A DNA stretch of 64,000 bases from Paraglomus brasilianum (GCA_910592345.1 CAJVPI010000021.1:1-64000), one strand, 5' to 3'. Shown: positions 1 to 64,000, counted from the stretch's first letter. A program made the numbers and translations. Notes: a model not told the origin generated them from the letters alone.

Positions 1-124
1 TGAGTATTGATAAATCTTATTTAAGTCACTAATTGGATAGCGATTTAGCGATAGTAGGAACGAGCCTAAGAGTTCCGGCGGAAGACGACTAAATCCCAAG
101 GTCGTTACACGAACGCTCTCCCAC
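1..124. repeat. Diverged dispersed repeat, inverted homolog of 3938-4062
   Basis: Reverse complement of 90-124 (tgggagagcgttcgtgtaacgaccttgggatttag) aligns with 3938-3972 (cgggagagcgttcagtaattggccttgggatttag). Reverse complement of 1-60 shares the blocks ctact, taaatcgcta, ttagtgac and atactc with 4003-4062. Confidence 0.7.
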
Positions 125-382
125 GTGTGGCGATCCGACAAGGCACAGAAAAATCTTGGAGGAGAGAATAATTCACCAGTAGCATCACATATGCATGTTG
201 AATTTAAAAGTACCAACAGAAACATAACATCATACTCAATGGCCGACTGTATGGTTGCATCAGCCTGCCCATCATTCTTTATAACAAAGATTTTCTTGAT
301 GACTTCACAAACGAAGAGCTAGCAATTGATAAAGTAATATCCAGAAGCATGGAGAACATTATTAAAGGTAAAAGGTGCAGCA

Positions 383-890
383 TTGAATGAATCTACCAAA
401 GATATATTTGGCTCTTTAATTGCCATTGAAATTCAAAATGCCAGACTTGACTCAGCATTAACTGAAAAACTTCATAAACTCAAAGAAAAGGCTGCTTTAA
501 TCATTGCAGAATGTAAAAACGAAATAGGGACAGGTACAGGTGGAAAAGATCCTGCCATTCTAGCATATGCTAAATATTGTTCTGCTGATGTAAATTTTCA
601 GTTTAATTTGTTCTAAATACTATTACTATATGCAGATTTATTTAGTTCTGTATTATTATTACCAATATATTATTATTATAGTAAACAAAAGAATCTGAAA
701 ATGTACCAATTGTCCTTAGCATTGCAGGTCCTTCAATCTGTATCCTTGAGGCTGTCTTTCTCAATGACAAAATTTTAATTGACCCACTAACAGATTATAT
801 TTGTGTTACACGATTGCTGTGGAATGGCAAACAGATGAAGATTTTGAATAGACTTTTTGAGGCATTATGACATGGCATAAAAAAATCTTA
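383..890 (+). pseudogene. Degraded fragment of a Glomeromycotina-type REase-fold/kinase-associated (Crinkler-like) gene
   Basis: Translates to IIAECKNEIGTGTGGKDPAI and, after an intron-like gap, VLSIAGPSICILEAVFLNDKILIDPLTDYI. These resemble motifs (ExKNEIG.GG.DP; IAGPW.CILGAVF) that I recall from expanded fungal effector/kinase families. Frames are broken and the segment is CpG-poor. Confidence 0.5.
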
Positions 891-1412
891 CATACACAGT
901 GGTTCTTCTCTTATTAAATACTATCATATTTTGCCAGGTGAAACTTTGTCAACAAATTCCTGCTAAAAACCCATTTATTTTGTTGCAGGAGAAAAGTTGT
1001 TCGAAAAAGCAAAATTTTTGTTACAACTGTATCAGGTGTTTAATTGTGACATTCTGTACCTTGATTATGTGGAAAAATTCAACCCCCTAAATTTCATATG
1101 TGCATATTAATATGTGACTTCAGACATGATTGATGCGGAATTTCAGAAAAGGTGACTGGTCAATAATTTTGTGAAATGTCCAATGACTACCATTGCTGGA
1201 ATTTTTAAGCATTTGATTTTAACTGGTATAGTTGTAATAGCTCTTTCTTTTTAACAAAGTCTATCTCCATAGGATCATCCAATGTCTCTTCCTCACTATC
1301 TGAATCAGGGTACCTCAGAAACTGGCTCTCTATAATTATTATCTTGAATAGGGGATAGCTTTTCGAAATTAGGTTCAACTAACCTTACCATGCTTTTATG
1401 ACTACTTTTCAT

Positions 1413-2599
1413 CTACTGCAGGAGAGATTGGTGAATTTTGACCAATGCTGTCAGCACTGCTTGCCTTCCATCTGGCTCTGCAAGATTGAAACCAGTTCTC
1501 AACCCATTTGCTCCTGGCCACCTTTTAATCACAACTGACTGATCTACTGGTAAACCTCTGCCAAGCTCCTCCCAATATGCTGCAGATATTACAGTCTTGT
1601 AAAGTGTAACATATGTAGAGATGATACGAACACCAAATATAGTTTGATTTCTATGTTCCTCAGCGAGACGATTATTTTCATCCCCAAGGGAGAGCATTTT
1701 GGCAGCAAGTTGTGCTTCTCCAAAACCATTCGATTTGCTGATTTTTTTTATTTTTCAGTTGTTTATCCTATTTTTGTAAAAAAGGTCATTGAGCAAACAA
1801 TAATTTGATTTGTCAAACAATTGAAACATACAGACCTCTATAATAATAACCACTAAAGAGGAATTTTCAATATTAATTACCTGCTGAAACTGACACGTCA
1901 CCAATTATTAATTCACAGTGTGGTTTATTTCTGGGTTTGAATGTAGTGCAAAAATTTAAGAAACCATTGGAGTGCACCATAAATTCAAGACAATTCACAT
2001 CGTTACTCACTTGACAATCAAGGGCCATGAATCCAGATCGAGTGTTCGGAGCAACAGATGGTTTACCATTGAGTCAGTAATAGTTTCACCTGTGCCTATA
2101 TCGAGACCTGCATTCTTGACGACAGCATGCAGTTTGTAGAGGAATGCTTTGACGTGTCTATCTGAGATTTTATCAAGCTTGCGAACATTGAAATCTCGCT
2201 TTTCGAGTACGTCACTGTTGATTTCGGGAACAAGGTATTGGCTCGGAAAGTCGGCGACTACATATTTAAAAATTGTTAATCCGAGTTCTCTAGGAGAAAG
2301 TCTAACACAAAATACTTACCGTCAATTGCGGGAATGATTTCATTATCACATATAGCGGGTTGGAAACTCGTTTTTAATATAGCAAGATCTTGGTTTTTAA
2401 ACAGGGATGCTGAGGGATTAATATAGACTGGGTTTAACTCATCACTGGATAAGATCTTTGGATTAGCTGTCGTGACTCTTTTTTGAGACATCTGAGCGGG
2501 GGGAAATAATATGCAAGTAGGTGAGACTAGGACTCTTTGTCGGAGTGTGTATGATGCAGAACGAGAAAACCTCACAACGAAACCAAGTAACGAAGCCAT
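1413..2599 (-). pseudogene. Multi-exon PD-(D/E)XK REase-fold gene with two apparent frameshifts
   Basis: Exons join by GT-AG introns: MASLLGF...PAIDG | VADFPSQYL...DLDSWPLIVK | NKPHCELIIGDVSVSA/VINIENSSLVVIIIE | DKQLKNKK/SKSNGFGEAQLAAKMLSLGDEN...IHQSLLQ*. The IIIE-DK and GEAQ motifs fit an REase fold. Frame breaks lie near 1880 and in the A-run near 1745; the second could be a homopolymer sequencing error. Confidence 0.6.
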
Positions 2600-2982
2600 T
2601 TTCGATCCGATGGTAAAATCATAGAGCGTGGGGGGAAAATCGAGATCGCACTCATTATGACACAGGATATATATCGATTAGATGCGTCAGACTAGCATCT
2701 CACATATTCTCAATTTATAATATCCATATCGCGCGATCAATTTTGTGATGACGTTCAACAGGATGCACAGTAAAGAATGTTTTATACAGTTAACCAAAAT
2801 TTTATTTTCTACAAATATAATAAAAGTAAAAGAACACGAATTAATATGGTGCAGTAGTTATATACATTTGTTTGCCTGATGCCTCGAAAGAGGTCCGTCT
2901 AATACAATATAAAAAACTTGGACCATAGCGAGACTGCATGGGAGGGAGCTCCAAAGCTTGCCCGAAGGCGACGACTACCCCT

Positions 2983-3438
2983 ATTCTCTCGTCCCGCTAG
3001 GTCCAGAGCTATCACTATTTTCCTCCTCTTCTACCTCTGTATCTAATTCTCGCTCATTATCAACCCATAGCCTAATAAATTCTATGGTTTCATCAGCGGG
3101 ATTACGGGTTAAACGCTTGTGAAATTTCCGGATAGTCGCATCTTCAAGACGCTGGCCCAGCTCCCTTATTTCATTGATGACTCGGTTCGTTTCTCTAGTC
3201 GACGTTTGTCTTTGATCGAAATCTTGCCAGAGAGTTTGAACATCGCCAGTATAATTTTGAGGCGTTCTGTTAGGCCCGGACCGTCGAGAACCAGAATTAC
3301 TGTCGCGACTGCCAACACCATTTTGATGTCGCGAATTTCATAGCCCATTAGAGTTATATTGCGGTCAAGATCGTTGATTTTTTGTAGCAATTCGGTATTA
3401 GCGCTTGAGTTTCGCCGTGATCTTTTGATAGCAGACAA
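2983..3438 (-). pseudogene. Fragmented intronless ORF of unknown function in a compositionally distinct (CpG- and TpA-rich) segment
   Basis: ORF 3166-3438 continues in a shifted frame as ...KRLTRNPADETIEFIRLWVDNERELDTEVEEEENSDSSGPSGTRE*. No family recognised. Confidence 0.3.
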
Positions 3439-6400
3439 TTCCGCAGTTATACGGTTTTCCTAGTGACCTTTAAACTAGACTTTCCTGCTCACGACTCTTA
3501 GTGTCGATCTGTCCTCGATTCTCTATCGCGGGACAAGAGGCGATTATTCTTTTCCGATATAGGAATTAATGGTTCCAACGGTTATATCGAATAATTCAGA
3601 GAATGAGATATCAAACATATATGTTCATTGAATAAATGAAATACCCGTTTATAAACAGTAATATTATATAAAAATAAAGAATCAAAGGAATCTAACACTT
3701 CGAACACACCGAAACTAGCTGAGAATAAACAAATTTGAGGGTCGGCTCTTTGACTTTTCCTGTCGTATTGCCTTAACCTGTAGGAAGGGGAGATTATTCA
3801 TCACAGTAACAATTTGTCATACAGTACTTTCTTGTTGTGCAAAGTGAGCAAAAAAAAATAGAGGTTGAAAAGACATAATAAAAAAGTCAAAAATTTTTTC
3901 AAGGCAACAAATCAATATAGTGTCGAGCCAACTACTGCGGGAGAGCGTTCAGTAATTGGCCTTGGGATTTAGCTCTTTCAATTGAGGCTTGGTCAACCTC
4001 TATCTACTCTTGTGTAAATCGCTAATATAGTTAGTGACCTTAAAATTGTCTTTAATTATACTCGCAATGATCGATCGGTATAACGCGGATTTTCGACTGT
4101 CAATTATGCTATGCCTCTACTACTACCCTTTATCGGTAATGGGATTTAGTTTCGATCGTTCGTAGGATACATCGGGGATAATAAACGCGTTCATTAGAAA
4201 CCCGCGGTTTACGACTGCAGAATCGCTGAAGTAGCCATGGATGATTAATGACCAATATGTATGTCGTTTATTACATAAATAATAAGAGTACAGGTATTAA
4301 GAGAACGGAATCCAATTTATAAGATAAAGATCATGTTGAAGATTAGCTGATCGTAAGATATCGTTTACTACAGACTACTATTGTTTAAATATAAATCAAA
4401 ATTGGCCCGATTTGACGTTTGTCGCAAATGTCTGTCCCACCGACCATACGGTCCTGGCAATACGAAAGTACAAAGTTTATCGAATGGATTTCTTGTTCTC
4501 GTCCTATAAAATCAAGATCTTTTTTTCCCCCGCTTTACCTTAGCAGTAAGGGTACTGTTGACTTAGAACCAGACGTGGTTGTCAACGAAAGATTCAAGTC
4601 ACCTGTACAAATATTTCCTAGTCGAACAATGTATAAGAACTAAAGATTGATAATGGAATGTTTGTTTGCGACGATAAAGTGTTCTTACTCGAATCAAAAG
4701 CACAAAATGACAGATGTGTATAAAAGAATTATTATCTATGGCAACCTGGCTCACTTGTAAATCTTGACATTCAGGAACATGTAGAAAACCTCAAAAGTTA
4801 CAGATAGTCCGGAATTCAAACAATTGTTTATATCGGCGTTGCCTTTGGTTCGTTATTTCCATTGGAGTTGCTATTTCTTTCGTATAGGCCTATCTCTTGG
4901 AACTGTTGACGAGTAGTTTTTCCGAGAATCAATGTGATTACTCTGTTATCATATGAAGTGTTTCTTATTTTTAACGTGTTGGAAAAATAAAAAATGATAT
5001 ACATACAGTATATCGATCATTGCTTGATCCCTGTTATTGTGGATATATGCAGGTGACTTTTATTCTCCATAACATGCATATCTCACAATTTTCGACTATT
5101 TTTCTCATCGGTCATATCTTTAGCATCTTGATCACACAGCCATTGCACGTAGGTTTGTGCATAATAGCCCCCTGGTTAGTCACACGAGTATAAACATGTA
5201 AGTAGTGTGCTGCTATTATTAGATTATTGACAGAATGATTGGTTTCTATGCTTAGTTATACCGAAACGGGCACACTTATGAATATAGGATATTCTCCGTC
5301 TAAACAGTGGTGAAAATCAAGAGGTTGATGGATACTAATTTGGAGAAACAGGTGATGTCGGGAGTTGGTGGTTTTTTTTTTTTTTTGACAAAATGATTTA
5401 CTATAACAGGATGTCGTTATGTAATGCACTGCACCAGAAGATCGACTACCTTTTTCGGGTTGCCATAGATTAACAACTTTGATAAGAAATGTTTAAGTCG
5501 ACATTTTGACACTACTGTAGTTTTGTACATGCAAAGTTTGCGTCCATCGATAATTGGTCAAGGTGTTAACGATGGAAATGACGATTCTTAAACTCGCATT
5601 AATGCTCATATCGATATATTACTTTTCACTTTCTGTTCTCGGTAATCCAGTAACTGTTCTGAAACGTTTTGGTTACCGAGTTTCCGCGGTTATACGGTAC
5701 ATCAAAAGTATGCATTTTATTAGTATTGATATCTTTACTTTCTTGATTAGACTTTGATAACCGGTTTTCAAGCTGTTATCATCTTTTGTGATACCGGCAA
5801 AGCCATAGCCTCGAAGAAGAGCGGGATTCTATTTTGGTTGGATGTTTGGATGCGATGATGCACAGCAACCAACTATTTTGAGTATGTTGGACAAGAAAAT
5901 AGTCTGGCTTTTTTTACTTTGAACCAATTCTCGTTGTAAAAGCTCGTGCCTCCTAGCTGAGAAAAAAACCTTGCCACAATCCTGCTTCTGACAGGTAGAA
6001 ATTAGCGCACTCAAATAACTTAATTCACGTGTGACAAATAAATGGTTATCACAATGAAATCAGTAGACTTTTCGAAAGTCTCCTAGACAAAAAATTCACC
6101 AAACTAGTCTTTAATGGTAAGTTTGCTACATTTCATTGTAAACAGGCTCGAGTCTATCAAGATGCGCAAGATTACAAATGTGTTAATATTAATATGGAAG
6201 ACAAAATCCTAAACCGTTCAAGGGGCGTTTTTTCGAGGCTTACAAATGTTTCTGGCAATTTGATGTTGTACAGGGTTCCTTAACATTTGCTGGATTGATG
6301 TTTGCCCATTCGGCCCGTTGACTTTTGGTCAAGTAGTTCATTAATGCTTGTCCAAACAATACGAGTATTAATATTAATATGAACTTCTTTAAACAATACA

Positions 6401-7175
6401 TCAGCGTGTGCTGAAAAAAAAAAGTCTGCAGTACCACACAGCCCGACCGTCAAAGTGAGATTTAATTTTTTTAAAAAAAAAAAAAAGAGACAGGTAAAAT
6501 AGCTCTTCTTTAGTAACAAGTGACACATTGTATATTTACGTGCATTCATGCATGTAACACAAACTATGCAATAATAGCAACAATTCCTCATTATTACATA
6601 GCTGATACAGTTATAATGCCTTTATTGTTTGGCCGAAGGAGCATAATTTTTCCATTAAATCCCGAAGTAACCGGAAAAAAAAAGGACCAACCAATGAACC
6701 GGTAGCGAACATGGTTACATTTGACCTTGGACAAAGGAAAAAGAGAATGGGCTATTATGTATGAATTTATAAGCATGTGTACTCTTACTTGAAATTCCAT
6801 TCTCCATTAGATGTAACAATGATGTTCCATTCCTTGTATTACCTTCCTCGACTATATCATCTGTTGCCCCTCTTCCACCAAAGACTTTGTCGTCAGTCTG
6901 CCTTGTCCCACGAGAAAGAAAAACTAACGACTGTAACAGCAGCGATAAAAGGAAAGAGCGAGGTTGCCGACCATCTTCAATTTAAGGACAAAATACCTTT
7001 TTCCTCCGATGCTGTTGAAATCATTAGCTAAAAATATATATAACGTCTAGTGTAAATTTAGTTAGAATTTTAACGTCTCGTTGTAATATCCCTCTTCTAT
7101 TTGCAACTCTTTATTGCAACCCCTCTCCATAATTATTATATCAATTTCTTTTTTATTCTCTTATTTCCAAGAATT

Positions 7176-8348
7176 ATGTCTGCTAAAATAACACTACATA
7201 GTCCAACACTTTCCCTTGCTCCGCTTCTTCTTCCCTCCTCACCCACCGACTCTGTCATAGACCTCTCTTTTTCGTCACCACCACATAAACGCCGCAATAG
7301 TTTACCAGTCTCCCATGTGTCCATACTCTCCCGTATACTATTTCTTCTTACTTGTGCGGCTATCACACTCTTTGGAATTGTGTTGTTATTGCGAACAATA
7401 CCCAACTTATCACTCCCTACAACAATAGAACGAGTAAAGATACTAGCAGAGGCGTTAGAGGACTATTCAAATGGGAGTTGGGAAGGATGGACTCATATAG
7501 TGTTTGTATTGAGTGTTATCTATGTATGGAAGCAGGCGTTCTCAGTGCCAGGAGCTATATTTTTGGTATGTTGGCTGGGAAATTGGGGATAACGGCGTGT
7601 CAAGTGTGAAAGTCGGATTGTCTTTTTAGACTTGGTAAAATTAACATTCGTCTTAAATTTCAAATCAGAACATACTCGCTGGAGCACTATACGGCCCAGT
7701 CGTTGCCACTCTATTAACTTCCCTCTTAACTGGAATCGGCGCATCTTTTGCATACTTGATTGGTAAATTCGTCGGTGAGCCTATCTTTGAGCAGCATTTT
7801 CCGGAGAAAGTCACCTTCCTCCGTAAGCAAGTAGAGGAAAATAAAGATGGACTATTTTATTATTTGGTATTCATAAGGATGTTTCCTCTGTCGCCCTGGT
7901 GGTGAGTACTCTTTTTTTTGGGAAGAGGTTGGGTGAGAGCTTGCGTGCAGAGTTTCGTAGGATATTGGTTGTCAACTTTGTTTTAAAACTGACTCAAAAG
8001 TGTAATCACGTGCAAATTTGTATATCATATAATAACTAAACTGTCTCTTCTCTATTTCAATTCAGGCTTCTTAACCTCGCCTCACCACTACTTTGCGTTC
8101 CTCTGGCACCTTTTTTCTTCTCAATGGTCTTTGGCTCAATCCCATATAACCTTGCATGCTGTCAAGCAGGTGATATTCTCCAAGAACTTACCTCCACAGC
8201 CGACATATGGCAACCAGTTTTACTGTTGAAGATGTTATTGGTGTCAATATTGAGTTTGGTTCCGCCATTTTTGACAAGGCGACTCAAGCGATGGAATGAA
8301 GAGCGGGTTGCAAAGGGCATAATGGTCTCGGAAATGACCAGCGTATGA
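7176..8348 (+). CDS. TMEM41: TMEM41-like DedA/VTT (SNARE-associated Golgi protein) family membrane protein, 3 exons
   Basis: Exons ~7176-7565, 7669-7901, 8066-8348 give YVWKQAFSVPGAIFL|NILAGALYG...FIRMFPLSPWW|LLNLASPLLCVPLAPFFFSMVFGSIPYN, the TMEM41/VTT signature motifs (F.IPG, R.FP..P.W..N..SP). Confidence 0.88.
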
Positions 8349-9439
8349 TTTAATGTATTTCTAATATTAGCGGAGAATCGAGGTGTCGTGTCAGACAATA
8401 ATCAAAGAGAGTAGGAGAAAAAGAGGAGCAGAGTGACAAGTGTGTTAATATGTGTGTAATTTTAGTTTTAGCTAATGAACCATGTTCAAATTGGACTTTT
8501 TTATGAATCCCTCTATTACTATGGAGGGTGTTGATGAAGCAGTTGATGTAAAAAAAAAATAATAGAAATTGACTGTGGTCATAGATAAATAAGTCTATGG
8601 TATATGAAATTGTAACAGTAATAAATTAGCAATATTATTCTAATAACAAATGTCCGAATGTCAAAGCTTATTAACTTACACACATCGTTTGCAAGGTGAA
8701 TAAACTCCATCACGTGTTTGTGGATATATGCATAATGAATGAGCGTTTTCTTGTATTAGATACTTTTATTATTCAATCACCACATTCACCCAATGAAATA
8801 TCCTCAGTTCAGACAATGGGGCACCTGTTCAATACCCATCAACCAGTCGGGGAAACTGATTTTTACCACTCATTTTGCATAAGTCTGCATAAATTATACG
8901 CGTAAACCAGGTGATAAAAATGATCTGTATGCATTCAACTTAATATTAGGCAAACTCTTGTGGGAAACTACATTCATGGTAATCATCTATGGAAATAATG
9001 CCATTAACGTTAATAACAGAAATAAGCAGTAATATAGTTAACTTGTTTGTTTGATCTTATCGCCAAGGTATTAATTGATATGTCAAAATGAGTCGCAATG
9101 AACAAAATTTTTGCCAGAGAAATCTCAATATTGCAAGAGTTAAACAAGTTTAAGCGTATCTTATTATTACATACTTACAGAACCTTGGTGTTTAAAGGTA
9201 AGACTTCAAGATGGGCTGAACGCGTATAATCACCAACGCAAACAACCGAGACCGATCCTGGATCGATCAAATAGATGGCTTTATCCCAATTACAGGGTCA
9301 AGAATGTCGACATGCGATTTACAGTCGTACCAACAATGCTTGATTACGTCATCAAAGAAATGTCAGTAAATCCCATAGCGAACCTAACTGAATCGTTTAA
9401 TGTTGATTATTTCCCACTTCGTTGCCTCTTACTGTAAAG

Positions 9440-11569
9440 ATGTCTCTATATGGGGACTTGCCACCTCCCACCCACGCTACAACTTCGAACGGTGCCTCCG
9501 ATGAAGACCAGCAGAAACAGTCTGTCTCAGACATACAGTCAGCAAATCCGAAGACTAAACAATCTGCCCTCCCAGGTACAAGCTGTCCTGGAAAAAAAAA
9601 TGCTTAATGAGACGACAAGAGTGGCTCGGATGTTATGATAAGTTGTTAAAAAGCTCAATCAAAAGCAAAAAGATTAGTCAACTTACTTCTGTCATTTCGC
9701 CTGAATGAAACCGTTGGTTATTGGAACTCTATTATTCAGCCGGGTGGGCGTCTGCGTCACTACGTTTCATGCCTCAACGAAAACCTGTGGTGCAAGCAAA
9801 GCCACGACTTGTTCCTAGAGTCACAGTTGCCTCCTCCACCACCACTGTCGCCAGCTCTGTCACTTCTGCTGCTGAAAGTAAAGTCTTGGCAACGACCATA
9901 AATAGTAGCGCTTCAGCTACACAAGCAAAGCAGCCTAGTACTTCGGAGGATGTGAATGAGTTTAAACCAGCTTGGACTAATCCTCGCGTTCAGCGGACCA
10001 GTTTTGATAAAGTGAGTTGTTATTTAACAGTGTTTACGCAATCCAAAAGGAAAATCATTTGTCTCGCAATTTAAGACCAACCACAGTGTGAAAATTCGTT
10101 AAAAGAAAAAAGCTAATAAAGGCGTAAAGAAGCAAACCCCTTTGCGCATGGAAGATGATTATGATCCTACGCGACCGAATGATTATGAGGAATATAAGGA
10201 ACTCGAAAAGCGACGTCGTGAAGAATTGAGTCGGCGTTATGTAGAAAGAAAGCGTCATCGGTCTAATAGTCCTGAGAGTGATAAACATTCTCCGTCCAGT
10301 AAATATGCAATTATTGGGTTTAACGTTACCATGTCCTCGGAATGGTACTGAAATCATTTACATATTTTCTTTTTCAGTACATTTTGCGCCACCTTCATCG
10401 TATGCGGATTCACCGCCGTCATCGAAAGCCAGCGAGTTGGCCGAGGATACCTCTGCTTCACGTCTCGCACCGGCCAAGGTTGACCTTGATATTTCTGGTG
10501 AAGAAGCTTATTTGCGTCGCGCGCGTTTGAGTAGTAAGCCAGCAGTGACTGAAAATACTCTAAAGTAACTATGCTTGGTCATTAATTGCTTGTCGTGTTT
10601 TATCGTTAATTAACGTTTTTTATTTTTAGGACACAGCCAGAGGTGCGTGTTGCTGGTCTTGGTTCTGGCGAAGAATTTGCTCAGCGGATGCTGGCAAAGT
10701 ATGGCTGGCAGGAGGGACAAGGTTAGGAAAGACAGGCTTTTCATCCAGCCGGCATATGTACATGAATGCTTATAATATTTATTTGAACCTACAGGCCTTG
10801 GAAAGAGTGAGCAGGGTATTAGCGAGCCTTTAATAGTACAAAAGACTGATGCTAGAACAGCCATAATATCAAACGTATCAACAAATTCAACAGGTATTTA
10901 TTTCCTTCTTGTCATTGTCTAATACGAATTCCGTACTAACATTGCATGACCACATGCAACCGTTTTTGCAACCTATTCTCTAAGCACGCTTTAGCGATTC
11001 GTTGGCTACGAAAGCAAACACTGCAGATCGTATCAACTCACCGCCTGATACAGAAGCGCCATCTAGAGTTGTATTACTGACAAACATGGTATTTAGCATA
11101 TAATGGTTTCTGCTTTGCAAATGCAAAATTGGATAAAAAAAGAAAAAGAAAAAAAGAGCACGATACTGATTAATGTTTATAGGTTGGTCCGGGTGAAGTA
11201 GACGATACGCTGCAAGAAGAGACAGCCGACGAGTGTAATGAGAAATACGGGACTGTCGAACGTTGCCTGATTTTTGAGGTAAAGTTATTACGAGCCGACT
11301 TTTTATCACCACGCTTTAATTAACAACCGGAATATTTGTTAAAGGTACCAAATGGTCAACTTTCTGATGATGAGGCTGTGAGAATTTTTGTGAAATTTGT
11401 CGGCCAAGAGGCTGCTGTCAAAGCTAAGCGTGATCTAAACGGTCGTTTTTTTGGTGGCCGGGCAGTTACTGCAAAATTTTTTGATGAGGGGCGTTTTGAT
11501 AGATTGGATTTGGCTCCTTCTCCTTCTGAACTTCAAAGAGCCAAGAAAAAGGATCACGGAATTGGATAA
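9440..11569 (+). CDS. RBM17: Splicing factor 45 (G-patch plus C-terminal UHM/RRM), multi-exon
   Basis: N-terminal MSLYGDLPPP; SF45 motif YDPTRPNDYEEY; SGEEAYLRRARLS; G-patch FAQRMLAKYGWQEGQGLGK; UHM SRVVLLTNMVGPGEVD...EAVRIFVKF...LNGRFFGGR. GT-AG introns throughout. Confidence 0.92.
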
Positions 11570-12330
11570 GATACAATATGATTATCACAGTATATCGCCA
11601 CATAATTTCGGTTAAAGAGGAATAGGAGCGAACTCGTGTTGGGAGGGGATCTGTTGTAGTTGTGACAGAGAAAATGGTTTATTACGTGTAATTTTATTCC
11701 ATACGACACATCGCCTCTAATTCAGACAATATAATTTGACACCAATCAAGGACAAATTTTGTATATCTCGCTTCGTAGATGGATTTCACATTTAGAATGC
11801 ACTATTGGAATGTTGATGTTTTCCCAACATAGTAAAAAGAATTTGTGACCATGAAACGCAATTCTAAACTCATAGATAACTCCAAGTGTTTGTAATGAAG
11901 CAGAGCTCTTACTTAATACAGGCGATGATTGAGAATCGGTAGTAAGTCTGGTTGAATAAGAGGGGAAAACTATGCGAGGTTTGGTTGTTGATTGTCCATC
12001 CACCAAAGGAAACATTCGCGAAATAATTTAACAATAAATCTCATGGTTTTTAGTGGTGTTTTTGAAATCCATTATTAAAGAGCACCAACCCGCTAAAAAA
12101 ATAAATTATTTCGCTATTAGAAACGGACACATTGGAGCTTGAAACTATTAAACTGATAAAGTATCTTAACTTGTTTGATTATCCAATCTTTGACATTTTT
12201 AAACTAGGGCCTACTATTACTATTGATGGAAGGTATCTTCCAGAAATTATATCTGTGACAGTACCCAATATTAATCTATGGTACTTTCAGCCATCATAAT
12301 TAATAATTTTGTCCGTGTTAAAACTCACGT

Positions 12331-12734
12331 TCATTTCTTCTTTGAAGCTGCGACTACAGCACGTCTTCCATGGCCTGAAAATGATGACATTTCGAGTTTA
12401 AATATCTTGTCTTTTTTTTTGTCTATTGCCAGGCCTAAAACTCTGTCAACTTACCCTTCTTCGGTGCTCCCTTCCCTCTCCTTTTTCTTCTAGCAATATC
12501 ATCTAACCTACGCTGCTCGTCTTGATCAACCAAGTTAAAATCTGGAAACATATCACTTATTCTCTTCAGTTTGATCATTTTCGTCGGATACCAATTGACT
12601 ATACTCGGACCAATAAGACGCTGTTTTAAGATTTTGTTGCCAGTATGTGCGGAAGTTGGATTGTAGACTGTGTTAAAAAGGGAGCAAGTCAACTCTTGAA
12701 GTTTAAGCAGGCGAGGCTTTAGGGGAAGTGCCAT
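12331..12734 (-). CDS. RSM27: Mitochondrial small-subunit ribosomal protein mS33 (Rsm27), 2 exons
   Basis: LFNTVYNPTSAHTGNKILKQRLIGPSIVNWYP...RRKRRGKGAPKKG. Intron 12375-12454 is followed by HGRRAVVAASKKK*. Confidence 0.92.
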
Positions 12735-12925
12735 TTTAAAGGTATATTGAGACAGAAAGGTGGATCATCAAAATTAATCCCGTGATACTAGTTGCCAGTA
12801 CTAGTGTCAAAACCGGCAACTGTCCAATCGCCCTGTCAACCTGCTTAGGGTTGCTAGAATGTTCAGATGCAAAATCTGGTTAGTAATCACAGAACTTTTT
12901 GAACCACCCACGTAGTTTCGTAGTT

Positions 12926-13125
12926 ATTGAAACAAAATCGGATTAAAACGAAATTTGGGGTCTTCTTGTATCCTCTTTTAATGCCTCTGAAACCCACATG
13001 TTAATATACTCTTCTATTAACAAAAGTTACCCTAAATCCCCCCAAAAAAATAATTGCCCCCCAAAAAATTATATATTTTCATATTAAATAGAGAAAATTT
13101 CGTTTAATCCGATTTCGTCTTAATC
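12926..13125. mobile_element. MITE-like element with ~21-30 bp terminal inverted repeats
   Basis: aaatcggattaaaacgaaattt (12935-12956) versus aaatttcgtttaatccgattt (13095-13115), extending outward with transition mismatches. The interior is non-coding and AT-rich. No clear target-site duplication. Confidence 0.55.
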
Positions 13126-13350
13126 TGTCACAGTTATTAAGATTTTTCACATCGAAAGATTGCGTGATAATCCGTGATAAGAAAAATATGGGTATAAAAG
13201 CGATCCATACAATTTTTTTCTCTATCACTTGTTTCCGAATCCATCAAATCCATCTCTCTTCAATCTTTCAATATGAGCATCAAATTAGAAGGTTCAGAAG
13301 CATCTACGGTGTCCTGGGAGACTAGACAAGCCTCCCAAATTAATATGGCA

Positions 13351-13925
13351 TTTAAATAGTGTTTATTAACATGGTATTGAGTAGTGTTTATAATAATGTC
13401 AGAAAGTATGACTAATGGCCACAATACAATAGATCTTTGCGTATATTGACATGCCATTGGAAGCATTGACGCCAGAGCAAAAGGAAGATGTTGTCAACGT
13501 CAGTCTTTCTAGATAATGTCAATATCCGCAAAGCGATACACGATTGAAAGATATGACGGCGAGATAATTGGGAAAGATTTATTTATCAAAGTGAGTTTCT
13601 GAAAGAAACAATGTATATGTAGAGTTTTGATTATTAGATTTGAATCCACTTAGGTTTTCTATGACAGAGATCCAGATCGTAGTCGCGCTTTATCTAAAAT
13701 TAGCTTTGTTTTGGCCGATGCCGAATTGCTATCCCACACGCGGCCAACCCTTTTCCCCAGAACCAAAATCCAGGAATAACTACGACACTAGCAACTTCAC
13801 TTGAAGTTCCTCCTAGATCCCCATATACCGTGAATAGAGGTAGCAGTCTGATTTATTATAGAATGGATTGAAACGAGCACCTCGACCTAAGATGTCGTTG
13901 GAGAATTGAATTCAATATTATGCTT
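13351..13925 (+). pseudogene. Internally deleted, indel-riddled copy of the 14765-15436 Uma2/REase-like gene (left arm of an inverted duplication)
   Basis: 13351-13600 matches the reverse complement of ~15245-15436, and 13620-13925 matches the reverse complement of ~14765-15015. The ~15030-15240 segment is missing from this copy. Confidence 0.75.
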
Positions 13926-14070
13926 AATGTAATTTCTCAATCATAATCCATAAATATATATAACAAAGTAGAAGGGGACACCACATCAATATCTTTTCTC
14001 TTCATTAGAATACCAATATTTTCCATCGCGTCTATCAGTCCTGTCTTCCAACCTCATTAGCCATGTACTT

Positions 14071-14740
14071 CAGGGGGGGGGGGTAACCAAAAGTATTGCA
14101 CGGTTGAAATTTAATAAAATTGTTAATATTAATATGTAACGGCCTACGTAATTTTTATACCATATTTGCCTATATATTGGCCAAACGGATTTTTGCCTAT
14201 TGCTTTGATTAATCTGCTACAGATTGTAAAAGCTGGTTTTAAAAATATCGATTTTTCGCATAATACATCCTTTGTGGAGAATGTTTCACTGTTAACCTTC
14301 ATAAATTCTTTCTGACTTTCATCACATTCTTCCTCAACTGCAACCAGGCTTTCAAAACTGATAGACCCATCTTCCCAGATTATTCTTTTTTTCCCTAGTC
14401 TTCCACAGTCCAATGTCTTCTTTCTATAGAAATGCAAAATTTTTCTTATAAAGTGCTTGGCAAATTGGTTTTGTAGATATTTGTTTTTGATTTCAGTAGA
14501 AAAAATTTTGTTTATTTTAATTTTTGAGAACCATAGCCTTCAATATTTGTCTTATGGCTGTCATAAAGCATAGTCAAATGGTCATTTTTTAAAAGCTCAT
14601 AATTCATAAGCTGCAACACATCTTGTAACTGTTGTTCGATGACATTCCACAGCTTTTGCAATTTCTGCATTATTGTGGCCTAATTTTTAGTGGCAATAAT
14701 GCTTCTCTTTGTCTAGAGGTTAATTAAATACATCTATGAA
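14071..14740 (-). mobile_element. Tc1/mariner-like transposon remnant (HTH region plus one TIR-like end)
   Basis: Minus strand encodes LGHNNAEIAKAVECHRTTVTRC (HTH), YRKKT and RIIWEDGSISFES (resembling WSDES.FE), all frame-broken. A Tc1-type terminus cagggg...taaccaaaagtattgcacgg lies at 14071-14103. Confidence 0.6.
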
Positions 14741-14764
14741 TTATGGTTGAGAAATTACATTAAG

Positions 14765-15436
14765 CACAATATTAAATTCAATTCTCCAACGACATCTCAG
14801 GTCGAGGTGCTCATCCCAATTCATACTATAATAAACCAGTGGAGTTGCTAGTGTCGTAGTTATTCCTGGATTTTGGTTCTGGGGAAAAGGGTTGGCCAGC
14901 AATTCGGCATCGGTCATGTATTCCCGAATAAAGCTGATTTAGATAAAGCGTGACTACGATCTGGATCTCTGTCATAGAAAACCTAAGTGGATTCAAACTA
15001 ATAAGCAAAACTTTACATTGTTTCTTTCAGAAAAAAATTAATACAATTACCTCTATCCATACGTTTGGTGGCGGGCACCCGTTTGCAATGGGTCTTGAAC
15101 TTTGTGCAAATGTTGGGGTCCGAAACCAAATGCCAAACGTCAGGTTGCCTCCCATCACACATATCATATCAATATTTACAGCCCAACTTGACATAGCCGA
15201 ATGTGCCAAATTGAAATGGATTTTAGCCTTATTATTATGTTGACGAAACTCACTTTGATAAACAATTATCTCGCCGTCATATCTTTCGTGTATCGCTTCA
15301 CGGATATTGACATTATCCACGTTGACAATATCTTGCTTGTCAATATAGTAAAGATCTATTGTATTGTGGCCATTAGTCATACTTCTGACATTATTATAAA
15401 CACTACTCAATACCATGTTAATAAACACTATTTAAG
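14765..15436 (-). pseudogene. Uma2-like PD-(D/E)XK nuclease-fold gene, degraded (right arm of the inverted duplication)
   Basis: ATG at 15416: MVLSSVYNNVRSMTNG...GIWFRTPTFAQSSRPIANGCPPPNVWIEV | FYDRDPDRSHALSKIS. The P.PNVWIEV motif resembles Uma2-type endonucleases. The 3' part is frame-broken. Confidence 0.5.
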
Positions 15437-15861
15437 TACCAATTAATATTAATTTGAGTTTTCGAGTTGGACCCTTATTTTCTGTGCTCCATATTAATTT
15501 GAGTGCCATAATAATTTTACAGCTGTGCTACTAAAACTAATCATAACTTTCCAGCCATTTTTATTTTGAATTCAGGTGACACTTTGTGCAGCAAGTGTCC
15601 ATATCACGTGATCATACACGACATAGTCCAAGCCTTATAGTATTGTAAAGAAGACTATTAATTAATACAATGAGTAGTCAATTCAAATAGAAACATAATC
15701 TGGAAGACGAAACAACAATCTGCATTTTGGAAATAATCGTCCATCTATCTTAAAAGAGAAAACAAATCATTCGTGTCTCTTTATTTTCTAAAAATTTCTC
15801 ACCAATGATATAAGTTTATTAAATCTGACCGCCTGAAAATTTTACCTCGTATACTGTTGGG

Positions 15862-17402
15862 ATGTTTCTTTTTAGAGGACTTCACACCACTTCACTATCA
15901 GTCTACCGTATCTCTTATCAGAGACTATGTCTAACGCGAAGGGTAAGATAGAATATGTTGTATATGATCGATTACTCCCCTTGGAAAAGTAACTTGCTCT
16001 AACTGCTCATGATTCTTTAGTGCAACTATTCCTCGCATAGTTCTTCAGAGACCTCTTTTACCCCATCGATATTCTCTGGGATTCAACCAACCGGCATGCC
16101 TCATATTGGAAACTATCTCGGCACACTTAAACAGTGGGTTGCGTTGCAGAAAGATGTATCCGTATCATCAGATAGGATCCTGTATTGCATAGTTGATTTA
16201 CATGCATTGACAATTCCCCAAGATCCCGTCAAATTGTTTCATAATAAGAGAGAGATGGCAGTAATATTGATGGCATGTGGAATTGACCCAAAAAGAAGTG
16301 TGATCTTTGTGCAGTCAAAAGTAAGTTCTGGGGATATGCGAGCTGAGTAATCGGTACAAGTATAATCAAACGTTTATTTGTGAATAGGTCACGACACATA
16401 CAGAATTATATTGGGTATTGAATTGTATTGCTCCAGTCGGCCAGCTATCAAGGATGACTCAATGGAAGGTAGTCCATGTCACTTGCGTGATCTGAACGTT
16501 ATCTTTACTGAGCTAACAACGCTTTCTCTGCCTCATGCACGTAGGCAAAAATCGCTCAGCACAAGAATATACAATCGATAGAAGATATAGGCGTATCATC
16601 TGGATTATGCCTAGGACTATTAGCATACCCCATACTACAAGCGGCTGACGTATTACTATATAAGTAAGTATATATCATAGTGATAATTACGGGCGACTGT
16701 TCGAAAGTTGGAAAAACCACCGTCTCTATCACAGAGCAACACAAGTTCCGGTTGGGGATGACCAGGTCCCACACATAGAGTTGGCAAGAGACATTGCACA
16801 CAAGTTCAACAATCAGTTTGAGGAAATATTTCCGTTACCACAACTTCTATTTAGTAAGTGAGAATATTAGTACTTTATAGCATCCGATATGCTCACCAGA
16901 TTAACACGTATTTATATATTTATGGCCACTCCTGCGGAATTCTCACGACAAAGCACCTGCAAAAAGGATACTGTCGCTTCGCCATCCAACCCAAAAAATG
17001 TCTAAATCAGATCCATCAGACTCTGCTCGTATTAATTTGAATGACTCTCCTACTTTGATCGCGTCTAAAATCAAAAAAAGTACAACTGATTCCATCAGAG
17101 GGATCACTTACGACCCTGAGTTACGCCCTGCAATATCCAATTTAGTGACCATATACTCGGCAATTACTAATTTGCCAGTAGAGCAAGTAGTCGAAGAATA
17201 TAAAAACAGTGATATAAGTACATTCAAGACCGTTGTAGCGGATGCATTAATCCACGAGCTTCATCCGATACAGAAGACATACGAGAGACTAAAGAGCGAG
17301 AAGAATTATGTCGAGCAAGTACTAGAGGACGGTGCCCACCGGGCTAATGAAATTGCCCAGGGCACCATCAAGCAGGTGTATAAGATAATTGGACTAGGAT
17401 AA
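15862..17402 (+). CDS. MSW1: Mitochondrial tryptophanyl-tRNA synthetase, multi-exon
   Basis: [18 protein letters not shown] (HIGH-like), [35 protein letters not shown]. Exon 1 (15862-15942) encodes an Arg/Ser/Leu-rich presequence with no acidic residues. Confidence 0.95.
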
Positions 17403-18054
17403 CTTTACAAACGATCACATAAAAAATCAGTAGCTTTCTGCTTCACACGTGAATGAACTACAGAAAATGTCGCCAATCCATGTCGCCAATCCATTCTAAC
17501 TTGGCTTATTATCCAAAATTGGCCTATGCTGCGAGGTCCGTCCTATAATCGTTTCAGCGATTGTCAGATAACATTAGAATCGAGTCTGATCGCCCATATT
17601 GAGCGTGAAGTCTCTATATCATCCAAAACAAATGGTTGGTATATGTGCTGAATTTCGCATCGTTTCGCCCTCTCAAAATACTCCGACAAAAACTTTATGT
17701 TCGACCCCGAAAGTCAAATTTCCACGAATGCAACTAAACTTAGCGCAAGGAGCAACAATGTTGTTTTGGCTTGACGTTGTCCTGGATAAATCTACAAGTG
17801 TTAAAACAGCCTCCTTCCCCCGCTAATCAACGATATCGTTACTAATTCCATCAGAAACATTGTGGAGTTTTCTCGCCGCGTCGGAAGTTTCAAAATCAGC
17901 CCTGGTTACGCATAAGATGACGTAATCGATAATTCTATTGGTTAGGAGTTTGACGTCGAAAAATTGGTGAACGATTTATAAACTGATATCCCAACCTGCA
18001 CTTTAATACTTCTCATAGGAGAGGTTCTCTTAGTATGCGAGTTATAAGAACAGA

Positions 18055-20375
18055 ATGACTGCATCGCATTGTCCCGGAATAGAGGCAAGCTTTCTAGACT
18101 TACATGCAAAACTTTTGACTAAAATGTGCAAATCAATTAGGCTGACTTCCAGACTTTCTCTGCTCAACCTGCCGGGCATTGAAAATTCGACAGGTTTTAA
18201 TAGTCATTGATTTCGAAGCTACCTGCGACGAAAATCCAAACCCCCAGGCCTTGCAGGTTACCAAGGTATTTATCTAAGGAAGATTCTCTGTCGCATATCT
18301 GTCAGGGTACTCTTGTTTTGGGTTTCGGTACTGGGCGTGTTCTCGAACCGAATCCTGATTATCTTTTGTTCTGCTTCTTAACGAGAGGTTTTTGATGTAT
18401 CTCTAACGAGAAAACATATGACTGGATTTTGCTTGTAAATCGCTTTCGCTTGTACAACAATTAGGAGACGGCAGAAATTATAGAGTTTGCTTGGGTTGTC
18501 GTCGATACTAGTACATTGGAAGTGGTTCGTATAAGTAATATGCTTCCGTGTTTATAATACTATCTTATATCCTGGTTGTTAGAAACCGAGCTAAACTTGA
18601 AATCACGCATGCCGGATTGTGGCTGCGAATGAACGCGTATATGAGGATTTTTTGTGCCAACGCGTTGACTAGGATGCTCATCCAACGATTGCTCTACCTT
18701 GTAGGTGTATCAGCATTCACAATATGTCAAACCAGAAAATACTACTTTGACACCCTTTTGCACGCAGCTTACAAATATTACGTGGGATAAACTTGAGAAT
18801 GCGGGAACTCTGAAAGACGCGATAATTGCTTTGGATAACTACATCCAGTCTTATATTATTTCTCAGGGGAAAAACTTCTGCTTTTGTACACATGGGGCTT
18901 GGGATTTAAGAATTCAATTACCTCGAGAAGCACGTGATAAACACATAGAGCTGCCGCCTTACTTAGCTCATTGTCGAATGTTCGACCTGAAACAAGAATA
19001 TCAAAGATGGCAAGTACATCATCCAGATGTCGTATTAAAAAGCCAGTCTTTGGGTGAGATGTGTGGATCGTTTGATCTGCAAATAGTGGGTCCACAACAC
19101 TCTGGGCTTAACGATTCTCTTACAATGGTCAACATTATCCGATATTTCTGTTCTTTCGGTCACCACGATGTCTTTGTAAATCCTATCGACACAAATGCAG
19201 ATTTAAACCAATTTAAAAAAGAACAATCGAAGGTAATCCATTTGGCAGGTTTACCACACGACGTGACTCAGCATGAATTGGAGGCTTGGTTTTCGGGTCA
19301 AGGGGTCCGACCCACTACTTTATGGATGATTCGAACTCCGGACCATCAGAAACCAAGCGGCACAGGGTTTGGGATTTTTGCAACTCATGAAGACGCTATG
19401 GCCTGTTTGGAAATGAACGGAAGAACGCTCGGGGATAGAGCGATCGAAGTAAGTCCAAGCAGCGAGCGTGTGATTGAGGTTGCTGGTACGATTTTGGCAC
19501 CATTTCCGGTAGGTTCTTGCGAGTAATATTGAAACATTCCAAAGTAGCAACTTTATATAAGTTTGAGTTTTAGATTATAACACTTCAACCATTATTACCA
19601 TAAACTTAATTTAAGGATAGGAATACTGATAAGTTTTTATATTATGTACCTAAATTTTGGATGATACGGGTTGTAGACGACAAAAAATCGTGTTCGTCCG
19701 GGTGATTGGGTTTGTCCTGCGTGTCAATTCCACAATTTCGCTTCACGTCGGAGTTGCTTTAAATGCAATATAATTAACCCCAATCCATCTGTGGTGCAAG
19801 CGACACCGCCAAATTTCACAATAGGTGACTGGATGTGTCCAAATCCCATGTGCAATTTTCATAATTATGCATCTCGAACACATTGTTTGAAATGCTGTAC
19901 TTATAAACCACACAATATGTACACACATCCTTCGTCAAACGTACCGTTTCGCCCTGGTGATTGGATGTGTCCGAATCCCAGCTGCCTTTTCCAGAACTTT
20001 GCTTCCAGGACTCATTGTATGAAATGTGGTACTGCGAATATGGGATATGATGCTTATGGAAATCCAACCGGGGATCAAGGAGGATACGGAGCGAGCGCAG
20101 GACATATGCCAACAGCACCAGCAGCAGCACCGTTTCGTCCGGGTGATTGGTATTGCCCGTCGTGCAACTCTCATAATTTCGCGTCACGGTTTCAGTGTCT
20201 CAGGTGCAATCTGTCGAAACCTCCACAAGTTGCGAGTAACGCCGCCAATACTGCAAATATGAAGCCTGGTGACTGGTTATGTCGGGGCGAAATGTGTGGA
20301 TATCATAATTTTGCGAAGAGAACTCATTGTGCTAAATGCGGTATGCCCAATAGCAGTGCCGAGAATGGATATTGA
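18055..20375 (+). CDS. Nrp1/Dri1-like RNA-binding protein: ERI1-type DEDDh 3'-5' exonuclease + RRM + five RanBP2-type zinc fingers
   Basis: MTASHCPGIE|VLIVIDFEATCDENP...|ETAEIIEFAWVVVD|...YVKP...LTPFCTQLTNI...THGAWDL...PQHSGLNDS; RRM VIHLAGLP...SGTGFGIF; five GDW.C..C...NF/YA.R..C..C units from ~19696 to 20345. The start depends on a GC-AG first intron (18085-18193). Confidence 0.88.
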
Positions 20376-20734
20376 GGTTAGGCATACGAAAGTGCACCAC
20401 CAGACACTTTGTAATGGTAGGGTGCGACACAAAGTGATGTTGGCCGATGCGGATGACTACGTGTTCCGCCAAGTGCACTCCGATCTCTCGGATATTATTT
20501 GAACCCCGTTAGAATAAAAGAGATCATGGCTCACTTCTCTTATTTCTTTCATTCATTTCTTTTTGCGTACTTTTTGCGGGGTTTGGGAAAAGTCGATTGA
20601 AAATAAAAAAATCGAAAAATTAATTAATTTCAATTTCGGTATTTTGTTGGCTATTATTCAGATTTATAATAATAATAAGGGGGCTCTCTCAATAGTTCCT
20701 ACTATCGTAAGTAAAACATCTCCTGGGGAAAAGT

Positions 20735-21124
20735 GTGATCTATTCATGTGCTTTGGGTTATATTTCTTTTCCGGTAGAGTTTGTGTCGGAGCAGGTTTTT
20801 AAAGAATTAAAGAGTGACCTTAGCATCTTCCATTACACAGCTGCTGTTCACAAGGAGCTTGTGCCAGGCTCCTTCTTTTCGCCTTTCCGACGATATTTAA
20901 TCGGTAAGAAAGTTGCAATAGTAAATATATTGAAAGAGAGTGATAATCATACGAGCAAAAAAGCATTAAATAAAATATGGCGAAACAGAAAGAACATAAA
21001 AGCATGGAATTTAATGAGAACAGAACAAAAAAACCCCCGCTCTTCTTATAAAAGAGTTATGCAAAAGAGAACACTAATTTTCTCCCGAGAAACGGTAAAA
21101 CTGGTGCTAATGAGGAATCGATGA
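20735..21124 (+). pseudogene. Degenerate hypothetical ORF fragment
   Basis: 129-aa open frame (KELKSDLSIFHYTAAVHKELVPGSFFSPFRRYL) without a good start; downstream continuation is broken. No family recognised. Confidence 0.25.
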
Positions 21125-22869
21125 GCATTAATTCTCGTGGATGTCAATACTCCAAACAGTCTTATTTACATGTAATATTAATATGATTTTTTTTATCAAA
21201 CTTATTTAATGATAAAAGGAAACCTTTTCCCAGAGTTTGAAAGAGTTTCGAGAAAGAAGGCGTAGACGTAGCTACTTCTAGTACAGACGGTAATAAAAAG
21301 TTAGAAAACAAGTGAGAGTTTTAAGGAAAGACCCTGATAAGACTAACCTAAAATATGCATGCACTAATTAAAAGTGCACCCTTTCTTTCCCGTCCTGTAG
21401 AACTACTACAATGCTTAAAAGAAGACTTAATTAGTGGATTGGTTACTATGCTAATAGCAGGAAAGACCCACATTATAATTAATTTATCTATTTGTTATTT
21501 CCTATTTCCCTGCTGCTAGCAACTTATGATCGAAGAGAGAAGCTATACCACTGATTTAATTCCTAACAGTATTACTTCGATCGTCAATTGGAACCGTTTT
21601 CGAATTTTGCTTTGAACGGGTGTATTTTAATTTCTGGGTAGACATGAATAATATATATTTTACTGATCACAGTGTTTTATTTGATATGAATGTTTGACAT
21701 CCGAATTGTATACGTGAATGGCACATGAACTTGTCAGCTTTTCAACACATCCTTTGACGATGGAATCTTTACATAATAATCGCGTCTACTATTTTCATCA
21801 GTCGTGCAAGTACGGCTCAATTTCCTTGTACGCTGTCATGACTCGATTTCATTGTATGCTTTTCGTTATGACTTAATTCATCGTAGCTTCCTAAAAATTT
21901 TTAAATTGTCATAATCAATTAACTCACCACTAAATAAAGGCTTTGTAATAGGATTATTTTTAATCTTTCTGTTTCTATGAGCAGTCATATTTTCATCTAC
22001 GGAATCGATGACGTATCATTTTCACATGTAATGTATATTCATTGCCACGAATTATATATTTATTTATTTTTGTATACCAACTATTGCATTATATGTAAAT
22101 TTTCACTTTATTTGCACAAATATTAGTATGTGTTTATTTTTATAAGATTATAAAAGAAATGGGCATAGTAATAGATTGAATAATCTGGAAAGATCAAATG
22201 TTCAAGACAAAGAAGGTCAGTCATTGAATAGTTAAACATCTGAAAACTGAAGAATAAGAGTGGAGTATTCTCCTGATTTTATAGAAACTGCATAATGACT
22301 AAAGACAAGACCTAAAAAAGCATCAAATGTAAGTCCAAAGTTATTGCAAGATTCTTATTATTATAAAATGGCTGAAGAATTAGAATTAAAGATAAAATGC
22401 TTGAAAATTAAAGGTGATAATAGAAATAAGGCAATAATAAATTATAGTAAAATCAGTGGTAAGGATTACCAAAGCGCAAGAGATAAAGAGGTTAGAAATT
22501 GCAGCATGAAAACAAAAAGATGCCGAATGGAAATATAGATACTCATTTGAAAGCCTTAGTATTATTAGGAATTTCCGCAAAGGTAAATTTCTCAATCAAT
22601 GGCTCATATTAGAAAGCACGTAGTCCATATTTATTCGGGTGAAGAAGATGGCATCGTTGCTCCTCTTGTCGATACTTTTGTTGTGGAACTTATATTTCTG
22701 GTTTGGTTTTGAACATCGTCTTGTTCTCTTAGACCATTGGCTCCGAGCACCGTGACACAAATAGAACAGCCACTATATTGTGGGATGTTCATTCATTTTC
22801 CCAGAAACAACTATTTAATTCGTCTGGTGCGGAATTGGCCAGATCTTTACGCGCGCCGTCACAGTTTCA

Positions 22870-25800
22870 ATGCAATCACAGTGTACTATTCCTTTATCTC
22901 AGCAGGTGCGAATCTTTGTAATCAGATTGCTGCATAAAGGCTACGTGTTAACTTTGTACGATTGCTTCATTTTCGTCAGTTCACCGCGGTGTTGGCAGAG
23001 ACTTCTTTATTGTTACAGTCTTCAAAACTTCCTTCAGTCGCTACCCGTAATAAAAAACAGCCTATTCCTTTAGTTTCTGCTACAAGATCTGTGATTAAGG
23101 TAAATCTTGGAATCGAATCTGTTCTGATTCGATCCGGTGTAGCCTCTAAACTTTCAAACCGTTGTATTTATTACACTCAAGCAGGAACTACCAGAGTGCA
23201 TTCGCCAGGCTAAAAGGCTTTATTCGCTACCATTTATAACCATAGAGGATGCAAAGGACGTGTTGAAGCAAAGTCCATCGTTACAGCACTGTAATGTCGA
23301 GGATATAATATCACGAGTATCAGGTATTCTTTATTAGCCAGGTTATTGAATTTTTTCGTTATTAAATGACATTAACCAATAAATTACTACTTGTAGGAAA
23401 TTATTCGTCATTGGCACCAGTTTTCACAAAGAGAAATTTATCAATATTTAGGAACGCAACAAGGCTACGGCTGTTCGTTAATAATAATGAAAACGGTTAC
23501 TATCTAATGCGATTTTATAATATTATTTGTTTTCTGATCACTCAGCTTATTGTTCTTTACCTCCAACAGTATCGAATTTTAGTCGGATTTTAGACCGAAG
23601 ATCTTACGTAACCAGTAGTAGTGCATATCGAATTACTAGTTATCGAAGACTGCCGCAATTAGAGGCGGAAGCAAATGCGTATCCGAACGATGCCGCAAAA
23701 CAAGCTGAATTCTACAAGGTGACGTGAACTCATTTTCAACTTGATAATGCCACAATGATTACTGATGACAGTCTTATGAATACATCTTGGTATTAGGAGT
23801 CATTGCGAGCAAATAATCCTCATGCAGTCATAAGCAGGTTTGAGCGCGGAAAGTATGCTGAAGATGAAGAATGCTTCCAAGCGTATGTGACTGCGCTGGC
23901 TCGAACAGATCAAGCTGACAAGATACTACCAAAATTTCTCCAGAAACTCGAGCGAGCGAACGCGGTTGGAGGTTAATATATATTCAAAAGTCTTTTGATT
24001 AGTCTCGTAAATTTAATATTTATGACGTATATGTAAACAGGCAATAAAACAATCTCTGCGCCCGATTTAGTTCAGTCCATAGTTAATGGACAAGGAAAGA
24101 AGATCACAGTAAGTAACGGCGTTACCTCTACCACATCTGGTGCTAAAGACAATCCGATATATGTAGTTGTTGAAGAAGGTTGGTGGTTTCCCTTCTCATC
24201 CACTCTTTATCCCTGAACGCTTAACATAAAGCTAACGTATACTAGCCCGCGGATATATGTTTTGGCGCGCACTCCGGTGGATGGGCATTACATTCACGTA
24301 CGCTTTCTGCATCCTTACTTTCCTGAGCCTTGCTCTCGAAAACTCCGGCTTATTGAAAACAGGCGCATCTCAATCAGAATACGAGCCATCTTCTCAACAG
24401 GTGGTCAAATTCTCCGATGTTCATGGTGTTGACGAGGCAAAAGAGGAGCTTGAAGAACTGGTTGAGTTTTTAAAAGACCCTTCAAAATTTACTCATTTGG
24501 GTGGAAGATTGCCAAAGGGTGTGTTGCTGACAGGACCGCCTGGTACAGGAAAGACGCTGCTTGCGAGAGCAGTTGCTGGAGAAGCTGGAGTACCGTTCTT
24601 CTTCATGTCTGGGTCAGAGTTTGATGAAATGTATGTCGGTGTCGGCGCTCGACGAGTTCGTGAACTGTTTGGTAGGTCTACATGAATATGCAAATGGATA
24701 TATGCGCATGATAGATGAAAAATATAATCTAACGTTTATTGTAATAGCCGCTGCGAAGCGAAAGGCACCCAGTATAGTCTTTATTGATGAGCTAGATGCC
24801 ATAGGCTCAAAGCGAAACCCTAAAGACCAGATATACATGAAACAAACTTTAAATCAACTTCTGGTGGATCTGGATGGATTTTCACAAACAGAAGGGGTGA
24901 TCTTTATTGCAGCGACGAACTTTCCCGAATTACTTGATAAAGCTCTTGTTCGCCCGGGACGCTTTGACAGACACGTTGCAGTACCTTTACCTGACGTACG
25001 AGGACGTATGCAGATAATACGACATCATTTGAAGAACGTGCAAGTTGGAAGTGGTATGCATGGGACTGCCTACAGTCTTGTGTGATTGCAATGAAAACCA
25101 ATAATACATTATTCGCCGCTAATTTTGTACTCAATTGATCCAAACCCAAGATGTGGATATCAGCGTTATAGCAAGAGGCACTCCGGGATTCTCGGGCGCA
25201 GACTTGGCCAACCTCGTCAACCACGCCGCTATACAAGCATCGCGTGATGGTTGTCGGGAGGTATCAATGAAACATATGGAGTTTGCCAAAGATAAGATCC
25301 TCATGGGAGCTGAACGAAGGTCAGCCTATATAACGGAAGAAAGCAAAAAAGTGACTGCTTATCATGAGGGCGGGCATGCTCTTGTTGCATTATATACTCC
25401 CGGAGCCATGCCTTTGCATAAAGCAACGATAATGCCACGGGGAGCTTCTTTGGGAATGGTATGTGAGCTATATTTATATACTGAGTTTAGAAATAGTCAA
25501 GTTGTCTCAAAATAACAATCGACTTTTCCCAGACGATACAATTACCAGAAATGGATAAAGACTCATTCACAAAGAAAGAATATCTCGCCCAGCTCGATGT
25601 TTGCATGGGCGGAAGAGTGGCTGAAGAGTTAGTGTACGGGAAAGACAACGTGACATCGGGTGCACATAATGATATTGTGCAGGCTACAAAGATAGCCAAA
25701 CAAATGGTTACTCAATTTGGTATGAGTGATAAGGTATGTTACTTTAACTGACAATAGTTGATACGGAAACACCGGCATAAACACTATACTCTGTTAAAAT

Positions 25801-26131
25801 TCACAACGAAATAATTGCGATATTTCATTGTCTTGATAAGGTTGGTCCTGTTGCTCATCAAGATGAAGACATGTACCAACTTAGCGCCCAGACAAAACTT
25901 GTAATCGAAAGCGAGATAAGGTCACTGGTAGAGGTAAGATCGAGTCATTGCTGTTTTGGAAACGATTGATGGTATGCAATAACGTGTTGTCGTTTTCTAC
26001 AGAGTGCCCAACAACGTGCAGCAAACGTCCTTAAAACGCACAAAGACGAACTTCAACGCTTAGCCGAGGCTTTGGTAATTCACGAGACGCTCACTCAGGA
26101 AGAAATTGAGCTCGCCATTAAAGGAAAATGA
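22870..26131 (+). CDS. YME1: Mitochondrial i-AAA protease (FtsH family), multi-exon
   Basis: [18 protein letters not shown], Walker A GPPGTGKT, Walker [21 protein letters not shown], zinc motif [17 protein letters not shown]. 5' exons from ATG 22870 join by GT-AG introns; stop TGA at 26129-26131. Confidence 0.95.
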
Positions 26132-26531
26132 CGCGATAATCAGACTGTGACAGGATGTATATAGATATTTATTCCGATAATGCGAACTCCTGTTTACAAA
26201 CGCGTTACCCGAGCTCGCATTATTGATTTAATTAGTCACTCATTGTCTTTCATATCCTTGCCGATTCGTATACTTTTTACATTACACTCAAAGACTGGAC
26301 AATGGTTATAAAACTGGAAACAAGGAAAAATTCGGCAGTGTTGTAGGCTCTCCTAGAATCCGGTTGTGTAGCGGAGACCTCTTAGATTATTTGATCTGAC
26401 TTGGTATGTTCGATGATAAGCTAGCAGGCTGCCTCAGCCATTATCGTTCTAATACAAATATCAGATTTAAACTCGATGGCATTATGAACAATATTAGAAG
26501 TAGCCATTGACTCTTTGCTATTGCGTTGTAT

Positions 26532-27793
26532 TCAACTCTGGCTGTCATTTTCAGGCCTATTGTTCTCTTCTCTATATCTGTTGCGACCGTCGTCGCCATT
26601 TGATTCGGTTTGTTCTGGTATGATTATGAGATCTTTCGATACGAGTTTATATCGAGTCGATAGTTTAAGGAATCTCGCATATAAAAATGTTTCAATCTAT
26701 TGGAAAATTAATCTTAATCAATGATAAAAAAATAATAATACAGAAGCTATAATTCGGTTTACCTCGAATGCTTCGAAGATTTCCCTATGATGGAAGTAAG
26801 CATGAGCAAATATCCGATATAACCTTCGCGAGATTTCTTGATAGTTTTTTAGCGAGGTGGCCGGGATAGACATTCTATAAACATATCAATTAGTAAGTTG
26901 AGCAATCTGATTATTAATGAAAAGCTTGAAATACCTGCTTGGAAATAATCTGGGGTCATTCAGTGAGCTTATTGATTGATCCAAAGTATGCACGATATAA
27001 TCCATTGCAGAACACTGCTCTCACCAAAATACATATGGAAAGGAGTTAGCCTTTTCTTTAAGAAAATGCAGAAAGCAAAAAAAAGTGGGTCGATTTTTAT
27101 CCCCCAAGTCTGACTAATTCAATGTTTTCTTACATACGGAAGACTTTGGATGTGTTGCGCATAGATATTGAAATTCAGTCGTTTTCATTTCTCGACATGT
27201 TTCCCTAGTGCATTCAGACAATAACTGTACGACAAGATATCCGAGTTCAAGACAGAGTTGTCTATAATATTCGTAATCAGTTAGATGTAATAGAGCGTAA
27301 AATGTCAGCACGCAAGAAACGTAACTAATCGCTTCAAAAAAAAGATATTAGAGAGCAGGCGACACTCACACCATTAACTATTTACCTACCTTAAATGCTC
27401 GTATTGCCATGCGTCTGCATCCTGCCCTTCCGGCACGTTTACAAGAAGATCCAAGTTTTCCTTGTCTGTTCTTATCAGGGATTGTAGATACTCTTGTAAA
27501 GCAAAAGCCGAATCTATGTCGTCAAGCGAAATAGGTACATGTGGGTATACGTCCTGCAACATAACATTAGCAATGTTAAGGCAATGTGAAAACTTTTAGA
27601 TCTGGTTACGTAGAGTTTGAGACACTAATCCTACCTCAAGTCTAGTCCCGACGGGAATACGTCTTAATGGTTTTGGTGAAGTCTTTGTAACTTTGGGCGT
27701 CGTGGGCGAATTCTCGGCAGGATTAGCTGCTGAAGAAAGCTCGTGTGTTGTGACATGTGGACTCTCTGTTACCGTGACTGGTTCCTCGCTCAT
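26532..27793 (-). CDS. MOB4: MOB4/phocein (STRIPAK Mob3) kinase activator, multi-exon
   Basis: SAFALQEYLQSLIR...PEGQDADAWQYEHLR|QLCLEL...CREMKTTEFQYLCATH|CSAMDYIVHTLD...FPSR|...RRLYRIFAHAYFHHREIFEAFE|..FLYARF. These are phocein-type motifs. Confidence 0.92.
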
Positions 27794-28268
27794 TCTTGGC
27801 AAAGCAAAAAACTCTACTATCGGTAACCAAAAAGGGTCTATTCACATGACAAGGAGTTTCCGGGCCTGTGTTCATTCCGGAAACTCAAGATAAAGTAAAA
27901 TTGCCATTTGGTACACAAAAGTTATTTATCAACTTGGAGATATATCAGACCCATGCCAAAAATTCATATCTACACTTTTCTAACCAATGAGTAATTTTAC
28001 AGAATGCAAATGATCGCGCGGCATAATGATGTGCACAACGCAACAACCTTTGCCCTATTACGCACATACGACACTTTGCTACAACTCACGAACAAAGTAT
28101 TCAAAACGACACGTTTATCAACCACGTAATTGATGCTCATATAAACACAATTTTATTGACAATTACCTAACTCAGTTATAACATGTTTTTCAACATATTA
28201 AACAACTTTACAACAATAAACAACATTATAACATGACCTAAATAATATAACTTTCTCCAACTCGCCGC

Positions 28269-28791
28269 TCAGTCAATAGTAATCTTCTTCGGTTGGACGG
28301 CTTCAATTTTTGGAAGCGTTACTTCCAAGACACCGTCATTAAACTTCGCACTGATTTCTGCAGACTTTACGTTATTCGGCAGGCTGATTGAACGTGAGAA
28401 ACTGCCCCAACGACGTTCTCTAATATGAGTATTGCCTTCATTGTACTGTTGGTCCTTTTTGGTCTCGCCAGATATCACCAGAGTATTTTCACGCACGTCC
28501 AAATTGATTTGATCTTTTTTAACACCCTATGTGATTGAAAAACCGTGAGACGTTGCAACAATGGCTGAATAGTTAAAAACCATCGAGCAAATGACTTACC
28601 GGCAGCTCGGCGGTCACAATATAATCCTTATCCCTTTCGTGAACGTCAACGAGTGGAGCCCATTTCTGTCGATCATTGTTAGGGCGTCTGGTTGTTTCCC
28701 CGCGTCTTGTCACTCCAAGATCTCTGACAAAGTCGTCGAAAAGACGGTTAACTTGATGCTCCAGACGGTCGTCGAATCCGATGATTGACAT
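28269..28791 (-). CDS. Small heat-shock protein (HSP20/alpha-crystallin), 2 exons
   Basis: WAPLVDVHERDKDYIVTAELP|GVKKDQINLDVRENTLVISGE...ERRWGSFSRSISLP...AKFNDGVLEVTLPK. Confidence 0.95.
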
Positions 28792-28885
28792 TTTGTGGTT
28801 TTGGTTGTTGTAGAGTTTTTTGGTTGTAGTAATTTTGCAGTAATTAATTGCAATCTGATTTTGTTTTTTGTTCGAATTGCTGTTG

Positions 28886-29037
28886 TATATATATTGATAT
28901 TTCCACGCTCTAGAATCTTCTAGCCGTGGAAATCGTATGATGCAAAATCGTATGATGAAATTCTATGATATTCCCAGATCGACGGCTTAACATAACAATG
29001 GGAAGAATTCCATACAAAAGGAAATGATTTCCAGAAT
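28886..29037 (-). promoter_or_regulatory. HSP20 promoter: TATA-like run and heat-shock elements
   Basis: tatatata at ~28887-28894; cTCtaGAAtcTTCtaG at 28908-28923 (alternating nGAAn units); further units such as ttccagaa near 29029-29036. Consistent with HSF sites upstream of a small HSP gene. Confidence 0.7.
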
Positions 29038-30654
29038 GATCTGGTAATGCCACACCATTATTATTACGTCATGATAAAAATACAGTACGACGAGGCAAAT
29101 ACTAAGCGAGAAGAAAGGCTTCAAGCATTAAAAACAAACCCTTCAATAGTCTCATAATACATCTTTTTACTGTCATTGGATATTTCACGCAACCACCGAA
29201 CAGATTCAAAGATATAGAACGCTTAATTGTATTTATTGGTTGTAAAGTTGTATCGAATGGTATCTACAGCAATACTATGGTTAATATTTAAAACTTTCAC
29301 AAGTAAATTTGGCTAAATTCTAGCTTTGAGTGGTTTCTTTTTTAAACTGCCGTTGTTCTCTATAATAGATTTATCCAATCAATAATATATTAAAACTTGC
29401 GCTGGCTAATAAGTTTTCGATATACAGCATTGTTCGATACGCTCCCATTACGTACTTAACTTCAAAACCTATTTCCATAACAAATAAGCAATACTAATAT
29501 TACTAGATATTAGCACACATAATATATGTACATTTTATTTTGTTATGTTGATTAGTGTCAAAAACTTCATTCATCGAATAAACATAAAGCTAGTCGAACA
29601 ATAATTATAAACCCAGGAAGTTTGTTCGTGCTAAAATTTACAAGACTCTTTAATGTCAAGGTGTTTCTCAGTCAACCAATAAGAAAGGTAAATCATTAGT
29701 AAGATTATAGTGTAGAACTATTTACACAATTGGTAAGTACACGTTCAGCACGTAACTTATTTGCAAATTGCAAAAATGACTTCATTCCTTATGAAATTCA
29801 GCAAGCAAACTGATTTAACATACGTCTGGACATATAGGAAGTATTAAACCATTCACAAGAACACGAACATACCGGATTGATCGAACTAAAATTTATTGTA
29901 ATGTCATCTCCCTTCGATGCTTACATAATGAGTTTACTCGCAATGCATTATCATCATTATTATTGAGACGAGGATAGAGATTTACAAGATTAGAAAACGT
30001 TCGGAAAAGTGAATGCTAACTTTCCTTCAAAAGGAATTTCGCTTTGAATTACTTTTTATTTTTTTTTGTCTTTTTCTCCATGTTTATCGCTCATATTAAT
30101 ATAGAAGAAATCACCATCGAAGAAGCGTCTTGTAAGAAGCGAATGCTATCAACATTGGTAGTAGTAACACAGAGCAAATCCGATTTGGATTCCACAGATC
30201 GGTTTTTTCCCAGCGAGACAGTCATACAGATTATGAATGTTAAATATGCTTATGTCTCATATCCCACGTACCTGTTCGCAAGAAGACAAGTTTGAGGGGT
30301 CTTCGAGAAAATGGAGATTACTAATGGGCATATGAAACAGAGTGGCGAATGAGCTATTGTAAGGAGATTTTTTAATTTTTTGTAATAATTAAGGCTTGTC
30401 CGTAGGGACGAGATAAAATGAACACGTTTCATCGATCCTGATACACTTTTATAGTGTGCTTTACTATAACGTGTCCAGACAACGTGAAATAACACTGATC
30501 AACACGGAGATTTTTCAATATGGTAACGAATGTTCATTCGATAGCCTATGAAGAAAAAGAATTTCCAAACATCGGCACATTCACATCGCTCATGATGTAA
30601 CCAGTCTTTTTCCATTTTCCCACATTCCCCCGATACCACCAACAACAAGAAAAC

Positions 30655-32482
30655 ATGGTTTATAAGATTCCATTGTTAGTCGAACCACTTGTTTCTGATC
30701 GAGCCAAGAAGTTAATCGAGCTTCTTGACGACTTTGTCGAGGTACTTGATTTGTTTAGGAAAAAATCAAAGCCTACAGTCTCAAGCAACAGGATTTTGTC
30801 TTGTCAGTAAATAACCATGATATCTTTTAGAATGAATGTATTCCTTCAGAACTTATCTTCCATGCTCAATTGGGAAAAGGAGAAGACCGATGGAAGGCAA
30901 GTTTGGGTTACATGATATGTCGTTTTATATAGTTTTTTTTGTTGAAAGCGCGATTTATATGAAATCTAAACTTTACTGTAATAAAAATTACCAAGTCCGG
31001 TTGAACGTCTAACCATTATCGGATTTTCTCGCTTTAGGTTGTTCCAAACGTAATTGAAGAACTCAAAAAGAAAGCTCGAAAATTGGGTTTATGGAATTTA
31101 TTTTTATCAAGAGACTACAAAGAGGGCGCTGGCCTTACAAATTTAGAATATGGTTTGATGGCAGAGATCACAGGCAAATGTTTGCGTCTTGCGCCAGAGG
31201 TATGCAGGAACAACAGATTGCTCATTCCCCATTATATTCAATGCCCACTTTTTTTCCCCTCACACAAATCATTACTCTTTTTCTAAAAAGGCCATAAATT
31301 GTTCAGCTCCAGATACCGGCAACATGGAAGTCTTTGCAAAGTATGGTACTCCGGAACAAAAAGCCCGATGGTTAACTCCACTTCTCGAAGGCAAAATTAG
31401 GTCTGCTTTCGCAATGACCGAAAAGGCTGTTGCTTCTTCTGACGCCACAAACATTTCAACGTCGATAGTTCGTGATGGTGACCATTACATCATCAATGGA
31501 CACAAATGGTGGATCTCTGGTTCTGGTGATCCGAGATGTAAGGTGTTCCTATTGATGGGAAAGTCAGATCCGAATAACAAACAAAAGCATCGGCAACAGA
31601 GCATAGTGATAGTTCCGGCTGACGCGGAAGGGATAACTATTGTTAGGCCATTGACGATTTTTGGATACGATGATGCGCCAGAGGGGCATTGTGAGATTAT
31701 TTTCAGAAATGTACGAGTCCCGAAAGAGAATATCATTCTTGGCGAAGGACGAGGATTTGAGGTTATTCAAGGACGTTTGGGACCCGGAAGAATTCATCAT
31801 TGGTAATTCAAGTGGATTGTGTTTGATACGAACAATGAAGTTGAGATTTACCGTCTGAACTGAACCTTCCCCCCCCCCCCCCCCCGCCCCAATTATGGCG
31901 TCCCACTAGCATGCGAAGTATCGGGGCAAGCGAAAGGGCTCTCGATCTGATGTTATTACGAGTAACAGATCCGTCTCGTAAAACGTTTGGTAAACTGCTC
32001 GCCCAACATGGGACTATAGTTGCTGATATTGCCCGTATGCGTATAGAAATCGACCAAGCACGACTTTTTGTTCTCAATGCTGCTCATATGATTGACAAGA
32101 AAGGGGCTAAAGGAGCCATGAAGGAGATTGGGATGGTCAAGGTGATAATATCATGTCTTTTCGTACTATATTATTAAAATCAGTTTTTCTATCACTCCAC
32201 AAGTCGATGCGTATTCACCGTACGTAGCCTTTGTCTTTTTAGATCGTTGCTCCAGCAGTTCTTTTAAATGTACTAGATCGGTCGATACAAGCTCACGGAG
32301 CTGGAGGCGTGTCTGAAGACTTTCCGCTTGCTGCAATGTATGCTGCTGCACGTACGCTGAGATTTGCTGATGGCCCTGATGAAGTCCACATTCAACAGGT
32401 TGGAAAACTAGAACTTAAGAGAGCGGATGAAGTTAGAAAGAATGCCGAGAAAAGACCTAGAAAGATTGTTAGTAAGCTTTAG
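30655..32482 (+). CDS. Acyl-CoA dehydrogenase (ACAD10/11-type) ending in peroxisomal PTS1 -SKL
   Basis: [81 protein letters not shown]; the C-terminus is ...KIVSKL*. Confidence 0.93.
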
Positions 32483-34449
32483 AAAAAGAATATTGTCAGG
32501 TTTAACGTTCACGTGATTTTGTCAGAAAGTATATCACGCGATTACAGTGTAATTATTTAATTTTTACTTATAATTAAAGTTTTTGCAAGCCTGGTTAAAC
32601 TTACTGACGACCAGAAACTTTTGTCTTGATTTTGGCCTGTCGAGAGCAGTATAAAAGCAGAGAATGCTCGCATTAGGCAATTAATATACCCGAGCGGGAA
32701 GAATGTGGCCAGCTTTTGCTCTCATCAGAAATCTATGCTTATTCTTTTTGCGTCGTTGCCCTTCCATGTAAAACATTCATCCTCCCTGTCATATTTTAAA
32801 AGATCGTGGCGCCATTTATCTTAACTAGTGTTACCGAGTCTAGAGTAGATGGTCGCTCTGATAATGACTCATGAAAAGTAATAAGTTCACGTGATTGACC
32901 AAAGAAATCACCAGAATGGCGTAAGGATTTTCTCCGCTCTCGGATATGTTCACGATAGATTACTGCGTCCGTTTTACAAATAAGGTGTTAAATACCAGCT
33001 TTGGAACGAACACGAGCCAATGTCCGGTGAGAACATTGGGTAAACAAAGATCATTTGGCCCGTGACCTGTTATATTACGGCGGACACTCATTTAAGTCTT
33101 TGACAGAATAATGGGGAGAAAAAAATTAGGATTCTGGAATCACACAAAATTTTTCAATCAATCTTTTTGTTCTGGCCACATGCATTCGTTATCCACCATT
33201 TTTGCAGCAGATATGACGTTATTGATAAAGAAGTTAAATATGGGGGGGTGTTGACGTGCTTTATGATATCATAATTCTTCCATCTGGTTCGATTCTATTC
33301 TGTTTCATTGTGTGTGGGAAACAGGATTTGTCGAGCAGAGAACATGTTTGAGCCGAGCAATGGGGATTGACTATGCCATTTGTAGTGTTGGTGGCCATTT
33401 ACTAATAAAATGTTGGATTGGGGAACTACAATTCTGGCGAGTTGTGATACAAGCAACAATATAACACACAATATGCGTAGAATTTGTTGTTACCAAGACT
33501 GATTGTATATAATATGTACGTATTATATATTACAAGCAAGATGCTCTTTCAATTCGTTAATATTTTTTATGCGTGTGAGGTCCCGAATTGGAATAGATGC
33601 TCACTGTATCATTTGGATTAATGCCATCAGACATTAAAAATAATCTCACCAATTGTAAATCATTCAAGTAGCAGCCTGTGCTGCCCTGTGCCCAACTCGA
33701 ACAAACAAAACACCAAAAAATCCACTATGCTGCTGACATCACATCCAATCACCAGACCAGATGTACACATGACCACAACTGGCCCAACATACCCAACATC
33801 CCATGGGTATACAGAAATAGGGGCAGATAAGCGATAAAATTAAAAAACCGAGGAAATAATAATGATGACGATATAATAAATGGTAAGTAGTATAAATAAT
33901 ATAATTAATAAGTAGTATAATAAATAATATATTCCTGTTTAGATTAGTCCCTTCATAACTTATTTAAAAAAAATTTCCACAAAAGAAAAACATTTTTATA
34001 CCCCACTCCCCCCTCTCTCATCGCACAATTTTAACTTTCCCAGCCTCTCTATTGCGTTCCATATCACATACAATCACATCCCCCATCCCAATACAACATA
34101 TTCTATCTGCCAACTGAACCATTCATATATCGTTCCCTCATTGTCTTGTACGGTCCTGGCAGCACATTACTACTACTATTTATACATTTGTATTTCACCA
34201 ATACCTTTATTACAACACGGGAAGCCTCGCTGCGCTTGGTGACACCGTATAATCGTTTTAGACCTCAAACTCCTTGTGACTACTGGTATCAAAATTATAT
34301 AAACAGACCTCTTTTCCTCCTGAACGACGGAGACATTGATACAACTACACATCGCATACATAACAATCACAGTTACATCATAATCACATCACAATCATAT
34401 AAATCCGTCAAAAGTGTAAACTTACAAGACACATTCGCAGACAAAAGCA

Positions 34450-35522
34450 ATGGACTCCATGGGCTACAATCAAGAACAGATGGTAGAAAATGGAAGACTT
34501 TATGCTGCTGGAGACCAAATGTCGAGAGTTAAAGGTACGGCAGACAAGTTGATTAGAAAAAGTGCATGAGAAAGAGATTATTCTAGAGAATGTAGCAAGA
34601 ATATATTTACATCCAAGAGGGTGATGAACGGAAGGCATCAAAGAACAAAAAGAACTGTATCGATATCAGTTATTACATTTGTCCCAAAAGACAAATAGAA
34701 TTAGATACACGCACAACACACACTCACACACACTGCATACCTACCCCTCTACTGCGACTACTATGACTATTACCACTGCCGTTTTCCACTTTGACAATGA
34801 CTAAACTTGTATCTTTTCTTCTCTTTTTAACACAGTCGAACAGCCAATGCAATTAGTCGACCATTCTCACCACCCGCCGCTTCTCAGGAGAGATGACCAC
34901 TCTCAAGTAGTCGTTCCCCAACATTCGACCAACCATGGCTCCCCTCCTTCTACAACCGCAAAGACTACCTATACTTGTAAACACTGTGGGAAGAAGTATA
35001 AGCATAGGAACTGTTTGGTCAAAGTAGGTTAATCGACGACTATGTTTTTTCTAGACTGGCAATGTAACGACGTCACCACCAGAAAAACGTCAATACTATT
35101 ATCAAGAGTCGCTTATTTCTTATCATTCTATCTTCCCATAACCTTTTCTAGCATTTGTGGGAACACCACGAGAGCTGGGAATTGTGTCTAAAGTTTAACC
35201 TGACTAAACACCAGCAGGTGCAGATGATGGAGGTATGTCTAGCATATATAACTTGACAAGGGACGGGTGTAAACAAAGTTGGGAGAGGTCGGCAGTAACC
35301 TTTAAGGCCTGGAAAGTTGAGCAGGTTGAGGGAATGAGAGGGAACGTGAGGGAAAAAAAAAGGGTATTAATATGTTAAAAGTACTAACGAACGCTTTTTA
35401 TTTTTGATTTGACGTACGGCTTTCGGACACATTGACAACAATGATAACAACTTTACCTCTCGACGTTTCACGTTCAGGCCGCACAAATTCTTGTGGATCT
35501 CGCTTGTATAAAACAACATTAA
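34450..35522 (+). CDS. Small fungal C2H2 zinc-finger protein with KHQQVQ motif, 4 exons
   Basis: MDSMGYNQ...SRVK|VEQPMQ...YTCKHCGKKYKHRNCLVK|HLWEHHESWELCLKFNLTKHQQVQMME|AAQILVDLACIKQH*. All junctions are GT-AG. Confidence 0.82.
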
Positions 35523-37908
35523 ACATTTTATCCCATTCTCTTCATTTTCCTATTCATTCCGACCATACACTCCATTCCCATTCCCACCATTCTCCATTCC
35601 TCATTCCACAATCTATCAACATCAATTCCCAATATATAACCCCTCCACATATACACACGCACACCTCTTTGTACATTTTTTACCCCCCTTTAAATTCTTA
35701 TTTTCCTCGCTTATATTTTTGAAATTGTAATTACACCGATTTGGCGTTATGGAACAGGCCGTCGCAATAATACCACTTTATTCTACCCACTTTTAGATAT
35801 ATCTATATGAACAATGAAATACCTAACGACACCTGTTTCCATTATATATATATAGCCGTCGGTTGTTCATAAACATTTAAAGATTGTTTTCTCTTTTCTT
35901 TTACCCGCTTTCTAAACTACTCTATGATAGTCTCAATTTTATAGTATTTTCCTGCTATTTGCATTGCTTAGGGATATTTGTTATGTTCAATTGTTCTAAC
36001 TATATTCGTTATTTGACTCTGAGTACTTATGATTATAAAATTAAAAAGAATATCAGGGCTGAAAAAAGAGAGGGAATTAGGACAGGCATATTATTAGAAA
36101 TAGTAGACATATGAGTGTGCTTTGTTCTAGTTTGTATATAGAGTTTTATTATTTCCCCACCCTTTACATTTACGTGAATATTAAGTGTTTATTGAATAGT
36201 AGTTGACGAGCTTCTCTCTGTCTGTTGCCCCATATCAATTATCTAACTCATTCTTCGTTTTGGATGTTATTATATTGTATGCAGTATCAGATACTAATAG
36301 TTCATTTACATTTAGACTCCATGATGGTTTATTATTTACCAATAATCTCTTTTTTTTTGTTTATCTTAAACAAAAGAATAATATACTACTTCCACATATA
36401 TGACTGTCTTTCTTTTCTTTCCTTTCTTTCCTTTTTTTTATTTCTTTTCGTCCTTGTCACATTCCCGTTTCAAATTTAGGACATCTAAAATGTAATTACT
36501 GATATAAACTGTATAAAATGAATAATCAGTTTTTTTATTATTGATAAGTAATCGTAATCGGCATAGATTTGCTGCATCTGTTTTGGGTAAAATATTTGGA
36601 CCTGAGCACCTGACGATCTCAATCGTACCAAAAAAGGAGGGACCCACAATTAAATAACAAAAAATATACACAGATGTCATCCCTTAAAAAAAAAAGTTTC
36701 AAAAAATTTTGTGCGCCTCACAAGTGACAACGAGAAAACCATAAAACAAAAAGGATATATCAAATCATTATATAATTGGAATTGTAATATTAATTGTAAT
36801 AAGGTACACCAATTATGTTATTGCCAACCTCCCTTTGAGACTCCTTATAAAAAACAATTCTTTGGGATGCATTAATGACGTCCTTTCCCATTTCGGCACA
36901 TAGTACTGTAATAACCCACTCTCTCACGCCCTTGTGGACTTTTTCCCGCTTTTTCACGATAGCACTGGGCACGCATGAGCCGAGGTGGAATGGCCGATGT
37001 GATTGGCGGTGATCTAACACTATGCTAATACTTCGGAATATTCTGACTCCGACCGAAATAACGATATCTTAAAATAACCCTCTATTAACCATAATTAGGT
37101 CATATGACTTATGCACATTCACTTATCGCATGCAATCATATTACAATCCCTTCTCCCTTCTCTAATCCCAAATAAGTATAGACTTTGTGTGTACTATATA
37201 TATACATATTGGTGTTTCAGAGTGGCGAATGACTCATAGTGAGGCAATTTATAGGTCTTGGTAATTGCAGAATTGGGGAACAGAGCAAAGGAATTTTCTT
37301 TATATGTTGTGGCGCGATGGGGTATAGTCACGTGTATATTAGCAGACATTTATAATATTAATATTATAAATAAAAATTTTTAATAATAAAGTAAAAATAA
37401 CTAGTACTAGTACAACAATGACAACCAGCGACATTTTCATTAGTATTAGGCGATGCATCCCTGAACTCGAAGATTGCCTAACATTTGTCAATTATGACGA
37501 ATCGGTCCTTCTCGTTTATCGATTTGTAGATTCCGTCATGTGATTTACTGCAAAGCTGTCAAAGAACAGAGAAATGAAACGAAAAGGGGGTGGGAAGCAA
37601 ACAACTCGCTTATTACTCTTCATTGCAAACTTTTGGTACAATTACCGACAGCACATACGTTCAAGAGACCCATTTTTATCACAGACTTTGTTTCCTTATC
37701 ATATCGGTCACATGCCACCAACCACAATCAATCCCGTTGCCCACTAGAAACCCAGTGCCCAAATAAATTGATCCACGTGTAAACAAAAATTAAAAAGTAT
37801 GGAGAATTCAGTTTTCGCAAAAAAAAGAGTCGTTCCGAGTGGGATTTTGATTTGATATCGGGTGTGAGTGTAGAGAGTTAAAGCCAAAAAAAACCAAGTT
37901 ATAAAAAT

Positions 37909-40524
37909 ATGGATCCAGAGACGCCTCCGTCGTCTAGCTCTTCGCGGTACTTATTTCAACATTAATACTCGGAAATGCAACTGTTTTCGTCTGTTTACAA
38001 CGAAAAACCACGTTTTTAATCTGCTTCACGATTTCCTTCCGGATGTCGTTTCGATCCCCGAATATTGTCCAATAATTGTACAGAAAAGTACCACGTATCA
38101 AGATAGAGTCGACACGTTCAGCAGGTGATCCTGGCGAGAAAAGGAGGAGTTTACGCTTAAGAGGAAGACGTTCAAAGAGCGTCGGAGGACTCTCACAAAC
38201 TGACGACAGTGACGATGGCACTACTGACGATGCAGCATTATTATCACCAAGGATACTTCGAAGGACTAATGTTAAGAAGGAGAGTTTTGATGGTTAGTAA
38301 TAGTAATGAAACAAAAGAATTACGATAGAATCAACACACAAAAGTTATTACGTACCAAAATCGGGATGCTTTGGGCCTGGAAACTTTAATTTATACTCAT
38401 CGAGCTTATTTAACAAACCTCACAAACCCATCATATTTCAATAGATTTCATAAAACGGAGACGAAATGTACTTGAAAAGGAACGATCAACAATATCGCTA
38501 TACACCTCGCCTATACTCGTATTAACGTATTTTTTGGCATATATTTGGCATCAAACGAAAGAGATCGTATCATATGCAAAATCGCGAAAGTGGTTATTAA
38601 CATCGATGCCTGCTTTGATTTTATTTTTGAGATTACTCATGCTAATCGAGGGTGTTCATCAAAAGGTACGTCGAAATCAAAAAGTTGTTTTCTTTTTTGT
38701 TTGCTTGCCCACTTTTGATTCGAGCCATAACTTGTAAACTCTCCCCTCCAGATTATCCATAATGTTCAATCGCTAATCTTCTGGTACGTCTATTGGATCG
38801 GTCTGGGCATTGCATCTTCGGTAGGGCTCGGAACTGGATTGCACACATTCGTACTGTTCCTTGGACCACATATTGCCGAAGTGACTTGGGTCGCATATAC
38901 TTGTGGTAATCTGGATTTTGACACTCAAGGGCCTGATAGGTGAGAATAGCCAGAAAGTCTCCGGGGGGAAGGGGAATGGGGGTATCTAGATTAGTGAACT
39001 GATGGTATAGCATCCATCAGGCTTCAGATGCTCCCAAGAACTTGTCTGCGTGATATTACTTTGTCATAACGTAATATTTCCTGTTTCGCTTTTCGTCGCC
39101 CCATGTTTTATAAAGATTTCGATGTAAATCAGAAATTATCGACTTGGGATCGGTGACTTTATGGCGTATATTTCGAAGGGTCCAATGGGAGTCATTCTTC
39201 TGGGGATTAGGAACAGCAATTGGGGAACTACCACCATATTTTGTGGCTAGAGCCGGTACAAATGTTTCTAAATCCGGTTGCAGTCGTGCTATGAGTGAGC
39301 CTCACGACTCTCTAATTCTCCAAGTTGTTCCGTGCTGATTTCTCGAATAATTAATTACATATTCTAGCTGCATTATCTGGAAGCCGTAGTGAAGAGCTTG
39401 CAACCATTGACAAAATAATGGAACAGAATCCGGGCAGTATTTCGTACAAGGAAAGAATACTAGTTTATATCAATAGGTTGATGCAGAAATTGGGGTTCTG
39501 GGGAATCTTTTTATTTGCTTCAGTAAGTGCGTTTGTACTAAAAAATTGTTGGAATTATTTAATATCCCCGATTACAGTTGTTCTAACAACATTACTTGTG
39601 TAATTGCAGATACCCAATCCGCTGTTTGATTTGGCTGGAATTATATGTGGCCAATTCCTGGTTCCGTTTTCTACTTTTTTTGGTGCGACGTTTCTTGGCA
39701 AAGCTGTTGTTAAATCCACAATACAAGTAATGATAACTTTTTTTAATCAACGATTTATGGACGACAAATGGTTAAACGTCTCACGATATTTCTCTTATGT
39801 AACATAATAGACTACGATAGTCATACTGTTATTCTCCCAGAACACCCTTGATGCCTTACTTGAAACAACACAACTACATTTCCCTTATTTACACGATAAG
39901 TTGGAGAACGCAGTTGAGAAACAGTTAAGGATTCTACGTCGTGAAGAAGGTGTTGAAGCCCCAGAAGATGGATTGGTAATTATTACGTCTATTTGATATA
40001 TTCGGACGTTGACTAAAAGAGGATCATACAACGCAAGAGAGTGTGGCGTGAGAGTGCTTCATGTGACATACAGAAAAGCCCTGTATATTGAATTTGTATG
40101 TAGTAACCTGATATTGTTGTCGCGCAAGAAATGTCGGCACATCTTACAACATTATACATCATGAAGCATTAATTCTATAGCAGTCTTCGTTCCTTATCAA
40201 GTCTTCGGTCCTGGTCTCGATTAACTCACGATTCTTTCATTTATTTAGGGTAACCCCAGTTACATTTCACTAGCCTGGAACACTTTCTTCAATCTTATGC
40301 TAGCATATTTCGCTTTATCAGTTATTGAAACATTAGCCATTGCTCACTTAAAGCGTGTGCATGATAATGAACTGGAGGCTCTTGAACTGAAGGCAAAGCA
40401 AACAGAAGAGGATAATAAGAGGTTGAATGAGGAAAAAGAAGAGGATTATTCTATGATGATAAAGAGTGCTGTTGAGGGTCAGTTTAGAGAACCTTTACCA
40501 ATTAGAGGTTATTTAAGTGATTAG
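37909..40524 (+). CDS. VMP1: Vacuole membrane protein 1 (DedA-superfamily ER scramblase), multi-exon
   Basis: [93 protein letters not shown]. These are VMP1 hallmark motifs. Confidence 0.93.
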
Positions 40525-41049
40525 CAGTTGGCAGATAATGATGTTTGCATGTCTTGTAGTCTTGGGACATTTTTGCAATAGATTGGCTTAATGACGTTAA
40601 ATGAATAGAATTTGTACTTTCGATTGTATGTTATTTGCAACTTGCGCATGGGTGTGGTTAATAGATCAACTAAATGTTGCTATCAATGAAAAGTCAAATA
40701 TTGTCAGAAGGTCATACTTGTCTATTGTTTCTTCATAACAAACAATAAGAACAAAATTCAGTAACACTTTCAACCGTCAATGTAGAATTACTGCAACCTG
40801 CCACCGAGAATGTCTTTAATGTTGTTTTTGGAAGATCAAGGCTGGGTTTTATATATTGAGAAATTTTATCTCTATGAAAAAATATAATATGAAACTAATT
40901 TACATTAAATCCACCATGGAACCAGTACTATTAGAAGTATTTTAAAGAAAGAACAAGTGCTCCATATGTTTTTAAAATCAATGATGCCCGAATATCTAAT
41001 ACTAATACTCAATAAACGAGCATTAACCCCAACTCATGATGAACTAAAA

Positions 41050-42330
41050 AATAGAAGCATGAAGAAAATAGTAATAACTGCTTTCTTTATTTATATTATC
41101 ATAAAGTAACCATTTTCTAAAGGTAAACAACTAGTTCTTTGACTGTTTATGTTGGAATGTATTTTATTTAAATAATAGAAAGTTTCCTCAATCTTTAAAT
41201 TATGTTCTCAAGATCATTTCTTAGTCTCTTTAACTTGAGCAATTTGCTGCTGAGAAGTTAGTTGGGATAATTCTTTTAAATTCAGCAATTTCCTTTTTGT
41301 GATTTTCTATTTCGCGGGGTTTAATTGTTTATTTTGTTCTTCTCTTTGCATTCTTGGCAAGCAAAGCCATTTTTGATTAGTTTATTAGTTGTTTTTCTAT
41401 GAGTATTTGACAAATTGCATTACTCTTGTTACTAAAAAGAACAGTGCAAAATTCGCACGGGCAAGTAATTAATATCTTTTTCTAATTTCTCTAACACTAA
41501 AACTGTATAAAGCAGTTCTTTCATAGCAAATATTTAATCTTTACTTCTATTCTAGCAACTAACTCTTTGACTTCAATGTTTGGTTTTCTCGATTACATGC
41601 TGAAACTTATTTAAATTTACTTGGTGCCTTAGGTAGTGGTTTGTTAATTAAATGTAGTCCTTCTTCCAGTTGTTTCATTATCTCATCCTTATCTTTATTC
41701 TTTTTGATTTCTTTGCAACTCTTCATGATTCTCTCTTGATGATTCACATCATTTGTCAGTCTCTACAATATTTTCTACTGGTTTCTTTAAAAAAGCTTTG
41801 TGCTAATTCTCTCTCATTGTTTAACTCATCTTTCTCTGCTAAAATTTTCTTTCTGCTAATTCAATATGAGTTTGACCTTCACTTCAAGCCTCTTTGAGTT
41901 CTTTTGCAACCATAAATTAGACTTTTCTAGTTCTGTTACTTTTTTTTTTTTTTCATATTCTTGCTTTTGTTTAGCATGTTTATCAAGGTTAACAGTTAAT
42001 TTGTTCCAACTATTAATTAACTCATCCTATCTCAATCGTTTAATGATCTTTCATATCAACGACATTTGCCAATGGCCTTCAATTCAGAATATCCTCCGCT
42101 TGATCCATCAGAAAAATGTCATCTTCGGAATTCTTGTAAAATGTTGCAATCGACTTCTGATCAGTCTATTTCACTTTCATGTGCTGATCAACGTTGCTTG
42201 CAATATCTTGAACATAAATGTTTTCATCATTTAAAGTATATTTCATTACAGATCATAACTAAAATTTTAGTCACGTTGCAACAGACCTTATCATCGATCG
42301 CGTGATCATTAAACTTAGTTTCCGTCTTCA
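41050..42330 (-). pseudogene. Decayed Lys/Glu-rich coiled-coil gene or transposon remnant
   Basis: Strong strand skew (minus strand A/G-rich), many stops, and near-absence of CpG. No family recognised. Confidence 0.3.
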
Positions 42331-45300
42331 TTAATATTACTATATTTATATCTCCTATCACGATCAACAAGAATAGGGGGGAGCATAACGATAACGATAA
42401 CGACGCAATCTGCTAATCAGAAGGTCGAATGCAATAAATCATGGATTGCACTTTTTCAATTAAGTAATCATATGGACCATAACAAATTGAACATAACGTC
42501 ACATTTACCATAGGCGTCATGTCTTCATTCTATACCACATTCTATGTTTCGTTATGCCGAACATAAGAAAATAAGTAACGTTACTTATTTGAACGAGTAG
42601 TAGGACAAAATTGGGGGGCGGATTGAAATTACATTAATTAATATTAATACCCAGATATTTGCTGTCGTTTGTTTATATTCTTGTCTAACTATGCCTGCTA
42701 TTTAGTGACAATCGTACGATTATACAAATTGATCATTCAGCATAACATTGATATCGAAACATCACTGATAGCACTTTGAAAATTAACAAATCTACTGTAT
42801 CTGCACATTGTCAAAGAATCAGACGCCATTGTAGTTAAACATAGAGCAAGTTTATATATCATCGTGCGATTGTTCGCTGTAAACGAAGTAGTATCAGCAA
42901 TAAAACTCCAATACGATCTTGAATGTAATCGAAGCTACCAATGAAGACCAAGAGGAAGAAAAGTCCTTCCGTGAACTAGAATATTATCTCACGGAAACTA
43001 AAGGCATTATCGTCGAACAATAACTTTGTTAGTGTGGATGACATTAAACAGGTCCACGTGATAATTTGCAATACGTAACACAACTCTTACCAAGTTATTT
43101 AAGGCGTAAACACGACAAACGCGGTACGCCTACTTCTGGTTAAGAACTCGGACGGCCAGAACAAGAATATTACCTGTGGTTGGAAGTACTACAAGACCAA
43201 CCTTAATTGCGAACTTCGCGTACCCACTTATCTCGAGTCACTCACGGTTCCTATCGCGTATTTCATTAATTTCTTTATGTCCTATTAGAAAAATGGTGAC
43301 CCCGCCAGGCTTTCGAGCGATTTTAATAATAACTGTGTGGGACGTCATAGCACTTCTCTGGACTTTTTACAATCGAATCAAACTCGTGATGTTAATAGAC
43401 GAAAATCACGTATCTTGCGAAAAGTCTGGAACGGCTAGCGAAACCACTAATTTCGGGGAAAGATCGAATACAGTGGGCTCGGGAACATCGGGAATGGACT
43501 GCAAATGGTTGGAAAAAAGTAATACGGTGGCAAACCACACTGCTCTCGAATTGTAAACCTAACATGGGCATATTCAAGGTATTAATTATATAAATTATGC
43601 TATGTATAAATTAACAAATAACGGGTATATCAGTGAAAACGTGACTTTACTGCGGATATATCAAAAACGGAACGCTAATCTATGTTATTGTATACCCATA
43701 GTCTCTATAGCTTTGAATACATTCCACACGAGACAGGAAGATTTTTTTTATACTTCAACATGAGCTCGATTATAAGAAAAAGTTCAACCAGTCGGAAATA
43801 GAATTTTTCGAAACCCACAACGACTGGATTTTAACTGGTTGATCACATCGTCTTCCCGGATAAAAAGAAGTTGAGCAAAGAAAGAAAAACAAAAATTATT
43901 CAGACTCTTAAGTTGTGCAAGCAAGAAGAACTCTCGATATAGGCGATTAGCGCAATCCTTTAAACTCTGCAAAGTAGGCAATGGATCAAGAGAACTGTGA
44001 GCATTATACGAATATGGCATTGGGGTGTAAGGTTTTCTTGAAGAATTAGTTCACTTATTTGTGTTTTGTACCTTTGAAAGTACTGAAGTATATATAAGTG
44101 GTTACAAGAACTCGGACGGCCAGAACAAGAATATCTTGCGAAAAGTCTGGAACAGCTAGCGAAGATAATAATGATGTTGGAACCAGTAATATTGCAATAG
44201 ACCTCAAATATTGCCCTAACTCCGGAACAGTTAAAAAGTTGCAGGCGTCCTTGGAAAAATGTTCCGAATCGGTACTATGAAAAGCGATACGTGGACAAAG
44301 GAGATCCCTAATGAAGCGCGTCGTCTTGTTCTCCCGGAATAATACCTTTTATGATCAGCTCACGATCGTGGTGATCGCAATCCAAAAATGCTTGATTATA
44401 TGGATGATTCGTTTTTAACCATATCATTATTATTGGAGAAATCAATTACGGAATAGTTTTTATGGATTGAAATGGTCGTTTATTTCATTGGGAAGATATG
44501 TTGGGACTGTTGTGAAGATGATAGAAATGTACACAAATACAAAAAAAATAAATCTTAATGTGATATTTGCACTTGCGAGATAGAATTTAAAAAATACAAG
44601 ATTGCAAACAAAATTACAATTTGCTTTTACATTATTTGCGAAATAGTAAAGAGTTTACTAAATAAAAATTTAGCATCAACGTGTACCGTTTAACAATAGG
44701 GTGAATTGGAACATATTGGTGGGAAAAAGGTGAAAGGACAAATTTATGATTTTATTAAATGCCAAGCGCAAAACTTTATGTAAGCAGATACAGAAAACTT
44801 TAAGGATTGACATTTTATTCGAAAAATAGGAACGGATAAGATTCAATACATGATGCAGATACTATTTCAAGATTTACTAACTCCCAGGTTCAAACGGTTA
44901 TAGATCGCATCACCGAAAAGCCTCAAACGGATCCCTTGGCTTCAGCTGAGGTAAACGCTTCGTCCGCGCCTCCTACTTCAATCGATGTCTCGCATTCGGA
45001 GAGGAGATGTCATCGAAGATTTCCCAATTTATTATGATGATTGGGTAGAGGAAGACGAAGTGATACTGAATCTATAGACTCGAATCAAATATCATTCCGA
45101 AAAAATAGATGCTCGACAAAAGATTCCTCCCGGGTTACAAAGTATGGATAAAATACAAATCTTAGATCTTGCAATAAATATACTCAGCACAAATAATAAA
45201 ACTATTCTTGCTTCTGGTATTTATATCCCGAAGATGAACTCATGCATTTTATGTATCCGGATGAGGATGTGGATGTGGATGAGCGTGGAGAGAAAGAATT

Positions 45301-47598
45301 TCCGATACCAGCAATAAGAGTAGCTATAGACTCTTCCTCCAGAGAATATGTTCAACCGGACTCTCATATTTGTTAATGTGGAAACGAGCTTATTGAAAAT
45401 TAAAGTCAGCTATAAAACTCAGGAAAATGTAAATACAAGTCTAATCATTAAGAAAGGCGTTTTACTTCCATTGCTGGAAACTTATCAGAAAGTGCTTTCC
45501 TAATTTAATAATTACACCACCAGTGATAAGCCAGAAATTTTATCTCCTGAAAAGCTTTACGAGTTACAAATGTAATCGAGGCACTAAGGGGGGAGAATAC
45601 TATCTCCAGAGTTGCAAAGTTTTATTATTTGCTTCGCTTACTCTACGATTGTTAGACTTATTCCTTGTCTTGGTTCCATTACTGATTTTCTGTAAATCAA
45701 TTTCATTGTAGTCCCATATATAGTTGACTCTTGTCAATATGTAAATGGCGGATGAATCAGATAGCAAAGTCACACGGTAAAAGCATAGTAGCACAGTTAT
45801 TGATTGTTTCACGAGTTACCTCGGAGGGGTACATTTTTGTCCTCCACTATAATATGAAGACGATGCTTTTTCATTGTCAAAATAGCTCGGTTCGCTAATT
45901 CAAAATGTCTTGATAACAAAAGATTTCACAAGACAGTCACTAGAATGATAACTATTTATTTCCAATCGAGTTGTTCGTACAGCGATCGGATCTTTAGCGG
46001 ATTCGCTCTAAGGGATGTAAGTGCCAATATATCTTACTATCGCCGAAGGGCGATATCATCATTGATTTGACTAGTAAATTGTTACTAACTTAACAAAATA
46101 AAAGGGTTGATTTATAAATATCCCCACAACTCGGCGTTCAATGGTATCCATCATACGTGATCGGATTTTGTTGGATACGATTAGTGCTGCGTACTAATTC
46201 GTATAGTGGTAACACGTGACAATAAATAATGTCGTTCAAATTTAGTTTAGTCTGAATGACTGCTTGCAGTAAAGGCTGATGTTCGAGTTAAATCTTCCGG
46301 TTGGCGAACTTGGTCTACATAATCAAGTTACGTTCTTTAACGCAATTAAAAATAGACACTAAATCATTCACAAAGACCTTTTCTAATTACATAATTCTTT
46401 TCTCATAATCAATTTCGGTTTTTTATTGTAGCAGGTTCCCATATAATCAATTTCGTGCAACCGCTCAAATTTTAAAGCGAGGATAACACTTTGACACGCG
46501 ATTGTTGTGTTATTCTCCCCTTGGGCTCATATGATACCTGTGTAACTGTCCTGCCACGTTCGGTTTGGACCGGAAAATTTCGGACTTTTGTGTGTAACTA
46601 AGTGTATATCTGTAGTCTCGGTATTACTGCTACCCGTTCTGATTTGGGTAGCCGTTGTTATCTCTCTTTGAATTCTAAAAACTGTACAACACATTACGCT
46701 AGCTGAAATGTTCGGCCGGCACCCCCCTGAATCACAAAGTCTCCCCCCTCGTTTTTCATCCTGCATTTCACACTGGTTTACAATATTCCGTATCCCAAAT
46801 TGTGTATGATATTCCGATGAACATTCGCGTGCTTAATAATATGCGCCCAGGTCATGCCCATTAATATATTAATGTTATTACATAATCATTTCGTGCCAAT
46901 CGCAAATTTAATACCCAGCCTAGTATGTTACACCGTCGATAACCCGGAATATCACAACATGCCCCCCGCCATTCACAAATGAAATTTTTTCGATTCAATA
47001 CCTCATCTCACATTTTTTATTATTTTCGCAAAGCAAAATAAAAAAATATATATCCCACAAAATACATAATAACAAACCCTATGTGATATATTTATACAAG
47101 AGTCCATTCTCTTGAAAATCTTTAATATTAGATCTTCTCTCAGCGTAATGGATAGTAGAGTTCTTGGGTCTTTGTGTATGTTTTTTTTTTTCATACTTAA
47201 AAGAAAAAGAAAATAAAAAAAAAAGAATAAAATAAAAAAAAGTTCAAAAGATGGCTTTCTTGGAAACATGTATACATATATATATATGAATGCGTGTATA
47301 TAGCAAAGAAAATGAAAAATAATATATTATACCTACAAAAAGAAATAAAAACAAGACAAACTAATTACAAGCTAAAGAGAGAGAAATGTCACCATCCGCT
47401 GAGAGAAAACCGGACCTTCTAGGTCCAAAGCAGTAAAGTAACCAGAAAAAAAAAATCCATAGTTTTTTATCAAAGTTTTTGATTAATGGGTGTAAGATGG
47501 GCAAGAAAAGAATAAAGTCTTTTTGATTTGGAATGTATTTACTAATTTCATCTGATTTTGATTTTAAGCAAAAGCAAATTAAAAAAAAGAAAACTGAT

Positions 47599-48549
47599 TT
47601 AAAAGCAAGCCATCTTCTGTCGTCGTCCAGATTCGTATCCATCGATAGACCATATCCTCCCCGATTCAATTCCATCAACCAACCGTTGTACAATCCATTT
47701 TTCTTTTGTTATTATATCTAAATCGTCCTTTGATCTCTTAACTGCATCGTATCTCCTCGTCTCCGCTATTATGAAATCCAATATCGGATCTGATGTTAGT
47801 GCTCCATCGACCCAGTCCACAGATATACCGGCAAGATAATCTCTATCTAGACAGAACTTTTGATAAAATCGAGGAGCGCCCACGATCATGTTTAATTTTG
47901 GTAACGCTTGTTGTAAGGCCGAATCAAAGAATGGCCGATATGCTGACAAGTCTGGTGGACTGGTTGGAGATTGTGATATTATACAATGGTTATGGTCTGT
48001 GGAAACTGTATATTTAGGTGAGGATTCGGTGGTGTAATCGGCGGGAGGTGATGAAAATGATGGTGGTGATGGTAATGGTGGTGGTGATGGTAATGATGGT
48101 GGTGGTGATGGTAAGCGAGAGTATGTAGTTGATGAGAATGGTTTCGACGCTGGTTCGAGGGGGGCTTCGACGAATATTGTTGGCCGTATTATATCTTCAG
48201 CGACTGCTGCAATTGTTGTCTCGTCGGCTGTCGTTCGTACTGGTGCCGAGGATGCTGTATCTTCTGATCTCGATATATAAACATAGCCATCTTCATCCTC
48301 CTCCTGATTTAGATCATCCAAGCATGCCTCTAGCCAATTCTGTTCGTCTCTCTTGACATCCTCGTCAGACCATTCAAGTGGTTCATATTCTTCTGGGGCG
48401 ACGAATTTGTTATATACGAAACTATTTATAAGCACCAACTTCCGAAGCCCGTCGGTTGTATCCCGACGGGTTACTTGGAAGGAATGTAGTTTATGGAGGG
48501 AAACGTTGTAAATATGTGATAAGTCCATTATTGGCGACATTGTTGCCAT
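47599..48549 (-). CDS. Intronless 316-aa protein with N-terminal SERTA/IER-like helix motif, acidic WLEACLDDL motif and Pro-rich repeat
   Basis: Long open frame with first ATG at 48549: IYNVSLHKLHSFQVTRRDTTDGLRKLVLINSFVYN, EQNWLEACLDDLNQEEDED, and (PSPPPSL)-type repeats at ~48050-48112. Confidence 0.75.
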   Translation of the reverse strand: MATMSPIMDLSHIYNVSLHKLHSFQVTRRDTTDGLRKLVLINSFVYNKFVAPEEYEPLEWSDEDVKRDEQNWLEACLDDLNQEEDEDGYVYISRSEDTASSAPVRTTADETTIAAVAEDIIRPTIFVEAPLEPASKPFSSTTYSRLPSPPPSLPSPPPLPSPPSFSSPPADYTTESSPKYTVSTDHNHCIISQSPTSPPDLSAYRPFFDSALQQALPKLNMIVGAPRFYQKFCLDRDYLAGISVDWVDGALTSDPILDFIIAETRRYDAVKRSKDDLDIITKEKWIVQRLVDGIESGRIWSIDGYESGRRQKMACF

Positions 48550-51500
48550 AATATGTTGTGTGATTAACTGACTTGTGGTTGTGAATGTAAATGTAAATGC
48601 GTATTGATGTCGTAGAGGGATAGTAGTATTTATAGAGACGTAACCGTAGTTTTCCGCAGTAGCCAACCGCAGTCGTATCGTTTGTAAATTCAATCGGGCA
48701 AAACGGTTGGTGCGTTGGCGACAAGAAAAGCCGGGAAAGTACTGCGCTTTGTTTCAGTATTTCTAGGCGTAGTTACTGGGATACGTGGCAAAGTATATAG
48801 TAAAGTTGTCGAGTTAATTGTGACCAGTAGTAAAATTATATGGTAATTCTGTTGTTAATAAGATGATTTTCATTGATTTTCGAAAAAGACTTGTGTGTCT
48901 AAAAATTTGATAGTTTCTGGATAATCTGGTTATGGAATAATGACGAGTATTGGGAAGGTGAAGGTTTTGTTTAGGGTGATGCGAAGTATTAGTAAGTAAA
49001 GTGAAAATTGAATATAATAGTCGATTGTGTTTAGTAGTAAAATGTAATGCGGGAATCAGTCTTTGTCTCGAGAGACAACCTACGAAATTATTTCCGACGC
49101 TTCATGGTTAGAAGTGGAATAAAATCTAGAATGTCTGTGTTGTGTTAGTTGTAATAGTGTTGTTGAGAGTACTGCGTGAGTTTCTCCGCATCAGACGCAA
49201 GAGTGTTACAGAGCACAAAGTTAAAGATAGTGACTAGTATGAAGAGAGAATGATTTGTTGCTGGCGCTTTTATTATTGTCGCTCGTTGATGTGGTGGTTT
49301 AGAAAGTCATCTTGACATGTTTAGACGGGTATTTGTGAGTAAAAAACAAGAAAGGCACGTAGTACTTATATCGTAGAGAGGGGGTGGTAAAGCAAGCTGA
49401 TCTGCACTATCGTTGTGGTTATTTGTATTGTATATTGGGTTGTTTATTGTGGCATGTAGTACAATATGATTGGGTAATGCTGTAAAAGTGAGTCATAAGA
49501 TATGGTAGCATATAATATAATTATCAACTATTGTGTGATCGTGGTAATATGAACAGATACCATGTACTATCAATATAAATAACGTTATTTGCAAATTGGG
49601 GAAACGCAATTCTTGCTTAACACATGACCTTAATAAGAATTTGTAAGAAACTATAATGGAAATAAATAAAAACATGTTAATATGTATTCACAGTATTGTT
49701 ATGAATATCGGTTGTATTGTACTTGACTGACCGTATCAGCGTTAGTTATGGTAAGACTTCCGATGTCTTTATAATCCTTGTATTGTGAAGGATGTTCGCT
49801 TTGTCTCGAGAATATTTTGTTTCACAGCTGTCCGGTGACTATGCACTGCTACCTACGTGACTATTACTTAGCCCAATACATGGGCGTCAACTAATCCAAT
49901 TAGGTGTAGCTCGTGTGTTTACTAACACAACAAACGTCATAACATCGATCCAACGACGGCAAATTGCAGCGAAAAGACGACAAACGAGATAAGACTGAAA
50001 ATGGTAACTCGAGTTACACAGTCGGTAGCCACTGCTGCTGTATTATTGTAAATAACTATCTTTGTTCTACACAATGTACGTGTTGGAGTTTCCCCTGCGT
50101 TAACCTTCTTCGATTAATTATTCATAGAATTGCGTCATATCGAGAATATTAAATGAAAGATCACTTGACAATGTTCTCCATTTCTCCCTGTTCTTTCATC
50201 ATCCCCGATAGACGTATTGGCTCATGTTGTTTGTATTGACCAGTGGATAGTCCTCGGGCGTAGAGAAAAAAAGTTTTAGCGTTTTCGGGTTAATTTTTTA
50301 TTTGCATTTGACGCATGAGCCACGTTCAATCAATCCCCCCAATGGGCAAGTTGGAAAGCACTAGGAAGACAGGTCCTGTCGCAGGCCTAACCATTATTTA
50401 GTTAAATAAACATACGGCAAAAGATATAATGTATGCATCATATTTATTAGGATCCGAGCAGTTGGTGACAAATTATTAATTTCGGCATTTATATTTATAT
50501 GTGCCATTCTCCCACATCATCTTCCCAGACAAGCTTTGCCTCTGTGGTACAATTTATAATATTCCCATCAGGTGACTCGAGACATTGATAACGAGGAGTA
50601 TTTCTCTATTGTTGAAATGTAGAATGAAGCACGCAAGGCAGCGAATCTATGGTGGGACTAAGCTGCAAAGAATGTGCAGTTCATCAGTATTATTAGACTG
50701 CTATTGGTGCATATCGTAATCTTACCGCATCTGTTCTCATGACTGAGCGAAATGGAATGCCCATCTCAGCAAAATATGCAAGAAATTGTAGACAACGATC
50801 CCGTACATAAGGGGGTGGGGTAGGGTACCTTTCGATGAATCGATTAAGCAGCCCCCACCTCGTTATCTGTTGTATCGATATCCGGGACTGTCATTATTAA
50901 AGTCACTTAATAGTACACCATTTCGCATCATATCTCTGACGGATTACAATATTTCATTGTTGAAAATTTGAGACATCACTGACATCACTGACCACGCGGC
51001 ACCATGCAACGCGGCCGTATGCAGTAACAAAAGGCTGGCTATCTCATATTGTCCGTCTTGCAATTATTGATGTAACAGATTAGGTTTCATTTAATCACAT
51101 GATTTATTAATTGCGCTGAGATATGTGAGATAGAGATGATTATAAGCAAAGGAGCGAGGCTGATGTTAATTGTCCCAGCTTGTTAGACCCCTTTGGGAAT
51201 GAAAAAGACAGCCGACTTATGTTATCATGCTGTATTACGAGTTATCAGTAAATAAAATCTCTTCCAGACAATGACAACATGTATTTTTAAGGAATGGTTC
51301 CTGATAACAAATAATTGATTGGTTGGATAATGATAACGAGTAAATATTCCAGATTTCCCATTTGGCGAGCGATAAAGATTCAAGGTTTGCTTTACGAAAC
51401 AAACATCAGGTAATTTATACTGCAACTCTGTCCAACTCATCTAATTATACAGGTATACCCACACGGAGTAAATATTCGACTTCCGCCTTACATACGTCGC

Positions 51501-51959
51501 CTGATGACATTGTCGTTTCATAATATGCTTCCGTAATCGGTAACTAACGTATATGTTAGTTAATATTAACGTGGAAAAATCTACACTCCCACGGTTTTAC
51601 TAAGGCTAATTTCTTTCAACTAATATATAACATATAGATGGCACGTACTGTAGCTATATATTAATTTTCATTTTGGTTGTATATACGCTGATGCACACGA
51701 TACCATCCATCTCTTATGTGCATGCTCTGTTAACGTTAACATAAGTTTGACTAATAGAGAACACAAATCCTTTTTGATTAGGTATCCTGCATATTTCGTG
51801 CCATATCTTCAATCATAACATTAAAAGTTTCCATATCCAGAGCTGGGGAAAACTAAACAAATTACTATATACTCAGTCATTCAATTTCAAAATCTCGCGT
51901 CTAAAAGTTCTCAGTCCGTTTCTCATCCTTCGGCTGTCTAAACTCGAGAGTACTTAAAC

Positions 51960-53280
51960 TGTAGTGTTGGCAAATTTGCCTACAATTTTGATTCACTAAC
52001 AAAAATCGCTTTATATCACCTGATGCCACTAAGTGAATTCCCCCAACATAAGATGATCGCTCGTTTTTCTGGCCGTAGTGCACACACGATAAGAAACCAA
52101 CGCCAGAGGGTTATAAAATTCTTTCCCCTCTGTGATGCTGGATATACATATACGTTTATGTTTACTTCACGGATTACAGAAATAGAGCCTGTCATTGGAC
52201 TTAATGAGACAGGGCGTTTAGTATGGCATTTGGTGAAACAACTTCCCCATAACAAAACCTTCATGTATATCTTACATATATATGGACAATTATTTTCCAC
52301 TTAAATATATGTATAGTTGCATGTGGAACTGTCCATACCAATTCAGCTAAATCCCTAAGGATTAAAAGTAGGCAAAACTTGAACACAAAACCTTCTGGAA
52401 AAGTGATAGATAATGTTTTAGCTACTTTATGGATTAGGATTGACAACGGACCAGTAACAATGCTTACTACTATTCATAAAATTAAAGGTGATGAATGGAA
52501 AGTTATTTGTAATTGAAGATGCCCAAGAGAAACAAGCTCTAATGCTGACACAGTACATCAAGTTTTTGGTAATGCCCTAGAAAAGAGTTGGCAATTCCAA
52601 AAGTGATTGAGTTTTCGAGGTCTTTATTTCAAAAGTGATTGATGATTACAACCACTATATGTGAGGTGTTGATATTGCTGACCAACTAAGAGGCTATTAT
52701 AATTGCCAACTAACAGTTCATTGTACCTGGTCTCCTTTACTATTTTGGTTGCTAGACACTGTGCTTGTTAATTGTTCTATCCTTTACCACAAAGCACAGA
52801 TAAAATAAACCTTCAGAATTAATATTAACCTGGCATGGGACTTGATCAAAAGCACTTTGTATATTTGGTGGGTCCTTTATTGGGCACAACTATGGTGGAC
52901 TGCTAAAGCTGTTGTTTCTATCACATTACTATATACACATAATAATAATAGATCCCAACAGGATCAAAAGCACTTTGAATAATGTCAATAGAATTGAAAC
53001 CAGAGATCAGTCTTCTTATGAAGAAACAATTCCTCAGACACAATTAAAAAGTGCTTATGTCACCAAAAATTTTGAGCTACCTATCTCTCATTTAATACCT
53101 GGAAATCACTTTCCAGAATGGAGAGAAAAGAGAGCAGTATGCATATACTGCCAGCATTGGCTAAAAGTAGCTCTAAAAGCAGTAAGAATGAAAGTCAATT
53201 ATGGTGCATTAAATGTGTTGTTGCTCTAAAACACATCCTAATACTAATTGTTTTAAAGATTATCTATTATCATGCTAAAA
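51960..53280 (+). mobile_element. piggyBac-like (DDE_Tnp_1_7) transposase remnant
   Basis: Frame-broken motifs MIARFSGRSAHTIR, LCDAGYTYTF, MDNYF, ACGTVHTN, WIDNGPVTMLTTIH, IPKVIDDYNHYM.GVDIADQLRGYY, WSPLLFWLLDTVLVN, and a C-terminal Cys-rich CIYCQHW...CIKCVVAL. Confidence 0.88.
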
Positions 53281-54481
53281 CTGAATAAATTTTATTAAAT
53301 TTTGTTTAGTAATTATTGATCCAATTAATTTTTTTTAAAAAAAAAACACAAATAAATTATTAATACTTAATTTAAATTTACATAGCATATAGAAACTATC
53401 AGTAACTTTACATAAAAAAAGGAGTTATCTTTAAACAATTATTACTTGACACGAACTCAGCCATTTGCGGCTCATTAGAATCACAATAAGATATGAGTGA
53501 GAATTAGTTAAGCAAACAATGGAAGTCTGCATAATATTAAAAAGGTGCAAAGAGTTGATATAATATTTTTGTGTAGTATGATATTTATGCTTTATGGACA
53601 GGCTTGATGGCAATATTATTTAGTTTCTCAGAATTGCAAAGACTTGCTAAAACTTTTTTATTAATGCACTAGGCACAAGTAGCTTAGAAAAATGTCCTCA
53701 AAAATGCCAAACAAATTCTATGCTATCAGTGCAGTAAACGGTCATGTTTTAGCACTGCAAGTAGTTATCTTCAAACAGCTATTACACATCACAGAAGCAT
53801 CTGTTCGCCATAATTTATGGTTTGTTAGATTTGTACTTAAAAATATAAATAATATTATGTAAAATTTACTAGATAAAACAGGTTTCCTAGCTTCTAGCAT
53901 AATTCTTGAACCTGTCAGGTCTTTTTTTGGATTGGAAATCGCTTATTCAAAGTTTGCACGTTAATACTCAATTCAATACATAAATATAGGTCCATTTGAG
54001 GCATTATCCTGTTCGTCTTTAGCTAAGTTATTGCTGTTTGTCTCCGAATTTAGACAGGATAAAAATAAAAATTTTTTATCATCCGTAGCTAGTCTCTTGT
54101 AAAACAATCGCGCGTTATCATTGAATAAGAAGAGAAGGGAATAGGAATAGAATACTATATCCACCGGCATGCTTGTTGTATCTATTCCTTCTAAGGTAGG
54201 AAGAGTTTACGAAGTCAGTGATCCGTTTGTGGAGATGAAATTTCATCGATAATTCACGTTTTCTGATCATTAGGTTTTTTCAATAACTTCTCTTATTATT
54301 ATCAGGTGTTCGATTTCTTCCAATAGAATAAATCGCCAATGGAACTTATTATAATTTTTACGATTCTATCCAGATACGAAAAATTGCATACTAATACACA
54401 ACGATCCAGATCGGCACAGAAATTTTCAATCGAATCCTGAATTGGCTTCTTCAAGCATTTCATTGACGCGCGTTTATTAAA

Positions 54482-54925
54482 TACAGTCAGGCCCCCCTAC
54501 AGTCACAGTCACCCCCCCTACAATCACAGATTTTTGCGGGACGGAATCTTGTAATAGTAAAATTTCCCCCAAGAGTCACATTACTGGTTGTAATCACTAT
54601 CACACTTGTTGAGAGGTCAAAAAGGCTTTTTTGATAGTAAATCGACCCCCTTTACAGTCAATTCACGTGACTTAAATGTTGTGTTTACCCATTATTTTTG
54701 TTGCAGATTATAATACATCGTAACTCAACGCTTTGCTTGTTAAACTTACTATGCTCGCAGCAGCAACAAAAAAAGACATCGTTCACAAATAGCTGACATT
54801 CGTAAAGAAATATGTAATTATGCACAGAAGTTTCCTAATAAAAAACACCAATCCATTGCCGATTTCTTCAATGATCAATATTCAACTCTTAATATTGACA
54901 GGTCCACAATTTCGAAAATTGGTAT
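54482..54925 (+). mobile_element. pogo/Tigger (CENP-B-like) transposon 5' remnant
   Basis: TA|CAGT start with repeated ccccctacagtca-like subterminal motifs (~54492, 54512, 54646), then KRHRSQIADIRKEICNYAQKFPNKKHQSIADFFNDQYSTLNIDRSTISKI, a CENP-B N-terminal HTH. Truncated after that. Confidence 0.8.
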
Positions 54926-55090
54926 AATAAATTAAATGCTTTTGCTTTATTCATTTATATTACTATGAGTTCTTCACACTAGCAATAATAATAAACACAT
55001 GTTTGTTACTTTAGTAAGACAGCAGTGCAGATTAATATTAATATAGTAAATAAATACATGTAGTCAAAGAGCACATAATGAGAAACACGC

Positions 55091-55207
55091 CCAATCACTA
55101 TATTTGCATTATGAGCCAATCAAAATTTAATTTTAATTTCGGCCAATTAAAAAATAGCTTATCATCGGCCAATCGCATGGATTTTTAATCATTGCTTAAA
55201 TATAAAA
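55091..55207 (+). promoter_or_regulatory. Four regularly spaced CCAAT boxes followed by TATAAAA
   Basis: CCAAT at 55091, 55116, 55143 and 55169; TATAAAA at 55201-55207; 5' splice site gtgagt at 55256. Confidence 0.6.
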
Positions 55208-56074
55208 GAAGCATGACACGCGACCGTGTGTTTATTCATTATATCTACACAACAGGTGAGTCTAAATAAAATTTGTTTTCAAAAACCTTACGCTATAAGC
55301 AAAGGTCTGCTGCAGTTTTAATCATTGTTAAAAGTCGCACACAATAAATCTGTCTTTTCATGCAATACATGTTTCATAATGCGTTTATAAGATGTTACTA
55401 TCTGATCGCTCTCGTTTCCACTTTAAACACATTACTAGAACAAAACACTAAATATTAACCCTAACCTTAAACCAAATCTAGGCAGAAACCAACTCCCCCC
55501 CTTTTAGTCGCCGTCTCTCGCTCAGAGGAGACGCAGGATATAGGACACGGTATTGAAATCGCATAACTCGTTTGTCTTTACTTGTACGTATATACAATTA
55601 TAATACATATTAATATAAATCATGAAATTATCTTCAGATTACCAAGGGCCGCCTGCCGTCATGTCAAATGCGATGAGACTGCCACACTCATAATAAATAA
55701 TAATGATTCTATGACGGTGGGTGATTATGAGCAAATCGTGACTGGGGAGAAGTTGGACATTCCTTTCTCAAAAACCACAGCTCGCTTTCCCAATTGCCCC
55801 CATTGCTTTCTTGTCTCTCTGCTCTACTACCACATCACTACAACATCTTAGCCTGACCTACTCTTTGTTGCACGCCTACTTGATGTCCTTGCTCCCGACG
55901 CGTCAGACCGCAACTGTTCAAACCCATTCACACTCACCGTAACAGACTTTGACGGTATAGGTAAGTATGGTCGTCAGTACCATATTCAAGCATAGATACT
56001 TGTCAATCGAAGGGCGTTGACAAATTTCGAGGACTCATTCCTGGGAGGACGTGAAATTTCTTTCTCTTGTGTTT

Positions 56075-56282
56075 TCCATCTCCATCGTCTCCATATTAAT
56101 ATCATTTTGCCTTTTTCCCCTCCCCCCTCTTCTTGTTATCTTTATGATCCTGTCACATGATATGCGGGTAATAGAATTCCAGTGAACCATTTTAATATCC
56201 ATAATCTCCATCGTCTCCATATTAATATCCATCATCTCCATATCCATTCCATCGTCTCCGTTTCCATCATCTCCATCTCTAT
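56075..56282. repeat. Degenerate tccatc/tctccat minisatellite
   Basis: Repeated ctccatc(g)tctccatattaatatc units at 56075-56103 and 56195-56282. Confidence 0.7.
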
Positions 56283-57396
56283 TCACCTCTGACTGTATAC
56301 ATCCAATTCTTTTTTTTAGAACTACCTGCCTATCGATGTAGCGTATGCTGCGGCAAAGAGGATCGGGCCATATATGTTTCTGGTGATATCGCCTACGAAA
56401 AAGGTGACAGAGTAGGTCACGGTTACGTGAATGATGATAAAGTCCTGTTTACAATACTATCCGATCTCATTGTTCTGTAAATTGAAATTTTGTATAATAT
56501 TTCACAAATTACTGTTCATATTCATATTCACATGTGTATTCATTTGACGTAATTGCATTAATAAGGATAGCATAATAATGCCCTTGGAAAATCTTCAGCA
56601 TGGGGGGCATAGGTGTCTGTCTTCAAAAAGTCATTACTCCTCACTGGTTTATCCGTTTGCTGAGATCAAAGAAAAATATATGGTAGCACAATTTGCAAAA
56701 ATTTACATGCGAATAATTTTTTAACTTGACACTATTCTTCAACCATAAAAGTAATTCAGCTTGTCCTGGAGATTTAAATCAAAGTACAAATAGCATAGTA
56801 ATAATATCCTCACAAAATTAAGGGTCAAGATCTGCCCAAAATTGGCCTACAGATTAAGGGATAAATATAAAGTGAAAGTCAATTGCAACAATCCAATTAA
56901 TAATACTGTTATTATTATAGCTTTCTCTAACAATTGATGCACAGACTTAAGATGGTATGGTTTGCTAAACCACAAGAAAAGTTATGATTCGTTTTTATAG
57001 GATCTTTATTGGCAACTACAGAAAACTGCTAAAGCTGCTTTTAGACAGCTAGTACATATATACATGACTAAACTGAATCAATATGTTATTTCATTGTTAA
57101 TAAGGTTAGATAAAGTATTTATAGATGCCCAGAGTGGTGAGGAGTATGTCAGGGAGAATAGGTGGAGAGGAGGAGCCAAAGATCATGATAGAAACATGGG
57201 GCACTTGTGACGTCAGTGCCTGGAGTATTTTCATACTATCTACTCCAACTGTTTGTAAGTGATTAGATTCTGATCGAAGCACAATACGAATAGCTTGTTT
57301 GCAAAACGCCATTTAATTATGCACTCTTTAGGCAGGCCAACACAACAAGTTATACAACGCGAACACAAAGAATCTTAACCACCTGAGAGAACTTCT

Positions 57397-60251
57397 TCAG
57401 GTTTTGGTTTTCTTTATCTTGGGAGTAGAGTTTGAAAAAGTCAAGGTATCTTCCTGGAGCGCATAATTGCGTCTTCGTCTGAGTCTTGCGTGTTCGATCT
57501 TGAGCGTGATGCAAAGGTCCATCAGCCTGCTTAATCGCACCTTCAAAATAATTATAGTTGATTATGGCATGCTGTATATATTGACGAGAAACTTTTCAGA
57601 AAGAACAAACCTCCAGGGAGCGTAACATAATATGCACATCCTCGTAGGCAGGTAGCTCTTGTGCCGTCGCGGGTAGCTCGGCCTTGTCAATTAATCCAAA
57701 TCGATAAATACCTGGCGCTCTGAGGTCCATTGCGTAGAGTCGTAGTTGCCAGCCTAAGGTGTGGTATATATTTTTTTAGTCTTCGCATCAATAGAAAACC
57801 TAGATCTTAGCAATTTTAGAACACGTACCGACGACCTGGCAGCCAAATACTACAATCTTCATGTAATATTCTGTAGGAAGGCCGGGATAAGTTTTCATAA
57901 TTCGATTAATCATGTCCCTCATGCCAACCATGATCTTGAGTTTATCGGTCCAAATCTTTTTGGGGCAACCTGCCGGCAGGCCCCCCGAGACTTCGCAAAT
58001 AAAACCTTCCAGAGCTGGTCCCACAGGAAAGTCGATAATAAGATCTGTCTTTTGACCAATGCGAGCACGCTCATCGGGATCTTGGCCATCGATGCGTCTT
58101 TCTTGACTAGCGAATAACTGTTGTTCCAGCCTGAGAATGGAGGGATCCAATAAGAAGGAAATGTGTAAGGTGAAGAAAGTTTACTTATAAGACAAAAGCT
58201 CGTGTTACCAGCGCTTGCGGAATTTTTCTCGAAGTGGGTCCAAGCTGATGTTAAATACGGGTGCCACGAAAAGAACCGTATGCTCACCTTCCGAGATCGG
58301 CAGGTTGAGGTGTTCAAGATGCGACCTCATTATTGTCAGTTGAGCATTCAGCAAAGGAGCAGCCTGTTGGTTATTAATATCCTATTTAAAAGAAAAAGAA
58401 CAGAATGAAGCATGAATATAAAATGATAGTTACAAAACACTGCCGTTACCTTCCCATTGTCAAAAAGGTTCAGATCAGCTTGATTGGGTTCCGCCATCGT
58501 CCAATCCACATCCCTCTGAAAATCATCTACGATGTTTTTCCATATCGTCACAAACTTGTCTTTTGTCGCTTTGTGTTGACCAGTCAAGTCGAGAATGCCC
58601 CAGTAGGGGGGACTTCCAAAGGGAGATTTTTATTAATAAATCTCCCCCAGAGAACCCTTGCAAGAAAAATGTAATACTTACTGAAGTTCGGGTGTCTTTT
58701 TCGGCAACTTTTCACGCACGGAATGAAATTGTTTGATGATATCTACATTACCGATACTGTAAGAGCCCCAAACGACAGCCACTAGTGTCTCAGATCTTGA
58801 TCTTTGTTGCACAGTTTCCTCCTCTTCAAAGAAATACTCCAGTTCCACTTTATCCGTCAGCTCGTCAAAGTATTCCTTTGAAGTTACAACCTCTTGTTGA
58901 CGGGTGGGCGATTCTTCTTCTTTATCAAGTATACATAAGGAAGATAGACGATTTAAATAAGCATATAAAAACTAAAAAGCATATAATATCTTCAGCAGAG
59001 TTGTTTCCTAGAATACCATCGTTCGCATCATCTTCTGGCTCCTGTTCTTTTCTCTGGACATAATTTATCAAAATATACATTTAATGACGTTTTAGTAAAA
59101 ATAGCAGAAGCAGCCTGCTTAGAACAAACCTTTTTGCTGCTATGCACAGATTTATTCATTAAAGGCGTTATATTCTGCGCCGGTAACTGCTGGTGACCTT
59201 CGCCATTCCTACCAATTAAAAAAGGATTGTCACCGGCCTCGATGGAGAAGTCGATAGCCTGTTGCTAAGTCAGCATAATTGTTAGTGGTATTTCCAAAGA
59301 GGCCAAGTAAAATAGGAAGTAACTGGCCCAGTAATTCCGTCTCTTTAACTCGGGTCATGCACAATTTGCCAAAATTTTCACTAGTACCTTATTTCTATTG
59401 AGATCGCCCGCCGTAATGAGTTCATGTCTTCTGTTTCCAATTGCAGTAGAATGCACGTTCAGTTCCCGGCTGCGGTCGAGGACATAGTTCAACTAGCAGA
59501 AAAGAGTCAGTTGTAGATAATACAACAGTGATATGAGTGACAGTTAAACATTTACATCTTCAGCCTCAATATGCGACAACATCAGTTGCTTCTGGAATTC
59601 GACATGCTGGAGGTCACGTTGTAAGTTCAAACTCTTGCGATTACTCCAGAAGGTCCTGACTTCTGCAGAACATTTGCTGGCCTGGAAAAGCTCAACAAGT
59701 GAGAAAAAGCATAATGATACAACAATGATTTACACAGATAGAGGTACTATTGACGAACTGCAACGAGCTCAGCGACCCAACACTGGGGCAACTCAGCGAT
59801 CACACCAGTGTGTTGCAGCAATAGCTCAGCGACCTACCAAGAGCCCCAATCAGCTCAGCGACCGATTGTGCCCACCATACAGATCTCAGCGGATCTCTAT
59901 TGCAAGGGGGCAGGGCTCTTGGCTCGTCAATAGTACCAAAACGCGTACCTGCCAGTCATTGAGTAGCACCTGCGCCCTTTGTCCACGAGTGTTGTCTTTG
60001 TCTTTTTTGCAAATGGTGATAAGGAAATTTTTGAACGCACTATGTTCGGAGTCATGGTCCAAAAATTCAGCGCTTTTGGATCTCCACTGCAGGAAATCGA
60101 TAAGCGACCATTGTGGGATGTCGGTATTTTGGAAGTAGTCGGGCAATTTAAAAGTATCCTGTAGAATAGATTTGGTTCAGTTTGACGAAGTTTCAGGGAA
60201 AAAAAATGATAGACTTACGTCGATATCCTTGTCGATCACAGCCGAGGACAT
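57397..60251 (-). CDS. Intact ~12-exon gene for a PD-(D/E)XK REase-fold (Crinkler-effector-like) protein
   Basis: Traced as one open frame across GT-AG introns: MSSAVIDKDID|DTFKLPDYFQNTDIPQWSLIDFLQW...LLNDWQ|ASKCSAEVRTFW...|...HPPYWGILDLTG...|...SEGEHTVLFVAPVF...RW|LEQQLFASQERR...GQKTDLII...GFICEVSGG...KKIWTDKLK...VFGCQVVG|WQLRLYAMD...|VRLSRL...STPKIKKTKT*. The KTD...ICEVS arrangement fits an REase active site. Confidence 0.8.
59743..59937 (-). ncRNA. Candidate structured intronic RNA: five hairpins with identical CGCUGA hexaloops inside a perfect 14-bp closing stem
   Basis: Closing stem ggtactattgacga (59743-59756) / tcgtcaatagtacc (59924-59937). Five CTCAGCG copies on the plus strand (59768, 59792, 59825, 59854, 59885), each at a hairpin apex. 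Stem mismatches resolve as G-U pairs only on the minus (sense) strand. Confidence 0.75.
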
Positions 60252-61430
60252 CGCGCGACAAGAAGAATCTAGGACTACCCAATTTCGCGTTTTTTGATAG
60301 ATCGGCAAGTACACCAAATTTAGGATATATCCGCAGTAAAGTCACGTTTTCACTGATATATGATAATAAAAATACTCATATAACAATAAATCATGTGAAG
60401 AGTATGATTTTCGTAATCTTTTACAATTTTATTGAGAGAATTATTATTATTTCACTTTCCATAATATAATTGTTTGTTCAGTTCACGTAACTTCCTCTTC
60501 CTTCAATAAAGATGTAATTTGTCACTACAGTATAAAGTAAATGTTTCAACAATTGTCACGGTTAATGAAAAAGCAAAGTCAGCTGATTTACCCTAATAGC
60601 CAAAAATACATGTTTCAGAGCGTGCGTGTTTATAATAAATATTGAATAGCAAACTCTTGCCCAGTCATTCGATAGGCCTTGCTTGGGGTTGGCGGAAAAT
60701 CATACAAACAGCAATCTCGAATTCAATACCAATCAAATTATGCTGCAGAAGTAAATTCGAACAGACCTTGCTGAGGTGTTGGAAAGAAAAAAGAATAAGA
60801 AGTGGCCAATGCAAAAAGCCAAGAAGCTAGGACATAAAATTTATGCGTTATTTGCGAATTTTGTGAACTGGTTATCAGACTTTCCGGTAGGTCTAGAAGA
60901 TAGAATAAGATACAGTCCTCATGTTACACTATTACGCGTTATGATCAACTAGTAGATATTGCATGAATATGCGGCCCGGGACATTGCCAATTTAAGTTTA
61001 TTAACAAACAATCTTACGATGCGTTGTAATCGTATAACTCCTAGTGGTCCAAAAAAGTCCAACGAATCATTATCCCTTCCATACAACTTGATTATTGTTT
61101 CTATTTTGCAATGGCCTCGCCAAAGCGTCATTTTTATGAAATACTTTGCCAGAACTCGTTACTGTTTACTGGTTGGTTCAAAACAGCGAATGCATGAACG
61201 TAATTTATTGCCAATGAACACTACATACATAGATGCAAACGATATTAATGGAATCGAGGGAAATCGAAAGTGTAATGTCAAGAATGAATAGGGAATAAGA
61301 GCTGTAAGGAATGAAGGGGGTATTGTCCTTTACATTTGTTTTACACCACAAAACCTGCGGGACACACCAGTAGTAAAGTACAAGAATTTTTTGATACAAA
61401 CCGACGGTTGTAATATACAATCGATTCACT

Positions 61431-62979
61431 TCAAATCAATAATGCAACTGTAACCATGACGACAACCCAAAGTCTATTGTATACCCTCGCGCTGTTATCA
61501 ACACCGCTATTACTATGTTCACTAACAGTTGAGTTTCCATAAGGATTCCATCCATCTCCAGATCCATCATACCCATCGAATCCACTATTGTCATCGTCCC
61601 CAGCTTTAGACGTGCCATTAAGGCCTGGCAATGCCTGTGGATTCCACACTGTCCAAAATTCACTTGGTCCAGTTGTTATGCCAATAAGTTTGTTTAAAAG
61701 GGCTGTGTAACGTCCATCAGGATCTCCATAATGATCACGAGCTGCGTACAAGGGCGTGGTAAGCGTATCCGGTGGCTCTTTTGCTTTTTTTCCGTTCTTC
61801 AGATCGGCTAGAAAACCTTCTGTGATTGGAACCAAGAAATCGATAGCTGTTTTTATCGTTGCGCCTTGGTCGGTTTTCGCTTCCCACACGTTAGTGCCAT
61901 TAAGCTTGTCCGATAGACGGGCGATGTATACTAGCGCAACCAAGTTAAAGCATTGGTAGTGGAATGGCTTTGTACGCACTGCTTCTAGAGGTTGTTCTCC
62001 GTCTTTGTTTATTTGACCTTTGTATATACCGTTGACATAGCTGCTAATCAATTTACGAGCCTCATCGTCTCTGTCTGCAAAATGTAAATAGGTAGCTGTT
62101 TGTGCTATATGGAACGAACCGTGGTTGTTGGCAGCAGCCTCTTCTTCTTTGCCAAGGTCTGAGGTGAGCAACCAAGTTGAGTAATCACTAAACCATGCTT
62201 TAAGGCCTTTTGTTAAGCTGGTGCCCACACTCGACTTTTCGAGCAGCGCGACGACTGGAGGAACGTATACGAACGATCTTAGATCCAGTATACCTTCTGG
62301 TCTACCCTCATTGCGACCTTTACCGCGTATGACTTGTCCAAAGAACAATTCCGGTTTCATGAATGTTTTGTTGTTCAAGAACCAAGTATCCAAAAGGTGT
62401 GCAGTCTTCTTGGCGAGATTATCATCACCAGATAACGCATATGCAAGTGCCATTGTGGTCACATCTGTAGTCATGCTACTAGCATCCTGTGGGTCAGATA
62501 TTTTTCCAATGTCAGGGACGTATTGTCCGTCTTTTTGTTCATACGGACAGTCTGTCTGTTCGTCCTGCACATTTTTAATACCTTTACAGTTTGGCCACCA
62601 GTAGGGAGCCCATGAGTAGAATTCGTGTAGATCTTTGTTGGGAGGAATGACGGAGGAATTGATGACTGAGTATGGATTAGGATTAGCGAGAGCTTGTTTG
62701 GCTTTTCTACGTATTGCTTCAACTGCTGAACTTGCTACTCCGGGATTGTCTAAATATTTGGCTTTGAATGTGTTCAAACCATCAATATCGAGAAGATCCA
62801 TTTGGAGGCCAGCTGTTATGATCAAAATGCGATATCAATACTAGATTCGTAATAAAAGTCACTTTTGCATATATATATAGTCGACTAGATCTGATGGGTT
62901 TGTCCATCTCGCAACTCTTACCTTCAGCAACTGAAATCCATATTGTCAGTAGAGCTGCCAGCAGCGTTGGTATCTTCAT
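61431..62979 (-). CDS. Secreted alginate-lyase-family (PL5/chondroitin AC-alginate lyase-like) protein with hydrophobic C-terminal anchor, 2 exons
   Basis: Signal peptide MKIPTLLAALLTIWISVAE, then an intron; HEFYSWAPYWWP, QKDGQYVPD, LDTWFLN..TFMKPEL, AANNHGS, GEQPLEAVRTKPFHYQCFNL; Gly/Ser/Asp linker and a hydrophobic tail LWVVVMVTVALLI*. Confidence 0.9.
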
Positions 62980-63452
62980 ATTCTATGTACGTATGTAATG
63001 AATGTCTAGTAGGAGAGTGATTTTGTAAACTGCTATGTAAAGGACAATCGATTAATTATTCTTCGCTATGACGGTGAATGTTTGTCAGCGAAGAAATTGC
63101 CCCTCCTGTCAAAGGTAGGCAGTTCTACCAAGAGAATGAAGAAAGTGGTTCGGTGTGTGGTGCTGGGAGTGGCATTGGAGACAGATAAAATAGTATTTAA
63201 AACAAGGGCAATTGTGCGAGACGTCCAATTAGATTCTACTGTCCAATTGCATACAACAATTGTGGCATTGACGAAATCTTTTTAACCCTGAATTGGCGAT
63301 CAAGTGTTTGTTTGCTCAATGTGGATAAATTCTGTTTATGAATAACGGCATGATAAATATAGATTAAAAGAAGTGCTGGGCATGTGCAATACAAACATAA
63401 TGCAGGAAAATATTAATAGATCCGATATTTTTGTTTCGAAAATACAAAAGGG

Positions 63453-63526
63453 GGTTTATACTATAAAAAGTTGTTTCATATTTAATATAAAGTCCAAAAA
63501 AGGTTTATACTATAAAAAGTTGTTTC
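63453..63526. repeat. 25-bp direct repeat, two copies
   Basis: ggtttatactataaaaagttgtttc at 63453-63477 and 63502-63526. Confidence 0.8.
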
Positions 63527-64000
63527 GTAAACGAAAGATAAGAAAGAATTTACGAGTCCAAGTCCAAAATTTTGATACGTATGCTAAAGTATTAGAGCTT
63601 GCAAGCGTTAAGAAAAGGAAGTAATAAGGTCTGCAAAGGTTGTGGTTTCTTTAATATTAATGCATAAAACTTTGGTTACTTCGGCTTTAACTTTGTTACA
63701 TCGCAGTAATTGCAGGGGCCAAAGAAACCACATTGATTCGCAAATGTGTATACTCCTGGTTTGGATTTTTTGCGTGTTACCCACTTAAACAATCATCGAG
63801 CACAAGATATAACTAGTTGCATTCGACCTATAAATAACTTTGGCAGAATTATGGGCCTTGTCTATGTTCTAGCTTTCCACTATTCCCATCGATACCACAT
63901 CAATTGTTAAAGTCTATAGTTTGTACAAACGATCAACGTTATGCTGAGCTACTAGTTTACATAGCGTCTTGTATTTTTCAAGACGGCGAAGCCAAGAATG

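Follow-up and report, generated by a model that had tools for sequence, protein, structure and literature searches.

Introduction

Large families of orphan genes with a nuclease fold are present in mycorrhizal fungi, which must somehow avoid harming themselves. In Paraglomus brasilianum, a gene of this fold carries in its second intron a 195-nt element that is predicted to fold into a branched tree whose hairpins share one loop. What is such an element doing there? The window analysed here, a stretch of 64,000 nt (GCA_910592345.1, CAJVPI010000021.1:1-64000), leaves five answers to weigh: the element may be (i) a cis-acting part of the pre-mRNA, (ii) a tolerated insertion, (iii) a trans-acting RNA antitoxin, (iv) a repeat kept for the peptide that it encodes or (v) a derivative of a bacterial repeat. 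If the protein reads its own intron, this would be an undescribed form of RNA-based nuclease control in eukaryotes; if the element came in by insertion, it would mark a structured mobile element that is not yet catalogued. A compact RNA that shows one loop five times on covarying stems is a handle open to direct test.

Table 1. Features of the host gene, its second intron and the element (window positions)
Feature	Position	Strand	Basis
Host gene of 12 exons with an open frame of 602 aa; N-terminal header helical, C-terminal domain of PD-(D/E)xK fold	57397..60251	-	frame, joints, model
Possible 8-bp hairpin with sixth CGCTGA, coding exon 2	60058..60080	-	local fold; pair probability in context
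Intron 2, 267 nt, GTACGC...CAG, phase 0	59682..59948	-	joint in one run X11 contig
Branched element, 195 nt	59743..59937	-	folding, motif count, window ranking
Outer 14-bp stem, 5' arm, with donor-like GTACTA at 59936	59924..59937	-	pairs with probability 0.99 in context
Arm A, 10-bp root (59922-13 with 59846-37)	59837..59922	-	predicted fold
Extended hairpin 1, arm A	59912-59869, loop 59891-86	-	predicted fold
Hairpin 2, arm A	59868-47, loop 59860-55	-	predicted fold
Central hairpin 3	59822..59836, loop 59831-26	-	weakest; hexaloop form probability ~0.1
Cryptic in-frame exon, 75 nt (25 aa), inside element	59759..59833	-	in database protein P0001; skipped in X11 contig
Arm B, 7-bp root (59818-12 with 59764-58)	59758..59818	-	predicted fold
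Extended hairpin 4, arm B	59811-59780, loop 59798-93	-	predicted fold
Hairpin 5, arm B	59778-65, loop 59774-69	-	predicted fold
Outer 14-bp stem, 3' arm	59743..59756	-	pairing count, context fold
Candidate branch site CTCAC	59699..59703	-	inferred; 42 nt past outer stem

The host gene and its product

An earlier note on this DNA, made from the sequence alone, called the host an intact nuclease-fold gene, and both the run of 602 codons without a stop and the structural matches bear this out. Joints for five of the 11 introns (1, 2, 8, 10 and 11) are present in contigs of RNA or RNA-guessed runs, and a loose end fits intron 7. In run X18, use of an alternative donor at 58287 in exon 9 skips 157 nt (58131-58287), which shifts the frame to a stop at codon 451, inside the nuclease domain. 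A contig of the same run (59167-59431) is unspliced through intron 4, at 123 nt the second longest, and reflects either retention or DNA.

Over exons 10 and 2 the gene is 100% identical to the database protein P0001, labelled Paraglomus brasilianum. A further 33 proteins, mostly labelled Glomeromycota or Jimgerdemannia, are 63-84% alike over exon 10 and have very different N-termini; for exon 2, P0001 was the only relative among four candidates. A profile search returned 250 representatives at E 0.001 or better, and all ten that were looked up are Glomeromycota or Jimgerdemannia. Viral and prokaryotic scans, which gave 35 and 20 stretches, yielded no relative.

A first structure model (pLDDT 36) was discarded; that of the C-terminal domain, built with 105 sequences, reaches a pLDDT of about 90-98, and on this model the domain is predicted to have the restriction-endonuclease core fold. 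Two mitoribosome chains, which we take to be mL65 and mL37, head the structural matches (Z 10.8, rmsd 4.9, 216 residues aligned; Z 10.5, rmsd 9.1, 241 aligned), so the host fold can sit on RNA. Matches to the nucleases BpuSI (Z 9.3, rmsd 3.5, 157 aligned) and DrdV (Z 8.0, rmsd 3.2, 143 aligned) follow, and in the Atlas the TM score to a PDDEXK_12 cluster is 0.69, with an aligned part below the naming bar. Foldseek gave nothing at E 0.001 or better, and Pfam assigned no family to the protein. Putative catalytic residues are kept (E405, E434, D461, E478, K490 and D494), and conservation among the aligned rows of the 105 sequences is 98% for D461, 68% for E478, 87% for S480, 96% for K490 and 100% for D494. 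The core motif reads E-x-S, not E-x-K. No RNA-binding fold could be recognised in the header (best feature score 0.78, TM no higher than 0.56), nor does it have a clear relative.

A non-random block in intron 2

The earlier note placed intron 2 and the element correctly and rightly called the intron unusually long: the other introns of the gene measure 60-123 nt and have a GC content of 0.27-0.39, against 0.50 in intron 2. The element begins 11 nt past the donor, and its removal (59937-59743) leaves an intron of 72 nt, again as claimed. That intron 2 is spliced is supported by a joint skipping all 267 nt in one RNA-like contig of run X11 (depth 2.2, run type guessed), which shows ordinary splicing. 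No contig of runs X11, X17 or X18 covers the element, and contigs cannot show the absence of retention or of a stable excised RNA. Retention would end translation after 101 codons, at the stop in loop 1 (59888-59886) that the note named.

All five CGCTGA copies reported in the element are there on the minus strand, at 59891, 59860, 59831, 59798 and 59774, with spacings of 31, 29, 33 and 24 nt and spacers that are unlike one another. The loop described as invariant is indeed identical in the five copies, but the true invariant is the 7-nt CGCUGAG with a pyrimidine 5' of it. The closing pair thus varies between U-G and C-G, as the note said, but by a one-sided change. No 7-mer occurs five times in any of 20,000 shuffles of the 195 nt (the maximum, four, was reached once). 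The sense strand folds at -94.3 kcal/mol (z -6.46; matched by 0 of 200 shuffles), and among 639 windows of 195 nt tested over the 64 kb the best-folding one overlaps the element. The element is real and non-random.

Six of the 22 CGCTGA occurrences in the 64 kb have at least five flanking pairs, counted with a loop that may take in at most two more bases on either side: those in the element and one in exon 2. The sixth is striking locally (the background rate for at least 8 bp is 0.0044), but it is out-competed in all three contexts folded, with a pair probability of 0.0, and was therefore dropped as support. At 59690-59697, close to the intron's 3' splice site, GTTGAGCT matches the motif core GCTGAGCT of the element at seven of eight positions.

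Predicted fold of the element

In the predicted architecture, the outer 14-bp root opens into a junction from which arm A, hairpin 3 and arm B branch off, and each arm is a root stem bearing one extended and one short hairpin. The two arms have this architecture in common and unrelated stem sequences. The scaffold stems are all perfectly Watson-Crick paired, as the note had claimed for the closing stem; besides the two arm roots, the same is true of the 7-bp extension in arm B and the 5-bp TGCCC/GGGCA extension in arm A.

The five-hairpin form described in the note is predicted, but it sits 1.4 kcal/mol above the minimum-energy fold at 37 C, in which hairpins 1 and 2 alone are formed. Closing-pair probabilities for hairpins 1-5 are 0.89, 0.78, 0.11, 0.31 and 0.21 at 37 C and 0.92, 0.81, 0.08, 0.62 and 0.51 at 25 C; the minimum fold at 25 C and at 15 C includes four of the five, and hairpin 3 stays minor. 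Hairpin 5 is present in arm B, but the full model leaves it 4 bp, since the arm B root takes up its last G. A register with a C-G-closed GCUGA pentaloop was rejected at 7 kcal/mol worse than the hexaloop form, as was a longer stalk covering the 5' splice site, which is no better than chance (z -0.3 to 0).

The loop-proximal stems of the five units can be compared at five pair positions each, and 23 of these 25 cells pair on the sense strand (92%, against 67% in shuffles). Seven cells carry two-sided changes, and three of the five positions change on both sides. The covariation score was reached by none of 500 shuffles, and among the 120 permutations of the arms the true one pairs best, with or without G-U pairs. 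The pattern is thus better explained by a kept hairpin structure than by tandem duplication, as the note had argued; with only five paralogous units, and a structure read from these same sequences, the test supports a kept structure and is no proof of selection. The note further held that the many G-U pairs work only on the transcribed strand. Such an asymmetry stands for the loop-proximal stems, of which the antisense strand pairs only 13 of 25 cells, but not for the whole block, which folds almost as well in antisense (z -6.04), and eight of the ten loop-proximal G-U pairs fall at two positions common to the copies. The strand argument for structure at the RNA level is weaker than was stated.

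Copy number, ends and relatives

In the source DNA run X2 the gene is spanned by one contig at depth 31.3, and depth is flat over the element. The contigs of this run (34.5 Mb, one of the four runs of the sample) hold no second copy at 80% identity or more; copies less alike, or outside these 34.5 Mb, would be missed. Within that scope, the near-identical copies that would have marked the element as a MITE in the terms of the note were not seen. Forty nucleotides upstream of the gene, at 60291-60360, lies a repeat for which the same run has several contigs at depths of 170-1000 against 31; it is therefore high-copy, and the copy test does detect repeats. In three soil runs, contigs at least 99% alike cover 59724-59878 (X5), the stretches up to 59759 and from 59911 (X6) and the stretch from 59903 (X7), with no listed difference inside the element; run X10 does not cover it. 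A joint across the element is found in none of the four.

The terminal inverted repeat pairs at 14 of 14 positions. No target-site duplication flanks the outer ends, and once 4 or 5 nt are trimmed off, TA or GTAC stands as a direct repeat; such a duplication follows automatically, because the repeat contains a palindromic word.

A metagenome scan by alignment gave 107 stretches and four loci, all starting at residue 232 or later and none reaching intron 2. CGCTGA is absent from these short loci, which come from the C-terminal half of the gene, and one of them, L121, keeps introns at like places by eye. Pattern scans of viral contigs gave at least 120 and seven loci; in the first set, those with two or more stemmed CGCTGA (six of 124) are tandem repeats. 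Intron 2 had no plasmid match by blastn and three phage records at E 0.9. Between 57000 and 61000, Rfam covariance models at E up to 5 place nothing on the element and one chance-level match elsewhere (15 bits, cut-off 50), so the element is without an Rfam family, in line with the note. A CGCUGA hairpin-loop motif was not found among the matches listed (best 20 of 72) in published papers, a search whose scope is main texts outside subscription, and GCUGA occurs nowhere in the main texts of two fungal RNA surveys as available. The element is single-copy as far as seen and uncatalogued, and its function is one that we infer.

Elsewhere in the window

The repeat upstream of the gene is a hairpin-like element of ~42 nt, with an inverted copy, 95% alike, 16.7 kb away at 43626-43667. 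Around that second copy, 43110-44172 contains direct repeats that are rearranged, 29 and 41 nt long (families D11 and D17), perhaps from a decayed duplicated gene. A long interrupted inverted repeat at 13346-15441, with arms of up to 116 nt that are 88-100% complementary, may be an element of fold-back or TIR type or may stem from an inverted duplication. At 341-3459 there are several minus-strand ORFs of 92-133 aa; the four scanned have no Pfam match above the cut-off, and one ORF gives the impression of another orphan Glomeromycete nuclease-type gene. The neighbour of the host gene is one long ORF that encodes an alginate lyase domain (61431-62834; PF05426, E 2.6e-63).

Splicing context and proposed mechanism

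The branch-point consensus is CURAY. The last 45 nt of intron 2 lack CTRA, and the candidate branch site CTCAC is predicted to be open (unpaired probability 0.73). The donor-like GTACTA is predicted to be paired, as are most signals of the cryptic exon, with unpaired probabilities of 0.00 for its branch (CTGAT), 0.22 for its acceptor and 0.06 for its donor. A reading of the loops as branch-point decoys (GCUGA-G against CURAY) is neither favoured nor disfavoured by a crude count of 33 sites. Zipper stems have been defined as stems of at least 6 bp that lie at least 10 nt from the donor and no fewer than 20 nt away from the branch point, with linkers of 42-85 nt in total (PMC12350175, in the part available). 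The outer stem is separated from the donor by 11 nt and from the candidate branch A by 42 nt, a total of 53 nt, and its 14 bp are predicted to form with a probability of 0.99; given the putative branch point, it falls within the length and distance limits of that definition.

These observations are consistent with a reading to which we give an even chance: that the element is a cis-acting pre-mRNA module of the nuclease-fold gene, read by a protein. The tree closed by the 14-bp stem would expose CGCUGAG on each of its five hairpins, and an RNA-binding protein that recognises them would set the amount of correctly spliced mRNA. The outer stem is predicted to act as a zipper, making the 267-nt intron look like one of 72 nt, and the fold to bury the cryptic donor together with the signals of the cryptic exon. 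That the loops are invariant in all five hairpins while their arms covary points to a reader of single-stranded nucleic acid; a protein would recognise the invariant loop on its variable stems, and five copies would give avidity. The reader would probably be the gene's own product, acting in negative feedback through retention or inclusion of the cryptic exon, which is the weakest step of the proposal; alternatively, it may be a host RNA-binding protein. Against the module reading weigh a Watson-Crick scaffold that is nearly as stable in antisense, three hairpins (3-5) that are minor at 37 C, a longer stalk at chance level, a header in which no RNA-binding fold was recognised, ends that fit a TA or GTAC duplication, and a single joint that shows ordinary splicing.

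A wider conjecture, which has a small chance of being right, is that in early-diverging fungi the genes of this fold each bring along, in an early intron, a multivalent RNA partner of their own: a branched RNA whose gene-specific loop code is read by the cognate protein, shutting off its own splicing or holding the protein inactive. If true, eukaryotes would have an RNA-protein system of toxin control in which headers are swapped and loop codes change in step with them.

Alternative explanations

On the unlikely side, but the strongest of the alternatives, is a non-autonomous insertion that the host tolerates. It would be of fold-back or MITE-like type, or have been copied via a single-stranded intermediate; its repeated motif would serve its own mobilising protein, and the host would splice it out because the terminal inverted repeat closes it. 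Such an origin would account for a sharp GC-rich block that leaves a normal intron when removed, for the perfect inverted repeat with its TA or GTAC after trimming and for a folding that is nearly strand-symmetric, and unclassified repeats make up 24% of the Rhizophagus genome (PMC8647823, in the part available). Against it stand the lack of any other contig at 80% identity or more on the element in run X2, the soil runs, three of which hold parts of the element and none a joint across it, and a direct repeat that comes with the palindromic word; moreover, all five motifs run in one direction, in loops with covarying arms, and the loop CpGs are intact in five of five. The outer stem alone would suffice for an insertion to be tolerated; it leaves five invariant loops on covarying arms unexplained. 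A trans-acting RNA antitoxin, quite improbable in our estimate, would suit repeated RNA units that are co-transcribed with an intact nuclease-fold gene in a closed, very stable fold, and the mitoribosome chains at the head of the structural matches fit it too, but the domain is conserved in the 33 relatives with no sign of such an RNA in them yet.

That the repeat is kept at the protein level as an alternative exon, with the fold secondary, is very unlikely. Motifs 3-5 do share one frame (V/I-A-E-L three times) in the stop-free exon, which has AG/GT ends and is included in P0001, yet motifs 1 and 2 lie outside it in other frames, at spacings of 31 and 29 nt, the run X11 contig skips it, the peptide repeat is present in P0001 only among 177 proteins, and the nested stems remain unexplained. 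Derivation from a bacterial interspersed palindromic repeat beginning GGTCGCTGAGCT is rejected as close to refuted. By eye, about half of 54 prokaryotic loci with three motifs belong to one such repeat family, with 120 copies in genome G003 and 39 in G001; these genomes were picked by the motif, however, and 150 unpicked genomes of one phylum have at most three copies, against up to ten of a control word. Likeness beyond the forced core is at control level (score 55, equalled or exceeded by 11 of 40 controls), and bacterial copies of the motif mostly occupy long stems or simple tandem arrays rather than the loops of a nested tree. As a bacterial feature in its own right, the interspersed repeat GGTCGCTGAGCTTGTCGAAGCG occurs in G003, G001 and G002 (L186-L197), across several phyla, as inverted doublets and tandem arrays of truncated units; its four 15-nt forms were found in no paper searched.

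Comparison with known systems

Three likenesses drawn in the note do not amount to membership. CsrB and RsmZ are free-standing bacterial sRNAs with GGA in their loops, whereas the element lies in an intron of a fungal gene and has no GGA in its loops. The iron-responsive element has a CAGUGN loop and a bulged C five pairs below it and sits in a UTR; here the loop is CGCUGA, hairpin 2 has 8 bp without a bulge and the position is intronic. MITEs and fold-back elements, the comparison left by the insertion account, resemble the element in being short, closed by an inverted repeat, intronic and possibly flanked by a TA or GTAC duplication, but neither copies nor an empty site were seen here, and nested internal stems and one-way loop motifs set the element apart. 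The third likeness, to type III toxin-antitoxin RNAs, consists in repeated RNA units beside a nuclease gene; as described in the accessible part of PMC3401426, those are bacterial pseudoknots formed from tandem repeats upstream of an RNase gene, whereas the element is a set of nested hairpins in a spliceosomal intron, irregularly spaced and with unlike spacers.

The host protein shares with Crinkler-related REase proteins, which are expanded in mycorrhizal fungi, a variable N-terminal header joined to a restriction-endonuclease-fold domain (PMC5289972 and PMC6131194, in part). Membership among the Crinkler effectors was rejected: LxLFLAK/LxLWKV and HVLxxP are absent, the header is helical, not ubiquitin-like, and the protein has no Pfam match.

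The loop of the MAT2A hairpins, which we take to be UACAGAGAA, is unlike CGCUGA. As far as PMC10578476 is available, MAT2A hairpins hp1-6 resemble the element as proposed here in being a cluster of like hairpins with one protein reader, METTL16, that controls intron detention and mRNA stability, and differ in that they lie in the 3'-UTR, are conserved and are methylated. Introns of fungal ribosomal-protein and tRNA-synthetase genes likewise hold structured RNA proposed to bind the gene's own product, but with covariation across species and known RNA-binding hosts (PMC8216456, in part), whereas the covariation here is among the five units of one intron. Zipper stems of Saccharomyces introns, of the RPS17B type, are also placed near the donor, where they shorten the distance to the branch point and hide cryptic splice sites; five identical loops on a branched tree are not part of their description in the available text of PMC12350175, and here the stem sits in a Glomeromycete gene with a nuclease fold. 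By analogy, the element may work like a zipper stem combined with a MAT2A-type hairpin cluster.
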